44,493 nt of DNA. Source: Klebsormidium nitens. Its lineage: Eukaryota; Plantae; Klebsormidiophyceae. Both the position numbers and the translations under genes were made by a program. The stretch is taken from contig DF237639.1 of NCBI GenBank assembly GCA_000708835.1, positions 1 to 44,493 of the forward strand, given 5' to 3'. The notes beneath the pieces were generated by a model. That model saw only the letters and a program-made list of their open reading frames with translations. It did no database searches and was not told where the DNA came from. This document shows positions 1-44,493 of the stretch, piece by piece (position 1 is the first letter of the stretch; every line of letters starts with the position of its first letter).

Positions 1-44
1 CGGTCCGGAGCGGAGGGTCGGGGTGAAATTCTCTTCTGTGGTTG

Positions 45-136
45 GTCGACAGATTGGCTGGTCAAATCTGTCGAGGTCCTCGATGATGAGCTAGTCTCAT
101 CGCGGCGGTCGACAGATTTGGAGGGCAAATCTCTCG
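45..136. repeat. Two inverted-repeat units GTCGACAGATT(T)G-N5/6-CAAATCT(G/C)TCG with an intervening GATGAG/CTCATC hairpin
   Basis: Unit 1 arms 45-56 and 63-74; unit 2 arms 108-120 and 126-136; 63 bp period. Confidence 0.7.
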
Positions 137-864
137 GCACACTACAACGCGTTCCGAACAAGCCGCTTCAATTCTCTCAGTGCCTTCTTTACCGTCCGAT
201 GACTGGGGTCAAATGTCTAGACGGCTCCAAACTCCTGACACGTGCTCCGTTTGCTTACCGCTTGATGCTTTCAAATTCCATAATGTTGCACCCCCCTTGA
301 CGTCATCATGTGCGGCGCACAGAACAGGTACCGCCGGTCCCTGTTCGTCGTGGCAACCGGGCAGGACTCAAAAAGGTGGGCAAGGTCTGTGCAGGGCTAA
401 CGTACAAGTATATTGGGGCTGAAGCTGTCTTTCATATCCACTTGTTTTAGTGAATGTCATATTGAAAACAAGACTCAAGAGTGCTGATCAGTTATATGGG
501 AAGACATTTCTCTGCTAAATCACATATTCTATGGTGTCATAGCCCGCAAGCAGATAGTCCGCATAGTCCGCAGTCTCAAACTTGCTGCAGGTCCGTGGTG
601 AGCATTCTAACATTGCTCAGTCGACCTCAACTGCTTGGACTGCTTTTGATCAGAATCTTTTGTCAAACAGGGAGCTGAACACGTTACAAAGGACCCGAGC
701 TCTAGCTTGCAGGAAGTTGCTTCTGTAGCTGCCATGTCAAAGCATTTCTTATGGTCATTGTCAGCAAGTTACTTTGACATCAATCTGGGCAGGTCAAGTT
801 GCTGGGAGCTGAGGCCAAGTGGGTCCTGAACCAATTGGGCAATCACTGTTCTGGTGAAGCAAAG

Positions 865-3800
865 ATGGCTGACGACCTGGCAGAGGATGAAGTGAAGCTC
901 AGTCCACATCTTCAAGAGTGGATTGGTGGCTGGGTGGACTCCAAAAGCAAAGGCAATGACTGGACCCTGCCCTCGGTCAATCTCAAAACTGGGAAGCTAA
1001 GCAAACCACTCGATACCAGGTTCTGGCCGTCGTGCTTCAAGGATTGTCCGGATCCTGTCATTGCCAGCAGGGGACAGACGCGGGAGAAGGTCCTTCAAAT
1101 CTTCCAGAGTGCGGGCAAACGAGTATTCTTCTGCCATTGGCAGGTCCTCTACAACGACCTTGTGCCTATCATCTATTGCCCAAAGTGTGAACAGATCAAG
1201 AACCTGGAGGGGGATGGGTGGACTTTGGCGAAAGTGCGAAGGGTATGCATGCTGATTGGGCCAGCGTTCCTGGTGTCCAAGTGCTACCGCTGCAAGAAAT
1301 GTCCAGGTAATAGCATTCACAAGCCTGTCTTTGTCAATCACCTGTCGGTCAGGCAGTCCACTCCGGTGGCAAATGGTTTGCCAATGCCCTGTTTGGGGCA
1401 GCCCTGTCAGTCTGCATGCTTTGCAGCAATTGTACGAAGAGGACTTGCTCAACTTACTGAACTGGAGCTGAGCTATGATCAGGTCTTTTTTTTTGCCATG
1501 ATCCTGCTTTACTGGAGCTCCAAGTTTCCTGCTCTGGCCATGCTCTTTTGCAGAAAAGTGGTCATTCACTGGACATTTGACCGGACGCCAACATCTGAAG
1601 TCATCATCTCTAGATGACCTATTATACCCTGATAGACGTTATGTAATATGCAGGAAACGAAGGCAAGGACTACCAGTTTCGGGCCCACGACGAGGGCGTC
1701 ATCAAGCAACTATCAGCCGCTCTTGAAGCATCACTCAATATCCGCTTCACGCAGCACGGGGCAGTTGACGTGTCCCTGATGGATTTTCTGCTTCGCAACG
1801 TCAGCAGCGGCGTTGCATTTGCGGACTCAGCGGATGCGGTGCAAGAGCTGCATTACATCACTTATAACAGGAGCAAGTTGGGGCACATGCAGTACACCGC
1901 TGAGCGAGGGAAGCTCGCACTGAAACGTGCTTCGTACTTCAACAGCGCCACTGTTGCGTCAGGGCAGGTGCCACCTCCAGCAGATTTTGGGGCGTACGAA
2001 GACAAGCAGGGCTATAGGGGCTGGATTCCCTCGCGCTCGTACCTTACAAGTAAGCATCTGATCATTGGCACCTGCAGTCTGGCAGATGCCTTACCACTCT
2101 TGCTTTGTGGTTGACAAATTGGATTGGTACATCTTGTCATGCTCAGATTGTCTCAGCACGCTTTTTAGTCTTTCATTTGGAAAGTAGGGTCTTGCGATCA
2201 AAGCCAAACCTTGAAGCTGAGGTGCACAACGCTTGTATGTCTGCAGACTTTGTCGTGCATCAGAAAAGGCTGTCCCTGTGTGGATGTGGAATGGTGAATA
2301 CATACACTGAAACAGTTTGCTTATCCAATGTGGTTCTCTGATTACAGGGACTCTGTTGGCTTACTTGACAGAGCGGCTTGCCTGGCCTAAGGAGCGCCTA
2401 GCCATGGTTGACGGGCTCTACCTTCGGGGTGACCACACGTTCAGGTCTGCCTCAAAGGTCAAGGTTCAAGAGGGGGGCAAGGCTTATGAAGCTATGTACA
2501 CCGTCATGAACGGGTTCAGTAAGGTGGCCGCTCAGTGGATGGTGGGCGATACCTCGTTCAGGGAGATTGAAGGGGGCTTGCGCGACTTGATGAAGCGCTA
2601 TGAGGAGAACTTTCAGGATCGGGTAAGTCAGGATAGAGGTGATTGAAAGTCTTCTGGCTTTTTGAGATTCTGCACATATTTGAGCATAGTGTACCCTCTT
2701 GGCTTGTCTCTCATGACTTGAGGTAATCTCTTCATGGGGCAGACTGGCCTTGTCAAGATTGGAGCGGAAGACAAGCTGGGGGCTGTGCGATGAGATGATG
2801 AGATGCAGACTGAACTTGCCACCAGGGCCGTAATCGCATGGAACCCAGTTGAAGGCCCCCTCGTCAAGCTCTACGCCGTAATCCTCAGCAAAGACCCGCA
2901 AGATTGCATCTTGGAACTGTGTAATAACGCTTTCAAGGAACTCTCCCTCTGGCAGACCGGCGTCCCTCTCCATGTCTAGATACGGTTTACAGGGCCTACC
3001 CTCGACTAAAACTTCCTCCCCATGAGGCTGCCCTCTAAAATTGTCCATTGCAGTGGGCCAATCTGGGTACGATCCGTAACTCCTATACCCTTTGCCACGG
3101 GACAGGTGACGGATCTCAACCCTGTGACCAAGCAGAGCGGCAAAGCGCTTACCGAATTTCTGTGGCCCGTCTTTTGAATCTTTGCAACAGAGTCCAGGGA
3201 GGCTGGAAACTTTCCAAAAGAAAGACGTACCCAGCTTCATCTGTCGAATGATCTGAACGATGCCGCCCTGAAACTTTTCACTGTGCACAACCGTGCTTTC
3301 GGGAGGCAGATGTCGGATGGGGTGCTCGCTGCTTGGTATATCTGGAACGAACTTCGGAGGCTGCAGGAAGAAGAAGGAGAGCCACATAAGCTTTGAGCTA
3401 CACGACGTANNNNNNNNNNNNNNNNNNNNAAATGACCAGAGCGACCATGAGTACGGTGCAAGTGGTTAAGTGCTTGAACACCAAGCAATTGGGCATTGAT
3501 TCCGCAGTTGTTCAGCAAATCTGTGTGCAAGGTGGTGCTGGTCGCACGTCCTCGAGGGAGACTCAGGGGTGGTACTTAATGTGTGAGACTGGTCTTTAAT
3601 TTGTGGCTATCAATATGGTTAGCGGTTAATCCGGTCGAGCACGAAGAAAGATTGGCATGTCTAAAGGAGACCTCGTGTAGGGTGACTCTGCTGGTATCGC
3701 AATGAAGATGCTGATTCTTGATTCTAAACCCTTTGTAGGCGACTTCATGCGAGATCTGAGCCGCGCCATGTTTGTAATCAAGGCCGGGGACAAGGAGAGT

Positions 3801-6800
3801 CTGCGAAATCATCTCCTCCAGCGTGCCCGAAAGAAGCTGACAGCAAAGGAGATCGCCGCTAAGCCGGACAGGTATTGGAACACCCACTGCAGGCGGACAA
3901 TCCCCAAGAAGGAACTGCTGGCTGCGCGACTGGATGCTGTTTTGAAGAAGTACGAGATTGGGGGAAACGCCTGCGACGGGGATCCCCTTGTAACGAGGGA
4001 GCTGAACGAGGTGCACGAAAGGCAGATGAAGCTTGTCTGGGCAGGGGCACTGAGTGGTGAGTAGCTCCGCAATCATTGCATCTACAGAAGTGCTTCTTTG
4101 CAGGTCAAATTATCTTCGAGATCTCGTGAATACAAAAGATGTCGTTCTTGCTTCTTGTACGGAAAGGTTCGAACCCGGGGTGTAACAAGAGGCCAGTGCA
4201 AAGCGAACGTCAATCGTTTACTTAGACGCTGACCACTCATTCCAAGACAGGCTAAGCTTATTACATCTTTCTAGATCAGATCACGAACATGAACGCCCTG
4301 CGCTTCGACGTCACTCCATATTGCAAAAGTTCTGTCCTTAGGAGCACAAACGTCAAACGTTGGCATCAGAATACGTGTGGACTTCAAGGAGCCAAGTCGT
4401 CTGTTCTTCTGATGCTTCATTGTGTCTTTTTCAAACAGATCCGCTGGGAGTGGAGGAGATGTACTACGACGTCAGCAAACCGGGCTGCATGCCGCAATTC
4501 AAGAGCGTCCGCGGCACCTCCAAGCTTGAGGGCTATCACAAGCACCTCAACAGCCTGTTCGCCGGGGGGAATTGCTCGCCGGAGTTGGCCGACGCGCTGC
4601 TCACCATCTTCAACTACCGGTGGAACATCACTTGCGGCGTTGCTAACCGGGGGGACCAGGACTACAGCATGCACGATCATTTCCTTCTCGAGGAAATGCA
4701 GAAGGTCTGCCGGGATATGGGGTGGCCGGACCCTTTCCCGGAGTGGAAGAAAGCTCCTCCAACGGCTGAGCGCTTTGGGGCGGATAACCTGCCACCTGAG
4801 GTGCGGGAGGCACTGGAGGCAGCGGCAGCGATTGGGGAGCCCGCGCCCACAGAAGACGACTTGGAGGCCGTGGCTGTGGAGGAACTATTGGAGCAGCAGG
4901 CGCTTGCCAAGCAGGGGCGAGATGCAGGTAGGGAACTTAGCAACATTTCAACGAAAGCTTGGTGCTTGGACGTCAGTTGCCAGTGCGCGCAGTCTGTACA
5001 TACTGTTGCCGGTCTTGCAGCTGGGTTCCTGACCAGTACTTGCATGTCTTGAGGAGAACGTTTGGAGTTCACACCCTCGGAGGTCTTTCCATTGTGGCTT
5101 TTGAAGGGTTCAATATGTCAACCCTTCGCACGTGTGACGCAAAGTGCTCTGAGCATAAAGAATGCTGATCACTCAAGGAGACGCTTTGGTGGTCATGTAA
5201 TGTCTCATGCCTCCGCACCTTATCCTTTTTGCGAGTAAAACATACACTCTTTCTTCTATATCGCAGAGGCTCCTGCCAAGCTGTCCTCCGACCAGTTGTG
5301 TGCACCGGTCCCCGCCATCGCGGACCAATTGCACACGTTCCTGCCCCCTAGGCCCGACCAGGCGGGCGCGTCGCTCCCCCCCCACCCCGAGCAGTCGCGC
5401 TCGCCACTTGCCCCCCTCTCCGACCTGTCGCGGGCGCAGCAGCGCCCCCTCTCCAAGCAGGCGAACGCGCCGCTGGCCCCCCCCTCCAACCAAACGTGCA
5501 CGTCCCACCCCCCCCTCCTAATCAGTTGCGCGCGCAGCTCCCAACCCCCTCCGATCAGCCGCAGCCGTTCCTGGCCCCTCGCCCCGAGCAGTCGCCCGAA
5601 ATCCTCCCCCCCCCCATCGACCAGTGTCACCCGCAGCTGGCCCCCCCCTCCGCCCAGACGCGCGTGTTGTTACCCCCACCCTCTGACCAGTTGCATGCGC
5701 CGCTAGCTCCCCCCTCCGACCAGTGGCGCGCATCGTTAACCCCCCCCTCCGGACAGTCAAGCGCGCAGCCGCGCCCCCTTTTGGGCCAGTCGGGCGCATC
5801 GCTCTCCCCCCCCTCGGAACAATTGCGCACCCAGCTGCCCCCTTGCTCCAAACATTCAAGCGCGCAGCCCGCCCCCCACTCCCAGCCGTCTCGCGCGCCG
5901 TTAGCCCCCCCCTCCGACCAGCCACGCGTTGCGCTGCCCCCCCGCTCTGCCAATCAGCCGCGTACACCACTGGCCCCCCGCTCCGACCAGCTGCGCGCAC
6001 ACTTGGCCCCTGCCCTAAATCAGTGGCGCGCGCCATTGCCTCCATTTCACCAGCGCGACGCACAGCCGGTGCCGCCTTCCAACCAGCAGCAAGTGCCGCA
6101 GGGCACCCTCTCAAGTCCCAACCCCATGATGCATCCCCGGGCTCCCTTCGACCATCAGCAAGCGCGGTTTCCCAATGTTTCCGTTGCCTCACGGTCGCGA
6201 GTGCCCATGCCTTGCGAGCCGCTGCGAACGCTGGCGCCAGTGCTGGCTCCCGCCTCTATGGGGCAAAATGTACAGCTCCGAGCAATTCCGGCCCGGGTGG
6301 TGCAACCGCAAGGGCCGCAAGTCGTTGGCCCGTCCAAACGGAAAGACTCCGTTGGCGGTGCTGGAGTTGCTGGTAAGCTCTTGATAGGGCTAGCAGCACT
6401 TGCAATTTGCAGCATGTGAAGGGCGGAATCTGTAGTACTGGTCAAGGGCCTGGAGGTATGCACAGAAGAGGAAGTCGTGAGTCGCAACCCAGTCGTTGCT
6501 CGAACATCATACTCAGCCGGGCTAGAACAAGCACGGCTTGTATTGATCATCCATGGTTTTGCCTTGCAAGATCGTATCTCAGACTATGCTCTCTTTCTTT
6601 TGCAGTTGAAGGTGCGGCACACGCCACACCAGCAAAGCGCCAGAAACCAAAGCCGCAAGGAGCTCCCGTTCCGATTGGTAAGTGAATTGCTTTCGGTGAA
6701 GGGTTCTGAGTTGTGCTTTGTGTATTCTGATCTAGTGTATGACCTTGTTGTTCGAGCTCGACAACTGCATCGCAAAAATTTGGATCGTCAGGGAATCAAC

Positions 6801-7685
6801 TTGAGCGCCAATCATAAGAATCTTGAGCTGAGCACCCTGATTCTAGCTAGGATTTTGCAGTAAGCGAAACGACATTTTCTTTTCCTTGAAGCTGAGTTGT
6901 GTACTGCAGATCCGGATCCCTCTCTGCACACGTTGCCCAAGCAGCGAGCTACCACTGTCAATCGATCAGGCCGTCTATCATACCAGCGAAAGGTGGGATA
7001 TCGTATCCCAAAGTTCAGGGACCTTCAGCGGCCCGTTTCAACGACTGCAGAATTCGAGCTTTTTGACGAGTTGTTCTTGAAGTATACGAAGAGAACGTCT
7101 ACAGATTGGGATGCTTTTGGGCGGGAGTGGCATAACCGGGCCAGCTTATCTGCACATCGGGTGGAGGGGGCGGAACGAGCCATTCACTTCACGAGCGTTC
7201 CACTGCTCAAGCGACACCTTACTCTATCCTATAGGGCAGGGCTGCGGCGAGACTCTTTGAACAATCTCACAGCGTTGCGTCATCGTTTGCAGACAAGTCC
7301 GCTGCCCTCCATCCCGAGCGCAGCCACTCCGCACTTCCCCGATCCATTCACGTCCTTTCACACCACGCACTTACAAACCTCATTGCACGATGCGCACGCT
7401 CACTCATTCCACGCACCGGGCCAGCATGGAAGCTTCCAATATGTACCACCATCTTCTGAGTTGGCTGTAAATTGTGTAGCTCCGCTGTATAGTGGTCCCC
7501 TGGTATCTAGCAATCAAGTAGGGAAGCTAACGAAACAAAAAGCGGCGCCAACGAACAACCGAGGTGGGAAGGGGACCAAGAGGATTTGCAGAGAATGTCG
7601 AGAGAAAGAGTGCTTGGATGGTTGTTCGAAAAAAGCCAAGAGAGATGCGGAGGCTCAAAAGAAAGCAACAAGGACTAAGACATAA
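865..7685 (+). CDS. Spliced DDE transposase, Mutator/ISL3-like (resembles the DUF6729-associated type); one exon hidden in an assembly gap and one frameshift in a poly-C tract
   Basis: Phase-consistent GT-AG exons: 865-1306, 1654-2049, 2348-2622, (gap)-3455, 3739-4056, 4439-4927, 5267-6372, 6606-6677, 6910-7685. Motifs: N-terminal CPKC..GW..VRRV..YRCKKC; first catalytic Asp in LRGDHTFRSA..MYTVMN..VAAQWMV; DHEYG|DFMRDLSRAMF; catalytic Glu in RGTSKLEGYHKHL; C-terminal PVSTTAEFELFDEL..DW..FGREWH. The second Asp exon is not visible and probably lies in the N-gap at 3410-3429. Confidence 0.8.
2690..3165 (-). pseudogene. Fragment of an archaeo-eukaryotic primase (PrimPol / NCLDV-herpes type) catalytic domain, antisense within a transposase intron
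   Basis: ORF 2452-3387(-) contains KRFAA..GYRSYGSY..W..F..HGEEVLVEGRPCKPYLDME (motif I, DxE) and GKFSLHLII (motif II, SxH). Motif III and the Zn finger are not recognisable downstream. Confidence 0.75.
3410..3429. other. Assembly gap (20 N)
   Basis: Run of N. Confidence 1.
5284..6090 (+). repeat. Degenerate coding tandem repeat, ~33 bp / 11 aa unit (consensus like LAPPSDQxRAx), roughly two dozen copies
   Basis: Recurrent GCCCCCCC(C)TCCGACCAG and variants giving PPSDQ, PPSNQ, PPSEQ, PPSGQ, PRPDQ, PRSDQ. The frame switches near 5505-5520 in a poly-C run. Confidence 0.85.
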
Positions 7686-7893
7686 ACGGAGTACAAGTTT
7701 TGGTAGTCTAGATTGGAGACTCTTCAAATCATTCTTTTGTATTCGTCCGAGCTGCTGAAAGTTTGCCAAGGTTTCTGACTCTCTGAAGCCTTCAGATGTC
7801 AAATGATTCATAGGGATATCCTATGAATCAGCGCAAAGTCTCTCGACGATAGCTGGATATACCTTCATATACCTACTGTAGTCACGATTTCTG

Positions 7894-7913
7894 NNNNNNN
7901 NNNNNNNNNNNNN
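7894..7913. other. Assembly gap (20 N)
   Basis: Run of N. Confidence 1.
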
Positions 7914-8061
7914 AGATCGGAAGGCCTGTAATATGTCCAAGTTGTTGTTTTGCATCTACATAATTATTTTGACCACTCGCGAGCGCGCCCGGTTCATCAC
8001 GACTCATCAGGTCCTCCTGGTCGCCCTACGGGAGCGGACTTCGTCCCCCCAGCCCTTTTGC

Positions 8062-8290
8062 GGGCCTTCGGCCCCCCCGGCAGGGCGGCCTTCGGCCGCC
8101 CCGACCCCCCCTTTTCGCGTTTTTTTGCGCCCCGACCTACTGAATTTTTCGGAACCAGGGAATCTTATACTCCGACCGGGTCGACCACGTGGTATAACCG
8201 CTCATAAACCGCTCAGAAATGACCTACGTTGCACGCTCTAACAGTAAAATAAACCACGTTGCACGCCTAGAAAACGAGATAAACTACGTG
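8062..8290. repeat. GC-rich TTC-loop hairpins followed by periodic direct repeats (candidate subterminal region)
   Basis: GGGCC-TTC-GGCCC (8062-8074) and GGGCGGCC-TTC-GGCCGCCC (8083-8101); AACCGCTCA at 8196 and 8207; ACGTTGCACGC at 8226 and 8256 with ACGTG at 8286 (30 bp period). Confidence 0.7.
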
Positions 8291-8468
8291 ATCATAGCTG
8301 AATAGCAGGCGGCAGTCGACCAGTCGACGGAAATACTGTGATCAAGGCCGGAGCAGCTTTGACTTGCAGGGTATAAATTCCCACATAAATCAAAGTGGTT
8401 TTATCAGATTTCGTAGCTCGAAGCCTGCAGACAGCCGCAACCCGAGCCAAGGCAACGCACCAGGGACC

Positions 8469-9014
8469 ATGCCATCTCAGCAGAGGGACCCCCCAGCTCT
8501 CAGACTAGGTTTTGAGGACCAGAAGAGTTTGCAGACTGGACGATACATTGTTGATCCGACCCTTCTGTCCAGCGAAACGCCTGTAGCTAGCAAATGCGTG
8601 CTCTGCAGACAGCCCCTCCTGGTCAATCATAGGATAACTTTCCGCAAATCCCAACAGTCTCTCAGTGGTTTTGCCATCTCCTCAGCCGTGAAATGCAAAC
8701 AGCGGGTTCAACCATTGTGTCTTTCATGCGTACAACGCTGGTCCGGCAGCGTTCATCTGACTGAGACCTCAGTGATAGTTCAGCAAAAGCAGGTAGCTGA
8801 GACGTGGTTCCAGCGCAAATCGCAGAGCGCTCCGTGGAAGCAGGTCAAAGAGCTCACAAGCAGCTATGTAGAAGGCTTGGCAGCGCAGGAAGCAATAAGC
8901 AGACAGGAAGTCACATGCAAAGTCAAGAAGTCTGCCGCAGAAAGTGCGCTCAACCGGGGAAGGGCTGCTGGAGCAGACACCAAACGCAAGCTCCATGTGA
9001 GTTTTGAGTCTTGA
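8469..9014 (+). CDS. Hypothetical protein (~181 aa) with two CxxC pairs
   Basis: Uninterrupted ORF from ATG 8469 containing CVLC and CLSC; no family recognised. Confidence 0.35.
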   Translation: MPSQQRDPPALRLGFEDQKSLQTGRYIVDPTLLSSETPVASKCVLCRQPLLVNHRITFRKSQQSLSGFAISSAVKCKQRVQPLCLSCVQRWSGSVHLTETSVIVQQKQVAETWFQRKSQSAPWKQVKELTSSYVEGLAAQEAISRQEVTCKVKKSAAESALNRGRAAGADTKRKLHVSFES

Positions 9015-9063
9015 CTCAAAATGTGTTGTATCTGGAGTAAGAGAGCAAATACTTGAAGATCTT

Positions 9064-9083
9064 NNNNNNNNNNNNNNNNNNNN
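9064..9083. other. Assembly gap (20 N)
   Basis: Run of N. Confidence 1.
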
Positions 9084-9319
9084 GGGTTAAGTTCCGAGCT
9101 GGCGCGCGGGTGGTCATCCGGGTGGCCTTCCTGGCGGAATGGGGGGGACACGTGGCGGCAGGAGGTTTGAGGATTTTGTGCCGTTCAGCACTGCTTGGCT
9201 AGTTGGGTTCGGAGTAGGTGACTGTCACCGTGACAGGAAACAAGTTTGGACTAATAAATCAACTGCTCAGGGGGAGCGGACGTGTTAGTTCGTAAAGAGA
9301 AGGACAGGGGGACATTGAA

Positions 9320-12300
9320 ATGGCGACAGCACAGGCGAGTCAAGTGGACGGAGCAGAGGCTTCTGGTGAGGGCGCAGCACAAGCCCCGCAGGACCGGAAA
9401 AGAGCTCGCGCTAGAGAGTACCTGGACTGCAACTTCAGAGATGCAGAAGGGGTTGACTGTGAATGCCCGTCCTTCTGTCAGCAGCAGGAAGGATTGGAGT
9501 GCTCATCCTGCAAGCACAAGCGGGGCTTCCATGCAGCAGATGAAGGTCTTCCAGAGCACGGCGTAACGAAATGCCTGCACAGTAACTGCCGCTGCCTTGA
9601 ATACGACAAAGAGCCGGGAGGCCCCTCTGTGTGCGTTAACTGCAGGCACTCCATACGAAAGCACACGAGTAAGCTTCAGGCAACATCAGTAGTGCCCTCA
9701 GCTCGTTGTCTTCCCAAGCAGGGCCTTCCACGTGCTTGCCCCGCTTGCTTTGTCTGGGAGCAGGCACTCTCCTGTGCTTCCCTGCTTGCTGAATTCTTGA
9801 GGAGGGACTCTCCTGTGCTTCAAAGCTTGCTGAATGTTTGAAGAGGGACTTTCCTGTGCTCGCCCTGTCTCAAGGGGGCCAACCCTTTCAAATGGCGCTC
9901 AACTGCTTGGCCTTAGCATCACCGCTGGTTCATGCAGAGGTGTTGTTCTGGGTCATGGGCTTTGGGACCAAGATGCACTTCAGGCACGGGACGTCGCGCA
10001 ACCAGGTTCGCCGCGCATTCGAGTGCGCTGGTCACAGGCCTGACCTGGAGCTGCTGGCATTTGAAGACGGGACCCTTGTTCCTGTTGGGGAAGACTTGAC
10101 TGGCGGCTACACGTACACGCTACAAGGAGGTAAATCTACTCGTCTTTGTTTCATGTCAGCCTGGTCCAGGGTCAGCGGGAATGAGGTGGCGCACCTGCGT
10201 TTTGCTTACTTCATCTGACGAAGGCCTTGTGACCGGCCCCCTCAGATACTTGACCACTCGTAAGAGCAGCGGGGTTCAAGTGATTCTGGCACACTCCTGT
10301 TCCTGGGAATGCGACACTGCTCTTCTCATGACTTGGACTGGCTGCATCAATCTGCAGACAAACGACCTGCGCGGGTATGTTCTTGGTCGGGCCCCATTGG
10401 AGAGAGGCCCCAATTTGACGAAATGACAGGCACCTACCCGATTCACAGCAGAGCATGTTCCTTCTCTCGTGTTTCTGTCATTATAATCTGAATGTCCATT
10501 TGCCCAGCATGTGACGCCCAGTCCCCTCCTCCTCTGCAGGTCCGGTCTTCTCCGGGCAGCCCCCCATGATGCACACCCCGTCATCATTCCTTCGACGCAT
10601 GTCGCAAATGGGGCGGCCAGAAGAGTTGGCCACACTCATCCCGGACGCGTGGCGGGAGAAGGTTGACAGGTTTCTGGAGCGAGTCCGGTCAGCGGAGAGC
10701 CGGGAGCACCTGAACAGCCTGCCTCTGACGGAGCTTAAAAACGAGGGGAACCACGGTCTGAAGACCGCGGCGTACGAACGGCTCAAGGAAATCCTGGAGC
10801 ATCTCATGACATACCTTCCAGTCGGTTTCCCTCCCCTCCTCTTAAAGCGAGAACCCACTCTGGCCCTGGGAATCAGCGTTCAAGGCAATAGGACGATGGA
10901 GGGTCGCATTGACCTGGTCGCACTCGACCCAGACTGGGAACTGGCCCGCAGCTGGAAGTCCGCTCTGACGTGGGCGGAGATGAAGGGCACGTCCAAAGGC
11001 CCCCAGCCGGCAGAGAAGGACTACACGGCCCAGAATCTCAGCAGAGGGGGCTCTGTCTTCTGCGCTCGGCGGGATTCGGGAGAGGGGGGGACTCAGGAGT
11101 TGCTCTGTATAGGCACAGACTCACGGAATGCAAGCTTCCTGCGCTACAGCATGCACCTAGCGCAGGAGCTGAGCAGGGGTTACTGGGAAAAGACGAAGCT
11201 CTACAAGTTGTTTGGAGACGACGGGGTTCTCATGGTCAACGGGGAGGGCTGCCGCGAGCTCCTGTACGTGCTGCTTCGCACCTCGGAGGTCATGAAGTGC
11301 AGGGAGGAGCAGAGGTTGCAGCTGGCAGCAGCTGCCGAGCCACAGGACTGGGAGCCCGGGAGGGATGGAGAGGGGGAGCGCGTCCCAGGGGCGCTGCGCA
11401 TTGCTGCGCGGGATGTGGCGACAGGAAGTCTGTCGGGGGGCGCGGGCGGAGTTTGCTTGGCAGGCGCCGAGGCTGCGGAAGTCTCGAGTGGGGCGAGGCG
11501 CATGACTGAGGTGGCCATCACCGGGGTTTTCGATGTGGGCGGTGCCTTGGCTGAGGCATTCAGGGGCTTGGTGGTTGCCCCAGTGTTCACCAGCGGGGAC
11601 CTGGCTGTGGTGCGAGACGACCAGGGGGGAGTGCAGACCTTCCAGGTGGATGGGCCCCCGCTGTCCCAGAGCTCGCGCGGCGCGGTGTACGCAGTGCGGT
11701 CTCTTGATGCACCGGGCACCCCGGCTGCGATCCTGCGGCACGGCCAGTGGACCGAGGGGGGCAGCATGTTTGTGGAGGCGCACACGGTTGCGCTGGAGCG
11801 GCTGCAGGGTGTGCATGGGCACCCCAGGGTCATTTGCAAGGGGGTCGTGGACCAGCCAGGAGGCGGTGAGGGAGGTCGGGCCACGGCGCTGGCGGTGGTT
11901 GAGTCGCATGAGGGGACCAGCGTGCAGCCGGGCTCCTTGGACAAGTACGGTGTCAGCCAGCTGGGGGCGAGCCTCTGCGCCCAGCTCGCAGTGCAGTCAC
12001 AGTGCGGGATCCTGCAGCGTGACCTCACCCTGGACAACGTCCTGGTGCGCGCGAAACGGTCGCCCAGGCCCCCCCGGTCTCCCAACCCCCTCCTGCGCAG
12101 CGTCTCTGTGGCTGACTCTGCCCAAACTTCGCGGAGCAGCGATGAGGGGTTCTTGAGCCTGCACTCCCTCTCTTCGTCCGGAGCGTCCAGCGGGGTTTGT
12201 TCACCGACCAGGCCCCGTCAGACCCACCCCTCTCCCTCGCCTACCAGCCCCCTGCAGACAACCCCGGCACCTCGCCCCGATTTGAGCAACGAGTTTGAAG

Positions 12301-12734
12301 GGCTGACCTTCACGAACTGCGACTTCGACCTGGCGGGGGTGGTCGGGGTGACCGAGCGGTTTGGTTTCCGGTACACAAACACCCCTATCGTCAAGAACAG
12401 CTACTTTCAGCCGCATGCTCTCTTCGTCGAGTACCTCACCGCCGGGGATGTGGCGCTCACGCTGGCGCTTGTGATGGCCACCGCTTATAGTGGCATGGGG
12501 GCTCTTCCTTGGGCGGACAAGGCGGCGGCAGCAGACGAGCACGCCGTGCATGCGGAGCTGCAGAGAGCGCTGACGGATCCATGGCAGCTCTTCGGCCTAG
12601 GGGAGGTGCACCCCCTGGTCGGACAGTTTGTACGCGAGGCCAAGGCGGCCGTGCAGTCGGACGCGCACTGGGAGAGGTGGAGCGCCAGCCTGCAGAAGGC
12701 GGCGGACGAGCTCAGCATCCAGCGGGGTAAGTGA
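9320..12734 (+). CDS. Crinkler/RHS (CR)-like multidomain protein: tandem Cys/His Zn fingers, Ubl-like domain, PD-(D/E)xK restriction-endonuclease-like domain, FunK1-like (possibly pseudo) kinase
   Basis: Exons 9320-9668, 9938-10129, 10540-12734, all phase-1 compatible. Two CxC-xx-F/Y-x(7-8)-CxxCxH-xxx-H units; EGRIDLVA..WAEMK..TAQ (D..ExK..Q); kinase motifs GILQRDLTLDNVLV and CDFDLA. A possible donor at ~12728 means further 3' exons cannot be excluded. Confidence 0.75.
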
Positions 12735-14592
12735 TGGGCCTCAGGTCAGCTCTGTGCATCGAGTTGTGGGCTCCACGGGCCATTTGCTTCCTCAGAATCA
12801 GGTGCGGCAAACATGCATGCGAGCTTCTGACGAGCTGAGAGAGGGGAGTGCGGTGTCCGTTTCCCGTCCTCCAGTCTACTCAAGATGCTACCGCAGATTT
12901 TGATCCTGCGTCTGTTGTGCTCGTCCTCCACTCACAAACAGCTTTTTAATGCCAGGGGTGCGCTGCATGGTAGCATCGTCCACCATGACTGTGGCAGATG
13001 GGCTTGTCGTTTGATAATGGTTTTTTTTGCTCTGGTACCAATTATACCCAACCTCAAATCTTGAAAGGAGGCTGTGTTTGGTTCGATAGCACCACAAGTC
13101 GATCGCTCTTGAGGAAACTCTCCATATTGCGTGCAGCGAGCCCAGGAAAGGGCAGCCGGTCACCCTCGCCGAGGAAGCAGGTCGAAGGTCGGCCACTCTG
13201 ATCGGTTGCGCAATTTGGTCTACCTTGAGTCATCAATGCTCAGCTTTGTTCGTGCAAGATCAATCAGTGACGTATTAGCTGCCTCTATGGCTGAGCGATA
13301 TGGGACTCTCAAAAAGCGATAAATTGAAATTGTTTGTTAGGGCTATCTGGTCTGCATGGCTTGACCCATGAGTTCATAGCTTTGGAATCAAGTGTGACGC
13401 AAATCATGCAACACATTGAAAGCTTTGTGCACACAATGTTCGATCTCATCTATCTTACCTTGCGCGCCACTGCTTGAAAGTATGCTGAGTACGAGTCGTT
13501 TTTCAATCACAATTTAGAATACTTTTGATACATACTTGTGAACATATAATTGATCATTTGAAGACGCAATTGCAGTGCTTTTCAATGCAAAGTGTAGCTT
13601 CAAAAGCCCATGCATGGCCAATGGAGCATCGTATGATAGACAAGTGTACTCTTCAATTTGTTGTGGTCCTATAGGCGGTTTGGCTGGATAGCTTCATCAA
13701 ATGCAACCGGCATATCTAGGTCAACGTTACAAATAAGGTTTGGCTCCCGATGACTCGATTTGTGCATATAGCGATTGCATATGAACGCATATTGATGTGC
13801 GTCAGTAACGTTTGTCCATGAAAATTCATGATGAAGGCGCAATGAAGGGGCATCATTGGGGCAAACACGTTCCGTATAGTGTAACTAACTCTCCATCCTT
13901 CAGATTTGGAAATGTATGTAATCCCTTCCAGACCAACGACGTGTGACTTGCACAAGCGACCTTGAGAGTCTGATGATCAATGACGGAATGGCAGGCGAAA
14001 GGACTGAACGAATATCTACAGTGCGGGATTCCTGTACCGAAGGATGTACTTAAGGTATGCCTACAGTACGAAAACATCAATTCGAAGGATGTACCTAAGC
14101 TGTTGTGAACGCTCGAACCACCTCGATGATCGGCGCTCGACACATTGGACAGGTTTCCGTGGTCTGTTGCAGCTGCCTTGCACAGTTATGGCATGCGCAC
14201 ATGTCTCCACATCTGCAATCAGAAAGGCCCTTGAGAAAGTGGGCGAATATCGCTACTGCTGCTACCGTAATTGCTTTGAAAACCAGCTCTCAGATGAATA
14301 ATGGTGGACTCCACGCTTGGGAAACAGAAGATTCTCGAGGATATAAAGAGGCTCCGTTGCATCCGGAGGCACCCCGTTGAAAATTGTGTCGCATGTTGCA
14401 AGGCGTCAGTATAAAAGCCATGTCAATACTCCGAAGGAGAAAGCGAATGCCACCAGCATACGTATTGGTCCACGAAGGGAGCTCGCTTCCGTGCGGCCTC
14501 TGCAAAGGATGTCGACAAGCTCTGCCGCAATCGCCTACCTGTACATCAGCGAGTCGATCGGGCTCTCACAGCACACGAAGCACACGCCTCTC

Positions 14593-17500
14593 TTAATGGC
14601 AGCGTGACTTGGAACCGTCCAAGTCCGTCTGGTATGCAGCGCTGATCTTGTTGAGCTCCCCGCAGCACACATTGCTGGCTTCCCGTCCGCTTGGGTCCAC
14701 CCTCCACACCGACCCTGTCCAGATGTACCACTTCTCGTTGGAGAAGACGAGCTTGTGGCCGGTGTAGATTTGCAAGCGATCAGTGATCTGCGCGCCACCC
14801 TCGTCACCTGCAGATCAGTGAGACGCTGGGGTGCTGCCCATAAAATCGAACCAAATAATCTGATCGGCCGGCCTAGTACTACAATTTTCGGGCAAGTCCG
14901 GCTAGAATAAAGACCCTGACACTCAGAAAGCAGCCACCCCCACCGTTGAAAGTGACACACTTCAGATCTACGAAGCTCCGAAAGTGTTGTTCGAGGATGA
15001 TTGCTTTCTTCATCCGGCTGATTTTCAACGGTAAAGATGAGCTCGAGAGCGGGCAGAGACCACAGGACGTACTTGGGAGTTCGTCAGAAAGCTGCTAGCC
15101 TGAGGAAGAGTGCATTCCTCTATTGACTCGTTCATCTCCTGTATGGTATCCCGGATTGCCGACTGGTTGATGCACGACAGAATTCAGGAGCGCTTTCTAG
15201 TCTGATAGGCCCAGAATTTGTGCAGGATCACTGGTTTACGAAACCTATGCACGACCATCCTGGCGCGACTCACCTGAGAAGATCGAAAGGTTCTGTTTCA
15301 AGAACCAGAGTGGAAACAGCTCCCGGTCCTCGTACAGTCAATCTCGCTCGCTGTTGAGGTGCTCTGCATCCGAGAACGCGGCCGCTACTGGGAAGGGGAG
15401 CCGACCCAGCTTCTTCTTCGCGCGGCCACTAGCGCTCTGGCACCGCCCACTGTGGCACACGTAGGTGATCTCCGTTCCTCTTCTGAGGAGACCAAAATTG
15501 TTGCTGTTGTGCCCCCGGTCCCCCGGCTTGAGGTGTGGGCACGACTCGCGGCCCCCTGGACCATTCCGAAAGTGGTACATAACAGCCCCTGGACCGGCGA
15601 CCGTGCTCGCTTCCGCGTTGCTGAAGACTGAAGTGTTCTCTCCGTAACTGCTGAGCAGGCCCCACAGGACCTCGACCAACGTCTTGCTACAGAGCAGCAT
15701 CCGCAAGATCCGGCGCCTTGGAGAAAGCGGACGGGGCCTCGACCCCAGACACTTTCTCGACTGCGACCTTGACTTTCATCCGCACTTTCGCCCCCCCAGC
15801 TGCCCTCGAAGCGCGCTCGTTCAGGATCCCGATGACCCAGTCGGGAAGCTGTGGCAGGGCATCTACGGCTGGCAGCTCCCCTCTGCTGGCCGCAGTGTAT
15901 CGCGCGACCTTCTCGCCCCGCTGGTAGGACGAGGGGGGGCACGCTATCATGCCGTTCAAGCTCACGTCCCGCATGTCCACCCCCACTTCCTTGAAGGACT
16001 CCTTCCCCATTTCAGGGTCCCGAGCCCTGAGCTTCAATTTTGCAAAGTGCATCAGGGTGTCTGCGCCCAAACCCGCCTCTAGACTCTTCTCACGCAAGAA
16101 GTATAGGTGAACCCCCCCGCTGCCTGTGCGCACTCGCGGCTCCGTGAACGAACCGTGCTCCCTCTCCCACTCAGCTAGCTGCTCCACGCCCCCGTCCGCA
16201 TGGTCGAAGTCCAGCACGAGAATGCCCGAGGCAGCTGTGTTGACCAGGAGAGTGTTGATAGGGGTTGAAGAAGGGGGGGGCGAGGCAATTGGTGATGGTG
16301 GACGCCGGCCAATCCTTGGGCGGCCTCATGCTCTTTCCGCCCTTCCCGCCCTTGGCGTCGGGGTCCCACTTGGTGTTTGCAGAGAAGACGGCGTATCCTT
16401 TCTCGACCATGCCCCGAGCTGCGGTTGCCTGCAAATGGATCAAAATTCGATTTCAGTTTTTCGGAGGCAGACTTGCGAACCGTTTACGAAATTTCAGCAA
16501 GCGCGAAAACTGCTGTCCGCGCTGTCTGCGCCGTCCATGGAGGGAAATTCGTAGTAGCTCAGGCCTCTACATAGACAGCACGGCTGTCAGCGCTTGTTGG
16601 GCTTCTGAAATGGCACGACATTCAACTAGGAAAAAGGCGGAAGATCATAGGAGTCTAAAAAGCCTTGTCTACGCTGTCCACGTTGTCCATGAAGAGGGAT
16701 CTGTAATTGTTGGTCTTCCTTCATGGACAGTACTGCTGTCAGCACTTGATGAGTTTCCACTGATGCGCAAGTCAGAGGAGAGATGAGGACAAACAAGCCT
16801 CTTGAAAAACCTTGTATATGTTGTCCACGCTGTCCATGAAGGGCGATCTCTAGCAGTAGGGCTTCTTTATTGCATACACAACACCGCTCTCCACACTTAC
16901 TGAACTTTCTGCGATGGAGCCTGCAAAGGACAGCCCTCCAAAAGCACTGCTGTACATGTGAAGAACTCACCATCTGATCTGCTCCGAGTTCCCTCTCTTG
17001 GTCTGCAAGGCGATGATCGTTGACAGAATCGACCGGCTCGAGGCAATCGGCGGCCCTGGCCGTGTCAGAGCAAGTCTCCCCGCCGTCCTCTTCGGAAGGC
17101 TCATCGTCAGCACCTTCGCAATCATCCTCGGCAGAGAATGATGCTCGCTGCGAGAGGGCCTCCAAATCCTGCAGAAATAACCTGAAATCTGAAAGGCTTG
17201 TCCGCGCTGTCCCCGTTGTCCGTGGAAGGAGGTCTAGATAGCTGGCTTCTCTTCATGGACAGTACGCTGTCAGCGCTGAGATCGTAGCGATTTCAAAAGA
17301 TGACTACAAAAGCACGCTTGTGAACTACACCAGGCAGTCAATTGAAAGTCACGAAACGAGAAGTCATGTTCACGTTGTCCTAGCTGACGCCCCTACAAGT
17401 GTGTGCCATTTGAAATGGAAGCGAAGGTCCAGGACTCTGTCCGCGCTGTCCATGTTGTCCATGAAGGGAACTCTCAAACAGGTGACGCTTAGCATAGACA

Positions 17501-17620
17501 GCGATGCTGTCAGCCTCACCGAGTCGTACCTGCCCATGGCTGTCTCAACGTCGACCTCCTCCTCGCAACCATCCCCGCGTGGCTCACTTGTTGCCTCAGC
17601 TGCGGCCCCTACTTCAACAT
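14593..17620 (-). pseudogene. Intron-containing bifunctional Prim-Pol + Zn-binding domain + D5_N primase(-helicase) gene, decayed, helicase part not seen
   Basis: Exons ~17520-17620, 16971-17168, 15274-16428, 14593-14807 with matching phases. Prim-Pol motifs ILVLDFD, RVRTGSGGVHLYF, VDMR..NGMIACPPS..Y..LPDWV. Zn motif RESCPH..HNSNNF..YVCHSGRC. D5_N-like GDEGGAQ..LVFSNEKWYIWTGSVWRVD. Lesions: frameshifts ~16255 and ~15700, in-frame TGA 15338-15340, TAA 14593-14595. Confidence 0.8.
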
Positions 17621-19880
17621 GTTTGCGTTTCCTGCCGCGTCCATGATGGGCGGCGGAGACGTCACACGGAACAGACAGCACAGCGTTTCATCGAAAAAAG
17701 GGATACCCTTGCGCAGCAATCAGCCTCATCAAGAGCTTTTCCCCACAAGACAGCCCTGCTGTCTACCAAGACAAGGACGCGACAAGGAGTTTGTCTGGAT
17801 GGACAGCTCGGACAGCGAAGACGGCTCTTATGATGTGGTCACCGCTTGGGATTACAGTTTACTACATGGCCTTGCCTCCGACGAGATTGGTGACTAGCCA
17901 GCCAAGCAGCATATCAGGGCCTGTTCTTGACGCACACTGCGCAGGGCAGTAGCTCACCTGATCACTGTTCATCTGGTTGCATTGGATGGGCTCTGCCCGT
18001 CTCGGCGATGACAACCTTTCCTTCACAGTCCATTGGCGGCAATCCTCCAGCACCCTGCATGGCATCGCATCATCAGTTAGTGACCTTGATCGATAGTAAG
18101 CAAAGCATCAGGGGGCTGGCCTCGACTCGCCGTCCATTGTGATTAGCTCGGACAGGATCAAGACCAGCTTTCATCTACAAACCGCTCTACATGGACAAGT
18201 TGGACAGCGTAGACACCATGTTTAGAAGCCCTCAGAACTCGGATCGACCGACCCTCTACGTTGACCAGTTGCACCGGTCCATGATGTCAACATCAAGACT
18301 CTTATCTGCTGTACTTGAAGCATGTTTCCAACTCTCAAGCTCACCTGATCGCTACAGTTCCTGTCACTTTCTTCACGAAGGCTTTTTTGAAATGCTTCAA
18401 ACGAGATACTAAAGAGAGTCTGCCTTGCGACTTCGTCTAATAGGCCCTCCATCTGGAAACGAGAAAGAGGGGTCAATGAAAACCATGCCAGTCTAATGCG
18501 TCTTCCACCAACACCGGACACCTCAGCCAAGCCTTCCTACAGACGAGATTTTTCAGCGTCAAATCAAACAACAGCCTGCAGGCAATCACATGAATGCACC
18601 GCTGCAAGAGATGCTTTCACCCTGAGTGAATGTCCACAACAAGTCTGACGCTATATGTGCACCTTTACAATCGTACCTTGGAATGCCTAGCGCTGCTAAG
18701 CTGTGTTGTTCACTGAAGTTCCTCTATTTTGCAAAAATGAAACATGCGATATAGCAGCACAGCGCCTGTGCGCGCTTGGCGCAACCTCAAGAAAGCAACT
18801 ACCTAGATAACAGAACACCAGCTCACAGAAGTCGACCACTCATGGCCAGTCAGCGGTGTCTTAGAGCGCATCTTCTGGCAGCACTGAGGGGACACAATTG
18901 GTGCCGAGCGGTTCAATTCTGGCAGTTCAATCCTGGCAGCATGCACCCTGGCCTTGGCATTGGCCCCCAAATTGGTAGTTGTATACTGGGAATGCAGCTT
19001 GCGGATTTTGTCATCTGATGTTTTCCCAAGTTTGACGTGGGTTGAGAACCTCAGTCACCCCAGGAAAAAGACGCTAGCAGCCTGGCAATGGAAGAGTGCA
19101 CCACCACCTCCAAGAAGCAGAAAGCAGATATACTCAGAAAAGGCCAAGATTGGCGACACTTACCTCAGAGACTCATTCTGTATGCCGCAAAAACCAACGC
19201 TTCATTTTGGTCATGCTTGTCTGAAAGGCTTTGAACTACAGGCTCTGTGTGAGGAGCTTCAAAGCAGGTGCTTCAGTCTGGCAGCATCAGCCGCGGGTCA
19301 GGCGCAATTGGCGCCCATGGGGGGCTTTACTTAGCTGATTCAAGACGGTGGCGGTTCTATCACATACGTCAGCAGTCCTAACGCTCTGATCTAGCTAGAT
19401 GCCAGAAACTCAGACACGGCGAAACATATGCTCTAGACTGCGGCCTACTCCTGGCGCCGCGCCACTTCGATCAGCTGTGCTGCCCAGCCTGTGCTGATGC
19501 TGAGCCTTCAATGAACTGGGCATCCCACCTGCTTCATCAGCCTACTTACGTGGCGAGGCAGTTACAGACTCTGTTTTTGCGAAGTGTATGCCGAGGCAAT
19601 TGAATGCAGATTCTGTTTTCTTCTTTCGGATCTCACGGACGTCCCCTCTGAGCTGTCTAGAGGTCACAAGTCCCTCTTCATGGACAGCGAGCTGTCAGGC
19701 CGCTCGGCGTCCGGTCCCTATTAAGCCGTGTCTCACCGCTGTCTCAGGTAGCCTGGCGTCCGACCAGAATTGTAATATTTAAGCTTATTCGGATTTTCCA
19801 GAGGCGTGTCTGAGCTGTCTGGGCCGTCTATGAAGAGGGCTCGTGAATGATATTCCGTCCCCACGAACAGCATGCTGTCC
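16512..19880. repeat. Dispersed family of ~80 bp structured sites: (TGTCY-N4)x3-ATGAAG..~24 nt variable..CTTCAT-GGACAG-N3/4-GCTGTC
   Basis: Complete forward units ~16512-16591, 16663-16745, 17197-17277, 17436-17515, 19807-19880; reverse unit ~17745-17825; half units ~16811-16845 (+), ~18190-18216 (-), ~19677-19698 (+). Confidence 0.85.
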
Positions 19881-20295
19881 GAGCTCGGACGGAGCGGTTG
19901 GGGAAACCAGGTCTGCCGAAAAGGTCGCGGCGGTGGCCGGTTGGGGGCTGGGGCCGGCGACCGGGGCGCGGCTAACTGCTAGGAGGGGGTACACGTGTAG
20001 CTTTGGGGTTGGTCCCTTTTATGCCGTTCAACAGATGGTTAGTTGGGCTGCGCTGCATATCCACATCATTTCATGTGTGAGTGTGTGTGTTGGTGAACAG
20101 CCTGGTAATATAACGTGGGCGCTGAGGAATGCCAAAAGCTAGCTGTTTTGGACAGCTTTCAACTCGCCAGCTGAAGCAAACGCTTTCTCTAGAGGCTGGA
20201 AATCTGGTGTGGCATTGCTTCATGCTGCTTGCTCGTCACGTCTGCTCACAATTGCGCAGGAATTGCAGGAAGCTGGGCATGATTGTGTCATAACC

Positions 20296-20938
20296 ATGAA
20301 CGATCAGCTGGCAGGCCTGGGGCTGCTGCTCTTCAGCATCAGTGTCTTTGTTTACTACACCCTCTGGGTCATTGTGCTGGTGAGACGGCCTTGCGAACAA
20401 CCGAGTACCATCGCTCATATTGATTGTCTGTATCTGGTTTGTTCAGTCCAAACAAACTATCTTTTCACTGCACCAGAATGGGGCGGTGAGATTGTGTTGG
20501 AGTACTACCAGATAAGATGACTCGAGGACTCCTGTTGTCTCGGCAAGTTTGAGAATTGTGCACCACTAAAGGTCCCCACTTCTGTGATTTATGCCCATAG
20601 AAGTTGCCTGGCATTTGCAACTGTACAAGTTGACTAGCACCTGCTGTGGGAAGATGCTTTCTTTGACAGTCAGGTGTGTTTGCTGCACACCGTAAGCTGG
20701 CGTGCGCCCATCTACTCCAGGACTAGCGCCCGTCAGTGTGCACAGTCTTAAGCTCTCTTTCCTGTGCACACTGCAGCCATTTGTTGACTCCGACCACGCC
20801 GTCCATAGCTACTTCCTTCCGCAAGAGTATGCCATTGCCCTACCAGTGGGGGCCCTTGTGCTGCTTCTGAGCTTCCTCCTGCTCTTCCTGGGGATCCTGA
20901 TGGTTAGAAGCAGGTTAGGAAAGAAGAAGAAAGCCTAG
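20296..20938 (+). CDS. DPM2: Dolichol-phosphate mannosyltransferase regulatory subunit
   Basis: Exons 20296-20379 and 20777-20938: MNDQLAGLGLLLFSISVFVYYTLWVIVL|PFVDSDHAVHSYFLPQEYAIALPVGALVLLLSFLLLFLGILMVRSRLGKKKKA. The YYTxWVIxLPFVD..H..FLP signature, two TM helices and C-terminal KKKKA match DPM2. Confidence 0.93.
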
Positions 20939-21065
20939 AGTACTTGAAGGTCAGAGGCTGGGTTGGAAACCAACTGTGCAAGCGGGGTACAATAGTCCAT
21001 GTCATCTTGGTGTGGGTGCGGAGTACGACTCCCTTGCTCAAGCAGTGGAGGAGCTAGATCCCCCC

Positions 21066-22857
21066 ATGCCTCACTCTGCTACCTTCCCCTTCTTGTGCGC
21101 CAAAATCTATCCTGGGAGAGGCTCAGTGTTTATCGGCGATTGCACAGACTTTCAGCAAAGTGGACGCGAGCCAAACGAGTGGGGTGCGAGAACTGCTGCT
21201 TGTAAGACCTGTCATCATTTTGTTGCCTATGCACGACCGCAGTTGGGGAGGAACACAGAACTTGGCACACGGGTGCGGAAATTTGGGGGCTGGAATGGTC
21301 AGCAGACCAATCCGTCACTTACCCCAGGCGCTCCAAGCCCTCATCATGCGGGCAGAAGAGATGACAGCGGAGCGCCGACTGGGCATGGGAGGGATCTTGG
21401 AGGTTCCCCTGTCAGGCGGCACCAACAGCCAGGCAGCTCAAGTCTGCAGGCACCTCATGAAGAGCCAGAACCTCGCCCAACAAGTGCAGATCGTAGGCCC
21501 CCTGCCGAGCGAGTCCAAAGGTTGAGAGTCGGGGAGTCTCAGAGTGCACATCCCTCTGCCGAAGTCCTTGGCTCAATGTACCCAAGCTTGAGGGAAAGTT
21601 TGCCTCTTCAAGGGACAGGTGATCATGAGCACGATTCAGATCGCAAGAAGAGAAGCGCCGGCGTGACGAGGAGGGAGCTGGAGTGGGAGCAACGGGAGAG
21701 GCAGGAGGAGGCGGCCAGGAGAGAGTGGAAGCGCATGGAGATAGCCCGCAGGCAGCAGGAAGCATGGGACAGGAGGGCTGCCAGCGAGGTGAGGTTGCAG
21801 TGACCTTGCCCTGTTCAAAACGGGGTTTTGCTGCAAAGGATGGCTTTGATGAGGACCGCAGATTTTAGTCGGTGCTGCTCCACCTTGCCAGGCGCTTCTG
21901 CTAAAGTAACTTGGGACCCGTTCTTCAAGTCAAGCTAGACAAATTAGGTTGCTTTCTGTTGAAGTTTGCCTTCTTTCACCTGAAAGGCATCTCCGAAACC
22001 ATACACTATATAGAATACCGCGGGCCACTCGAAAGTAATACGGTTTCTCTGTCACTTTATTGGTTTAGCAATTCTAGGTTGAACAATCTAGAAGAGTCGA
22101 ACCTTTCACGACCTCTTGGTTTGCACCAGGCGCACCCATCTTGGTGCCGCTTTCGTGCTCTTGATGTAATATCGAATGCTTCTTAAGGCAGGCTTTCGTT
22201 GTCTCTCAAAGACTATCTCTCCCCCTTCGCAGCGCTTGTACCAAGCCCGTATTTTTCTGTCTTTCCTCTTACTCGTGCTCAAAGTCGGCTCACTTCCTCT
22301 CCGCAGCATTTCCGTGCCCTCAGCGCGAGGGCCGACCTGGGGTTGCAGGCTGCGCAGCGCAAGTGGGACTTGGAGCTGGACCGCCGGCTGGGGGCAACGG
22401 ACCTGACCAAGGTGCCCCTTCCTGCAATCAACCTTGCAGCGCGGGTAGTCAAGTGGGCAGCCAAAAGGGGCCACAGGGAGCACCGGGGACAGGACCTCCG
22501 GAAGGAGAGGGAAGCGGCGGTGCTGAGAGGCCACAGAGTTGCGTTTCGAAGCTTCTTGGGTGAGGTGAAATGCATGATGCGAGAAATCTTTGGACCCGTA
22601 CAACGTAGTCTGCCTGAGTGGAGCATAAATACTATTGACAATGACAAATCCTTGTTGCTGAACCTGAACTCGCTTGAGCAAACTCCCTAAAAATAAATTC
22701 TCGTCTTGCATTTCTGTCGCTTATCACAGCGATTAATGTTCTCCAACGCATGATGTACTGACTGCCATGTTTTCGCTTCTTTTGGTAGACAACTACACAG
22801 GACGAACGCCTGTTGGAGGCCGAGGGAGTGGAGCCCGAGCGTCCGCTGTTCAAATGA
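21066..22857 (+). CDS. Hypothetical spliced protein with a charged coiled-coil-like region
   Basis: Phase-0 exon chain ~21066-21788, 22307-22564, 22801-22857 (..RRAASE|HFRALSARADLG..RSFLGE|DERLLEAEGVEPERPLFK*). Start codon uncertain; no family recognised. Confidence 0.5.
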
Positions 22858-25454
22858 GAAGTAGACCGCCTTTTGAGTAGCTCTTGATTATGGGACCTGC
22901 ACGGTGTGACACGGATCAGTTGTTGGAAGAACCCATCTATTGCTGTTGTTTCTTGAGCAACTGAGGCATCCTTGACTGGATCACGTAACGGACTTGTCTC
23001 GATACAATGGCTGATTGTCTTGACTGTCTACTCGACCAAGTTTTTGACTGATGAGCATGAAATTCGCCCTCGTGAAAACTTCCGACTGAGGCAGCAAGGA
23101 GGGCTTGCGGGCAACAAATCGGTGTCCATATTGGTCTGTGTTATTGGACAATGCGTATGCTAAACATGAGGGATTGCATGGCCAGCAACGGTGGCTCTCT
23201 GTAGACTCCTTTTTCCCCTTCAATGCTTGAAGCTAGACCAGTTGCGATTACCTCCGCATACTCTTTGGATTGCAACTTGCATAGATTGCTGTGTAAACCT
23301 GGCGCTTCCAAGTAGCCGCAGTCATACAACGGAAGGAGTCATGCAAGTACGGAGTGCATGCGAGAGCGTCTGTTTATTGACCCTTCATGGCAGCATGATG
23401 CTTGCATTGCCCGGGCCTGCTTGGTTGCTGCTAGCCATCATCGGATGCACAGATTGAGATCATGCGCTTCGGATGGCTGAAGTTACGTAGTAGTGTACGT
23501 AGGTAGCCTGCTGGACGAATCATGTGTAAGACCAACCAGAGACTCATAGACGATGATGAGATCCTTCGACAACCCAAATATGTTTGAGACGTTCCCGGGA
23601 CATCCGACAAATTCCTCGAAGCGTGCAGCCAGAACATCGAGACAAAATGCCAGCCAGGCAATGATCTACAGCAGGCCGCGCTGCGCGCGAGCACATCCGC
23701 GCAGAGGCGCGCTGTCGGGCGGCGGCCGCCCATTCAAACTCGGGCGCAGCGAGGCCGACCTGCCCGGGCCTAGCTGCGCAGACGGTTTGTGCAGACGGTT
23801 GAGTAGCTCTGGCATGCCAATGGGGGAGAAGACGCATCACACACGTGCATTGTAAGGAGTGTAAGTTGTCAGCCAGGGAGGCTCAGGAAGGGAAGGCGCT
23901 CGGAGGCAGAAAGCCAGCAGAAAGCAGCCAATGAGGTTGATTGAGGCCATCACAGAAGTTGCGCGATGCTTCTCTGATTGGAATTCATGAACAGCTTGTC
24001 AATAGAAACCTCAGCAATGTGTGGTTCATGATTCGACGGGCCAAGGTCAAGGACGGTTTTGTTTCCATACGGGTGCATAACTGTTGTGGTATAGACAGGG
24101 AGGTTGTGAACTTTGGGTACACAAGGTGGCCTGGAGGAGGTTGTGCAAGCATTGGGGGCTTGCACGCCTGCAGCTCCGAGGGTGTGGTGACGATGCAAGT
24201 ATAGTACATTGCCAACCTGCAAAGTGGGCTTTGTAGAAACAGAATGTCTACCAATGACTTTGAGGGTTACAGCTTGCGGCTGGCAGACAAGCATGGGCAA
24301 CCAAGGAGCATGCTCGCTGCTTCGTTGGAGAAAGCCAGGTAATCAATGCTTGGCTTCTTAGCAACTTTTGTTGCCTGTCTTTGCGTCTGTCTGTCGCAAG
24401 CATTCACCTTGCAATATTAACAATCTGGCTTTTCAGGTTTCTTGCTGGTTCAAACATAAAGTGGTTTTGCAACCAGACGTGTGTCCAACAAATTTCCAGG
24501 GATAGACGACTCATGTGGTCCCTCCTTGTTTGTGCCGCAGCAGCTTCCTCGCATCCAGTCCCTCTGGCAGGGTGCGTCTGCAGTATTCACGAGAGCTTTT
24601 GCTAGAGCTCAGCACCAAGAAAGAGTGCAACGTCTGTCCAGCGGAAGTACCAACTGTCCTGAGAAAGTGAGCATAATCCTGCACACCCCTATGAATCATA
24701 GAAGCAGAGAATTTTGGCTCCGGTCTAAGTCTTTCAGTTACAGGGCAAGAATTGTATTACTTCGTTTTAGGCTATCCATCCTATGAATATTGCAGCAGTA
24801 ATGTGCATTCTGGTTGTTTGCAGAACATTTGTGGGGTTTGTTGGCTTCTGCTTTTTCCTCCTTTTCTACAGCAGGCTGCAGCTGGACTTCAGAATCCATG
24901 CAATGAAAGGGGGAGGTTAACGAGCACTTCAATGGCAAGCGGAGCTACTTATTGGAAGGAGTTGGGTCTTGCAAGAGAAAAATGGATTAGGTTTTTGGGT
25001 TGCGCTTCACACCTGCTGGTTTAACCTGTCTGCAGAGATTATACTGGACCCGGTGCCAAAGAGGACGAAGGCATCCTCATTCAAAGAGGCCCCCGAAATA
25101 CACCTGTAAAGGGAGCAGACGGGTATGCACTGATAACTCACGCCCCATGACGGGCCACAGCTGCCTACTGCGGAGATTCTGAATTGCTACTTGTGCTCGA
25201 ATGGGCTACATGCATGCCTCATAATCTCATTTTAGCAGTTTTGGTTCCCGCTTTCAGCTCCTTTATTGTCTGTCTAGAACATTCTGCTTCTTTCTGTGAG
25301 GAAATCAAATGTGCAATTTCTTTAGTCTGCCTTGGAGGCCTCCTAATGGGGCTTTGAAAACTGTGAAAGTAACTGCTGTGCTGTATGATCAAGACTGCTA
25401 CAGGCTTGTGCATGCTTGCTACAAGTCATTCTTACAATGAGCGCCATTTGTGCA

Positions 25455-28400
25455 GCGAGGGCCGGTCCCCCCAAGAGAATGGCCCTAGCTCTTGGCAACA
25501 TGAACGCGATCGCGATGCCTGGCGGCCTACAGGGAGGCCGCGTAGCTTTGAAGATGAGACTGCGCACATGGGTGGGAGGGGGCTTCAGCGGGGGGGCCCA
25601 GACAGAGAGAGGGACAGATGGGACAAAGAGCGGGGCGAAAAGGAGATTGGGGCAGGGCCCCAACGGGGCAATGGGCCTCGCAATTTCGCTGAAAATCATC
25701 GGCCGATAAACCCCCCAGGCTTTGGTGGGGCGCGCTGGGGGGAAACCCGAGCAGGGCCAGGGGGGAGGTTTAGGCCGGACGATAGGGACCGAGAGGGGTA
25801 CAATGGCCCGGGCCGCTTCCGAGGAGATGAGGGTAAGGGAGGTCAAGATTTTCCCCTCCCATGACGATTTACGGGTAACTCTTTGTGTTTGTAAGCTTCC
25901 TGCTCTTGGATAACAGAGACTGGTGATTGACAGGGAGGGCCTTGAATATTGTCTTTATTGGTTCCATTCGTTTGGTTGTTTTAAGGGCGTTTGCAGAGAG
26001 CAATGCGTCGTCTCCATGCAGGGTCCAGCTGTGTTTCTTTCATAGGTTTACCCCCTTTGTCTTGCTGCCATTCTGCTGCCTTTCTTGGCCTTGTTCACCC
26101 GAAACTTTAGAACCCTGCAAAACACACTGTAAAAGTGACCATCTGAGAAGCACCTGTTGCCCATTCCAGGCGGCCGCGGTGCTGGGCCCGGCCACCACGG
26201 TCCCGGGGGTCCTGCTCGGCCACTCTGGGATCATCCCTCAGGTCGGGACCGAGGGCCCCCAGGTGCAGGAGCCTCTCGCCCAGGTCCAGGCTTTGACAGA
26301 AGAGGGCCTTCAGATGACAAGAGGGGCCCCCCTGCAAGGGTGAGGCCCTGGTGACGATATATGTCAACAGACAAAGAGCTGATTGACTTGATTTGAATAG
26401 AGACTTGTACAATCAGCCATGAGCTTGTACGATCGGCCGTGCGCTTGAACGGTTTGAAGTTGGCGCAAACTCTTTGGAGATTGCAAGGGTGATTGCTGGA
26501 TTGTGTGTAGCAGAAGGATTGGATCCTCATGCTGCCAGCAGCTGCTCAATCAGCTGCTTCTGGTGGGGATGCAGCCGACTGGCGGGAGTGACTGGGACAC
26601 CGACAACTACAAAGATGACGAGACGTTTGGATTTGATGACCCGAAGCAGCAGACCGGGACGGAGAAAGAGGAGGAAGAGAAGAGGCGCCGAGGTAAGAGG
26701 TTGTTGGGAACTCGTAGGCAGTATCATTCTGCACTCTTCCTTTCAGGCATGTGAGAATCAGATTCTCACAATGATCTGGTCTTATGTAACTCGATTTTTC
26801 AGGTGGTGTGATTTGAAGGCCTTTCATTTGAGCACTTGAGCTGTTATTGCCAGAACGACGGCATGATGTTCGTTGTAATAAACCACAGAGTAATTGCTCT
26901 GCACGTCCTCAGCATTTCGGGTTTCCTATTCTGCCACCATTGATACAGCGCTTTTTTTTGCTATGTCAAGCTCGACATTGCTGCTCAACCTGCCTGTTGA
27001 CGAAGGTCTCCCCTGCGGTCATTATACTTCCCGTAGTCTGCGTGCTTTGGATTTCTGTGTCAGCTTTTTGCATTCACATGCTTGCACCACGGAGCGGAGA
27101 ATCCTTATGCCGAAACGACTCAGAGAGCTACTATGCCTCCTGTCACACGTGGATCAGCCTGCATCGGAGATGCGTAATTGTACTGTACTTTTGCACGATG
27201 ACATACGCTTCTGTGTGGGTTGTGATGCATTCGTGTCGGTCCCTGCAGTCCAATTCGAGAAGGAGTTTGAGGCGATGCGGCAGGCGCGCCACAAGAAGCC
27301 CGAGGCCGCCGAGGGCGAGAACACGCCCAGCAAGAAGCACGACGAGGACGGCATCTGGGACACCAACCTCAGCTTCGAGGAGTCGTCCACCACGACCACC
27401 GTCACCGCGGGGGGCCAGGTGAACCGCCGCACCGTCACCTCAACTTTGACCGGGCTGCGCGCCCCCCCCGGCTTTGGAGGGGGTGCCTTCAGAAAGGGCG
27501 AGGACCTGGCCGGGCCCGTCACGCCACGCACGCCGAGGGCGAGCGATGGGGACTGGCGCATCAACAAGCGCGTGGTGACTGAGGAGAGCGTGGAGCCCGC
27601 GAAAGACAAGACACCCGCCAAAGCAGCTGAAGCAGGGGCGGCGGGAGCGAAGGAAGGGAAGAGTGAAAGCAGCTGGCTCAAGACCCCGGGGGGGCCTAGC
27701 CTGCTGGACACTATCTTTGCGTCAGGGGACAAGGGCGCAAAGGAGACGAAAGACGAGGAGGGGAGCGCGAAGGAGGGGAGCGCGAAGCGGGGGGAGAGCC
27801 TGGTGCTCAAGAACCTGTTCAAGAACGCGCACAAGAAGGTGTTCCCCGGGCTGGCAGATGACGACCCGGTGAGTACGCGCTTGGAACCCGTCGAGGGTGT
27901 AGGCCTCCCTCATGAATGCGAGCTTCCTTGGTGGGAGTGCTCGAAAAGCTTGGGAAGTTTGTATTTGCCACTATTGCTGCTATTGCGGACCTTTTTAGTT
28001 CTAACTTTCGTGCGAAAATGTTTGAAAAGGTCCAGCCAAGATTGACTTCGAAATGAGGTGGGGGCATCATTCGAAAGCATGCCGACAAGTAGATAGAACA
28101 GCAGAACATGAGGAAAGGGTTGCGGGCTGACTAGTTGCAGGGACAGCGTCTGAATTGCGGGGCGCTTGTCGCAGGTCACTGAAGCGGTGTTGAGCGACCG
28201 CTGGGCCGATGCTGTCGAGGCAGAGGAAGCTGATGCCAAAGCGTCCAAGTTCGCTCGATGGTTTAACTCGGAAGGTGCGTATAAATCCAGAAGCCAGTCG
28301 ACTGGCACTAGTCGACAAGCACTGGTGATTTCATTTTCCAGACTAAACTACCTTCTGCTCTCCGCCGTCTGTTGCCATCTCAAGCATGCACCTCAACTTG

Positions 28401-30663
28401 TGTTTGAGACAAAGTCGGATCTTAACCAAGGCTTTCACTCGGACACCCAAAAATCGGTTTCCTCATAAGATGAGTCCAGCATCCTGAGCTTTGAGCTGCG
28501 CAAGCAGTCTGATTTCTTCCCTTGTTTACTGCAGAGCCCCGGCCTGCCAGTACGCCGGGTGCGGAGGCCCAAAAGGAGGAAAGCGTGCTGGCATCGTCGG
28601 CCCTCCTATCAATCCTTCAGAAGCCTTCTGCCTCGGCACACTCAGAAGCCGCCCCAGCTCAAGGGGGACCCGCAAACCCGCTGGATCTCCTGTTCCCCTC
28701 GTCGACTGGGAGCGCCCCAAAGGCCATGCCAGCGGGCCCATCCCTTGCTGAGATCGAGCAGGCTATGCAGAGCGCCGCAGGCGGACAGAAGAACGAAAGG
28801 GGCAGCAGCGGAGCAGGCAAGCAAGGAAGTAGGCCCACCGACGACCTTGTAGGGACACCAAAGCAGAGTGTCGGGGGCCTGCAAGATTCGGCGCCTGAGA
28901 GTAAGCCGAAGGCGTCGAAAGCGGAGCCGGGCGGTGTGGCGGTCAAGGGGTTGCGGGATCTGGTCGAGCAGGAGAAGCGGAAGGATCGAAAGAATGCCTC
29001 GGGTGGGGCCCTGCTGGGGCCTCTCGAGGACGTTCTGACTGGTAAGCCTGGCAACGGGGCCGGAACGGACGCGAGAAACAGGGCCCCCGATGTACAGTTA
29101 GCAGAGCTGAGAACCGGTAAAGAGAACGATGCGGGGGTGCCAGCCGGAGGGGCAAAAGCGGACTGGGCGGCAGACGGAAAGGCTTTGCTGTTTGGGGCCC
29201 AGACACAGGCGCCGGCGTCCGCCCCTGGCGGGATGCTGGCGAGCATCTTTGGAGCGGGGCCCGGGCCCAAGCCTGCGGGAGTGCCGGGCAAGAAAGCGGA
29301 CGCACCTGTATTCATGACCCTGGAAGACATTGAGAAATCATTGCTGGAGGAGGCGGGGAAGCCGCGAGCTGGGGAGGTGGCCAAGCCCCCGCCGGCGACT
29401 GCGGCGCCCACTCCGTCCGGGAAAGCAGACGTGGTTGCATCGATGCACCTCTTGTCGCTGCTTAAGAAGGGGCCGCAGACCGGGCAGCCTGCCGGGCCCA
29501 TGGATGCCGGGCCTACGGATGCGGAGCCAGAAAGCAAGGGGCCCGGTGGAGCAGACAGCAAGACCTTGACGGGAGCCGCCAAGGGTGGCATCAACGGGTC
29601 CTTTCTGGAAGAGGGGGGTTGGAGCTTCCCCGAGGGTGAGGGTCCGATGAGCGGAGCCGCTACCTTCTTCGGAGGTCCGGTGGAGAAGTCGAAAGCGGAA
29701 GTTGCTGGAAAGCAAGAGGGCTTGAGAGAGACGGGCAGAGATGCGGGAACAAGGCCGCAGGCGACGCGCGAGGGGGAATTCGTGAATGGGTTTGGGGACG
29801 GCGTGCAGGATGAGCCTGAGATGGTGGGCGACCTGCTCATGCGGCGCCACCTGGCGGGACACGACATCGGGGCCTCCCGCTTCGTCCAGCTGGAAGGCCA
29901 GAGCGAGGTGGCGTTGGCAGAAGAGAACATGCACCGGGTGTCCCGTTTGGGCGCTCCTGAAGGCAGTGGGTGGCGGGGGGGCCCCCCCGGCCCCTTCTAC
30001 GGGGCCCCGCAAGCCCAGCAGCAGGCGCCCCCGGGGATGGTCCCGCCCCAGGCGATGCACCACCTCCATCAGCAGCACCAGCAGCTGCCGCCTCACCTGG
30101 CGGGCCTCTGGCCGTACGGAGCAAACGGGGGCCCGTTCGGCCCGGGGCCCCCCTCCGGGTCCTTTTATGGTGGAGATCGCGGCCCATACGCGGGCGATGA
30201 CAGGCAGAACCAAGTCCTGGAGCGGCAGGGCTCCGGAGCCAGCAACGGGCCGTCGCAGGGGGGGCCTTTCGGGCAGCCGCAAGGGCATGCTGGGGGCATG
30301 CAAGGCCCCCCGATCCCTGGTATATTGCCGCCCTATGCGTTTGACCTCCGGGGGCTGGTTCCCATGGCGGGGCCCCAAGGCATGCCGCCGCAGTTTGCGC
30401 ACATGAGTGGGCCGCTGCCCGGTGCCTACATGCGCCCACTCTTCAACCTTCCGTACACGCCGGAGGGTCTGCACGGAGGAGGGCCGCCGCAGGCAATGTA
30501 TGGTCCCCCCAGCAGCCAATCAGGTCGCTCGGGAGAGCAGCAGCTTGGTCGTCCCCCGCCATCTCAGTTCTTGGGCGGGGGTCCGTACGGCTCGGACTTT
30601 TGGGGCGGGGGTCAGCCAGGGGGCTTGAGCTCGGGAGAAGGCATGCCTTCAGCTGCTCGGTAG
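25455..30663 (+). CDS. CBE1: Large low-complexity protein resembling Arabidopsis At4g01290 (CBE1, eIF4E-binding); 5' exons not resolved
   Basis: Exons ~25455-25831, ~26168-26340, 26575-26692, 27249-27868, 28175-28274, 28535-30663; junction phases were checked from 26575 onward. Short motifs recalled from the At4g01290 family occur in the same order: DDETFG..EEEEKRR..FEAMR, RAPPGF, SKFARWF, then TLEDIEK and LLSLLKKG. N-terminal part is RG/DR-rich. Confidence 0.6.
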
Positions 30664-32472
30664 CTGAGCGTAACGGATGCAAAGCGGGAGCTCAGCAGGT
30701 CAACACCGAGGTCCGTGTCACAAAGGTAGTCACCGGGATGAGGGCCTTACCATGTCGCCACACGCCGGCCAGCGGCAACGATTCTCAGGCGTTTGACAGA
30801 TGGTATGCTCTAAAGGAAATGCAAAAGCTTGGTGGAGAATTTCGGTCGCATTCATCATGTAGCATCTTCTAGGCACTCTGCCTTCGTTGTTTGGTTGCGT
30901 GTCGGTATGCCAGTGACTGTGGCCAGAATGCTATTGACAAGCTGCGCAGTGATGATATCTTCTTTAAGGATGCCCATATAGCCGCTCTCGCCATGAGCGC
31001 CGCAACCGTTGCGGCCGGGCAGATGCATCGCCTGGGGCTCCTACACCTAGTAGCATCCCTATCGAGTCATGAGTATGTAAAAGGTCTGTATTGCAGCGCG
31101 GCTATGCATGACACATGTATAGATTCATGGAAATATAGTCAAAGTTAAGCTTCAACCATCATAATGCATGCAATTTCGTGGTGCGCAGCCGCCATCATAT
31201 GCATGGTACTATAACATGCAGGCTGGCCCGGCGGCCCTGCGTATATGTATACAATTAAACGGGGTACCTCAGCGATCGGAGATACATCCATGTGCTAATG
31301 GTGAACATCTATCCAGGGCGCTATAGGCCACCAAAAGATGCCAAAGCGTCCAGGCAAAATATGCCCTGAGTACTGTTGTCAGTAAGTCCATCCTGCGGCA
31401 CTGTTTGAAACCGTATGTACAAAATGGCTGTCAGCAGAATTCAAAGTGGTGTGAAGCTAGCATAGCCACTCCTACTTGATGGACCATGCCATAACCAGCG
31501 ACTCTGTCCTTTTCATATCGGGAAATCGTGTCTGGAACTAGCTATGTTTACTTGCGAAAAGTGTATGCACGGGCGGGGGAGACGGTGGACCCTTTTCAAC
31601 ATTCAGTTTTGTTACGCTTCATATCTCCTCTCAATGTAAGACCCCCAGATTCCCGTCGTACTCAAGAGGCTTATCTGCAAGAACGAGAAGATCCGCTTTT
31701 GAGAACAATCTGGAATGGTGTTGGAAAACACTGCTTTCCTGTTATCGTTCTTGCTGAAGAGTAGGTTTGCGCACTGCAGCTCACTACTTCCCGCAAATAC
31801 CGTTTGAACATTTCTGTTTGAGTTCGGACGCGATTTTTTGCAGAAGCTTGTACAGAGGCTTCTGGGGCCAATCAAAATTTTATCATCCTTGCAGCGGACG
31901 CTCTACAATTGCTTCGCCGTTCCACCAGCTATTTGGTTCCATTGTTGGGCAATCATCTAATGAGACCATCCCTCTAGAATAAGGGTTTGAGATCAATGCT
32001 TATTCTCGTTACCAAGAAAAGCAGGATCGACAAGAAACTCTCATTACCTTCAGAAGAAACTGCACGTGCAAAGCTTAAGAAGTAACTCCTTTACACAGGA
32101 AAATGCAGGATCGAAATCGGTTGAGGCGTTCGTGAACATCCCACCAAGACCCAGACTACAAAAGAATGCAAGTCGCAGGATACGACTTTTCTCTGCACGC
32201 AGTACTCTCAAACTGAAATCAGGAAGACACTGTCAAAGCCCTACTGCATGCTAAAACTCGAGAGATATCGAAAAAGGTAAAGTGAGAAAGACAACACCGC
32301 CCTTTTTATATCGCAAGCATCTCGGGCTCAACTTTGCTCCAACAGCCAAATAGCGGAGACAAACATGGAGGGACCCTGCATCCTCCATAAACTTTTGCAA
32401 GACATTTAATACCAAAATACATTGGCAATACTGTCTGACTTCAAAATCTTATTGGGAATTCCAAGGGCTGAC

Positions 32473-33923
32473 CTTGCTCCACTCTGCTCCAAGGCCGCTG
32501 ACGCGCTGCTTGAGCTGCATGATGGGCGTGCCCAGCTCCATCTCCACCTTCTTCCTGAGCCAGTTCTCGTCCAGCCCAAAGCTCCCGAGGTACCGGTCAT
32601 ACCGGTCCTTCACAGCCTCAAGCGCCGCCGCAAACGTGTCCTTAGTGGCCTGCAGACAAGGTTTGCAGAGACGGGACGAGGTCACAAAAAAGTAGCTCAC
32701 TTTAGACTTTCCCTTCTGCTGAAGAAGATGGGTCCATAGCAATCGAGTCTCCAGAAAAAAGGAGCTTCTTGTACTTGAAAGAGGATGATTCTTTATGACT
32801 GCACCTTAACGCCTCCACGCCTTTGAGCCACCACACAACACTAGAAATGCCTATCTCTGACATAAACCTCAAAAACAGAGGACAGACGACCACCCTCACA
32901 TTGCCATCATTGCTCTGATCGTCCAGCTCCATCCTCATCTGCTCCAGCCTGTCTGAAAACTTCTCAACCGCATCCGCAGCCCTCCAGGCGTCCTTCAGCA
33001 GCTCCGATTGAGAACCGCCTTTGCTGAGGACGGCCTGCACGTCCTTCTTGACTTCCTCTGGGAGCTTTTGCCAGTTGGAGGCGAGCAGGGCATTGATCGC
33101 CTTGCTGACATCCTCGTCATCGATGTGGGGGAGAGTGGCGCTGGTGTAGCTGCTCATGAAGCGGTAGGGAGTGGAGCTGAAAGCGGAAGGAGCGGCAGCG
33201 CCTGCGGGGGAGACGAGTACTGAGAATTAGTTGTTGGGACGGACCAAGAAAAGATTCCCCTCTCTCAAGCTTGCCCACAGACTGTCAATGTGCGGGTATC
33301 AATGAAGTGCAGGGAAATCCTTGGGGCATTTTAGAAGAAAATTAAGGAGAGCAGTATCTTTGGGAAGTTTTGACTTGCAGTGCCTGATCATCAGAACAAT
33401 CTAGACCGGCTTTGTCCACTATCTCTTTGGCAGCTACAACCTTCCCGCTCCTTCTTGCTACATGCTAAGAGGAAAGCTAGGGAATCTCAATGCAGTGAAA
33501 ATGCTAACACCGTTTGTCCAACGACCGAGTCACTTCTGGTACAAGAGCTGCCAAACCAGAGAAGCTGAAAGCCAGCGAGCCAGATGGAGACTTGTCATGG
33601 CTGGCCTCAGTGCTTGCTAGGTTGTTCAGTGAGTTCTCAGATTCCTTTCACATAAGATAAAAATCATGGCTCTCGCATAGGGATCCGCAATTGCTCTCAT
33701 GTGGTGGCATGACTATTACAAAAGGGAAAGTCTTCACGCGGACCAGGAAAGAAAAGGACTACTCACCAGAGAAAAGTCGGACGTCACTGCCGTGCTGGCA
33801 GGCTGCTCTGCTTTGATCATCAGCTGCCTTGCATGCATTCTCAACAAGCACAGGCAGCGATGCGTGGTTGGATTTCAACATGGTGTTGCGGCCACACTGC
33901 CGAAGAATCAGACGCAGTGCCAT
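32473..33923 (-). CDS. SDH5: Plant-specific succinate dehydrogenase subunit 5, mitochondrial; last exon not located
   Basis: Exons 33767-33923 (presequence-like MALRLILRQCGR..), ~32900-33220 and 32473-32649. LPHIDDEDV..ALLASNWQKLP..AWRAADAVEKF..MELDD and RYDRYLGSFG.DE.WLRKKVEMELGT..LKQRVSGLGAEWSKV match the SDH5 family. Confidence 0.88.
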
Positions 33924-34657
33924 CTTTCCACCCCGTTGCTTTGAGCTTCCCACAGGATGCAATAATAATCTCCAAAAGCCCAATTGGTATGTGGGCGAGG
34001 TCAAAATTGAAACAGAAGCAGCGGAGAGACAAGTCAAAAACCTTGTGGTGGGAGGGAAGGAAATCAGCAGATGGATCATGGGAGGAAGGAGACGATCACA
34101 ATTGTTGCCCTATCCTTGAAAAATTGCGTACATATCAGATTCACGGCTTCTCGCTAACGGTATTCTTGACGGTTTGTCGCCCTATCTAATCAACTAACGA
34201 AGGATGCTTCATCTTGCCACAAGTTTGAAAAACGGGACCTACCGGCGGTATACCCGGCAAGTTACGTGGTAAAAAATCGGACTATACAAATACTATATTT
34301 AAACCGTCATAAGCAGATGAGTTTACTCGGCGGAGCCAACCGTAGTTGTCAATTTCGCCTTACAACCTGCTATATACGTGCGAAACGTTCTTCGCATAAC
34401 CCATCAATTCGGTTTCTGCTTTCCCAGCCCGTGAAAGCTTTCAGCAGCAGCCAGCTTGCGACCCCTGTGTACAGTCGTGCGGACCTGTACAACTTCAAGC
34501 AGACTGCAGAGAGAGTTTACCAGCAGAGAGAGGAAAGGCACTGAAGACAGAATCTGCAGTAAAGGAGCCGCGCTTGGGGTTGGAGGACCAAAGTCTGAAG
34601 ACGTAGAGAGACCGGTTATTTCGTAGGCCGCAGCGTCTGCCCTGCTGGCAACCAGCC
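33924..34657. promoter_or_regulatory. Candidate bidirectional promoter between divergent SDH5 and RPL28
   Basis: The two start codons face away from each other ~735 bp apart, with an AT-richer core around 34260-34400. Confidence 0.5.
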
Positions 34658-36045
34658 ATGGCCACTGCCGCCGCTGCCTGGGCTGCTTCTGGCACACAGC
34701 TGTCATCGTCCATCGCAGGCAGCAGGACGTTGGGGAGCAAGCGGAGCGAGTTTGCTGGGGTGACAACCTCATTGGCAAACCTTTCTCTTAGCAAGCCCGC
34801 TGTTGTACCTTTGGAGCGGTACACTGGACCAGTTGCGAGTGAGTTCATGTTTCCTCGCTGTGCTTCACCGCTTTCTGGGTTTGCAGATCAGTCTTAATAC
34901 TGTTCCAAGAAAGGACTGGGAGAGATCGTTGCTGCCTCACTCTGGCACCCTGACGTTGGCATCGTAGCTTTTGGCTCGGTATTTGGAGGCAGGTAATGGT
35001 ACTAAGGGTGACAATGCAGTCTCTCATACCGGAACCCTAACAAGTCCGACCAAGCAACTGCTGAGTGTGCTGTTCATTGAGTTGCTCAGTCTGCAAGACT
35101 GCTTTGTTGCTCCTTAGGACCTTCATGTCAGGATTAAGGCAGGACTGACCGCAACTGGTTTCAGAAGTTACTGACTCTTGCGTTTAGTCAGCGTCGTCTT
35201 CTGTAGCAAGCGGTTTAGGGTCTTTCATTTTGTGTAAGCCACCAAAGGGACAGGAGAACAAGGAGGCCCAGTTTTTGCCGGCAGCAAGGGAATGCAATGC
35301 ATGAGCCACTGTGATTGTACTTCAGTGCCGCACAATGCCGCCCTTTGTAGACATCTTGCATTTTGATGCTGCATTCTAAGAGGAATGGCCACTAATTTGG
35401 GTGCTTGCAACCTACTGTGAAACCAGCAGTGGATTGAGCTCCACACAGTTAGACTATCAAGGGCACATTGACATGTTTCCGATTAGAACTATGTTCAACG
35501 TGATCAGCAAAGCAAAGGTTGCACGGAAGCTGGTTGTCTTCTGGAAGCAGAGATTCTTTCTTGGCAGCTTTTCTACCGGTTTCATCAGCTCTGATTTTGC
35601 TGTAGAAAATCAATGAGACTCAAATTACAGGCGCATTTGTGACCAATTTAATCCAGTTATTTTTTGATGTTGGACAGATTGTTTCCAGGTTAGAGAAGCC
35701 TTTCAGCGGACTGATGGGCGAGCTTCCATCTCAACAAGAAGATTCAACTTAGAGGCCGCCTCATTGTGAGGTTCTGACATAGTATTCTACGCATCTTGTG
35801 CAGAGCGGGTATGCGACTTGACGGGCAAGAAAGCTAACAACAAGATGATTGTGACATTTTCTCACAAGCGTATCCACAAACTGCAACAACCGAACCTGTT
35901 CATGAAAAGACTATGGTGGGAGAAGAAGGGCAAATTCGTCCGCATGAAGCTTTCAGCTTCAGCAATCAAGTCAGTGGATAAGCACGGGTTGGAAGAGATG
36001 GCAAAGAAGGCAGGTCTTGACCTTAATGATTACATCAGCGCATAA
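34658..36045 (+). CDS. RPL28: 50S ribosomal protein L28 (bL28), nucleus-encoded, probably plastid-targeted
   Basis: Exons 34658-34838 (Ala/Ser-rich transit peptide with SEFAG) and 35804-36045: KRVCDLTGKKANN..VTFSH..KLQQPNLFMKRLWW..FVRMKLSASAIKSVDKHGL. Confidence 0.93.
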
Positions 36046-36985
36046 TAGAACATACTCATATACGGAAAACTTTCATATGAGGGGACTTGGTAGAACAAGG
36101 ATCAAAGAGGTCGAAGTTGAAAGCTTAAGGAGCAAGTCCTGGTCCTAGTACAGAATAGCACGGAGCGCTAGCCCACGCCTTTCATAAAGCAAACGTATTT
36201 GAGGGTCAGACTGCCTCCTGGATCGAGGCCTGGCTGGTTCTCTAATGTGACCTTTCGATTGTCACTCTGATATACAGTCTTCTATGTGCTTAGCAGCACC
36301 GCGGATGTATCTCGATCAGAAGCGATTATTGTTATCCCTGCAGTCGACCAGATTGTCTTGAAAGTATCTCAACCGGCTACCTTTTGATCTGCGCATGATG
36401 ACGATCGAAGTTCGCTAGTGACCCTCTCCTTTGGTGCTCTCGTATTCAAGATAATTTGGAGTATGCTGAAATACCGCATGCCGGTCTGCCAGCCGGTATA
36501 GCTGGTCACAACTGCACATCTAGACGACTTATCCATTTGTAAGAATCAAAGCTTTGGCTCTTTGCAAGCTGCTGCTGCAATGATATGCACAAAGCATTTT
36601 GCATACTAAATCATTGCCGGTACTACTACACAAAATATTTCCCAGCCGTCCATGCAACCTGACTACAAAGACAATGATGCAACGACGCACATGCCATCAA
36701 CATCGAACCAATCCAATCTTGGACATGCACTGAATGCATCATGCTTTTGTCACCTAGCAAATCCTTTTCAATTCCGCAGGGCAATCTTTGAAACTTTGGC
36801 AGACCCCGGGTCCCATGGAGGCACTCTCAAGCAAATGGCCAAAGCACGGCACGAATGTGAGCGCTTCTAGATGCCCAATGTAGCTTTCCGTTTGATGAGT
36901 CTCGCGGCTGACGAGACAATTGAGCAACGTACTTATGGTTAGCCGCTCTAGTACGCGGGTGTGGATTCCGACCTGAAAATGCACC

Positions 36986-39900
36986 TTACATGTAGCCTAG
37001 CCACCGAAGCAAGACGGCCACGAATAGAACTACGATGGCCAGGATAATCAGAGGTCGAGCCAGCAACCAGTCCCGAGCTGCCCTGGCAGTCGTCCCCACG
37101 CGCTGCATGCGGTCTGCCCAGACCATCTGCAACAATCGATTGCAAGTTTAAAATCGTTTCAGTGGTCATGGCAACAAAGGCGAATAGGATGCTTGGAAGA
37201 AAATCATTCCGTCTGCAACAAACAAGAAACATGTTAACTGTGCAGGTGGACAACGTCCACAATCCCCCTTCCTGAAAAGGGAATCAAACCCTCTCACACC
37301 ACTGTGCAAGCATCGGTAAATCTTACCATGGTTTGGATGTCCTTCTCACTGAGCCCTTTCATTGCCTCTGCTGCTTTCTCGGCCTGCTCCGGGGTCATCT
37401 TCAGGCCCGCTTGCGCGCCCATGGACTGGAGCATCTCAGGGCTCAAATTCTTCATCATCTCCGCAGCCATCTGCAGGGACCAACGAACGCGGGCATGGAA
37501 ACATCACAAGAGTTCTTACAAGCAGTCAGCAGATAGCTTCGGAAGCCTGAGCCTAACGGCCCACAGCCTTCTGAGAAAGTATATATTCAATGCAGGCGAG
37601 ACAAGAGAATAAGGACAAATCATATACAAATCTTCAATCTTCTTAAGAATCAAGCCCCAACACTCCCTCCGGAAATCCTGTCAAGACTCAGACTCAAGGC
37701 TTTCCTTACCTTCATCATCTGCGGATCCTTCAGCTTTTCCTTCATGTCGCCCATCGAAGACGGGTCCATTCCAGCAAAAGGAGAACCCGAGGTGCTTGCG
37801 CAGCCACTGGCGCCCGCAGCCTCCGTCTGTCAGACGTAACAGACTGTCAGCACCTGATGCCCCGCGGAACCTTTGACACGGCTGAACTCATGCAAGCTGA
37901 ACACCACTTAGCAGCTACAGGCAAGAGAAGAGGACAAACAATGTCGACGTGTGCCTCACCATCCTCTGCATGTCCTCGGGCTTCATGTTCTTCATGCTTT
38001 CCATGGCCATCTTGGCCATCTCGGGCGTAATGCTCATGCCCATGGACGCGCTCATAGCGGCCATAGTTTCGGGGGACATGGACGACATCATGTCACCCAC
38101 CGCCTGCAAGCGTGATACCAGATGACGTCAGCTTCTGATGAGTCGTGTGAATCCAGGAGGGTTGCTTGGTAGACAGAACTGAAAATCCTCCGTGATCCGA
38201 GAATACATATTGTCGACGTCGTCCAGACCCTCAAATAACGACAAGGGAAAGAAACCACGCCTCAAGATTCAAAAACGCCTTTCCAAGCTTCGCTACTGAA
38301 TAAATCCGTCCAAATCATGCTGCAAAGACGAAGTGGTCACCCTCTTTGTCGACTATGTTCCCCTCGTCCCCGGATCCGTTTACCCTGTCACGATCACAAT
38401 ATCGAAGTCTTTGTTGCCTGTACTGCAGCTTTGTTTGCAACGGTGCTGCGGTTACTTGCAGAACGTTGCTCATCTGCACAATTTGGAGCGCCAGAGAAAA
38501 GTACCAGCAGAACAAGAGAAGGCCTCGCAAAGGGGCGCATGTCGCTGGTCGTTGGCCTGCTGCCTCACCTTCATTGCCGCCGGGTCCTTGAACTTCTCCT
38601 GCACTGACGCCAGCATCTCGGGCGTCATGGGAGGCCTTTGAAAGCTAGGCGGTGGTGCTGCCGGCGGTTCTGCTCTGGTGGCTCCTGCCGTGCGAATCTC
38701 CTCCACCTCGTCGTCGCTCTCGACGGCCCCGTCCTCCACCTTCGCCTTCCCGTTCGGTTTGCTGGTCCCCGGCTTCCTCTGGTGATCAATCCGGATGACT
38801 TTCTTGGCAGGGTCTGCAGCTTTCGCTCCGCTGCCAGAGGCTGCATCAGCGGCCGGTTTACTTCGGGTCGCCGCACTGGCAGCTGAGGGGCTGGGGTTCG
38901 CCTGACTAGCAGGCCCTGCGAAGCCTTGCATGTGAGATGCAAGCTCCGCCTGCCGCTGGAAATTCTGCATCGGGCACGGAACATTTCTGAACAGATTTCA
39001 CAAATAGAGCGGAAAGCCAGAGCCCACCAATTGACAATTGACGTTACGAAGAGCGTCTGGCAAGGATGGAAAGGCATCATAGCTTTCAAGCAGCCAGACT
39101 GATATAGCTCGTTCGCTGAGCAGCGTCAAGAACTTGACACCCAGTCGCCAGAGACAGCCCTCACCTCCGGGGATAAGGACTTCAGCTGTTCCTGAGTCTG
39201 CCGCGCCATCTCAGGGGTGATTCCTGGCGTCATTGATGCAATTACTTCCGGCGACATGTCCGCCATCATCTTGTGCATGTTCTTGAGAGTTTCTGGATCC
39301 ATCTGTTTCATCATTTCAAGGCTCCTCTTCACCGTGTCGCTGTCAGGAGAGGAACCTGGTGGTATGCTAGGAGGAGCTCCTAAAGTTTCTGCACCCGTTG
39401 GCGCACTTGAGGTTGTAGCCGCTCTTTTGGTAGGCTCTGCAACTGGGGACTCTGCAGACAAAGAGAAAAACATTACGACCGTGCACCAGCAGCCGTTTCT
39501 ACCGCGGGGAGCAAGCTTCGCAGGTGAAAACGACGAGCTTCTGACAAAGACAAGCCGTCCTGCATGGCATGGTGACGTGTGCGTGCCATGCTGAGGTAAC
39601 TGGAAGCTGACATCCGCCTCAAACCTGTACTCAACTTCGCTGTGGATCCCGGGCTCGGAGCTCTCTGAACGTTGCTTCGCCAGAGCCTCCTTCACTTCCC
39701 TGCCAATAGAAGGGTTTCTGACCTGAATCGTCTGAGACTGAGTGAGCGATAGTAAACATTGCCAGCAACCGTTGCAGCAATGAGCAGTTCAGTTCAGGGG
39801 AGCCATAAGCTTCTGAAAATCTACTACAATTTGAAACATCTTTCACCAAATTCGAGTCAGCGTTGCACCTACTCGATTTCGACATGAGTGGAGGAACTTA

Positions 39901-41883
39901 CTGAGCGGCGTTTCGAACTGTCTCGTCGTCAGGGTCTATTTGGGAGGCCTTCTTCAGGTCGGTAAGGGCTAGCTGTAGTGCAGTTGAGGAAAGCAGGTGA
40001 GTCTTGAGTCGTAAACCACCTTGTGACAAGAAGAAGCAATAGCCTTCGGCACGGACATTAAACCCGGCACTGCGAAGGTCCAAACAAGCATTGCCTTGTT
40101 ACCTGCAGCTTCCCCAATGCTCTGTGGGCTTGACCTCTTCGATACAGAGCTTTCAAGTTGCTTGGATCTGTCCGCAGGACCTGCATTCAAGAAGGTGGTG
40201 ACACTGTAAGGCAGGGGTCAACTATCGAGAGGACTACTGTACAATCACAGCAGTCAACCGAAGAGGCAGTTTTGATTGTTCAAAAAAGGCGTCATTTGAT
40301 GAAAGCAGACATGCTCCATGCCAGTGTGTATGGGCACGAGTCATTTGCCTGACAAACGTCTTACCTCTGACCCTTCCCGGACTGCTTCCTCGTTCTGTCC
40401 AGTCCGGAGATAGCAGATAAGCAGGTTAAGGGAACAGGATGTTTTCAACGTCCGTGCTTCCACAGATTCGTGCCCCTCCAGATTCGACTTGGCCTGGGGA
40501 GAAAGATGCGGGTACTGAGGGCCTAGAACGAACACGTCTACAGTTCAAGCCACAATGAAGGGCCCTCTCAACACAATGATCACAATCAAGTATTATTCCA
40601 AGTGGAGAGGGGTTGACGCTGCAACAGTTTCTCCAACCTGACTGAGAACAATCAACCGGAGCTTGCCAGATGTTATGCTGAGCTCACCTTCAGATACTTT
40701 TGGGATGCTTCCCCATGCTTGCCAGAGGAGACAAGTTGGTTTCCCTGGCAAAACCACACAACATCTCCTGAGAACATTGATAACTCCCTCCAGCACAAAT
40801 GACTTAGTGCACAGGACGAGAACGCCAAGAACAGGTATCTGTAGCCCCTGGCGAATTCCTGAATGCTCAGCTTGGCTTTTGTCTGCATGTAAGATCGCTT
40901 TGATCAAGAGCTACACATTCTCCAGGACAAGAAAACTGGACATACCTCAGCTTTTAGCTTCTGCGCTACCTTCAAGTCATACTGACGACGAGCTCCTGTA
41001 TGTTCCTCAAGAATCGCAGCATTCCGCAGTAGGTCATCTGAGTTTTCCATACCAGCCCCCATCTCCTTGAGCTGCTCAGGTGAGAATTGCTTCAACTGTC
41101 ATGCAACAAGCAACATGCACTTTAGAATGCAAGATATGGATAGGACCCGTTGATAAGTGCCACAGCTCGCCTGTCATACACATCATGTAAGGCCATCATT
41201 GATGAAAGGTCATGCCCGGCTGAAATCTATAAACTTGAAATGGTTTCAGCTGCCCAGAATTTGAACAAACATATCACTAACATGTTTGTAGCTAAGTGCT
41301 CGTCGGCACGGCAAAGAACAGCTAGAACCACTTTTGAAGTTGCATCCCTCTTTTCTGTGACTTGAACAGATGACAAAAATCTCTGAGTTTAAGCTGCAGA
41401 ATCCTGATCAATGAAAGGCAAGGTGATTGAATCAACAATGACCTCATAAATTCTGAATAGATGCTCCAGCGGACACATACCTGCTCGCTTGCCATCCTCA
41501 TGTCCTCGGGTCTCAAGGATTGCATGTTCCGTGCAGCAGAAGCCATCACGCTTGGATCCATACTTGCTGCAAGTTGCTGAATTCTTGCAATCTCCTCTGG
41601 CGACATCCGCTGCATCTGTAAAGATGGTCAACAAACCTGTGTCAACCGAAGAAACGAACCAAAAATATTTTCAGAGATGACAAGTTGGCGCAGTTGCTCT
41701 CATAAAAAAGCTGTCTCATCCAAAGCAATGGGCATCCAAAACAAGATAAGTTCTCCCTCTTTACACCCCTCGTCAAGGTAAACTGTCAAAGGCTATGGAA
41801 ACTTTTAGTGGCAATTCCTCAGACAGATGAGACACTGAAAAGCCTACCTGCTCAGCGGCAAACTTGATCATCTCTGGATTCAT
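36986..41883 (-). CDS. OEP61: Outer envelope protein 61 (TPR co-chaperone receptor with STI1-like Met-rich repeats and C-terminal tail anchor)
   Basis: Exons include 41848-41883 (MNPEMIKFAAEQ), 41481-41615, 40946-41095, 40688-40744, 40365-40493 (CSLNLLICYL), 40103-40180 (NLKALYRRGQAH), 39902-39972 and several MSPE/MDP-rich exons. The last exon ends LLARPLIILAIVVLFVAVLLRWLGYM* at 36986. Confidence 0.9.
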
Positions 41884-42321
41884 TATGATTGTAACGTGTT
41901 TGAAGATGCAAAATCCAACGATGTACTCTTCTGAGTATTAATGCCAAATGCACGCCTGCTGGGTCTCCAAACGATGCAACCCAGAAGGCCCGAGGTACTT
42001 GGAATTTATGTACTCCTCTGTTCTGATAGTGAAGGGGGACTCCTTTCGGATTACGGTGTAGGAGCTCCTCTTATTACTATTAGGTAGTCTCCCTGGCCTC
42101 ATGATGTGAGATGAATGTGAGCGCTGAGGATTCGGAGTTGGAGCCTGTGTGGCGGGCGCCGGGCAGCTCAGCCTCTACAGTCTATAGACTAAAGGCTACA
42201 GCCTACGACGACAGAAGTCCGGGGCCATTTCCTACTGCAACTAGAATTGACTGATTTCTTCGCTGTACAAAGGAACGGTAATCTTAAAGGTAACTCTTAT
42301 CCAATCCAATCGACGCGAGTC

Positions 42322-43281
42322 NNNNNNNNNNNNNNNNNNNNNNNNNNNNNNNNNNNNNNNNNNNNNNNNNNNNNNNNNNNNNNNNNNNNNNNNNNNNNNN
42401 NNNNNNNNNNNNNNNNNNNNNNNNNNNNNNNNNNNNNNNNNNNNNNNNNNNNNNNNNNNNNNNNNNNNNNNNNNNNNNNNNNNNNNNNNNNNNNNNNNNN
42501 NNNNNNNNNNNNNNNNNNNNNNNNNNNNNNNNNNNNNNNNNNNNNNNNNNNNNNNNNNNNNNNNNNNNNNNNNNNNNNNNNNNNNNNNNNNNNNNNNNNN
42601 NNNNNNNNNNNNNNNNNNNNNNNNNNNNNNNNNNNNNNNNNNNNNNNNNNNNNNNNNNNNNNNNNNNNNNNNNNNNNNNNNNNNNNNNNNNNNNNNNNNN
42701 NNNNNNNNNNNNNNNNNNNNNNNNNNNNNNNNNNNNNNNNNNNNNNNNNNNNNNNNNNNNNNNNNNNNNNNNNNNNNNNNNNNNNNNNNNNNNNNNNNNN
42801 NNNNNNNNNNNNNNNNNNNNNNNNNNNNNNNNNNNNNNNNNNNNNNNNNNNNNNNNNNNNNNNNNNNNNNNNNNNNNNNNNNNNNNNNNNNNNNNNNNNN
42901 NNNNNNNNNNNNNNNNNNNNNNNNNNNNNNNNNNNNNNNNNNNNNNNNNNNNNNNNNNNNNNNNNNNNNNNNNNNNNNNNNNNNNNNNNNNNNNNNNNNN
43001 NNNNNNNNNNNNNNNNNNNNNNNNNNNNNNNNNNNNNNNNNNNNNNNNNNNNNNNNNNNNNNNNNNNNNNNNNNNNNNNNNNNNNNNNNNNNNNNNNNNN
43101 NNNNNNNNNNNNNNNNNNNNNNNNNNNNNNNNNNNNNNNNNNNNNNNNNNNNNNNNNNNNNNNNNNNNNNNNNNNNNNNNNNNNNNNNNNNNNNNNNNNN
43201 NNNNNNNNNNNNNNNNNNNNNNNNNNNNNNNNNNNNNNNNNNNNNNNNNNNNNNNNNNNNNNNNNNNNNNNNNNNNNNNNN
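42322..43281. other. Assembly gap (960 N)
   Basis: Run of N; the long X-filled ORFs here are artefacts. Confidence 1.
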
Positions 43282-44287
43282 GAGCAAGGAGTCTCGTGGG
43301 AAAGCCACCGCATCTTCAGAAGGTACGGCGTGCAGGACGCCCTTCTCACACGGAGAAGGCACTCGTGGGTTGGGGGGAGGCACCACCGCTTCCCAACGGT
43401 CCGTGTTGTAGGCTGATTGGCAGCCTGCAAGACAGCAGTTTAGCGGTGTTGGATGCGCAGTTTAGCGCCTTAGAGCTTAGAACTGAGACGTGTCTAAGCA
43501 GGGGCTGTGAGCGCCGCACGAGACGGCCGTAAGTCATCGTCAGCTGGACAGTGGCAGGGCTGTCCAGGTCTGCTTGCTGTTTGTTGTTTGGCGGAGTTTC
43601 TTGGGGTTTATAGTCTCCAAGGCTGATTTCCTGTTGGGCGCACTTTCTTGCGTGCTTGGAGACTGTCTTGGGGGACTTACGCAGGGTTTTGAGTAGGGCT
43701 TTTACAGCCAGGGCTGGTTGCTGTCGGGCGCACCATTTCCTGGTGCTTGGGTATTGATTTGGTGCGCTTTGCGCAGCGTTTGGCTGGGACTTTTGCCGCC
43801 GGCAGCAGGTTGCGTCAGATCTGATCTGGCGCCAGTTTTCAGCGCTTCTTACGGACCAGTCAGCAGGCTTTTGAGCAGGGTTTTTGACCTCAGGACTGTC
43901 CTACTGGCGCATGTACCTTTACGGACGCTGCCGGGCTGTTTTGCGCACCACACACATACTTTTGCGGCGTTCTTTTCAGCACTTTAGCAGGGATAGTAGC
44001 GCTGCTCCCTGTCGCCAGCTTCGCATTGCTGAGAACGCTTCTGTGTATGCTCTTGACGGAGTGTATTGACAGTCTGTGTCACAGAGGACGCGTGGTTTTC
44101 TTTTGGTGTGAAGGGAGCGCGTGCTTTTGTTCTGTCTGGCAGGGAAGGACGAATACAGCGGCGCCAGGACTACGCACATCCGCGTTCGTGGCAGCAAGTG
44201 CCCTTACTGTTGAGCCCTGTCAGACTGCAGTAATCAGCATACCTGCACACTAAACTTCTGTGAGAAATCCTTCCAAAATGGCAGGGC

Positions 44288-44493
44288 ATGGCGAACATTC
44301 AGGAGCGCGCACCTGACGTCCCAATTGCTGACGACGCTGACGACAATTTCAGTGATCTTAACGCGGACGAAGGCGAGGAAAACCCCCAAGATCCTGCAGC
44401 TGCAGCTCAGCGCCAGCGCAACCGCCGCAATCGCCATCGCCGCCGTGGTCGACGCAACAACCACGGTCAGGGCAACAACAACAATCAGCAAGG
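44288..44493 (+). CDS. 5' end of an unidentified ORF running off the window (acidic then Arg/Asn-rich; possibly a retroelement ORF1/gag)
   Basis: ATG 44288: MANIQERAPDVPIADDADDNFSDLNADEGEENPQDPAAAAQRQRNRRNRHRRRGRRNNHGQGNNNNQQ, open to the window end. Confidence 0.4.
   Translation, partial: MANIQERAPDVPIADDADDNFSDLNADEGEENPQDPAAAAQRQRNRRNRHRRRGRRNNHGQGNNNNQQ

Follow-up and report, generated by a model that had tools for sequence, protein, structure and literature searches.

Proteins of the CR (Crinkler) type are the closest described systems to the gene reported here. They include proteins whose C-termini combine a restriction-type endonuclease (REase) with a protein kinase, as in CRN8 of Phytophthora infestans (Zhang et al. 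2016, via PMC5289972), and in the account given by PMC5289972 toxicity is ascribed to the nuclease and its regulation to the kinase. The kinase of CRN8 is active and of the RD class; cells are still killed by a kinase-inactive mutant, but not by a double mutant (PMC3426532). A link to transposons is described for CR proteins (PMC5289972), and many of them are thought to be delivered in spite of having no signal peptide (PMC5289972, PMC6131194). Homologues from algae and plants have been published before (PMC6131194); they have been reported in chlorophyte algae as well as in land plants, and a selfish CR-like gene has been reported in fish (PMC12957317). The presence of such a protein in an alga, which a first-pass annotation of this DNA had pointed out, is therefore not new. 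The role of CR-type nuclease-kinase proteins in free-living algae and plants is described in PMC12957317 as an open question.

The gene analyzed here is an intact and expressed example of the CR type in Klebsormidium nitens, a relative of land plants that can probably be grown in culture. The gene lies in a window of 44,493 nucleotides (the whole stretch of DNA that was analyzed), in which a plant-type SDH5 gene is present as well (Pfam E 3e-17). We tentatively propose that it is a transcribed, intron-containing algal CR-like gene, and that its product is an intracellular defence nuclease, restrained by a kinase domain that is predicted to lack catalytic activity. The features on which this proposal is based are the following.

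9320..9668, + strand: exon 1, 116 codons, with a low-complexity start, a basic patch and two Zn-finger-like units
9458..9532, + strand: Cys/His unit 1, amino acids 47-71, CxC-x2-F-x8-CxxCxH-x4-H
9587..9664, + strand: Cys/His unit 2, amino acids 90-115, CxC-x2-Y-x9-CxxCxH-x4-H
9669..9937, + strand: intron 1, 269 nt, GT..AG, with three 41-nt tandem copies at 9739-9861
9938..10129, + strand: exon 2, 64 codons (192 nt), in phase 1 on either side
10130..10539, + strand: intron 2, 410 nt, GT..AG
10569..11300, + strand: helical lead-in and likely PD-(D/E)xK nuclease domain, with D305 (10911), E327 (10977), K329 (10983) and Q345 (11031)
about 11106-11120, + strand: GTD strand of the nuclease-like domain
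11583..12726, + strand: protein-kinase-fold domain, predicted pseudokinase, with R580, His595, D675, N680 and DFD at 775-777
12727..13136, + strand: intron 3, 410 nt, GT..AG, removed in X7 and X10, retained in X4
13137..13201, + strand: coding part of exon 4, a short Ser/Pro/basic tail with its stop at 13199-13201 (930-aa form)

The open reading frame starts at ATG 9320, and spliced RNA-type contigs encode an intact protein of 911 or 930 amino acids. Assembled runs were compared over positions 8000-16500, namely three runs guessed to be RNA (X4, X7 and X10, each from a different study) and a single DNA run (X1). The joints 9668>9938 and 10129>10540 are found in 3/3 RNA-guessed runs and in 0/1 DNA run, and every exon is in phase and free of stops, which confirms the spliced frame that had been annotated. 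Transcription follows from the presence of these spliced joints, the RNA status of the runs being itself a program's guess. Between 0.74 and 0.91 of the sequence words are contained in 15 RNA-guessed runs (6 studies), and RNA-type contigs start at 9244-9278 in X4, X7 and X13. A loose 5' end in one RNA-guessed run, X10, is absent from the window and is a probable chimera. The annotated gene end at 12734 applies to the unspliced isoform: retention of intron 3, as in X4, leads to the stop at 12732-12734 and to 911 amino acids. In X7 and X10 the splicing of this third intron, which had been missed, removes that stop, so that a 930-aa form ending at 13201 exists beside the 911-aa form. The RNA contig of exon 4 runs on to 13382.

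Using exon 3 as a query, HMMER retrieved 8 proteins from 1.84 billion representatives, each of them best matched in the kinase half. A further homologue search with exon 3 gave nothing new, a search with the relative P0011 returned only P0011, and no relatives were found in viral contigs or in genome contigs. One out of 182 candidates passed a metagenome scan and turned out to be a spurious bacterial locus (L001). The only named homologue is GAQ82278.1 of Klebsormidium nitens (P0007). Together with the relatives P0004-P0014 it belongs to the same kinase subfamily at 31-69% identity, the closest relatives found being 55-69% identical. Most relatives are fragments. The C-lobe and the DFDLA motif are present in P0007 and P0014, and P0011 possesses both the nuclease and the kinase part.

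At the level of profile comparison the C-terminal domain is shown to have a kinase fold. A profile made from the relatives (A1) gave 202 matches in the PDB, and each of the best 60 of these 202 is a kinase or a pseudokinase (best E 0.0023). The DFDLA motif of the first-pass annotation is present at 12321. The Gly loop is degenerate and contains one Gly. The beta3 Lys position, assigned by alignment and not by structure, is occupied by Arg (R580), and the same Arg occurs in P0004, P0005, P0008, P0010 and P0014, that is in 5/6 relatives carrying the motif; the sixth, P0011, keeps the Lys and also an HGD. P0004, P0008 and P0014 are near one another and are thus not independent cases, and the beta3 stretch is absent from P0006, P0007 and P0009. 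His595 takes the alphaC Glu position, as a His does in P0011; this position was placed by motif spacing, for which we assume the usual spacing of kinases. HRD is replaced by QRD with the catalytic-loop residues D675 and N680 intact, and DFG is replaced by DFD with the metal-binding D775 kept. An insert of about 80 residues, rich in Ser and Pro, lies between the catalytic loop and DFD.

Catalysis by canonical kinases needs the beta3 Lys or a lysine that substitutes for it (PMC4718504). Having lost this residue, the domain is classed as a pseudokinase by the definition given there and is predicted to be catalytically dead, a point that the first-pass annotation had overlooked. We grant a limited chance to an atypical activity, because active exceptions without the beta3 Lys exist, such as WNK and PRPK/Bud32 (PMC4718504), and because a basic residue is retained in the Gly loop of the query and of most relatives. 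Between the query and P0014 identity is 66% and 71% in the two lobes and 35% in the insert. The stronger conservation of the lobes is an argument that the domain is under constraint and not decaying.

Such constraint could also be expected if the same architecture had been domesticated for signalling or scaffolding, with a nuclease-like domain that binds nucleic acid or a partner and has no role in defence. Steady expression in several studies, regular spliceosomal introns and the alternative C-terminal tail would fit this explanation as well. We regard it as rather unlikely, since none of the four predicted nuclease residues has been lost. The residues of the D..ExK..Q set of the first-pass annotation are present, with D at 10911, E at 10977, K at 10983 and Q at 11031, and in P0011 D, ExK, Q and the GT strand follow one another in the same order ahead of its own kinase, at 24% identity over the N-terminal 250 residues (pairwise E 6e-7). 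Furthermore, the search of the representatives described above points to no conserved orthologue outside a narrow group.

The first-pass annotation had inferred a toxin, immunity or selfish-element protein lying between a transposase and a viral-type primase. As an argument this neighborhood is weak. The upstream element (about 330-7900) is a multi-exon gene with a sub-threshold match to DUF6729 (E 0.07) and no family match above threshold, so that the term transposase is not upheld by the searches; from its motifs we take it to be of the KDZ type. Background on KDZ elements is given in PMC12730594. This element behaves as a separate repeat. N gaps at 7894 and 9064 lie between it and the gene, and the DNA contigs covering it show scattered differences from the window. 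RNA contigs leave it uncovered in 2/2 RNA-guessed runs (X10 and X13), which, being based on contigs, is a weak hint. In the DNA run X1 position 8152 is followed by 26 different letters and then by 9084, indicating that 8153-9063 is a repeat, polymorphic or misplaced, and overlapping variant contigs are found at 8150-8905 in the same run. Downstream lies a convergent spliced gene, whose Prim-Pol domain was matched at E 4e-10 and whose RING-like end at E 8e-8. The frames of this gene are broken several times, and RNA contigs agree with the DNA there. Giant-virus core genes were previously reported in Klebsormidium (PMC5294986). The transposon and primase neighbors appear to be separate elements, and nothing joins the three genes into one unit.

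These observations bear on a further explanation, according to which the gene is selfish or is transposon cargo, and its nuclease helps its own locus or a mobile element to spread or to be retained. The published link of CR proteins to transposons (PMC5289972) and the precedent in fish (PMC12957317) speak in its favor, as do the repeat that ends within about 1.2 kb upstream of the gene and the fragmentary or frameshifted state of several relatives. We nevertheless judge it unlikely. Unlike the region at 8150-8905, the gene is found on a single unbranched 3.6-kb contig in X1 with no second variant, and the closest relatives found share 55-69% identity with it. No terminal repeats enclose the gene within the window, nor was a terminal inverted repeat found between the window start and 7914-8200, and the upstream element shows the lack of RNA contig cover mentioned above.

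The proposal of a defence nuclease depends on the region 10569-11300, which we consider likely to have a PD-(D/E)xK fold. There is moderate support for residues about 190-435 being a metal-dependent nuclease of this class that would use D305, E327, K329 and Q345. The bare D..ExK..Q pattern turns up in 6.8% of shuffles; a stricter nuclease pattern, written after seeing the sequence, was found in 0/20,000. Three fungal clusters without a name (0.90-0.92) neighbor the domain in the ESM Atlas, and so does an HSDR_N cluster (0.89), whose family was assigned on 22% of its members. Following this last lead, templates were taken from 15 HSDR_N loci of three cyanobacteria. Classical HsdR-type matches and one locus without a usable frame were left out, and the 6 short stand-alone proteins kept were later extended to 36 sequences, which are related to one another. 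With hhalign a two-sequence alignment of the domain matched these 36 HSDR_N-like proteins at E 0.0039 (score 26.6, 108 columns, hhalign probability 8.5%), and D305, E327/K329, Q345 and the TD/TNG hairpin strand are in register with the cyanobacterial family. Sixty column shuffles scored 14.0 +/- 2.1 (maximum 18.9; 0/60 reached 26.6), and the reversed alignment scored 12.1. When single family members were compared with 45 decoy ORFs the best score was 30.1 against 20.2 and the mean 15.5 against 13.3, three members exceeding the best decoy. The 6-sequence family gave E 0.14 in hhalign, the HMM of the same 6 sequences missed the query in HMMER, and in the global mode of hhalign the match was not above shuffles (15/60 reached its score).

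Searches of Pfam, NCBIfam, PADLOC and PHROG gave no match for the nuclease-like domain. Proteins of 133-427 amino acids, searched with the two-sequence nuclease profile, gave no match at E<=10. The nuclease profile gave 4 weak and unrelated matches, none of them credible, in 401 cyanobacterial genomes, and 2 chance matches with internal stops in 3 genomes. A PDB match to a designed helical repeat (E 2e-5) was rejected as an effect of helix composition. AlphaFold models reached a pLDDT of 35 from a single sequence and of 33 from two sequences, and Foldseek returned noise and no meaningful structural match for the low-confidence model. The nuclease of the first-pass annotation is moderately supported by the profile match (E 0.004) and by the register of the catalytic residues, not by a confident fold. 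For positions of about 10600-11200 no fold other than PD-(D/E)xK was indicated, AlphaFold and Foldseek having given no usable fold either way.

It could be argued from the lack of a structure and of a library match, and from a loose motif that occurs in about 7% of shuffles, that 10569-11300 is no nuclease at all and that a lineage-specific pseudokinase is joined here to some unrelated alpha/beta domain. We hold this to be improbable: the in-register profile match lies above 60/60 shuffles, three family members lie above the best of the 45 decoys, and both the conservation of the motif in P0011 and the ESM Atlas neighbors point to a nuclease.

Ahead of the nuclease-like domain the protein carries a header encoded by exons 1 and 2. 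The first-pass annotation had described two CxC..CxxCxHxxxH units; two units do exist, with the spacing HxxxxH, and the pattern as originally written matches nothing. The corrected pattern CxxCxHx4H has just two matches in all six frames of the whole window, both being the exon 1 units, and 0/50,000 shuffles of exon 1 gave two matches. From the arrangement of their residues we infer that the units may bind Zn. Library searches including Pfam, PHROG and NCBIfam found no family match for them, and all ESM Atlas matches were below 0.9. The header was seen in none of the retrieved relatives, the queries of those searches having been made without the header exons. Exon 2 agrees with the exon of about 65 amino acids that had been annotated. 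Its size and hydrophobic pattern are compatible with a putative beta-grasp/Ubl fold, for which Pfam, PDB, PHROG and NCBIfam gave no match, and its symmetrical phase 1 is consistent with exon shuffling.

We know of no delivery route in Klebsormidium, and a Cys/His header suits the reducing interior of a cell. An exported toxin directed against neighboring microbes, like the oomycete Crinklers, is thus very unlikely in spite of the header-plus-enzyme layout and of the delivery without signal peptide thought to apply to many CR proteins (PMC5289972, PMC6131194), given that a signal-like hydrophobic N-terminus is absent (maximum 15-residue hydropathy -0.11) and that neither LFLAK-type nor HVL-type motifs (LxLFLAK, HVLxxP) occur in exon 1, in exon 2 or in the first 120 amino acids of exon 3.

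An intracellular conflict nuclease therefore remains our preferred reading, because of the intact nuclease motif, the steady expression, the missing secretion signal and the CR model of a toxic nuclease with a kinase as its regulator. It also agrees with the cell killing seen with the kinase-inactive CRN8 mutant, though not with the double mutant (PMC3426532). In mechanistic terms, the nuclease-like part would cut nucleic acid in a metal-dependent manner through the four residues named above. The kinase domain could bind a nucleotide or a partner and act as a conformational or dimerization switch rather than by phosphate transfer. The expression of the gene in ordinary, surviving cultures suggests that the nuclease is normally off or highly selective. 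The weakest steps of this scheme concern the header and the outcome: the Zn-finger pair and the exon 2 domain might have been added by exon shuffling, the header might sense a trigger, e.g. a viral or transposon protein or a nucleic acid, and the freed nuclease might then cut invader DNA or kill the cell. One may speculate further, with little confidence, that Klebsormidium-type algae possess a lineage-specific family of immune receptors acting inside the cell, in which a shuffled Zn-finger/Ubl sensor and a conserved Lys-to-Arg pseudokinase gate a restriction-type nuclease, a eukaryotic form of "abortive infection" directed against giant viruses, remnants of which are scattered through these genomes. 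The Lys-bearing P0011 and the Arg-bearing clade form a natural contrast pair, which can be used as a test of a non-catalytic regulation of the nuclease by the kinase.

How the protein relates to known systems can be stated domain by domain. The stand-alone cyanobacterial HSDR_N-like nucleases (weak match to PF04313, approximately 210 amino acids) align with the query in the G-x-x-D strand, ExK, the Q helix and the TD/TNG hairpin. Identity is about 19% with insertions, the spacing from D to ExK is longer in the query, and these nucleases have neither a kinase nor a header. With pseudokinases that lack the VAIK lysine the C-terminal domain shares the loss of the beta3 Lys and the retention of both Asp residues, and it differs from them in belonging to an unrelated lineage. 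The likeness to the top PDB match, PRAG1/SgK223, is confined to the surroundings of the catalytic loop and the insert, and is no sign of kinship.

The comparison of the whole protein leads back to the CR proteins. No sequence match to a named CRN/CR family or to a CR-Ubl header was obtained, Pfam included. Our literature searches brought up no work on this family in Klebsormidium, and the protein lists of the defining CR study may already include it. In one RNA-supported frame exons 1 and 2 precede the nuclease-like and the kinase domain, so that the order of header, likely restriction-type nuclease and kinase is that of CR REase-kinase proteins such as CRN8. This architecture and its likeness to CR proteins, as claimed by the first-pass annotation, are supported by the profile matches and by the description in PMC5289972. 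Judged by its motifs the protein falls outside the Crinklers proper, since LFLAK/HVL are absent; compared to CRN8 it carries a tandem Cys/His header and has lost the beta3 Lys. The nuclease-kinase architecture itself is not new; what appears to be new is the tandem Cys/His header together with a conserved clade of Lys-to-Arg pseudokinases.

We regard the primase-like gene, which lies convergent to and 3' of the spliced gene for a CR-like protein with a likely nuclease domain and a predicted pseudokinase, together with the following features of the window.

37-146: inverted repeat of 50 nt (72%) at the window start, containing direct repeats of 30 nt
About 330-7900, plus strand: multi-exon transposase-like gene
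5346-6029: internal array in the transposase-like gene, with 18 or more degenerate, Pro-rich repeat units of 33 nt
7914-9063: contig bounded by N gaps on both sides
About 8060-8110: GC-rich hairpin-like sequence inside this contig
8298-9014: 238-codon Cys-containing frame, in a repeated segment of the same contig 3' of the hairpin-like sequence
13858-about 17250, minus strand: primase-like gene, spliced and transcribed
16514-17474: five dispersed 37-nt repeats around that gene's 5' part
16666-16705 and 18176-18215: 40-nt inverted pair (85%) around the same 5' part
32702-33226, minus strand: exon of a plant-type SDH5 gene, for subunit 5 of succinate dehydrogenase (Pfam SDH5_plant, E 3e-17)

A Prim-Pol domain (Pfam E 3.7e-10) as well as PHROG primase matches were found in the primase-like gene, its middle is primase-helicase-like, and its last exon is RING-like (E 8e-8). 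The primase part runs through three frames with internal stops, and the DNA and RNA contigs agree letter for letter in three runs whose RNA status was guessed. The gene has the appearance of a pseudogene of viral origin that is expressed and is fused with a RING exon. The 37-nt repeats and the inverted pair (16514-18215) are possibly element termini or origin-like repeats.

On the other side of the CR-like gene, the transposase-like gene is presumably KDZ-like, as judged from motifs only. Related copies with about 87-92% identity occur in another sequencing run (X19), and the inverted repeat at 37-146 may be a sub-terminal structure of this upstream element. In the DNA run X1 position 8152 is joined directly towards 9084; therefore the assembly or the strain differs at 7914-9063. 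SDH5 is an ordinary host gene, and it points to a streptophyte.

Stand-alone HSDR_N-like nucleases of about 210 aa form a multi-copy family in cyanobacteria (loci L133-L172), which is present in 36 of the 151 genomes searched with at most nine matches per genome.

Follow-up and report, generated by a model that had tools for sequence, protein, structure and literature searches.

A transcribed, helicase-less pseudogene of a multicopy Prim-Pol/D5-SF3 family in Klebsormidium nitens ending in a host-type RING tail

Introduction

Fusions of a primase-polymerase with an SF3 helicase (AEP-SF3 or AEP-S3H) are described as the standard replicases of Polinton-like viruses (PLVs; PMC11161782). Bodo saltans virus carries 12 AEP-SF3 genes, 11 of which group with polisuvirus proteins, and the preprint reporting them proposes, as speculation, that broken DNA serves as a site into which they are copied, so that no integrase would be needed; it calls the autonomous mobility of such replicase genes speculative (10.64898/2026.10.13.758929). 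The same domain order and Pfam set are found in phage and plasmid primases of the P4 family (TIGR01613), while NCLDV D5 and ASFV C962R proteins have D5_N, SF3 and C-terminal domains of similar fold. Genes of viral type that contain spliceosomal introns and reside in algal nuclei are also known from green algae with giant endogenous viral elements and from the NCLDV inserts in Klebsormidium. For endogenous viruses, it is given as an open point whether introns arise before or after integration (10.1101/2021.11.30.470594).

Here, a minus-strand locus within a 44,493-nucleotide stretch of the Klebsormidium nitens genome (contig DF237639.1; hereafter the window) is described. The gene family it belongs to shares the primase-polymerase/SF3 fusion with PLV replicases (Polisuviricotina) and with what have been proposed as mobile 'AEP-SF3 insertion sequences' in Bodo saltans virus. 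Many related copies per genome are a further feature common to the viral sequences and the family, and an integrase is missing beside the Klebsormidium copy. In contrast to the Bodo saltans virus sequences, the Klebsormidium copies have host genes as neighbours in the nucleus of a cellular organism, possess conserved introns and an N-terminal extension, and are transcribed. Moreover, the locus bears a repeat array, whereas viral AEP-SF3 copies are reported in the preprint's account to be without flanking repeats (10.64898/2026.10.13.758929). Compared with NCLDV D5 and ASFV C962R proteins, the family uses Prim-Pol (PF09250) instead of AEP_C962R, and a C/H/C/C domain takes the place of the PriCT_2 found in many of these proteins. 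Giant endogenous elements, finally, are large blocks of viral genes, whereas here one gene lies between host-type genes, at many loci. In the open-access literature, no description of a Klebsormidium Prim-Pol family was found.

We are highly confident that the locus is a frameshifted, helicase-less, spliced copy with a RING junction. It belongs to a multicopy viral-type Prim-Pol/Zn/D5-SF3 family that likely spreads as a self-copying DNA element; this reading as a whole is held with somewhat better than even confidence.

Layout of the locus

Comparison of transcript-type contigs with DNA delimits a locus from about 19626 to 13863 on the minus strand, consisting of seven exons and six GT-AG introns. 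Its own gene model, P0052 (KFL_006900040), is partial. The window has the character of eukaryotic DNA, its nearest named protein matches being K. nitens models. An earlier note on this DNA had outlined the gene without the two 5' exons, two introns, the 3' RING exon pair with its intron and the frameshift near 14605, and likewise without the repeat array and the ongoing transcription. The features are as follows (all on the minus strand):

19164..19626, exon 1: without long reading frame; contig ends range from about 19480 to 19626
18453..19163, intron 1: 711 nt, GT-AG; joint in 6/6 transcript-type runs, 0/2 DNA runs
18345..18452, exon 2: about 85% match to one paralogous DNA contig (run X1) and one paralogous transcript (run X12)
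18055..18344, intron 2: 290 nt; one repeat copy inside
17530..18054, exon 3: 3' part codes for a basic RGRKRKH stretch, common to paralogue P0009
17169..17529, intron 3: 361 nt; two repeat copies inside; in run X16 donor 17519, 351 nt
16971..17168, exon 4: acidic N-terminal extension, 42% identity to P0009
16429..16970, intron 4: 542 nt, phase 0; three repeat copies inside; same position in paralogues
15274..16428, exon 5: Prim-Pol domain, linker, C/H/C/C motif; two frameshifts, two stops
14808..15273, intron 5: 466 nt, phase 1, within the Gly before D5_N; same position in paralogues
14625..14807, exon 6, element part: first ~60 aa of D5_N; paralogue similarity stops at about 14630-14625
14539..14624, exon 6, host-type part: RING-HC start, in the D5_N frame until a frameshift near 14605; assigned from the match to P0042
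14213..14538, intron 6: 326 nt, phase 2, within the RING domain
13863..14212, exon 7: remaining RING (zf-C3HC4_3, E 1.3e-7), stop at 14097-14095, 3' UTR

The basic stretch of exon 3 is likely a nuclear localisation signal.

Transcription and splicing

The stretch is present in 20 of 24 sequencing runs, originating from eight studies and in no case registered as RNA. Eight runs were examined, namely six of transcript type (X4, X9, X10, X13, X12, X16; six studies), whose RNA nature we infer from the joints themselves, and two DNA runs (X1, X8), which represent one sample, possibly the source one. In the six transcript-type runs, joints remove all six introns listed above, each with GT-AG ends on the minus strand, the short side of the two 3' joints measuring only 23-30 letters; none of the six joints was found in X1 or X8. 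The introns at 14808-15273 and 16429-16970 had been placed to the letter by the earlier note. Its third intron fared less uniformly: the donor is 17529, out of frame, in five of the six runs, and 17519, in frame, only in X16. The latter run derives from a strain with other alleles, in which splicing is kept too. With GT-AG ends, removal in RNA and retention in DNA, these are spliceosomal introns. A processed retrocopy as source of the joints is ruled out by their absence from both DNA runs.

A 7290-nt DNA contig of X1 (12670-19959) shows 0 differences and 0 gaps against the window, and four transcript-type runs are free of indels relative to it. An assembly error as cause of the frameshifts is rejected on the strength of these contigs. 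Depth is 0 in bins 16505-16751 and 17246-17492 in three of four runs and in bin 19716-19962 in all four. The longest transcript-type contig extends from 19626 to 15270, none among the contigs listed covering all seven exons. The spliced molecule of about 3.07 kb contains 45 ATGs, with a longest ATG-initiated frame of 121 aa (157 aa with donor 17519), and the frameshifts and stops of the locus are retained in RNA.

Domains and decay

Prim-Pol (PF09250) is detected by Pfam on 15687-16325(-) with E 3.7e-10 and 40.9 bits against a cut-off of 22.8, including a DxD at 16211-16203, the His motif at 16109 and a third Asp at 15977. It is followed by a C..H..C..C motif at 15541, 15511, 15457 and 15442, the putative zinc ligands, whose spacing is conserved in paralogues and distant relatives. 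The start of D5_N (14807 to about 14625) is 57-63% identical to paralogues, the short piece at the locus not being detected by Pfam alone. All three parts had been recognised from the letters in the earlier note and are confirmed here, zinc binding being predicted. Searching the window by tblastn with paralogues returns four pieces in changing frames from 16434 to about 14600; with six paralogues as queries, no SF3 helicase was found in the window beyond the ~60 aa of D5_N, so that this copy lacks the D5_N-SF3 succession.

Frameshifts near 16257 and 15678 and the stops TAG (15689-15687) and TGA (15340-15338) interrupt the reading frame. These two frameshifts and two stops, likewise noticed earlier, are real according to the paralogue alignments and the concordant runs mentioned above. 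At family-invariant positions, 21 of 171 are changed here, whereas nine out of the ten paralogue rows show 0-12 changes among 91-154 positions, which fits a recent loss of constraint, by estimate with roughly 5% neutral change; paralogous proteins are 58-69% identical to this copy. The locus is a transcribed pseudogene, a decaying copy. The assertion that the gene had 'then decayed' thus holds as far as frameshifts, stops and eroded positions are concerned, but it is incomplete, since the copy is still spliced and its helicase was lost via the RING junction.

The RING tail

At about 14625, the D5_N piece gives way to the terminal exon pair of a RING gene of host type. Searched with the spliced RNA, the RING piece matches Coleochaete scutata P0042 with 56% identity over 79 columns (E 7e-28), and its last exon is 76% identical to that protein. 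The RING start is in the frame of D5_N, followed by the further frameshift near 14605. Seven of the eight RING-HC zinc ligands are present, the His ligand having become Asp at 14205-14203; with the upstream part frameshifted, the domain has no continuous open frame. In the spliced molecule, 37 ATGs precede the RING Met. The tail resembles plant C-terminal RING-HC (zf-C3HC4_3) E3 ligases such as Coleochaete P0042 over the last ~60 residues, including DGS-x-W before the first Cys, whereas the locus, compared with these ligases, holds the tail alone, frameshifted and with one ligand altered. The Arabidopsis gene At5g04460 is presumably similar in its RING tail as well.

The 5' part of the RING gene is absent upstream, where DPM2 is located instead on the other strand. 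No second RING copy was found in X1 at 80% likeness or above, and the RING search gave one candidate; a source gene may still exist. A rearrangement appears to have replaced the helicase half by the RING tail, which would either have been captured as a copy or be what is left of the original gene.

The paralogue family and its introns

Thirteen other named K. nitens gene models, located on different scaffolds, belong to the family (prefix KFL_ throughout): 013000030, 011390020, 004840020, 007660010, 002790160, 003010010, 005140020, 002930010, 010060030, 011440010, 010680030, 002360030 and 012450010. The searches also returned one more distant protein, P0073. An SF3 helicase is carried by 11 of the 13 models, so helicase-bearing copies, for which the earlier note proposed a search, do exist, and these form one clade with SH-like support of 100; such models may conceal breaks, as P0052 does for the present locus. 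Identity to the 890-aa paralogue P0005 ranges from 91-95% down to 32-44%, a spread in sequence that suggests both recent and old copying. The predicted fold of P0005 (pLDDT 89) comprises Prim-Pol, a small beta domain with C/H/C/C, D5_N, SF3 and a C-terminal domain; Pfam gives a D5_N match and DUF5906 below cut-off, and TIGR01613 scores 118.5 against 108.7. Paralogues, as P0005 shows, have the D5_N-then-SF3 order of a D5/P4-type primase-helicase.

Of 31 aligned fragments, eight end and two begin at P0005 residue 390, which corresponds to intron 5 here, while two (P0062, P0072) run across it. Further breakpoints lie at 641 (five ends), at 690-692 (four ends or starts), at residue 1 and at about 530; all these positions are where ORF-style calls on raw contigs stop, some fragments representing one locus twice. 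Among the fragments ending at 390 are sequences only ~45% identical to P0005. As the same breakpoints recur in paralogues down to this identity, the introns go back to the ancestor of the family rather than to a gain at this locus; they predate the spread of the family, whose copies multiplied as DNA that already contained them.

Two further loci are transcribed through D5_N (likeness of at least 80%, X12; one also in X16), one of them joining across the intron-5 position; the printed letters of these paralogues, read by hand, match P0014 and P0004.

Relatives outside Klebsormidium

Among 31 matches and 20 representatives, no named orthologue from other plants or algae was found, and the locus is therefore no conserved single-copy host gene. 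Together with the lineage-specific clade and a viral fold match, this upholds the earlier assignment to a virus or mobile-element type of gene. The nearest outside relatives, P0047, P0050, P0054 and P0057 from ENA and Logan contigs, are uninterrupted Prim-Pol/Zn/D5_N/SF3 proteins with 29-32% identity over the full length. The fungal relative P0070 (Coemansia) is a gene model fused to RNA-polymerase fragments.

In helicase trees, the family falls outside the phage-type P4 primases with support of 95 (165 rows) and 91 (54 rows), the labels 'phage', 'PriCT' and 'Zn' having been assigned here on the basis of Pfam domains, one regular expression and, in a few cases, names. Its candidate sister differs by tree, being Zn-type rows in the first (83; 165 rows) and PriCT_2-type rows in the second (84; 54 rows), which is a quick search without bootstrap on 54 chosen rows of the former 165. 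Phage matches, with P0047 as query, cover only the helicase half at ~25-31%.

The best BFVD fold match of P0005 is, over the full length, a D5-family helicase-primase of Bodo saltans virus (E 2e-40), either the core D5 or an extra copy, and its top PDB match is the ASFV PrimPol structure 8iqi (E 3e-25, ~15% identity). Neither AEP_C962R nor PriCT_2 was found in the family by Pfam, and thus it does not have the NCLDV D5 architecture. Of six IMG/VR scans, three were without match and three gave helicase-level matches of 25-35%; the Zn motif is absent from the top-scoring rows listed among 177 IMG/VR loci. A GTDB scan yielded 13 loci at 26-35%, and a metagenome scan one unrelated Prim-Pol locus.

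Surroundings of the locus

Capsid, packaging ATPase and integrase genes gave no match among the scanned ORFs, a subset of 215 stop-to-stop ORFs of the window, using Pfam (21 + 21 queries), PHROGs (7) and NCBIfam (11), which partly overlap; spliced or decayed genes could escape such a scan. Of the 107 inverted pairs detected in 1-22000, the longest 25 include no bounding repeats, and no element ends, terminal repeats, target-site duplication, empty site or transposase were found. The locus hence shows neither of the combinations typical of Polinton-like viruses, i.e. capsid with ATPase, or integrase with terminal inverted repeats. To the right, the host genes DPM2, SDH5 and L28 follow. On the left side, a convergent gene that is spliced but matches no Pfam family is found, as well as a region in which DUF6729 is weakly matched and another AEP fragment occurs, the latter at 2632-3408 and of C962R type.

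The repeat array

Nine repeats of about 85 bp occupy 16506..19881 in the 5' part of the locus and occur nowhere else in the window:

16506-16591, 16658-16743, 16806-16894, 17192-17274, 17432-17514, 19640-19698 and 19801-19881, minus strand
17749-17824 and 18166-18220, plus strand

Their core is an RGACA pentamer, arranged as an inverted pair followed by three direct copies 9 bp apart. The repeat profile was seeded with six of the nine copies; the other three were found independently with E 5e-6 to 5e-8, the best value in 10 shuffles being 0.32. Triple-pentamer matches with at most one mismatch number eight, all in 16536-19829, whereas each of 20 Markov controls contains 0-2 even at two mismatches. 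Contigs from elsewhere reach a likeness of at least 80% to the repeat in intron 4, as seen from loose ends at 16563, although at the protein level paralogues share just 58-69% identity with the locus.

A hairpin nature of the repeats was rejected, a stable fold (z below -2) being obtained for one of nine only, and so was a known RNA, with 0 Rfam matches in 13000-21000. A common genome-wide MITE is not favoured, given that the other 40 kb of the window contain no repeat and the rise in DNA depth is small. The repeat is absent from 178 prokaryotic or viral loci. Because of their poor folding, the repeats look like protein-binding sites. Iteron arrays occur at origins of SF3 and P4-type replicons, and the repeats are possibly a candidate replication origin or binding sites, as far as their sequence suggests.

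Origin of the family

The family, a variant of the AEP-SF3 replicase genes, is most likely selfish and possibly self-copying; the chance that it is or was self-mobilising appears slightly short of even. Its history would have begun when a small DNA virus, or a replicon related to one, contributed an intronless AEP-SF3 replicase gene to an ancestral nuclear genome, where at least five introns and the acidic, basic-patch N-terminus would have been gained once, before the family split. Copies would then have multiplied as DNA with their introns kept: the intact protein might assemble into an SF3 hexamer on the RGACA repeats of the 5' introns, where it would unwind the DNA and prime synthesis, so that its own locus would be copied into DNA breaks without an integrase. 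At the present locus, a rearrangement near 14625 would have put the two final RING-gene exons in place of the helicase half, and these exons would have brought the last intron and the 3' end, and the resulting chimera would have collected three frameshifts and two stops while promoter and splice sites were kept.

Going further, Klebsormidium could be host to a capsid-less and integrase-less nuclear DNA transposon consisting of one intron-bearing primase-polymerase/SF3-helicase gene whose product binds RGACA iteron arrays within the gene's 5' introns, and which is copied into DNA breaks and picks up host exons; we regard this as a speculative possibility. If true, this transposon would be the cellular, spliced counterpart of the giant-virus AEP-SF3 insertion sequences, with intact transcribed copies in existence. 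The value of the locus hence lies in the view it affords onto the family rather than in the pseudogene itself. Klebsormidium can be cultured and offers near-identical, divergent and transcribed copies as well as a candidate cis repeat, which makes AEP-SF3 mobility testable by strain comparison. The RING junction additionally represents a dated case in which exons of a host gene and of such an element were shuffled.

An unlikely but serious alternative is a single domestication, by which the host acquired a nuclear primase-helicase (for repair, re-priming or antiviral defence), the family then growing by ordinary segmental duplication and the locus being a dying duplicate. The conserved introns and the basic N-terminal patch agree with it, as do the strong conservation among paralogues, the host genes such as DPM2 directly adjoining the locus, and the transcription of three or more loci in runs of two studies. 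That several copies are transcribed accords with domestication equally well; methylation enrichment has been reported for viral genes of K. nitens (PMC12344493). Against domestication stand the missing named orthologue in other plants and algae (31 matches and 20 representatives with one named fungus), the many partial or broken copies, and the longest contigs for 7 of the 13 named paralogues, which reach 9-18 kb, as expected for repeats.

Less probable still, and doubtful on present evidence, is an origin from integrated Polinton-like or giant viruses of which the copies would be the remaining replicases, the capsid genes being either next to other paralogues or deleted at this locus. The standard use of AEP-S3H fusions by PLVs (PMC11161782) and the second AEP fragment of C962R type in the window speak for such an origin, and so do several giant-virus inserts in K. 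flaccidum/nitens (PMC5294986) and spliceosomal introns in endogenous giant viruses of green algae (10.1101/2021.11.30.470594). However, the scanned ORFs of the window gave no capsid, ATPase or integrase match, the family is without AEP_C962R and PriCT_2, and its Zn motif is missing from the top-scoring IMG/VR rows listed. Furthermore, Table 1 of PMC5294986 has no D5 entry for K. flaccidum, and introns are described as lacking in endogenous PLVs (PMC10120064).

It is very improbable that the chimera is useful to the host, as a former Prim-Pol/Zn-RING fusion that now acts as regulatory non-coding RNA or small RING peptide. The D5_N-RING junction is in frame, but the chance of such a join is one in three; the last RING exon is 76% identical to Coleochaete P0042 and splicing is kept across six studies, including the strain with other alleles, yet the RING is frameshifted and has lost its His ligand, 37 ATGs lie ahead of its first Met, and family-invariant positions are eroded.

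The proposal of the earlier note, by which one endogenised gene would have acquired introns where it stands while long expressed in the nucleus, can practically be dismissed: the introns are real and canonical, but introns 4 and 5 are common to paralogues, intron 5 down to ~45% identity, and intron 6 arrived with the RING piece. On the question of intron timing, the Klebsormidium family accordingly represents a case in which introns arose once and were then copied.

Wider relatives of the primase-helicase family

Uninterrupted Prim-Pol/Zn/D5-SF3 proteins were recovered as one clade with an SH-aLRT value of 98 for 20 chosen rows, the proteins named in it being P0047, P0050, P0054, P0056-P0060, P0064, P0065, P0067, P0016 and P0017. 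Close matches to this clade were sought in IMG/VR, GTDB and phage records, where none was obtained. The wider group containing the Klebsormidium family also includes the Prim-Pol/Zn/D5 helicase part of P0070, a fungal gene model (Coemansia sp., KAJ2655057.1) in which compact RNA-polymerase Rpb2/Rpb1 pieces are fused with this part. Fungi may therefore harbour a virus-like element that is not yet described. Within the K. nitens family itself, the gene model of member P0015 (KFL_005140020) carries a response-regulator domain at its C-terminus; this is either an artefact of the model or possibly another case in which a family member became joined to a host gene.

Surroundings of the locus and possible strain differences

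The following further features were annotated in the window:

37-146, near the contig end: palindromic unit, present twice, with 50-nt inverted arms
778-7685, plus strand: multi-exon gene region with weak DUF6729 match, tandem repeat and Cys cluster
2632-3408, minus strand: AEP primase fragment, PrimPol/C962R type, with tentative matches in ESM Atlas and to human PrimPol
10515-13567, plus strand: spliced ORF of 739 aa, joint 12725/13136
19985-20047, directly upstream of host gene DPM2: sequence of 40-60 bp matching many other DNA contigs

The 739-aa ORF lies in convergent orientation to the locus, and its splice joint was found in the transcript-type runs X12 and X16. Kinase-like and nuclease-like motifs were judged by eye, while searches of this ORF against Pfam, PHROG, NCBIfam and PDB gave no match. 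Upstream of DPM2, the summed depth is 60 versus 18, with many further DNA contigs matching, and an Rfam scan of 13000-21000 gave no match; this sequence is a dispersed short repeat or else a shared promoter element. At position 17690, the exon-3 frame of the locus holds a stop in the window, whereas a sense codon is present in X16, which uses the in-frame donor 17519 and not 17529. Strains may thus differ in decay or splicing of the locus, the X16 variants being known from a transcript-type run.

Left-hand part of the window

The multi-exon gene region, which we take to resemble a transposon-type gene, gave a weak DUF6729 match in a profile search (E 0.07) and contains a proline-rich tandem repeat (5346-6029, 18 copies of 33 nt), the Cys cluster being located at the C-terminal end of its product. 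Antisense within this region lies a second primase fragment, unrelated to the locus primase; in ESM Atlas it reached 0.95 against AEP_C962R clusters, a recognition under the tool's reliable level, and it matched human PrimPol with E 0.08. In tblastn searches with the paralogues, the translated palindromic unit gave a faint D5_N match (E 0.16-0.97) that is probably due to chance; the unit itself may belong to the left element as a structure at its terminus.

Follow-up and report, generated by a model that had tools for sequence, protein, structure and literature searches.

The window analysed here is a stretch of 44,493 bases from Klebsormidium nitens (GCA_000708835.1 DF237639.1:1-44493), and it holds nine to ten diverged copies of a DNA module of about 85-90 bp. 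The modules lie in and just upstream of a transcribed gene of primase ancestry. The transcript was read from RNA-type contigs; the runs were taken as RNA by guess, splice joints were seen in four of four of them, and the contig depths are unfit for ranking expression. The genes and homologies of the locus are these:

14212..19626, minus strand: spliced transcript with exons 19164-19626, 18344-18452, 17529-18053, 16970-17167, 15270-16427 and 14539-14803, and a last exon ending at 14212
14584..16443, minus strand: Prim-Pol and D5_N homology in three different frames, with changes near 16258 and 15695, ending near 14600
16970..17167, minus strand: exon homologous to the acidic N-terminal exon of the full-length paralog P0008 (57% identity, E 2.9e-14)
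14095..14596, minus strand: RING finger (zf-C3HC4_3), split between the final part of exon 14539-14803 and the exon that stops at 14212, adjoining the end of the D5_N homology
20296..20938, plus strand: DPM2 gene, the divergent neighbour, with coding exons 20296-20379 and 20777-20938 (PF07297, E 1.9e-16 and 8.1e-8)

All introns of the transcript are GT..AG on the minus strand, and the lower end of its last exon, beyond 14212, is unmapped. The DPM2 splice is visible in a loose contig end at 20379 that matches 20777 onward. There is no long open frame in the joined transcript, which appears to be non-coding. There is a Prim-Pol match (E 3.7e-10) and D5_N homology, but the helicase and C-terminal region are absent from this copy. 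The coding segments that show homology remain open over 73-212 codons, so the gene was probably broken recently. The local gene is thus a transcribed, frameshifted, truncated Prim-Pol/D5_N copy fused to RING exons, a pseudogene. The original prediction placed the sites in the introns and upstream region of a primase gene; those introns and that upstream region are real and the gene is derived from a Prim-Pol gene, but it is no intact primase-helicase. Since it is a fragment without a helicase, it could not supply the protein for an origin in cis.

Homology places this copy in a multi-copy P4-type Prim-Pol/SF3 primase-helicase family specific to Klebsormidium. There are at least nine K. nitens loci, seven of them at 39-88% identity to the query region of P0008, and intact paralogs exist elsewhere. 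P0008 itself scores 118.7 bits with TIGR01613, the P4-family primase C-terminal model, against a curated cut-off of 108.7, and it also has Prim-Pol, D5_N and DUF5906. The exon order of the window gene is the same as in P0008, so its introns probably go back to the ancestor of the family. Members of the family have repetitive N-terminal regions.

The copies of the module, labelled U1 to U10, are arranged as follows:

16506..16596, plus strand: U1, complete, in intron 16428-16969; profile E 1.3e-23, a training member
16658..16748, plus strand: U2, complete, with the clearest inverted arms, in intron 16428-16969
16805..16899, plus strand: U3, left half intact, right half degenerate and 4-5 nt longer, in intron 16428-16969
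17192..17279, plus strand: U4, complete, in intron 17168-17528, about 25 nt from the acceptor
17431..17515, plus strand: U5, complete, in intron 17168-17528, about 12 nt from the donor
17620..17690, plus strand: U5b, a possible degenerate unit in exon 17529-18053, 71% to the reference left half, 9/9/36 geometry; profile E 8.5, weak
17745..17831, minus strand: U6, complete, reversed, inside transcribed exon 17529-18053
18149..18219, minus strand: U7, keeps its three boxes intact but lacks a right half at the standard distance, in intron 18054-18343; profile E 9.9e-10, not a training member
19648..19698, plus strand: U8, one box and a right half with the palindrome; profile E 8e-5, not a training member
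19729..19744, plus strand: two loose TGTCT boxes at an 11-bp period, read directly
19799..19886, plus strand: U10, complete with slightly degenerate boxes, in the gap that separates the divergent genes

A full module begins with three (G)CTGTCY boxes that repeat head to tail every 9 bp and continues with a free spacer of 29-30 bp. Then comes an inverted CATGGACAG box, which together with a final GCTGTC box makes the palindrome GACAGC-N2-3-GCTGTC. This geometry is held tightly. The distances from box 1 to box 2 and from box 2 to box 3 are 9 bp each in nine of nine units, box 4 to box 5 is 9-10 bp, and the central spacer is 29-30 bp in all six complete units (U1, U2, U4, U5, U6 and U10). Box 3 to box 4 is 40-42 bp start to start in these six, which is the same distance that had been described as 33-34 bp. 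The outliers are U3 at 46 bp, where the right half is degenerate, and U5b at 36 bp, a weak copy. U1-U3 form a tandem triplet with a period of about 150 bp (spacings 152 and 147). Units do occur in both orientations as claimed, U6 and U7 being reversed and the others on the plus strand. The five-box layout stands for the six complete units and not for U7, which has no right half at the standard distance, or U8, which has a right half and one box. At 19729-19744 there are just two loose boxes, with an 11-bp period instead of 9.

The array of about nine sites with fixed geometry that had been proposed is real and it is local. The pattern TGTCY-N4-TGTCY-N4-TGTCY, with at most one mismatch, matches eight times in the 44,493 bases where 0.01 is expected; all eight matches lie within 16514-19829 (3.3 kb), and none of 100 shuffled sequences reached eight. 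The interval 16400-19900 is 8% of the non-N window and holds 12 of the 15 two-box matches, eight of the nine window matches to CATGGACA, and all ten matches to GACAG-N3-5-GCTGTC. These last fall at six loci, four of which are palindromic and therefore counted on both strands. A profile trained on seven units and then run over the whole window adds two partial units, U7 and U8, and gives no match below E 0.5 and no further copy in the other 40 kb or so, outside 16500-19900. The window shows no element end, recombinase or second array, and scans for relatives, in DNA other than that of paralogous or orthologous loci, gave none.

With respect to the genes, units U1-U5 and U7 are spliced out. U8-U10 sit in a gap of about 430 bp between the ends of the transcript contigs (19507-19626) and the starts of the DPM2 contigs (20055-20070), which one contig of run X9 crosses. 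U8 lies 22-72 bp past 19626, the end of the longest transcript contig stopping before the gap, and the remaining units are within the first 3.1 kb or so of the transcript. The array was said to halt before the first housekeeping gene and it does, the last unit ending at 19886, short of the DPM2 contigs. It was also said to avoid exons. Most units are indeed intronic or intergenic, but U6 and the weak U5b are inside exon 17529-18053, and since 40% of the transcribed span is exonic, finding one of seven units in an exon is not significant (binomial P about 0.16). The minus strand of U5b encodes a basic stretch common to P0008 (protein match E 0.64). An exon-end motif is present three times in the region; one unused copy of this exon-end/donor motif is at 17951-17966, and U6 lies downstream of it.

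Conservation within the array is uneven. Pairwise identity of the boxes between units is 0.82, or 0.86 without U5b. Elsewhere it falls to 0.42 in the 4-nt gaps (non-box parts range from 29 to 43%), 0.40 after box 3, 0.34 in the 5' flank and 0.29 in the spacer beside the right arm, where chance is 0.25. In 5000 random sets of columns the box identity is never attained, although this permutation is a measure of heterogeneity and no prior-hypothesis test, because the box columns were chosen after their conservation was seen. The original prediction of conserved boxes and spacing with diverged spacers therefore holds, with boxes at 82-86%, spacers near chance and lengths fixed; the spacers are not as conserved as the boxes (0.29-0.43 versus 0.82). 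The combination supports a reading of the modules as putative protein-binding sites, for which it is the expected signature.

The explanation we prefer, and hold with middling confidence, is that the array consists of anciently duplicated composite DNA modules, likely DNA-level putative sites for a sequence-specific multimeric protein. Such a protein would bind the three direct boxes cooperatively and the palindrome as a dimer, and because it would do both, the boxes and the spacing would each be held by selection. The most likely role of the modules is cis-regulatory, though we suggest it only tentatively: they would act as promoter-proximal and intronic enhancer-type modules of the host gene. 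They are placed at the 5' end of the gene, in successive introns (one of them now exonised) and in the gap of about 430 bp that separates the divergent genes. The modules may possibly have been inherited from a functional ancestor of the primase-helicase family, and may possibly be recognised by that family's own winged-helix C-terminal region. Against ordinary cis-regulatory clusters, an 85-bp composite repeated with fixed internal geometry would be unusual for transcription-factor sites, and present-day selection on regulation of the host gene is not evident since that gene is a pseudogene.

Among clusters of transcription-factor sites and repeated enhancer modules, one comparison is with the auxin-response elements bound by ARFs. 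According to a review, these have a TGTCNN core, expected once per 256 bp by chance, in direct (DR), inverted (IR) and everted (ER) arrangements, of which IR7/8 and DR4/5 are preferred (PMC10690724). Like them, the modules have a TGTC core in direct and inverted arrangements, and they lie in the promoter region or introns of a streptophyte gene. TGTC or its complement is present in every box, but at one chance occurrence per 256 bp this likeness carries little information. The arrangements differ from those preferred by ARFs, since the units have DR3, an everted pair at 6-7 bp (ER6-7) and an inverted pair at about 29 bp, and not IR7/8 or DR4/5. The conserved box, (G)CTGTCY, is also longer than the ARF TGTC.

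A different use of protein-binding sites would be in replication, and origin, excision-site and subterminal-array readings of the modules are conceivable, though no result points to any of them in particular. The modules could be iteron-like origin or episome-maintenance sites for the intact P4-type primase-helicases encoded elsewhere, embedded in the initiator gene, in its promoter and its introns, and left here as a recent relic. We consider this unlikely, but it deserves to be set out. The alpha primase-helicase of phage P4 binds iterons in ori and crr, and both it and the SF3 helicases of small DNA viruses recognise brief sites, repeated in direct and inverted order, in or beside their own genes; the arrangement of direct boxes, free spacer and inverted pair resembles the origins of such initiators. 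The score of P0008 above its cut-off, its other domains, the multi-copy family and the open frames that suggest a recent break are in keeping with this. As in P4, the protein is of the same type (P0008, P4-family model) and the repeated direct and inverted sites are in or beside the initiator gene. Polyoma- and papillomavirus-type SF3 origins have sites of 5-6 nt in inverted pairs in a promoter region, and the modules share with them pentamer-scale boxes, inverted pairs, a divergent promoter and an adjoining gene of an SF3-helicase family.

There are also differences. Unlike P4, this is an intron-bearing, broken gene in a eukaryotic chromosome, and the putative sites are 85-bp composites over 3.4 kb; to our knowledge the box sequence is unrelated to the P4 iterons. 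The viral origins have one core and AT-rich flanks, whereas here there are many dispersed modules, no AT-rich flank and no helicase in the local copy. Ten modules over 3.4 kb would be atypical of origins, and spacers with a GC content of 0.48 in a region of 0.52 are not AT-rich. Thus repeated short sites with fixed phasing are found, but not an AT-rich stretch or an intact initiator in cis, the local frame having changed twice. With its several introns, the family looks like a long-standing resident of the nucleus and not like an autonomous replicon. Translations of the box triples are absent from the 21 proteins compared, nine of them K. nitens paralogs, which is a weak null. The fuller proposal, which we find quite improbable, is that the modules would be the origin and maintenance sites of an undescribed family of P4-type primase-helicase replicons that carry introns and reside in the chromosomes of a streptophyte alga, the window copy being recently disabled but keeping its full set of sites. 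An initiator gene whose own promoter and introns house the initiator-binding sites would then be a eukaryotic counterpart of P4 ori and crr.

DNA-transposon subterminal repeats, MITEs and introners offer short motifs in both orientations over a few kb with an association with introns, and the modules are like them in each of these respects. A MITE-like miniature unit or solo transposon ends inserted repeatedly, or an intron-creating introner-type element, would also suit the partly inverted arms and the mainly intronic position, with two units 12-25 nt from splice sites. We doubt it strongly. The tiny intron-associated mobile unit raised in the original prediction is not supported, given the absence of target-site duplications, the longest common flank word being 2-4 nt in seven of seven units, and homology that extends well past the unit: most units have about 10 nt of it to the left, and U1-U4 about 35 nt to the right. 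There are no sharp ends, U1-U3 are tandem, and no copy is found in the other 40 kb or so of the window. Unlike those elements, the modules lack a transposase and terminal inverted repeats flanked by target duplications, and the window has no second array. Recent copies of a master element would not have spacers so close to saturation. A MITE is not supported, as terminal inverted repeats with sharp ends and a target-site duplication are missing, and neither is an introner, as introns carry three, two and one units at variable distances from splice sites and are similar only at the units.

Could the modules work as RNA instead? Opposite-orientation intronic copies might pair in the pre-mRNA and affect splicing or back-splicing of exon 17529-18053, or serve as small-RNA precursors. 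Oppositely oriented units do flank this exon, with U5/U7 83% complementary over 29 nt and U2/U7 85% over 40 nt, in a transcript that is apparently non-coding. But no unit matched Rfam at E up to 1, and single-unit folds are inconsistent (z -2.67 to +1.20, one of nine below -2). Pairing in the inverted arms is 80.5%, the mean of 500 shuffles is 80.3%, and 271 of these are as high; with no covariation beyond conservation they look like two sites, not a selected hairpin. A snoRNA, a miRNA precursor or another Rfam family is unsupported on the same grounds. The splice joints seen are all forward, and pairing should constrain whole arms, not boxes of 5-7 nt at a 9-nt period. DNA sites fit better than RNA elements because the units occur in both orientations relative to the transcript and three of them are upstream of the contig ends, save for one X9 contig. 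The RNA-level reading is very doubtful.

Hardly any more room is left for a non-functional relic of old tandem or segmental duplication with boxes conserved by a non-binding cause such as local mutational bias or conversion: the tandem U1-U3 at about 150 bp, the thrice-present exon-end motif, the repetitive N-terminal regions of the family and the pseudogene host speak for it, but box identity of 0.82 against 0.29-0.43 elsewhere, and spacers of 29-30 bp in six of six complete units despite near-random sequence, are a pattern hard to get without constraint on both sequence and spacing. A coding repeat (MDxxDSxD or similar) is not supported, since U1-U5 and U7 are spliced out and no long frame runs over U6, the only exonic full unit, so that no translated MDxxDxxD exon is found. 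Of 27 boxes, 25 have GAC as the would-be Asp codon and none has GAT, yet positions 1-2 of the neighbouring codons are free to vary; this places the constraint on DNA letters and not on codons.

We return then to putative binding modules for a multimeric protein. Conserved boxes at fixed distances in otherwise saturated repeats give footprint-like resolution from a single locus, and they define a precise candidate site, three (G)CTGTCY boxes and a GACAGC/GCTGTC palindrome. If the modules are unique to this locus, they would be a cis-regulatory repeat of an ordinary kind, if unusually regular, at a divergent promoter. If they recur at the other ten or so Klebsormidium primase-helicase loci, they would give a P4-type primase-helicase family of eukaryotic chromosomes its first linked cis element. 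They would also help to place that family as domesticated genes, as a transposon, or as a replicon that derives from an episome or a virus.

A family of short composite repeats occupies the region 16500-19900. Its members are copies of a module of ~85 bp, labelled here U1-U8 and U10 with a weaker U5b, and they lie within 16506-19886, U6 and U7 being reversed. The three-box pattern TGTCY-N4-TGTCY-N4-TGTCY, allowed up to one mismatch, has eight matches in the 44.5-kb window, and all eight fall at 16514-19829 against an expectation of 0.01. This bears out the iteron-like array around the primase gene that the original prediction had placed at 16512-19880. None of 100 shuffles gives eight such matches. 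Other parts of the module cluster in the same way. The array region is 8% of the window and contains 12 of the 15 matches to the two-box pattern, 8 of the 9 to CATGGACA, and all ten to GACAG-N3-5-GCTGTC; these ten come from six loci, of which four count once per strand. A profile HMM trained on seven units (U1-U5, U6 and U10) also finds two partial units it was not trained on, U7 at 18219-18149 (E 9.9e-10) and U8 at 19648-19698 (E 8e-5), and its scan of the window finds nothing better than E 0.5 outside the array region. U5b (17620-17690) is a possible copy, 71% identical to the left half of the reference with a weak profile score of E 8.5. The closest approach to a unit outside the array, three GACA-type boxes with 12- and 9-bp spacing at 25600-25625 on the minus strand, lacks the CATG arms and the palindrome and is probably due to chance.

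A full unit begins with three (G)CTGTCY boxes, of which the third is lengthened to TGTCCATGAAG. A spacer comes next, then the inverted arm CTTCATGGACAG and, 2-3 nt further on, GCTGTC(AG), so that the final two boxes make a GACAGC/GCTGTC palindrome. The distances from box 1 to box 2 and from box 2 to box 3 are 9 bp in all nine units, and the spacer between boxes 3 and 4 is 29-30 bp in all six complete ones. The original prediction had given the spacing of boxes 3 and 4 as a constant 33-34 bp; the six complete units do share it, at 40-42 bp measured start to start. U3, whose right half has decayed, exceeds that spacing by 4-5 nt, and U7 has no right half at the standard distance.

Conservation is concentrated in the boxes. 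Pairwise identity in the box columns is 0.82 (0.86 without U5b) against 0.25 by chance, and it is 0.42 in the 4-nt gaps, 0.40 after box 3, 0.34 in the 5' flank and 0.29, near the chance value, in the spacer adjoining the right arm. None of 5000 random column sets matches the box value; the box columns were picked after inspection, so this permutation gauges heterogeneity and is not the test of a prior hypothesis. Weak homology continues past most units on the left, for ~10 nt, and past U1-U4 on the right, for ~35 nt. Since U1-U3 form a tandem triplet with a ~150-bp period and homology reaches into the flanks, we conclude that the family goes back to local duplication of a unit exceeding 85 bp. 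Everything but the boxes and their spacing has decayed since then. A larger duplication of ~390 bp (17700-18125 and 18090-18520) was considered and rejected: only the left half of the unit and an exon-end motif with its donor are kept, and the remainder is near random.

The gene that carries most of the array is a broken one. Homology to the Prim-Pol and D5_N proteins of Klebsormidium nitens (59-67% identity) runs from 16443 to 14584 on the minus strand, spans three different frames and ends near 14600; no helicase was found in this copy. Transcript evidence comes from the contigs of four runs from four studies, mapped on the window. The runs were taken as RNA by guess, and their canonical joints indicate RNA; contig depths and parts without contig cover, such as 16431-16872, were kept out of the evidence. 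The features that matter for the array are these:

19164-19626, 18344-18452, 17529-18053, 16970-17167, 15270-16427, 14539-14803 and one ending at 14212, minus strand: exons of the spliced transcript, from contig joints
16428-16969: intron of this transcript, containing U1-U3
17168-17528: intron, containing U4 and U5
17529-18053: exon, with U6 and the weak U5b inside it
18054-18343: intron, containing U7
between 19507-19626 (ends of the transcript contigs) and 20055-20070 (starts of the next gene's contigs): U8, two loose boxes and U10
20296-20938, plus strand: DPM2, regulator of dolichol-phosphate-mannose synthesis, two exons (PF07297, E 1.9e-16)

All introns of the transcript read CT..AC on the plus strand. 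The result is a chimeric spliced transcript (14212-19626, minus strand) that contains the Prim-Pol/D5_N fragment and then terminal RING-finger exons (zf-C3HC4_3), the RING finger at its 3' end abutting the end of the D5_N homology. It is apparently non-coding, and joining its exons in silico gives no long reading frame. The contigs show no differences from the window, so the frame changes are real rather than errors of assembly. At 16270-16280 eight G in a row adjoin the first Prim-Pol frame change (near 16258), and there too the RNA-type contigs agree with the window. One of the runs, X9, alone shows an alternative joint from 18452 to 18803, where the other three have only 18452 to 19164, and one of its contigs lacks 14 letters at 18908. 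The exon holding the D5_N end near 14600 also encodes the first half of the RING, which suggests that the junction is a rearrangement or insertion breakpoint within an exon. All the homologous coding segments remain open, with frames of 73-212 codons, from which we infer that the gene broke recently.

An intact relative of this gene exists in the same genome. KFL_004840020 (P0008 in our comparisons) is a full-length paralog of 1101 aa with Prim-Pol, D5_N and DUF5906 domains, and it scores above the curated cut-off of the P4-family primase C-terminal model. K. nitens encodes relatives at at least nine loci, seven found by a search with the P0008 helicase region and two in a cluster listing. The seven are 39-88% identical to that helicase region, and the next matches are metagenomic proteins at 26-34%. 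The primase-helicase loci are KFL_004840020, 013000030, 011390020, 007660010, 002790160, 005140020, 003010010, 011850010 and 011920010. Exon 16970-17167 has its counterpart in the acidic N-terminal exon of P0008 (57% identity, E 2.9e-14), and the N-terminal exons stand in the same order in both genes, so the introns bearing the units probably belong to the ancestral gene structure. An exon end with its donor (GATCAG(ATG)/GTGAG, minus strand) occurs three times locally, at 16966-16975, 17951-17966 and 18338-18353. Two copies, those at exons 16970 and 18344, serve as donors, and the copy at 17957 lies unused inside exon 17529-18053, whose upstream part thus looks like an exonised former intron. 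P0008 likewise has this exon end more than once, from which it follows that exon duplication enlarges the N-terminal region in this family. Two proteins of a more distant K. nitens subfamily, P0016 and P0017 (39% identity), carry N-terminal repeats of ~30 residues in which Gly, Ser and Ala are abundant and Met-Asp recurs. An NCLDV origin of the gene was considered and set aside; in a table of PMC5294986, the D5 column is apparently empty for K. flaccidum.

DPM2 is the gene next to the array and is divergent from the primase-derived transcript. The 5' ends of both are approximate because one X9 contig crosses the gap between them. The original prediction held that the units avoid exons. This lacks statistical support, since one of seven units is exonic where exons make up 40% of the span (P ~0.16, binomial). 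Elsewhere in the window an open frame at 32702-33226 (minus strand) matches plant-type succinate dehydrogenase subunit 5 (SDH5; PF14290, E 3.1e-17), a sign that the window belongs to the green lineage. A 739-codon open frame at 10515-12734 (plus strand) has no Pfam match; its language-model features resemble divergent protein-kinase-like proteins, and the clusters closest to it, with a score of 0.98, are hypothetical or kinase-domain proteins of streptophytes. Scaffold gaps of 20 letters lie at 3410-3429, 7894-7913 and 9064-9083, and one of 960 letters at 42322-43281, so the low GC at 42001-43000 is an artefact.

The boxes and their phasing have been kept while their surroundings became near random. 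The units occur in both orientations and partly outside the transcript, and their arms lack covariation. For these reasons we favour recognition at the DNA level by a sequence-specific multimeric protein, a proposal to which we give an even chance. Such a protein would occupy the three head-to-tail boxes cooperatively and the palindrome as a dimer. The array sits at a divergent promoter and in the 5' introns of a nuclear, intron-bearing gene, so the likeliest function of the modules is, tentatively, cis-regulatory.

The original prediction named a replication origin for the primase-helicase as one possibility. In favour of an origin, the gene family belongs to the P4 primase-helicases, whose prototype binds repeats within and beside its own gene. 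However, the local gene is unable to supply the protein, ten modules across 3.4 kb are not origin-like, and an AT-rich unwinding element is absent, the spacer having a GC of 0.48 against 0.52 for the region. We consider an origin unlikely.

The boxes also recall the TGTC core of auxin-response elements. Passages of the review PMC10690724 give IR7/8 and DR4/5 as the arrangements that ARFs prefer; our units instead contain DR3, an everted arrangement with 6-7 bp, and inverted boxes ~29 bp apart, so ARF-type syntax is rejected. A small mobile unit, offered originally as an alternative, is not supported either: target duplications are absent in seven of seven units, there are no sharp ends and the window has no copy elsewhere, which argues against a MITE, and with 3, 2 and 1 units per intron at variable distances from the splice sites the units do not look like introners.

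The original prediction had considered that the boxes might lie in translated exons encoding MDxxDxxD repeats. Six of the seven full or left-half units in the transcribed span (U1-U5, U7) are spliced out, and no long frame runs over the exonic U6. Read in the Met-Asp-x-x-Asp-Ser-x-Asp frame, 25 of 27 boxes have GAC as the Asp codon and no box has GAT, and there is free variation at positions 1-2 of the 'x' codons. Coding sequence would show the opposite, and coding repeats are rejected. Translations of the box triples are absent from the 21 proteins compared, and the ORF 16626-17252, sought as a read-through trace of units, had no match at E up to 1 in a set of 300 candidate proteins. Structured RNA, whether an Rfam family or a stable hairpin, fares no better. 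The units have no Rfam match at E up to 1, single-unit folds give z from -2.67 to +1.20 with one of nine below -2, and covariation is absent from the 11 arm pairs (80.5% are paired, where shuffles give 80.3%, and the one double-sided change is equalled in 374 of 500 shuffles).

Searches of public contigs found no counterpart. The left-half DNA pattern occurs in 101 stretches from metagenomes and 2 from viral contigs, each a single or unrelated match; a full unit is absent from all 103 loci, as is any match to the primase or the region (tblastn, blastn). Primase relatives number zero among 188 metagenome pattern matches and zero among 44 viral ones. Literature searches on Klebsormidium primases, endogenous viral or polinton-like elements and ARF TGTC sites listed no paper on the array or the gene family. 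From the original interpretation, then, protein-binding modules stand as likely, and the functions as origin, excision site or element end are unsupported. The array is best described as conserved composite repeats of predicted binding sites.
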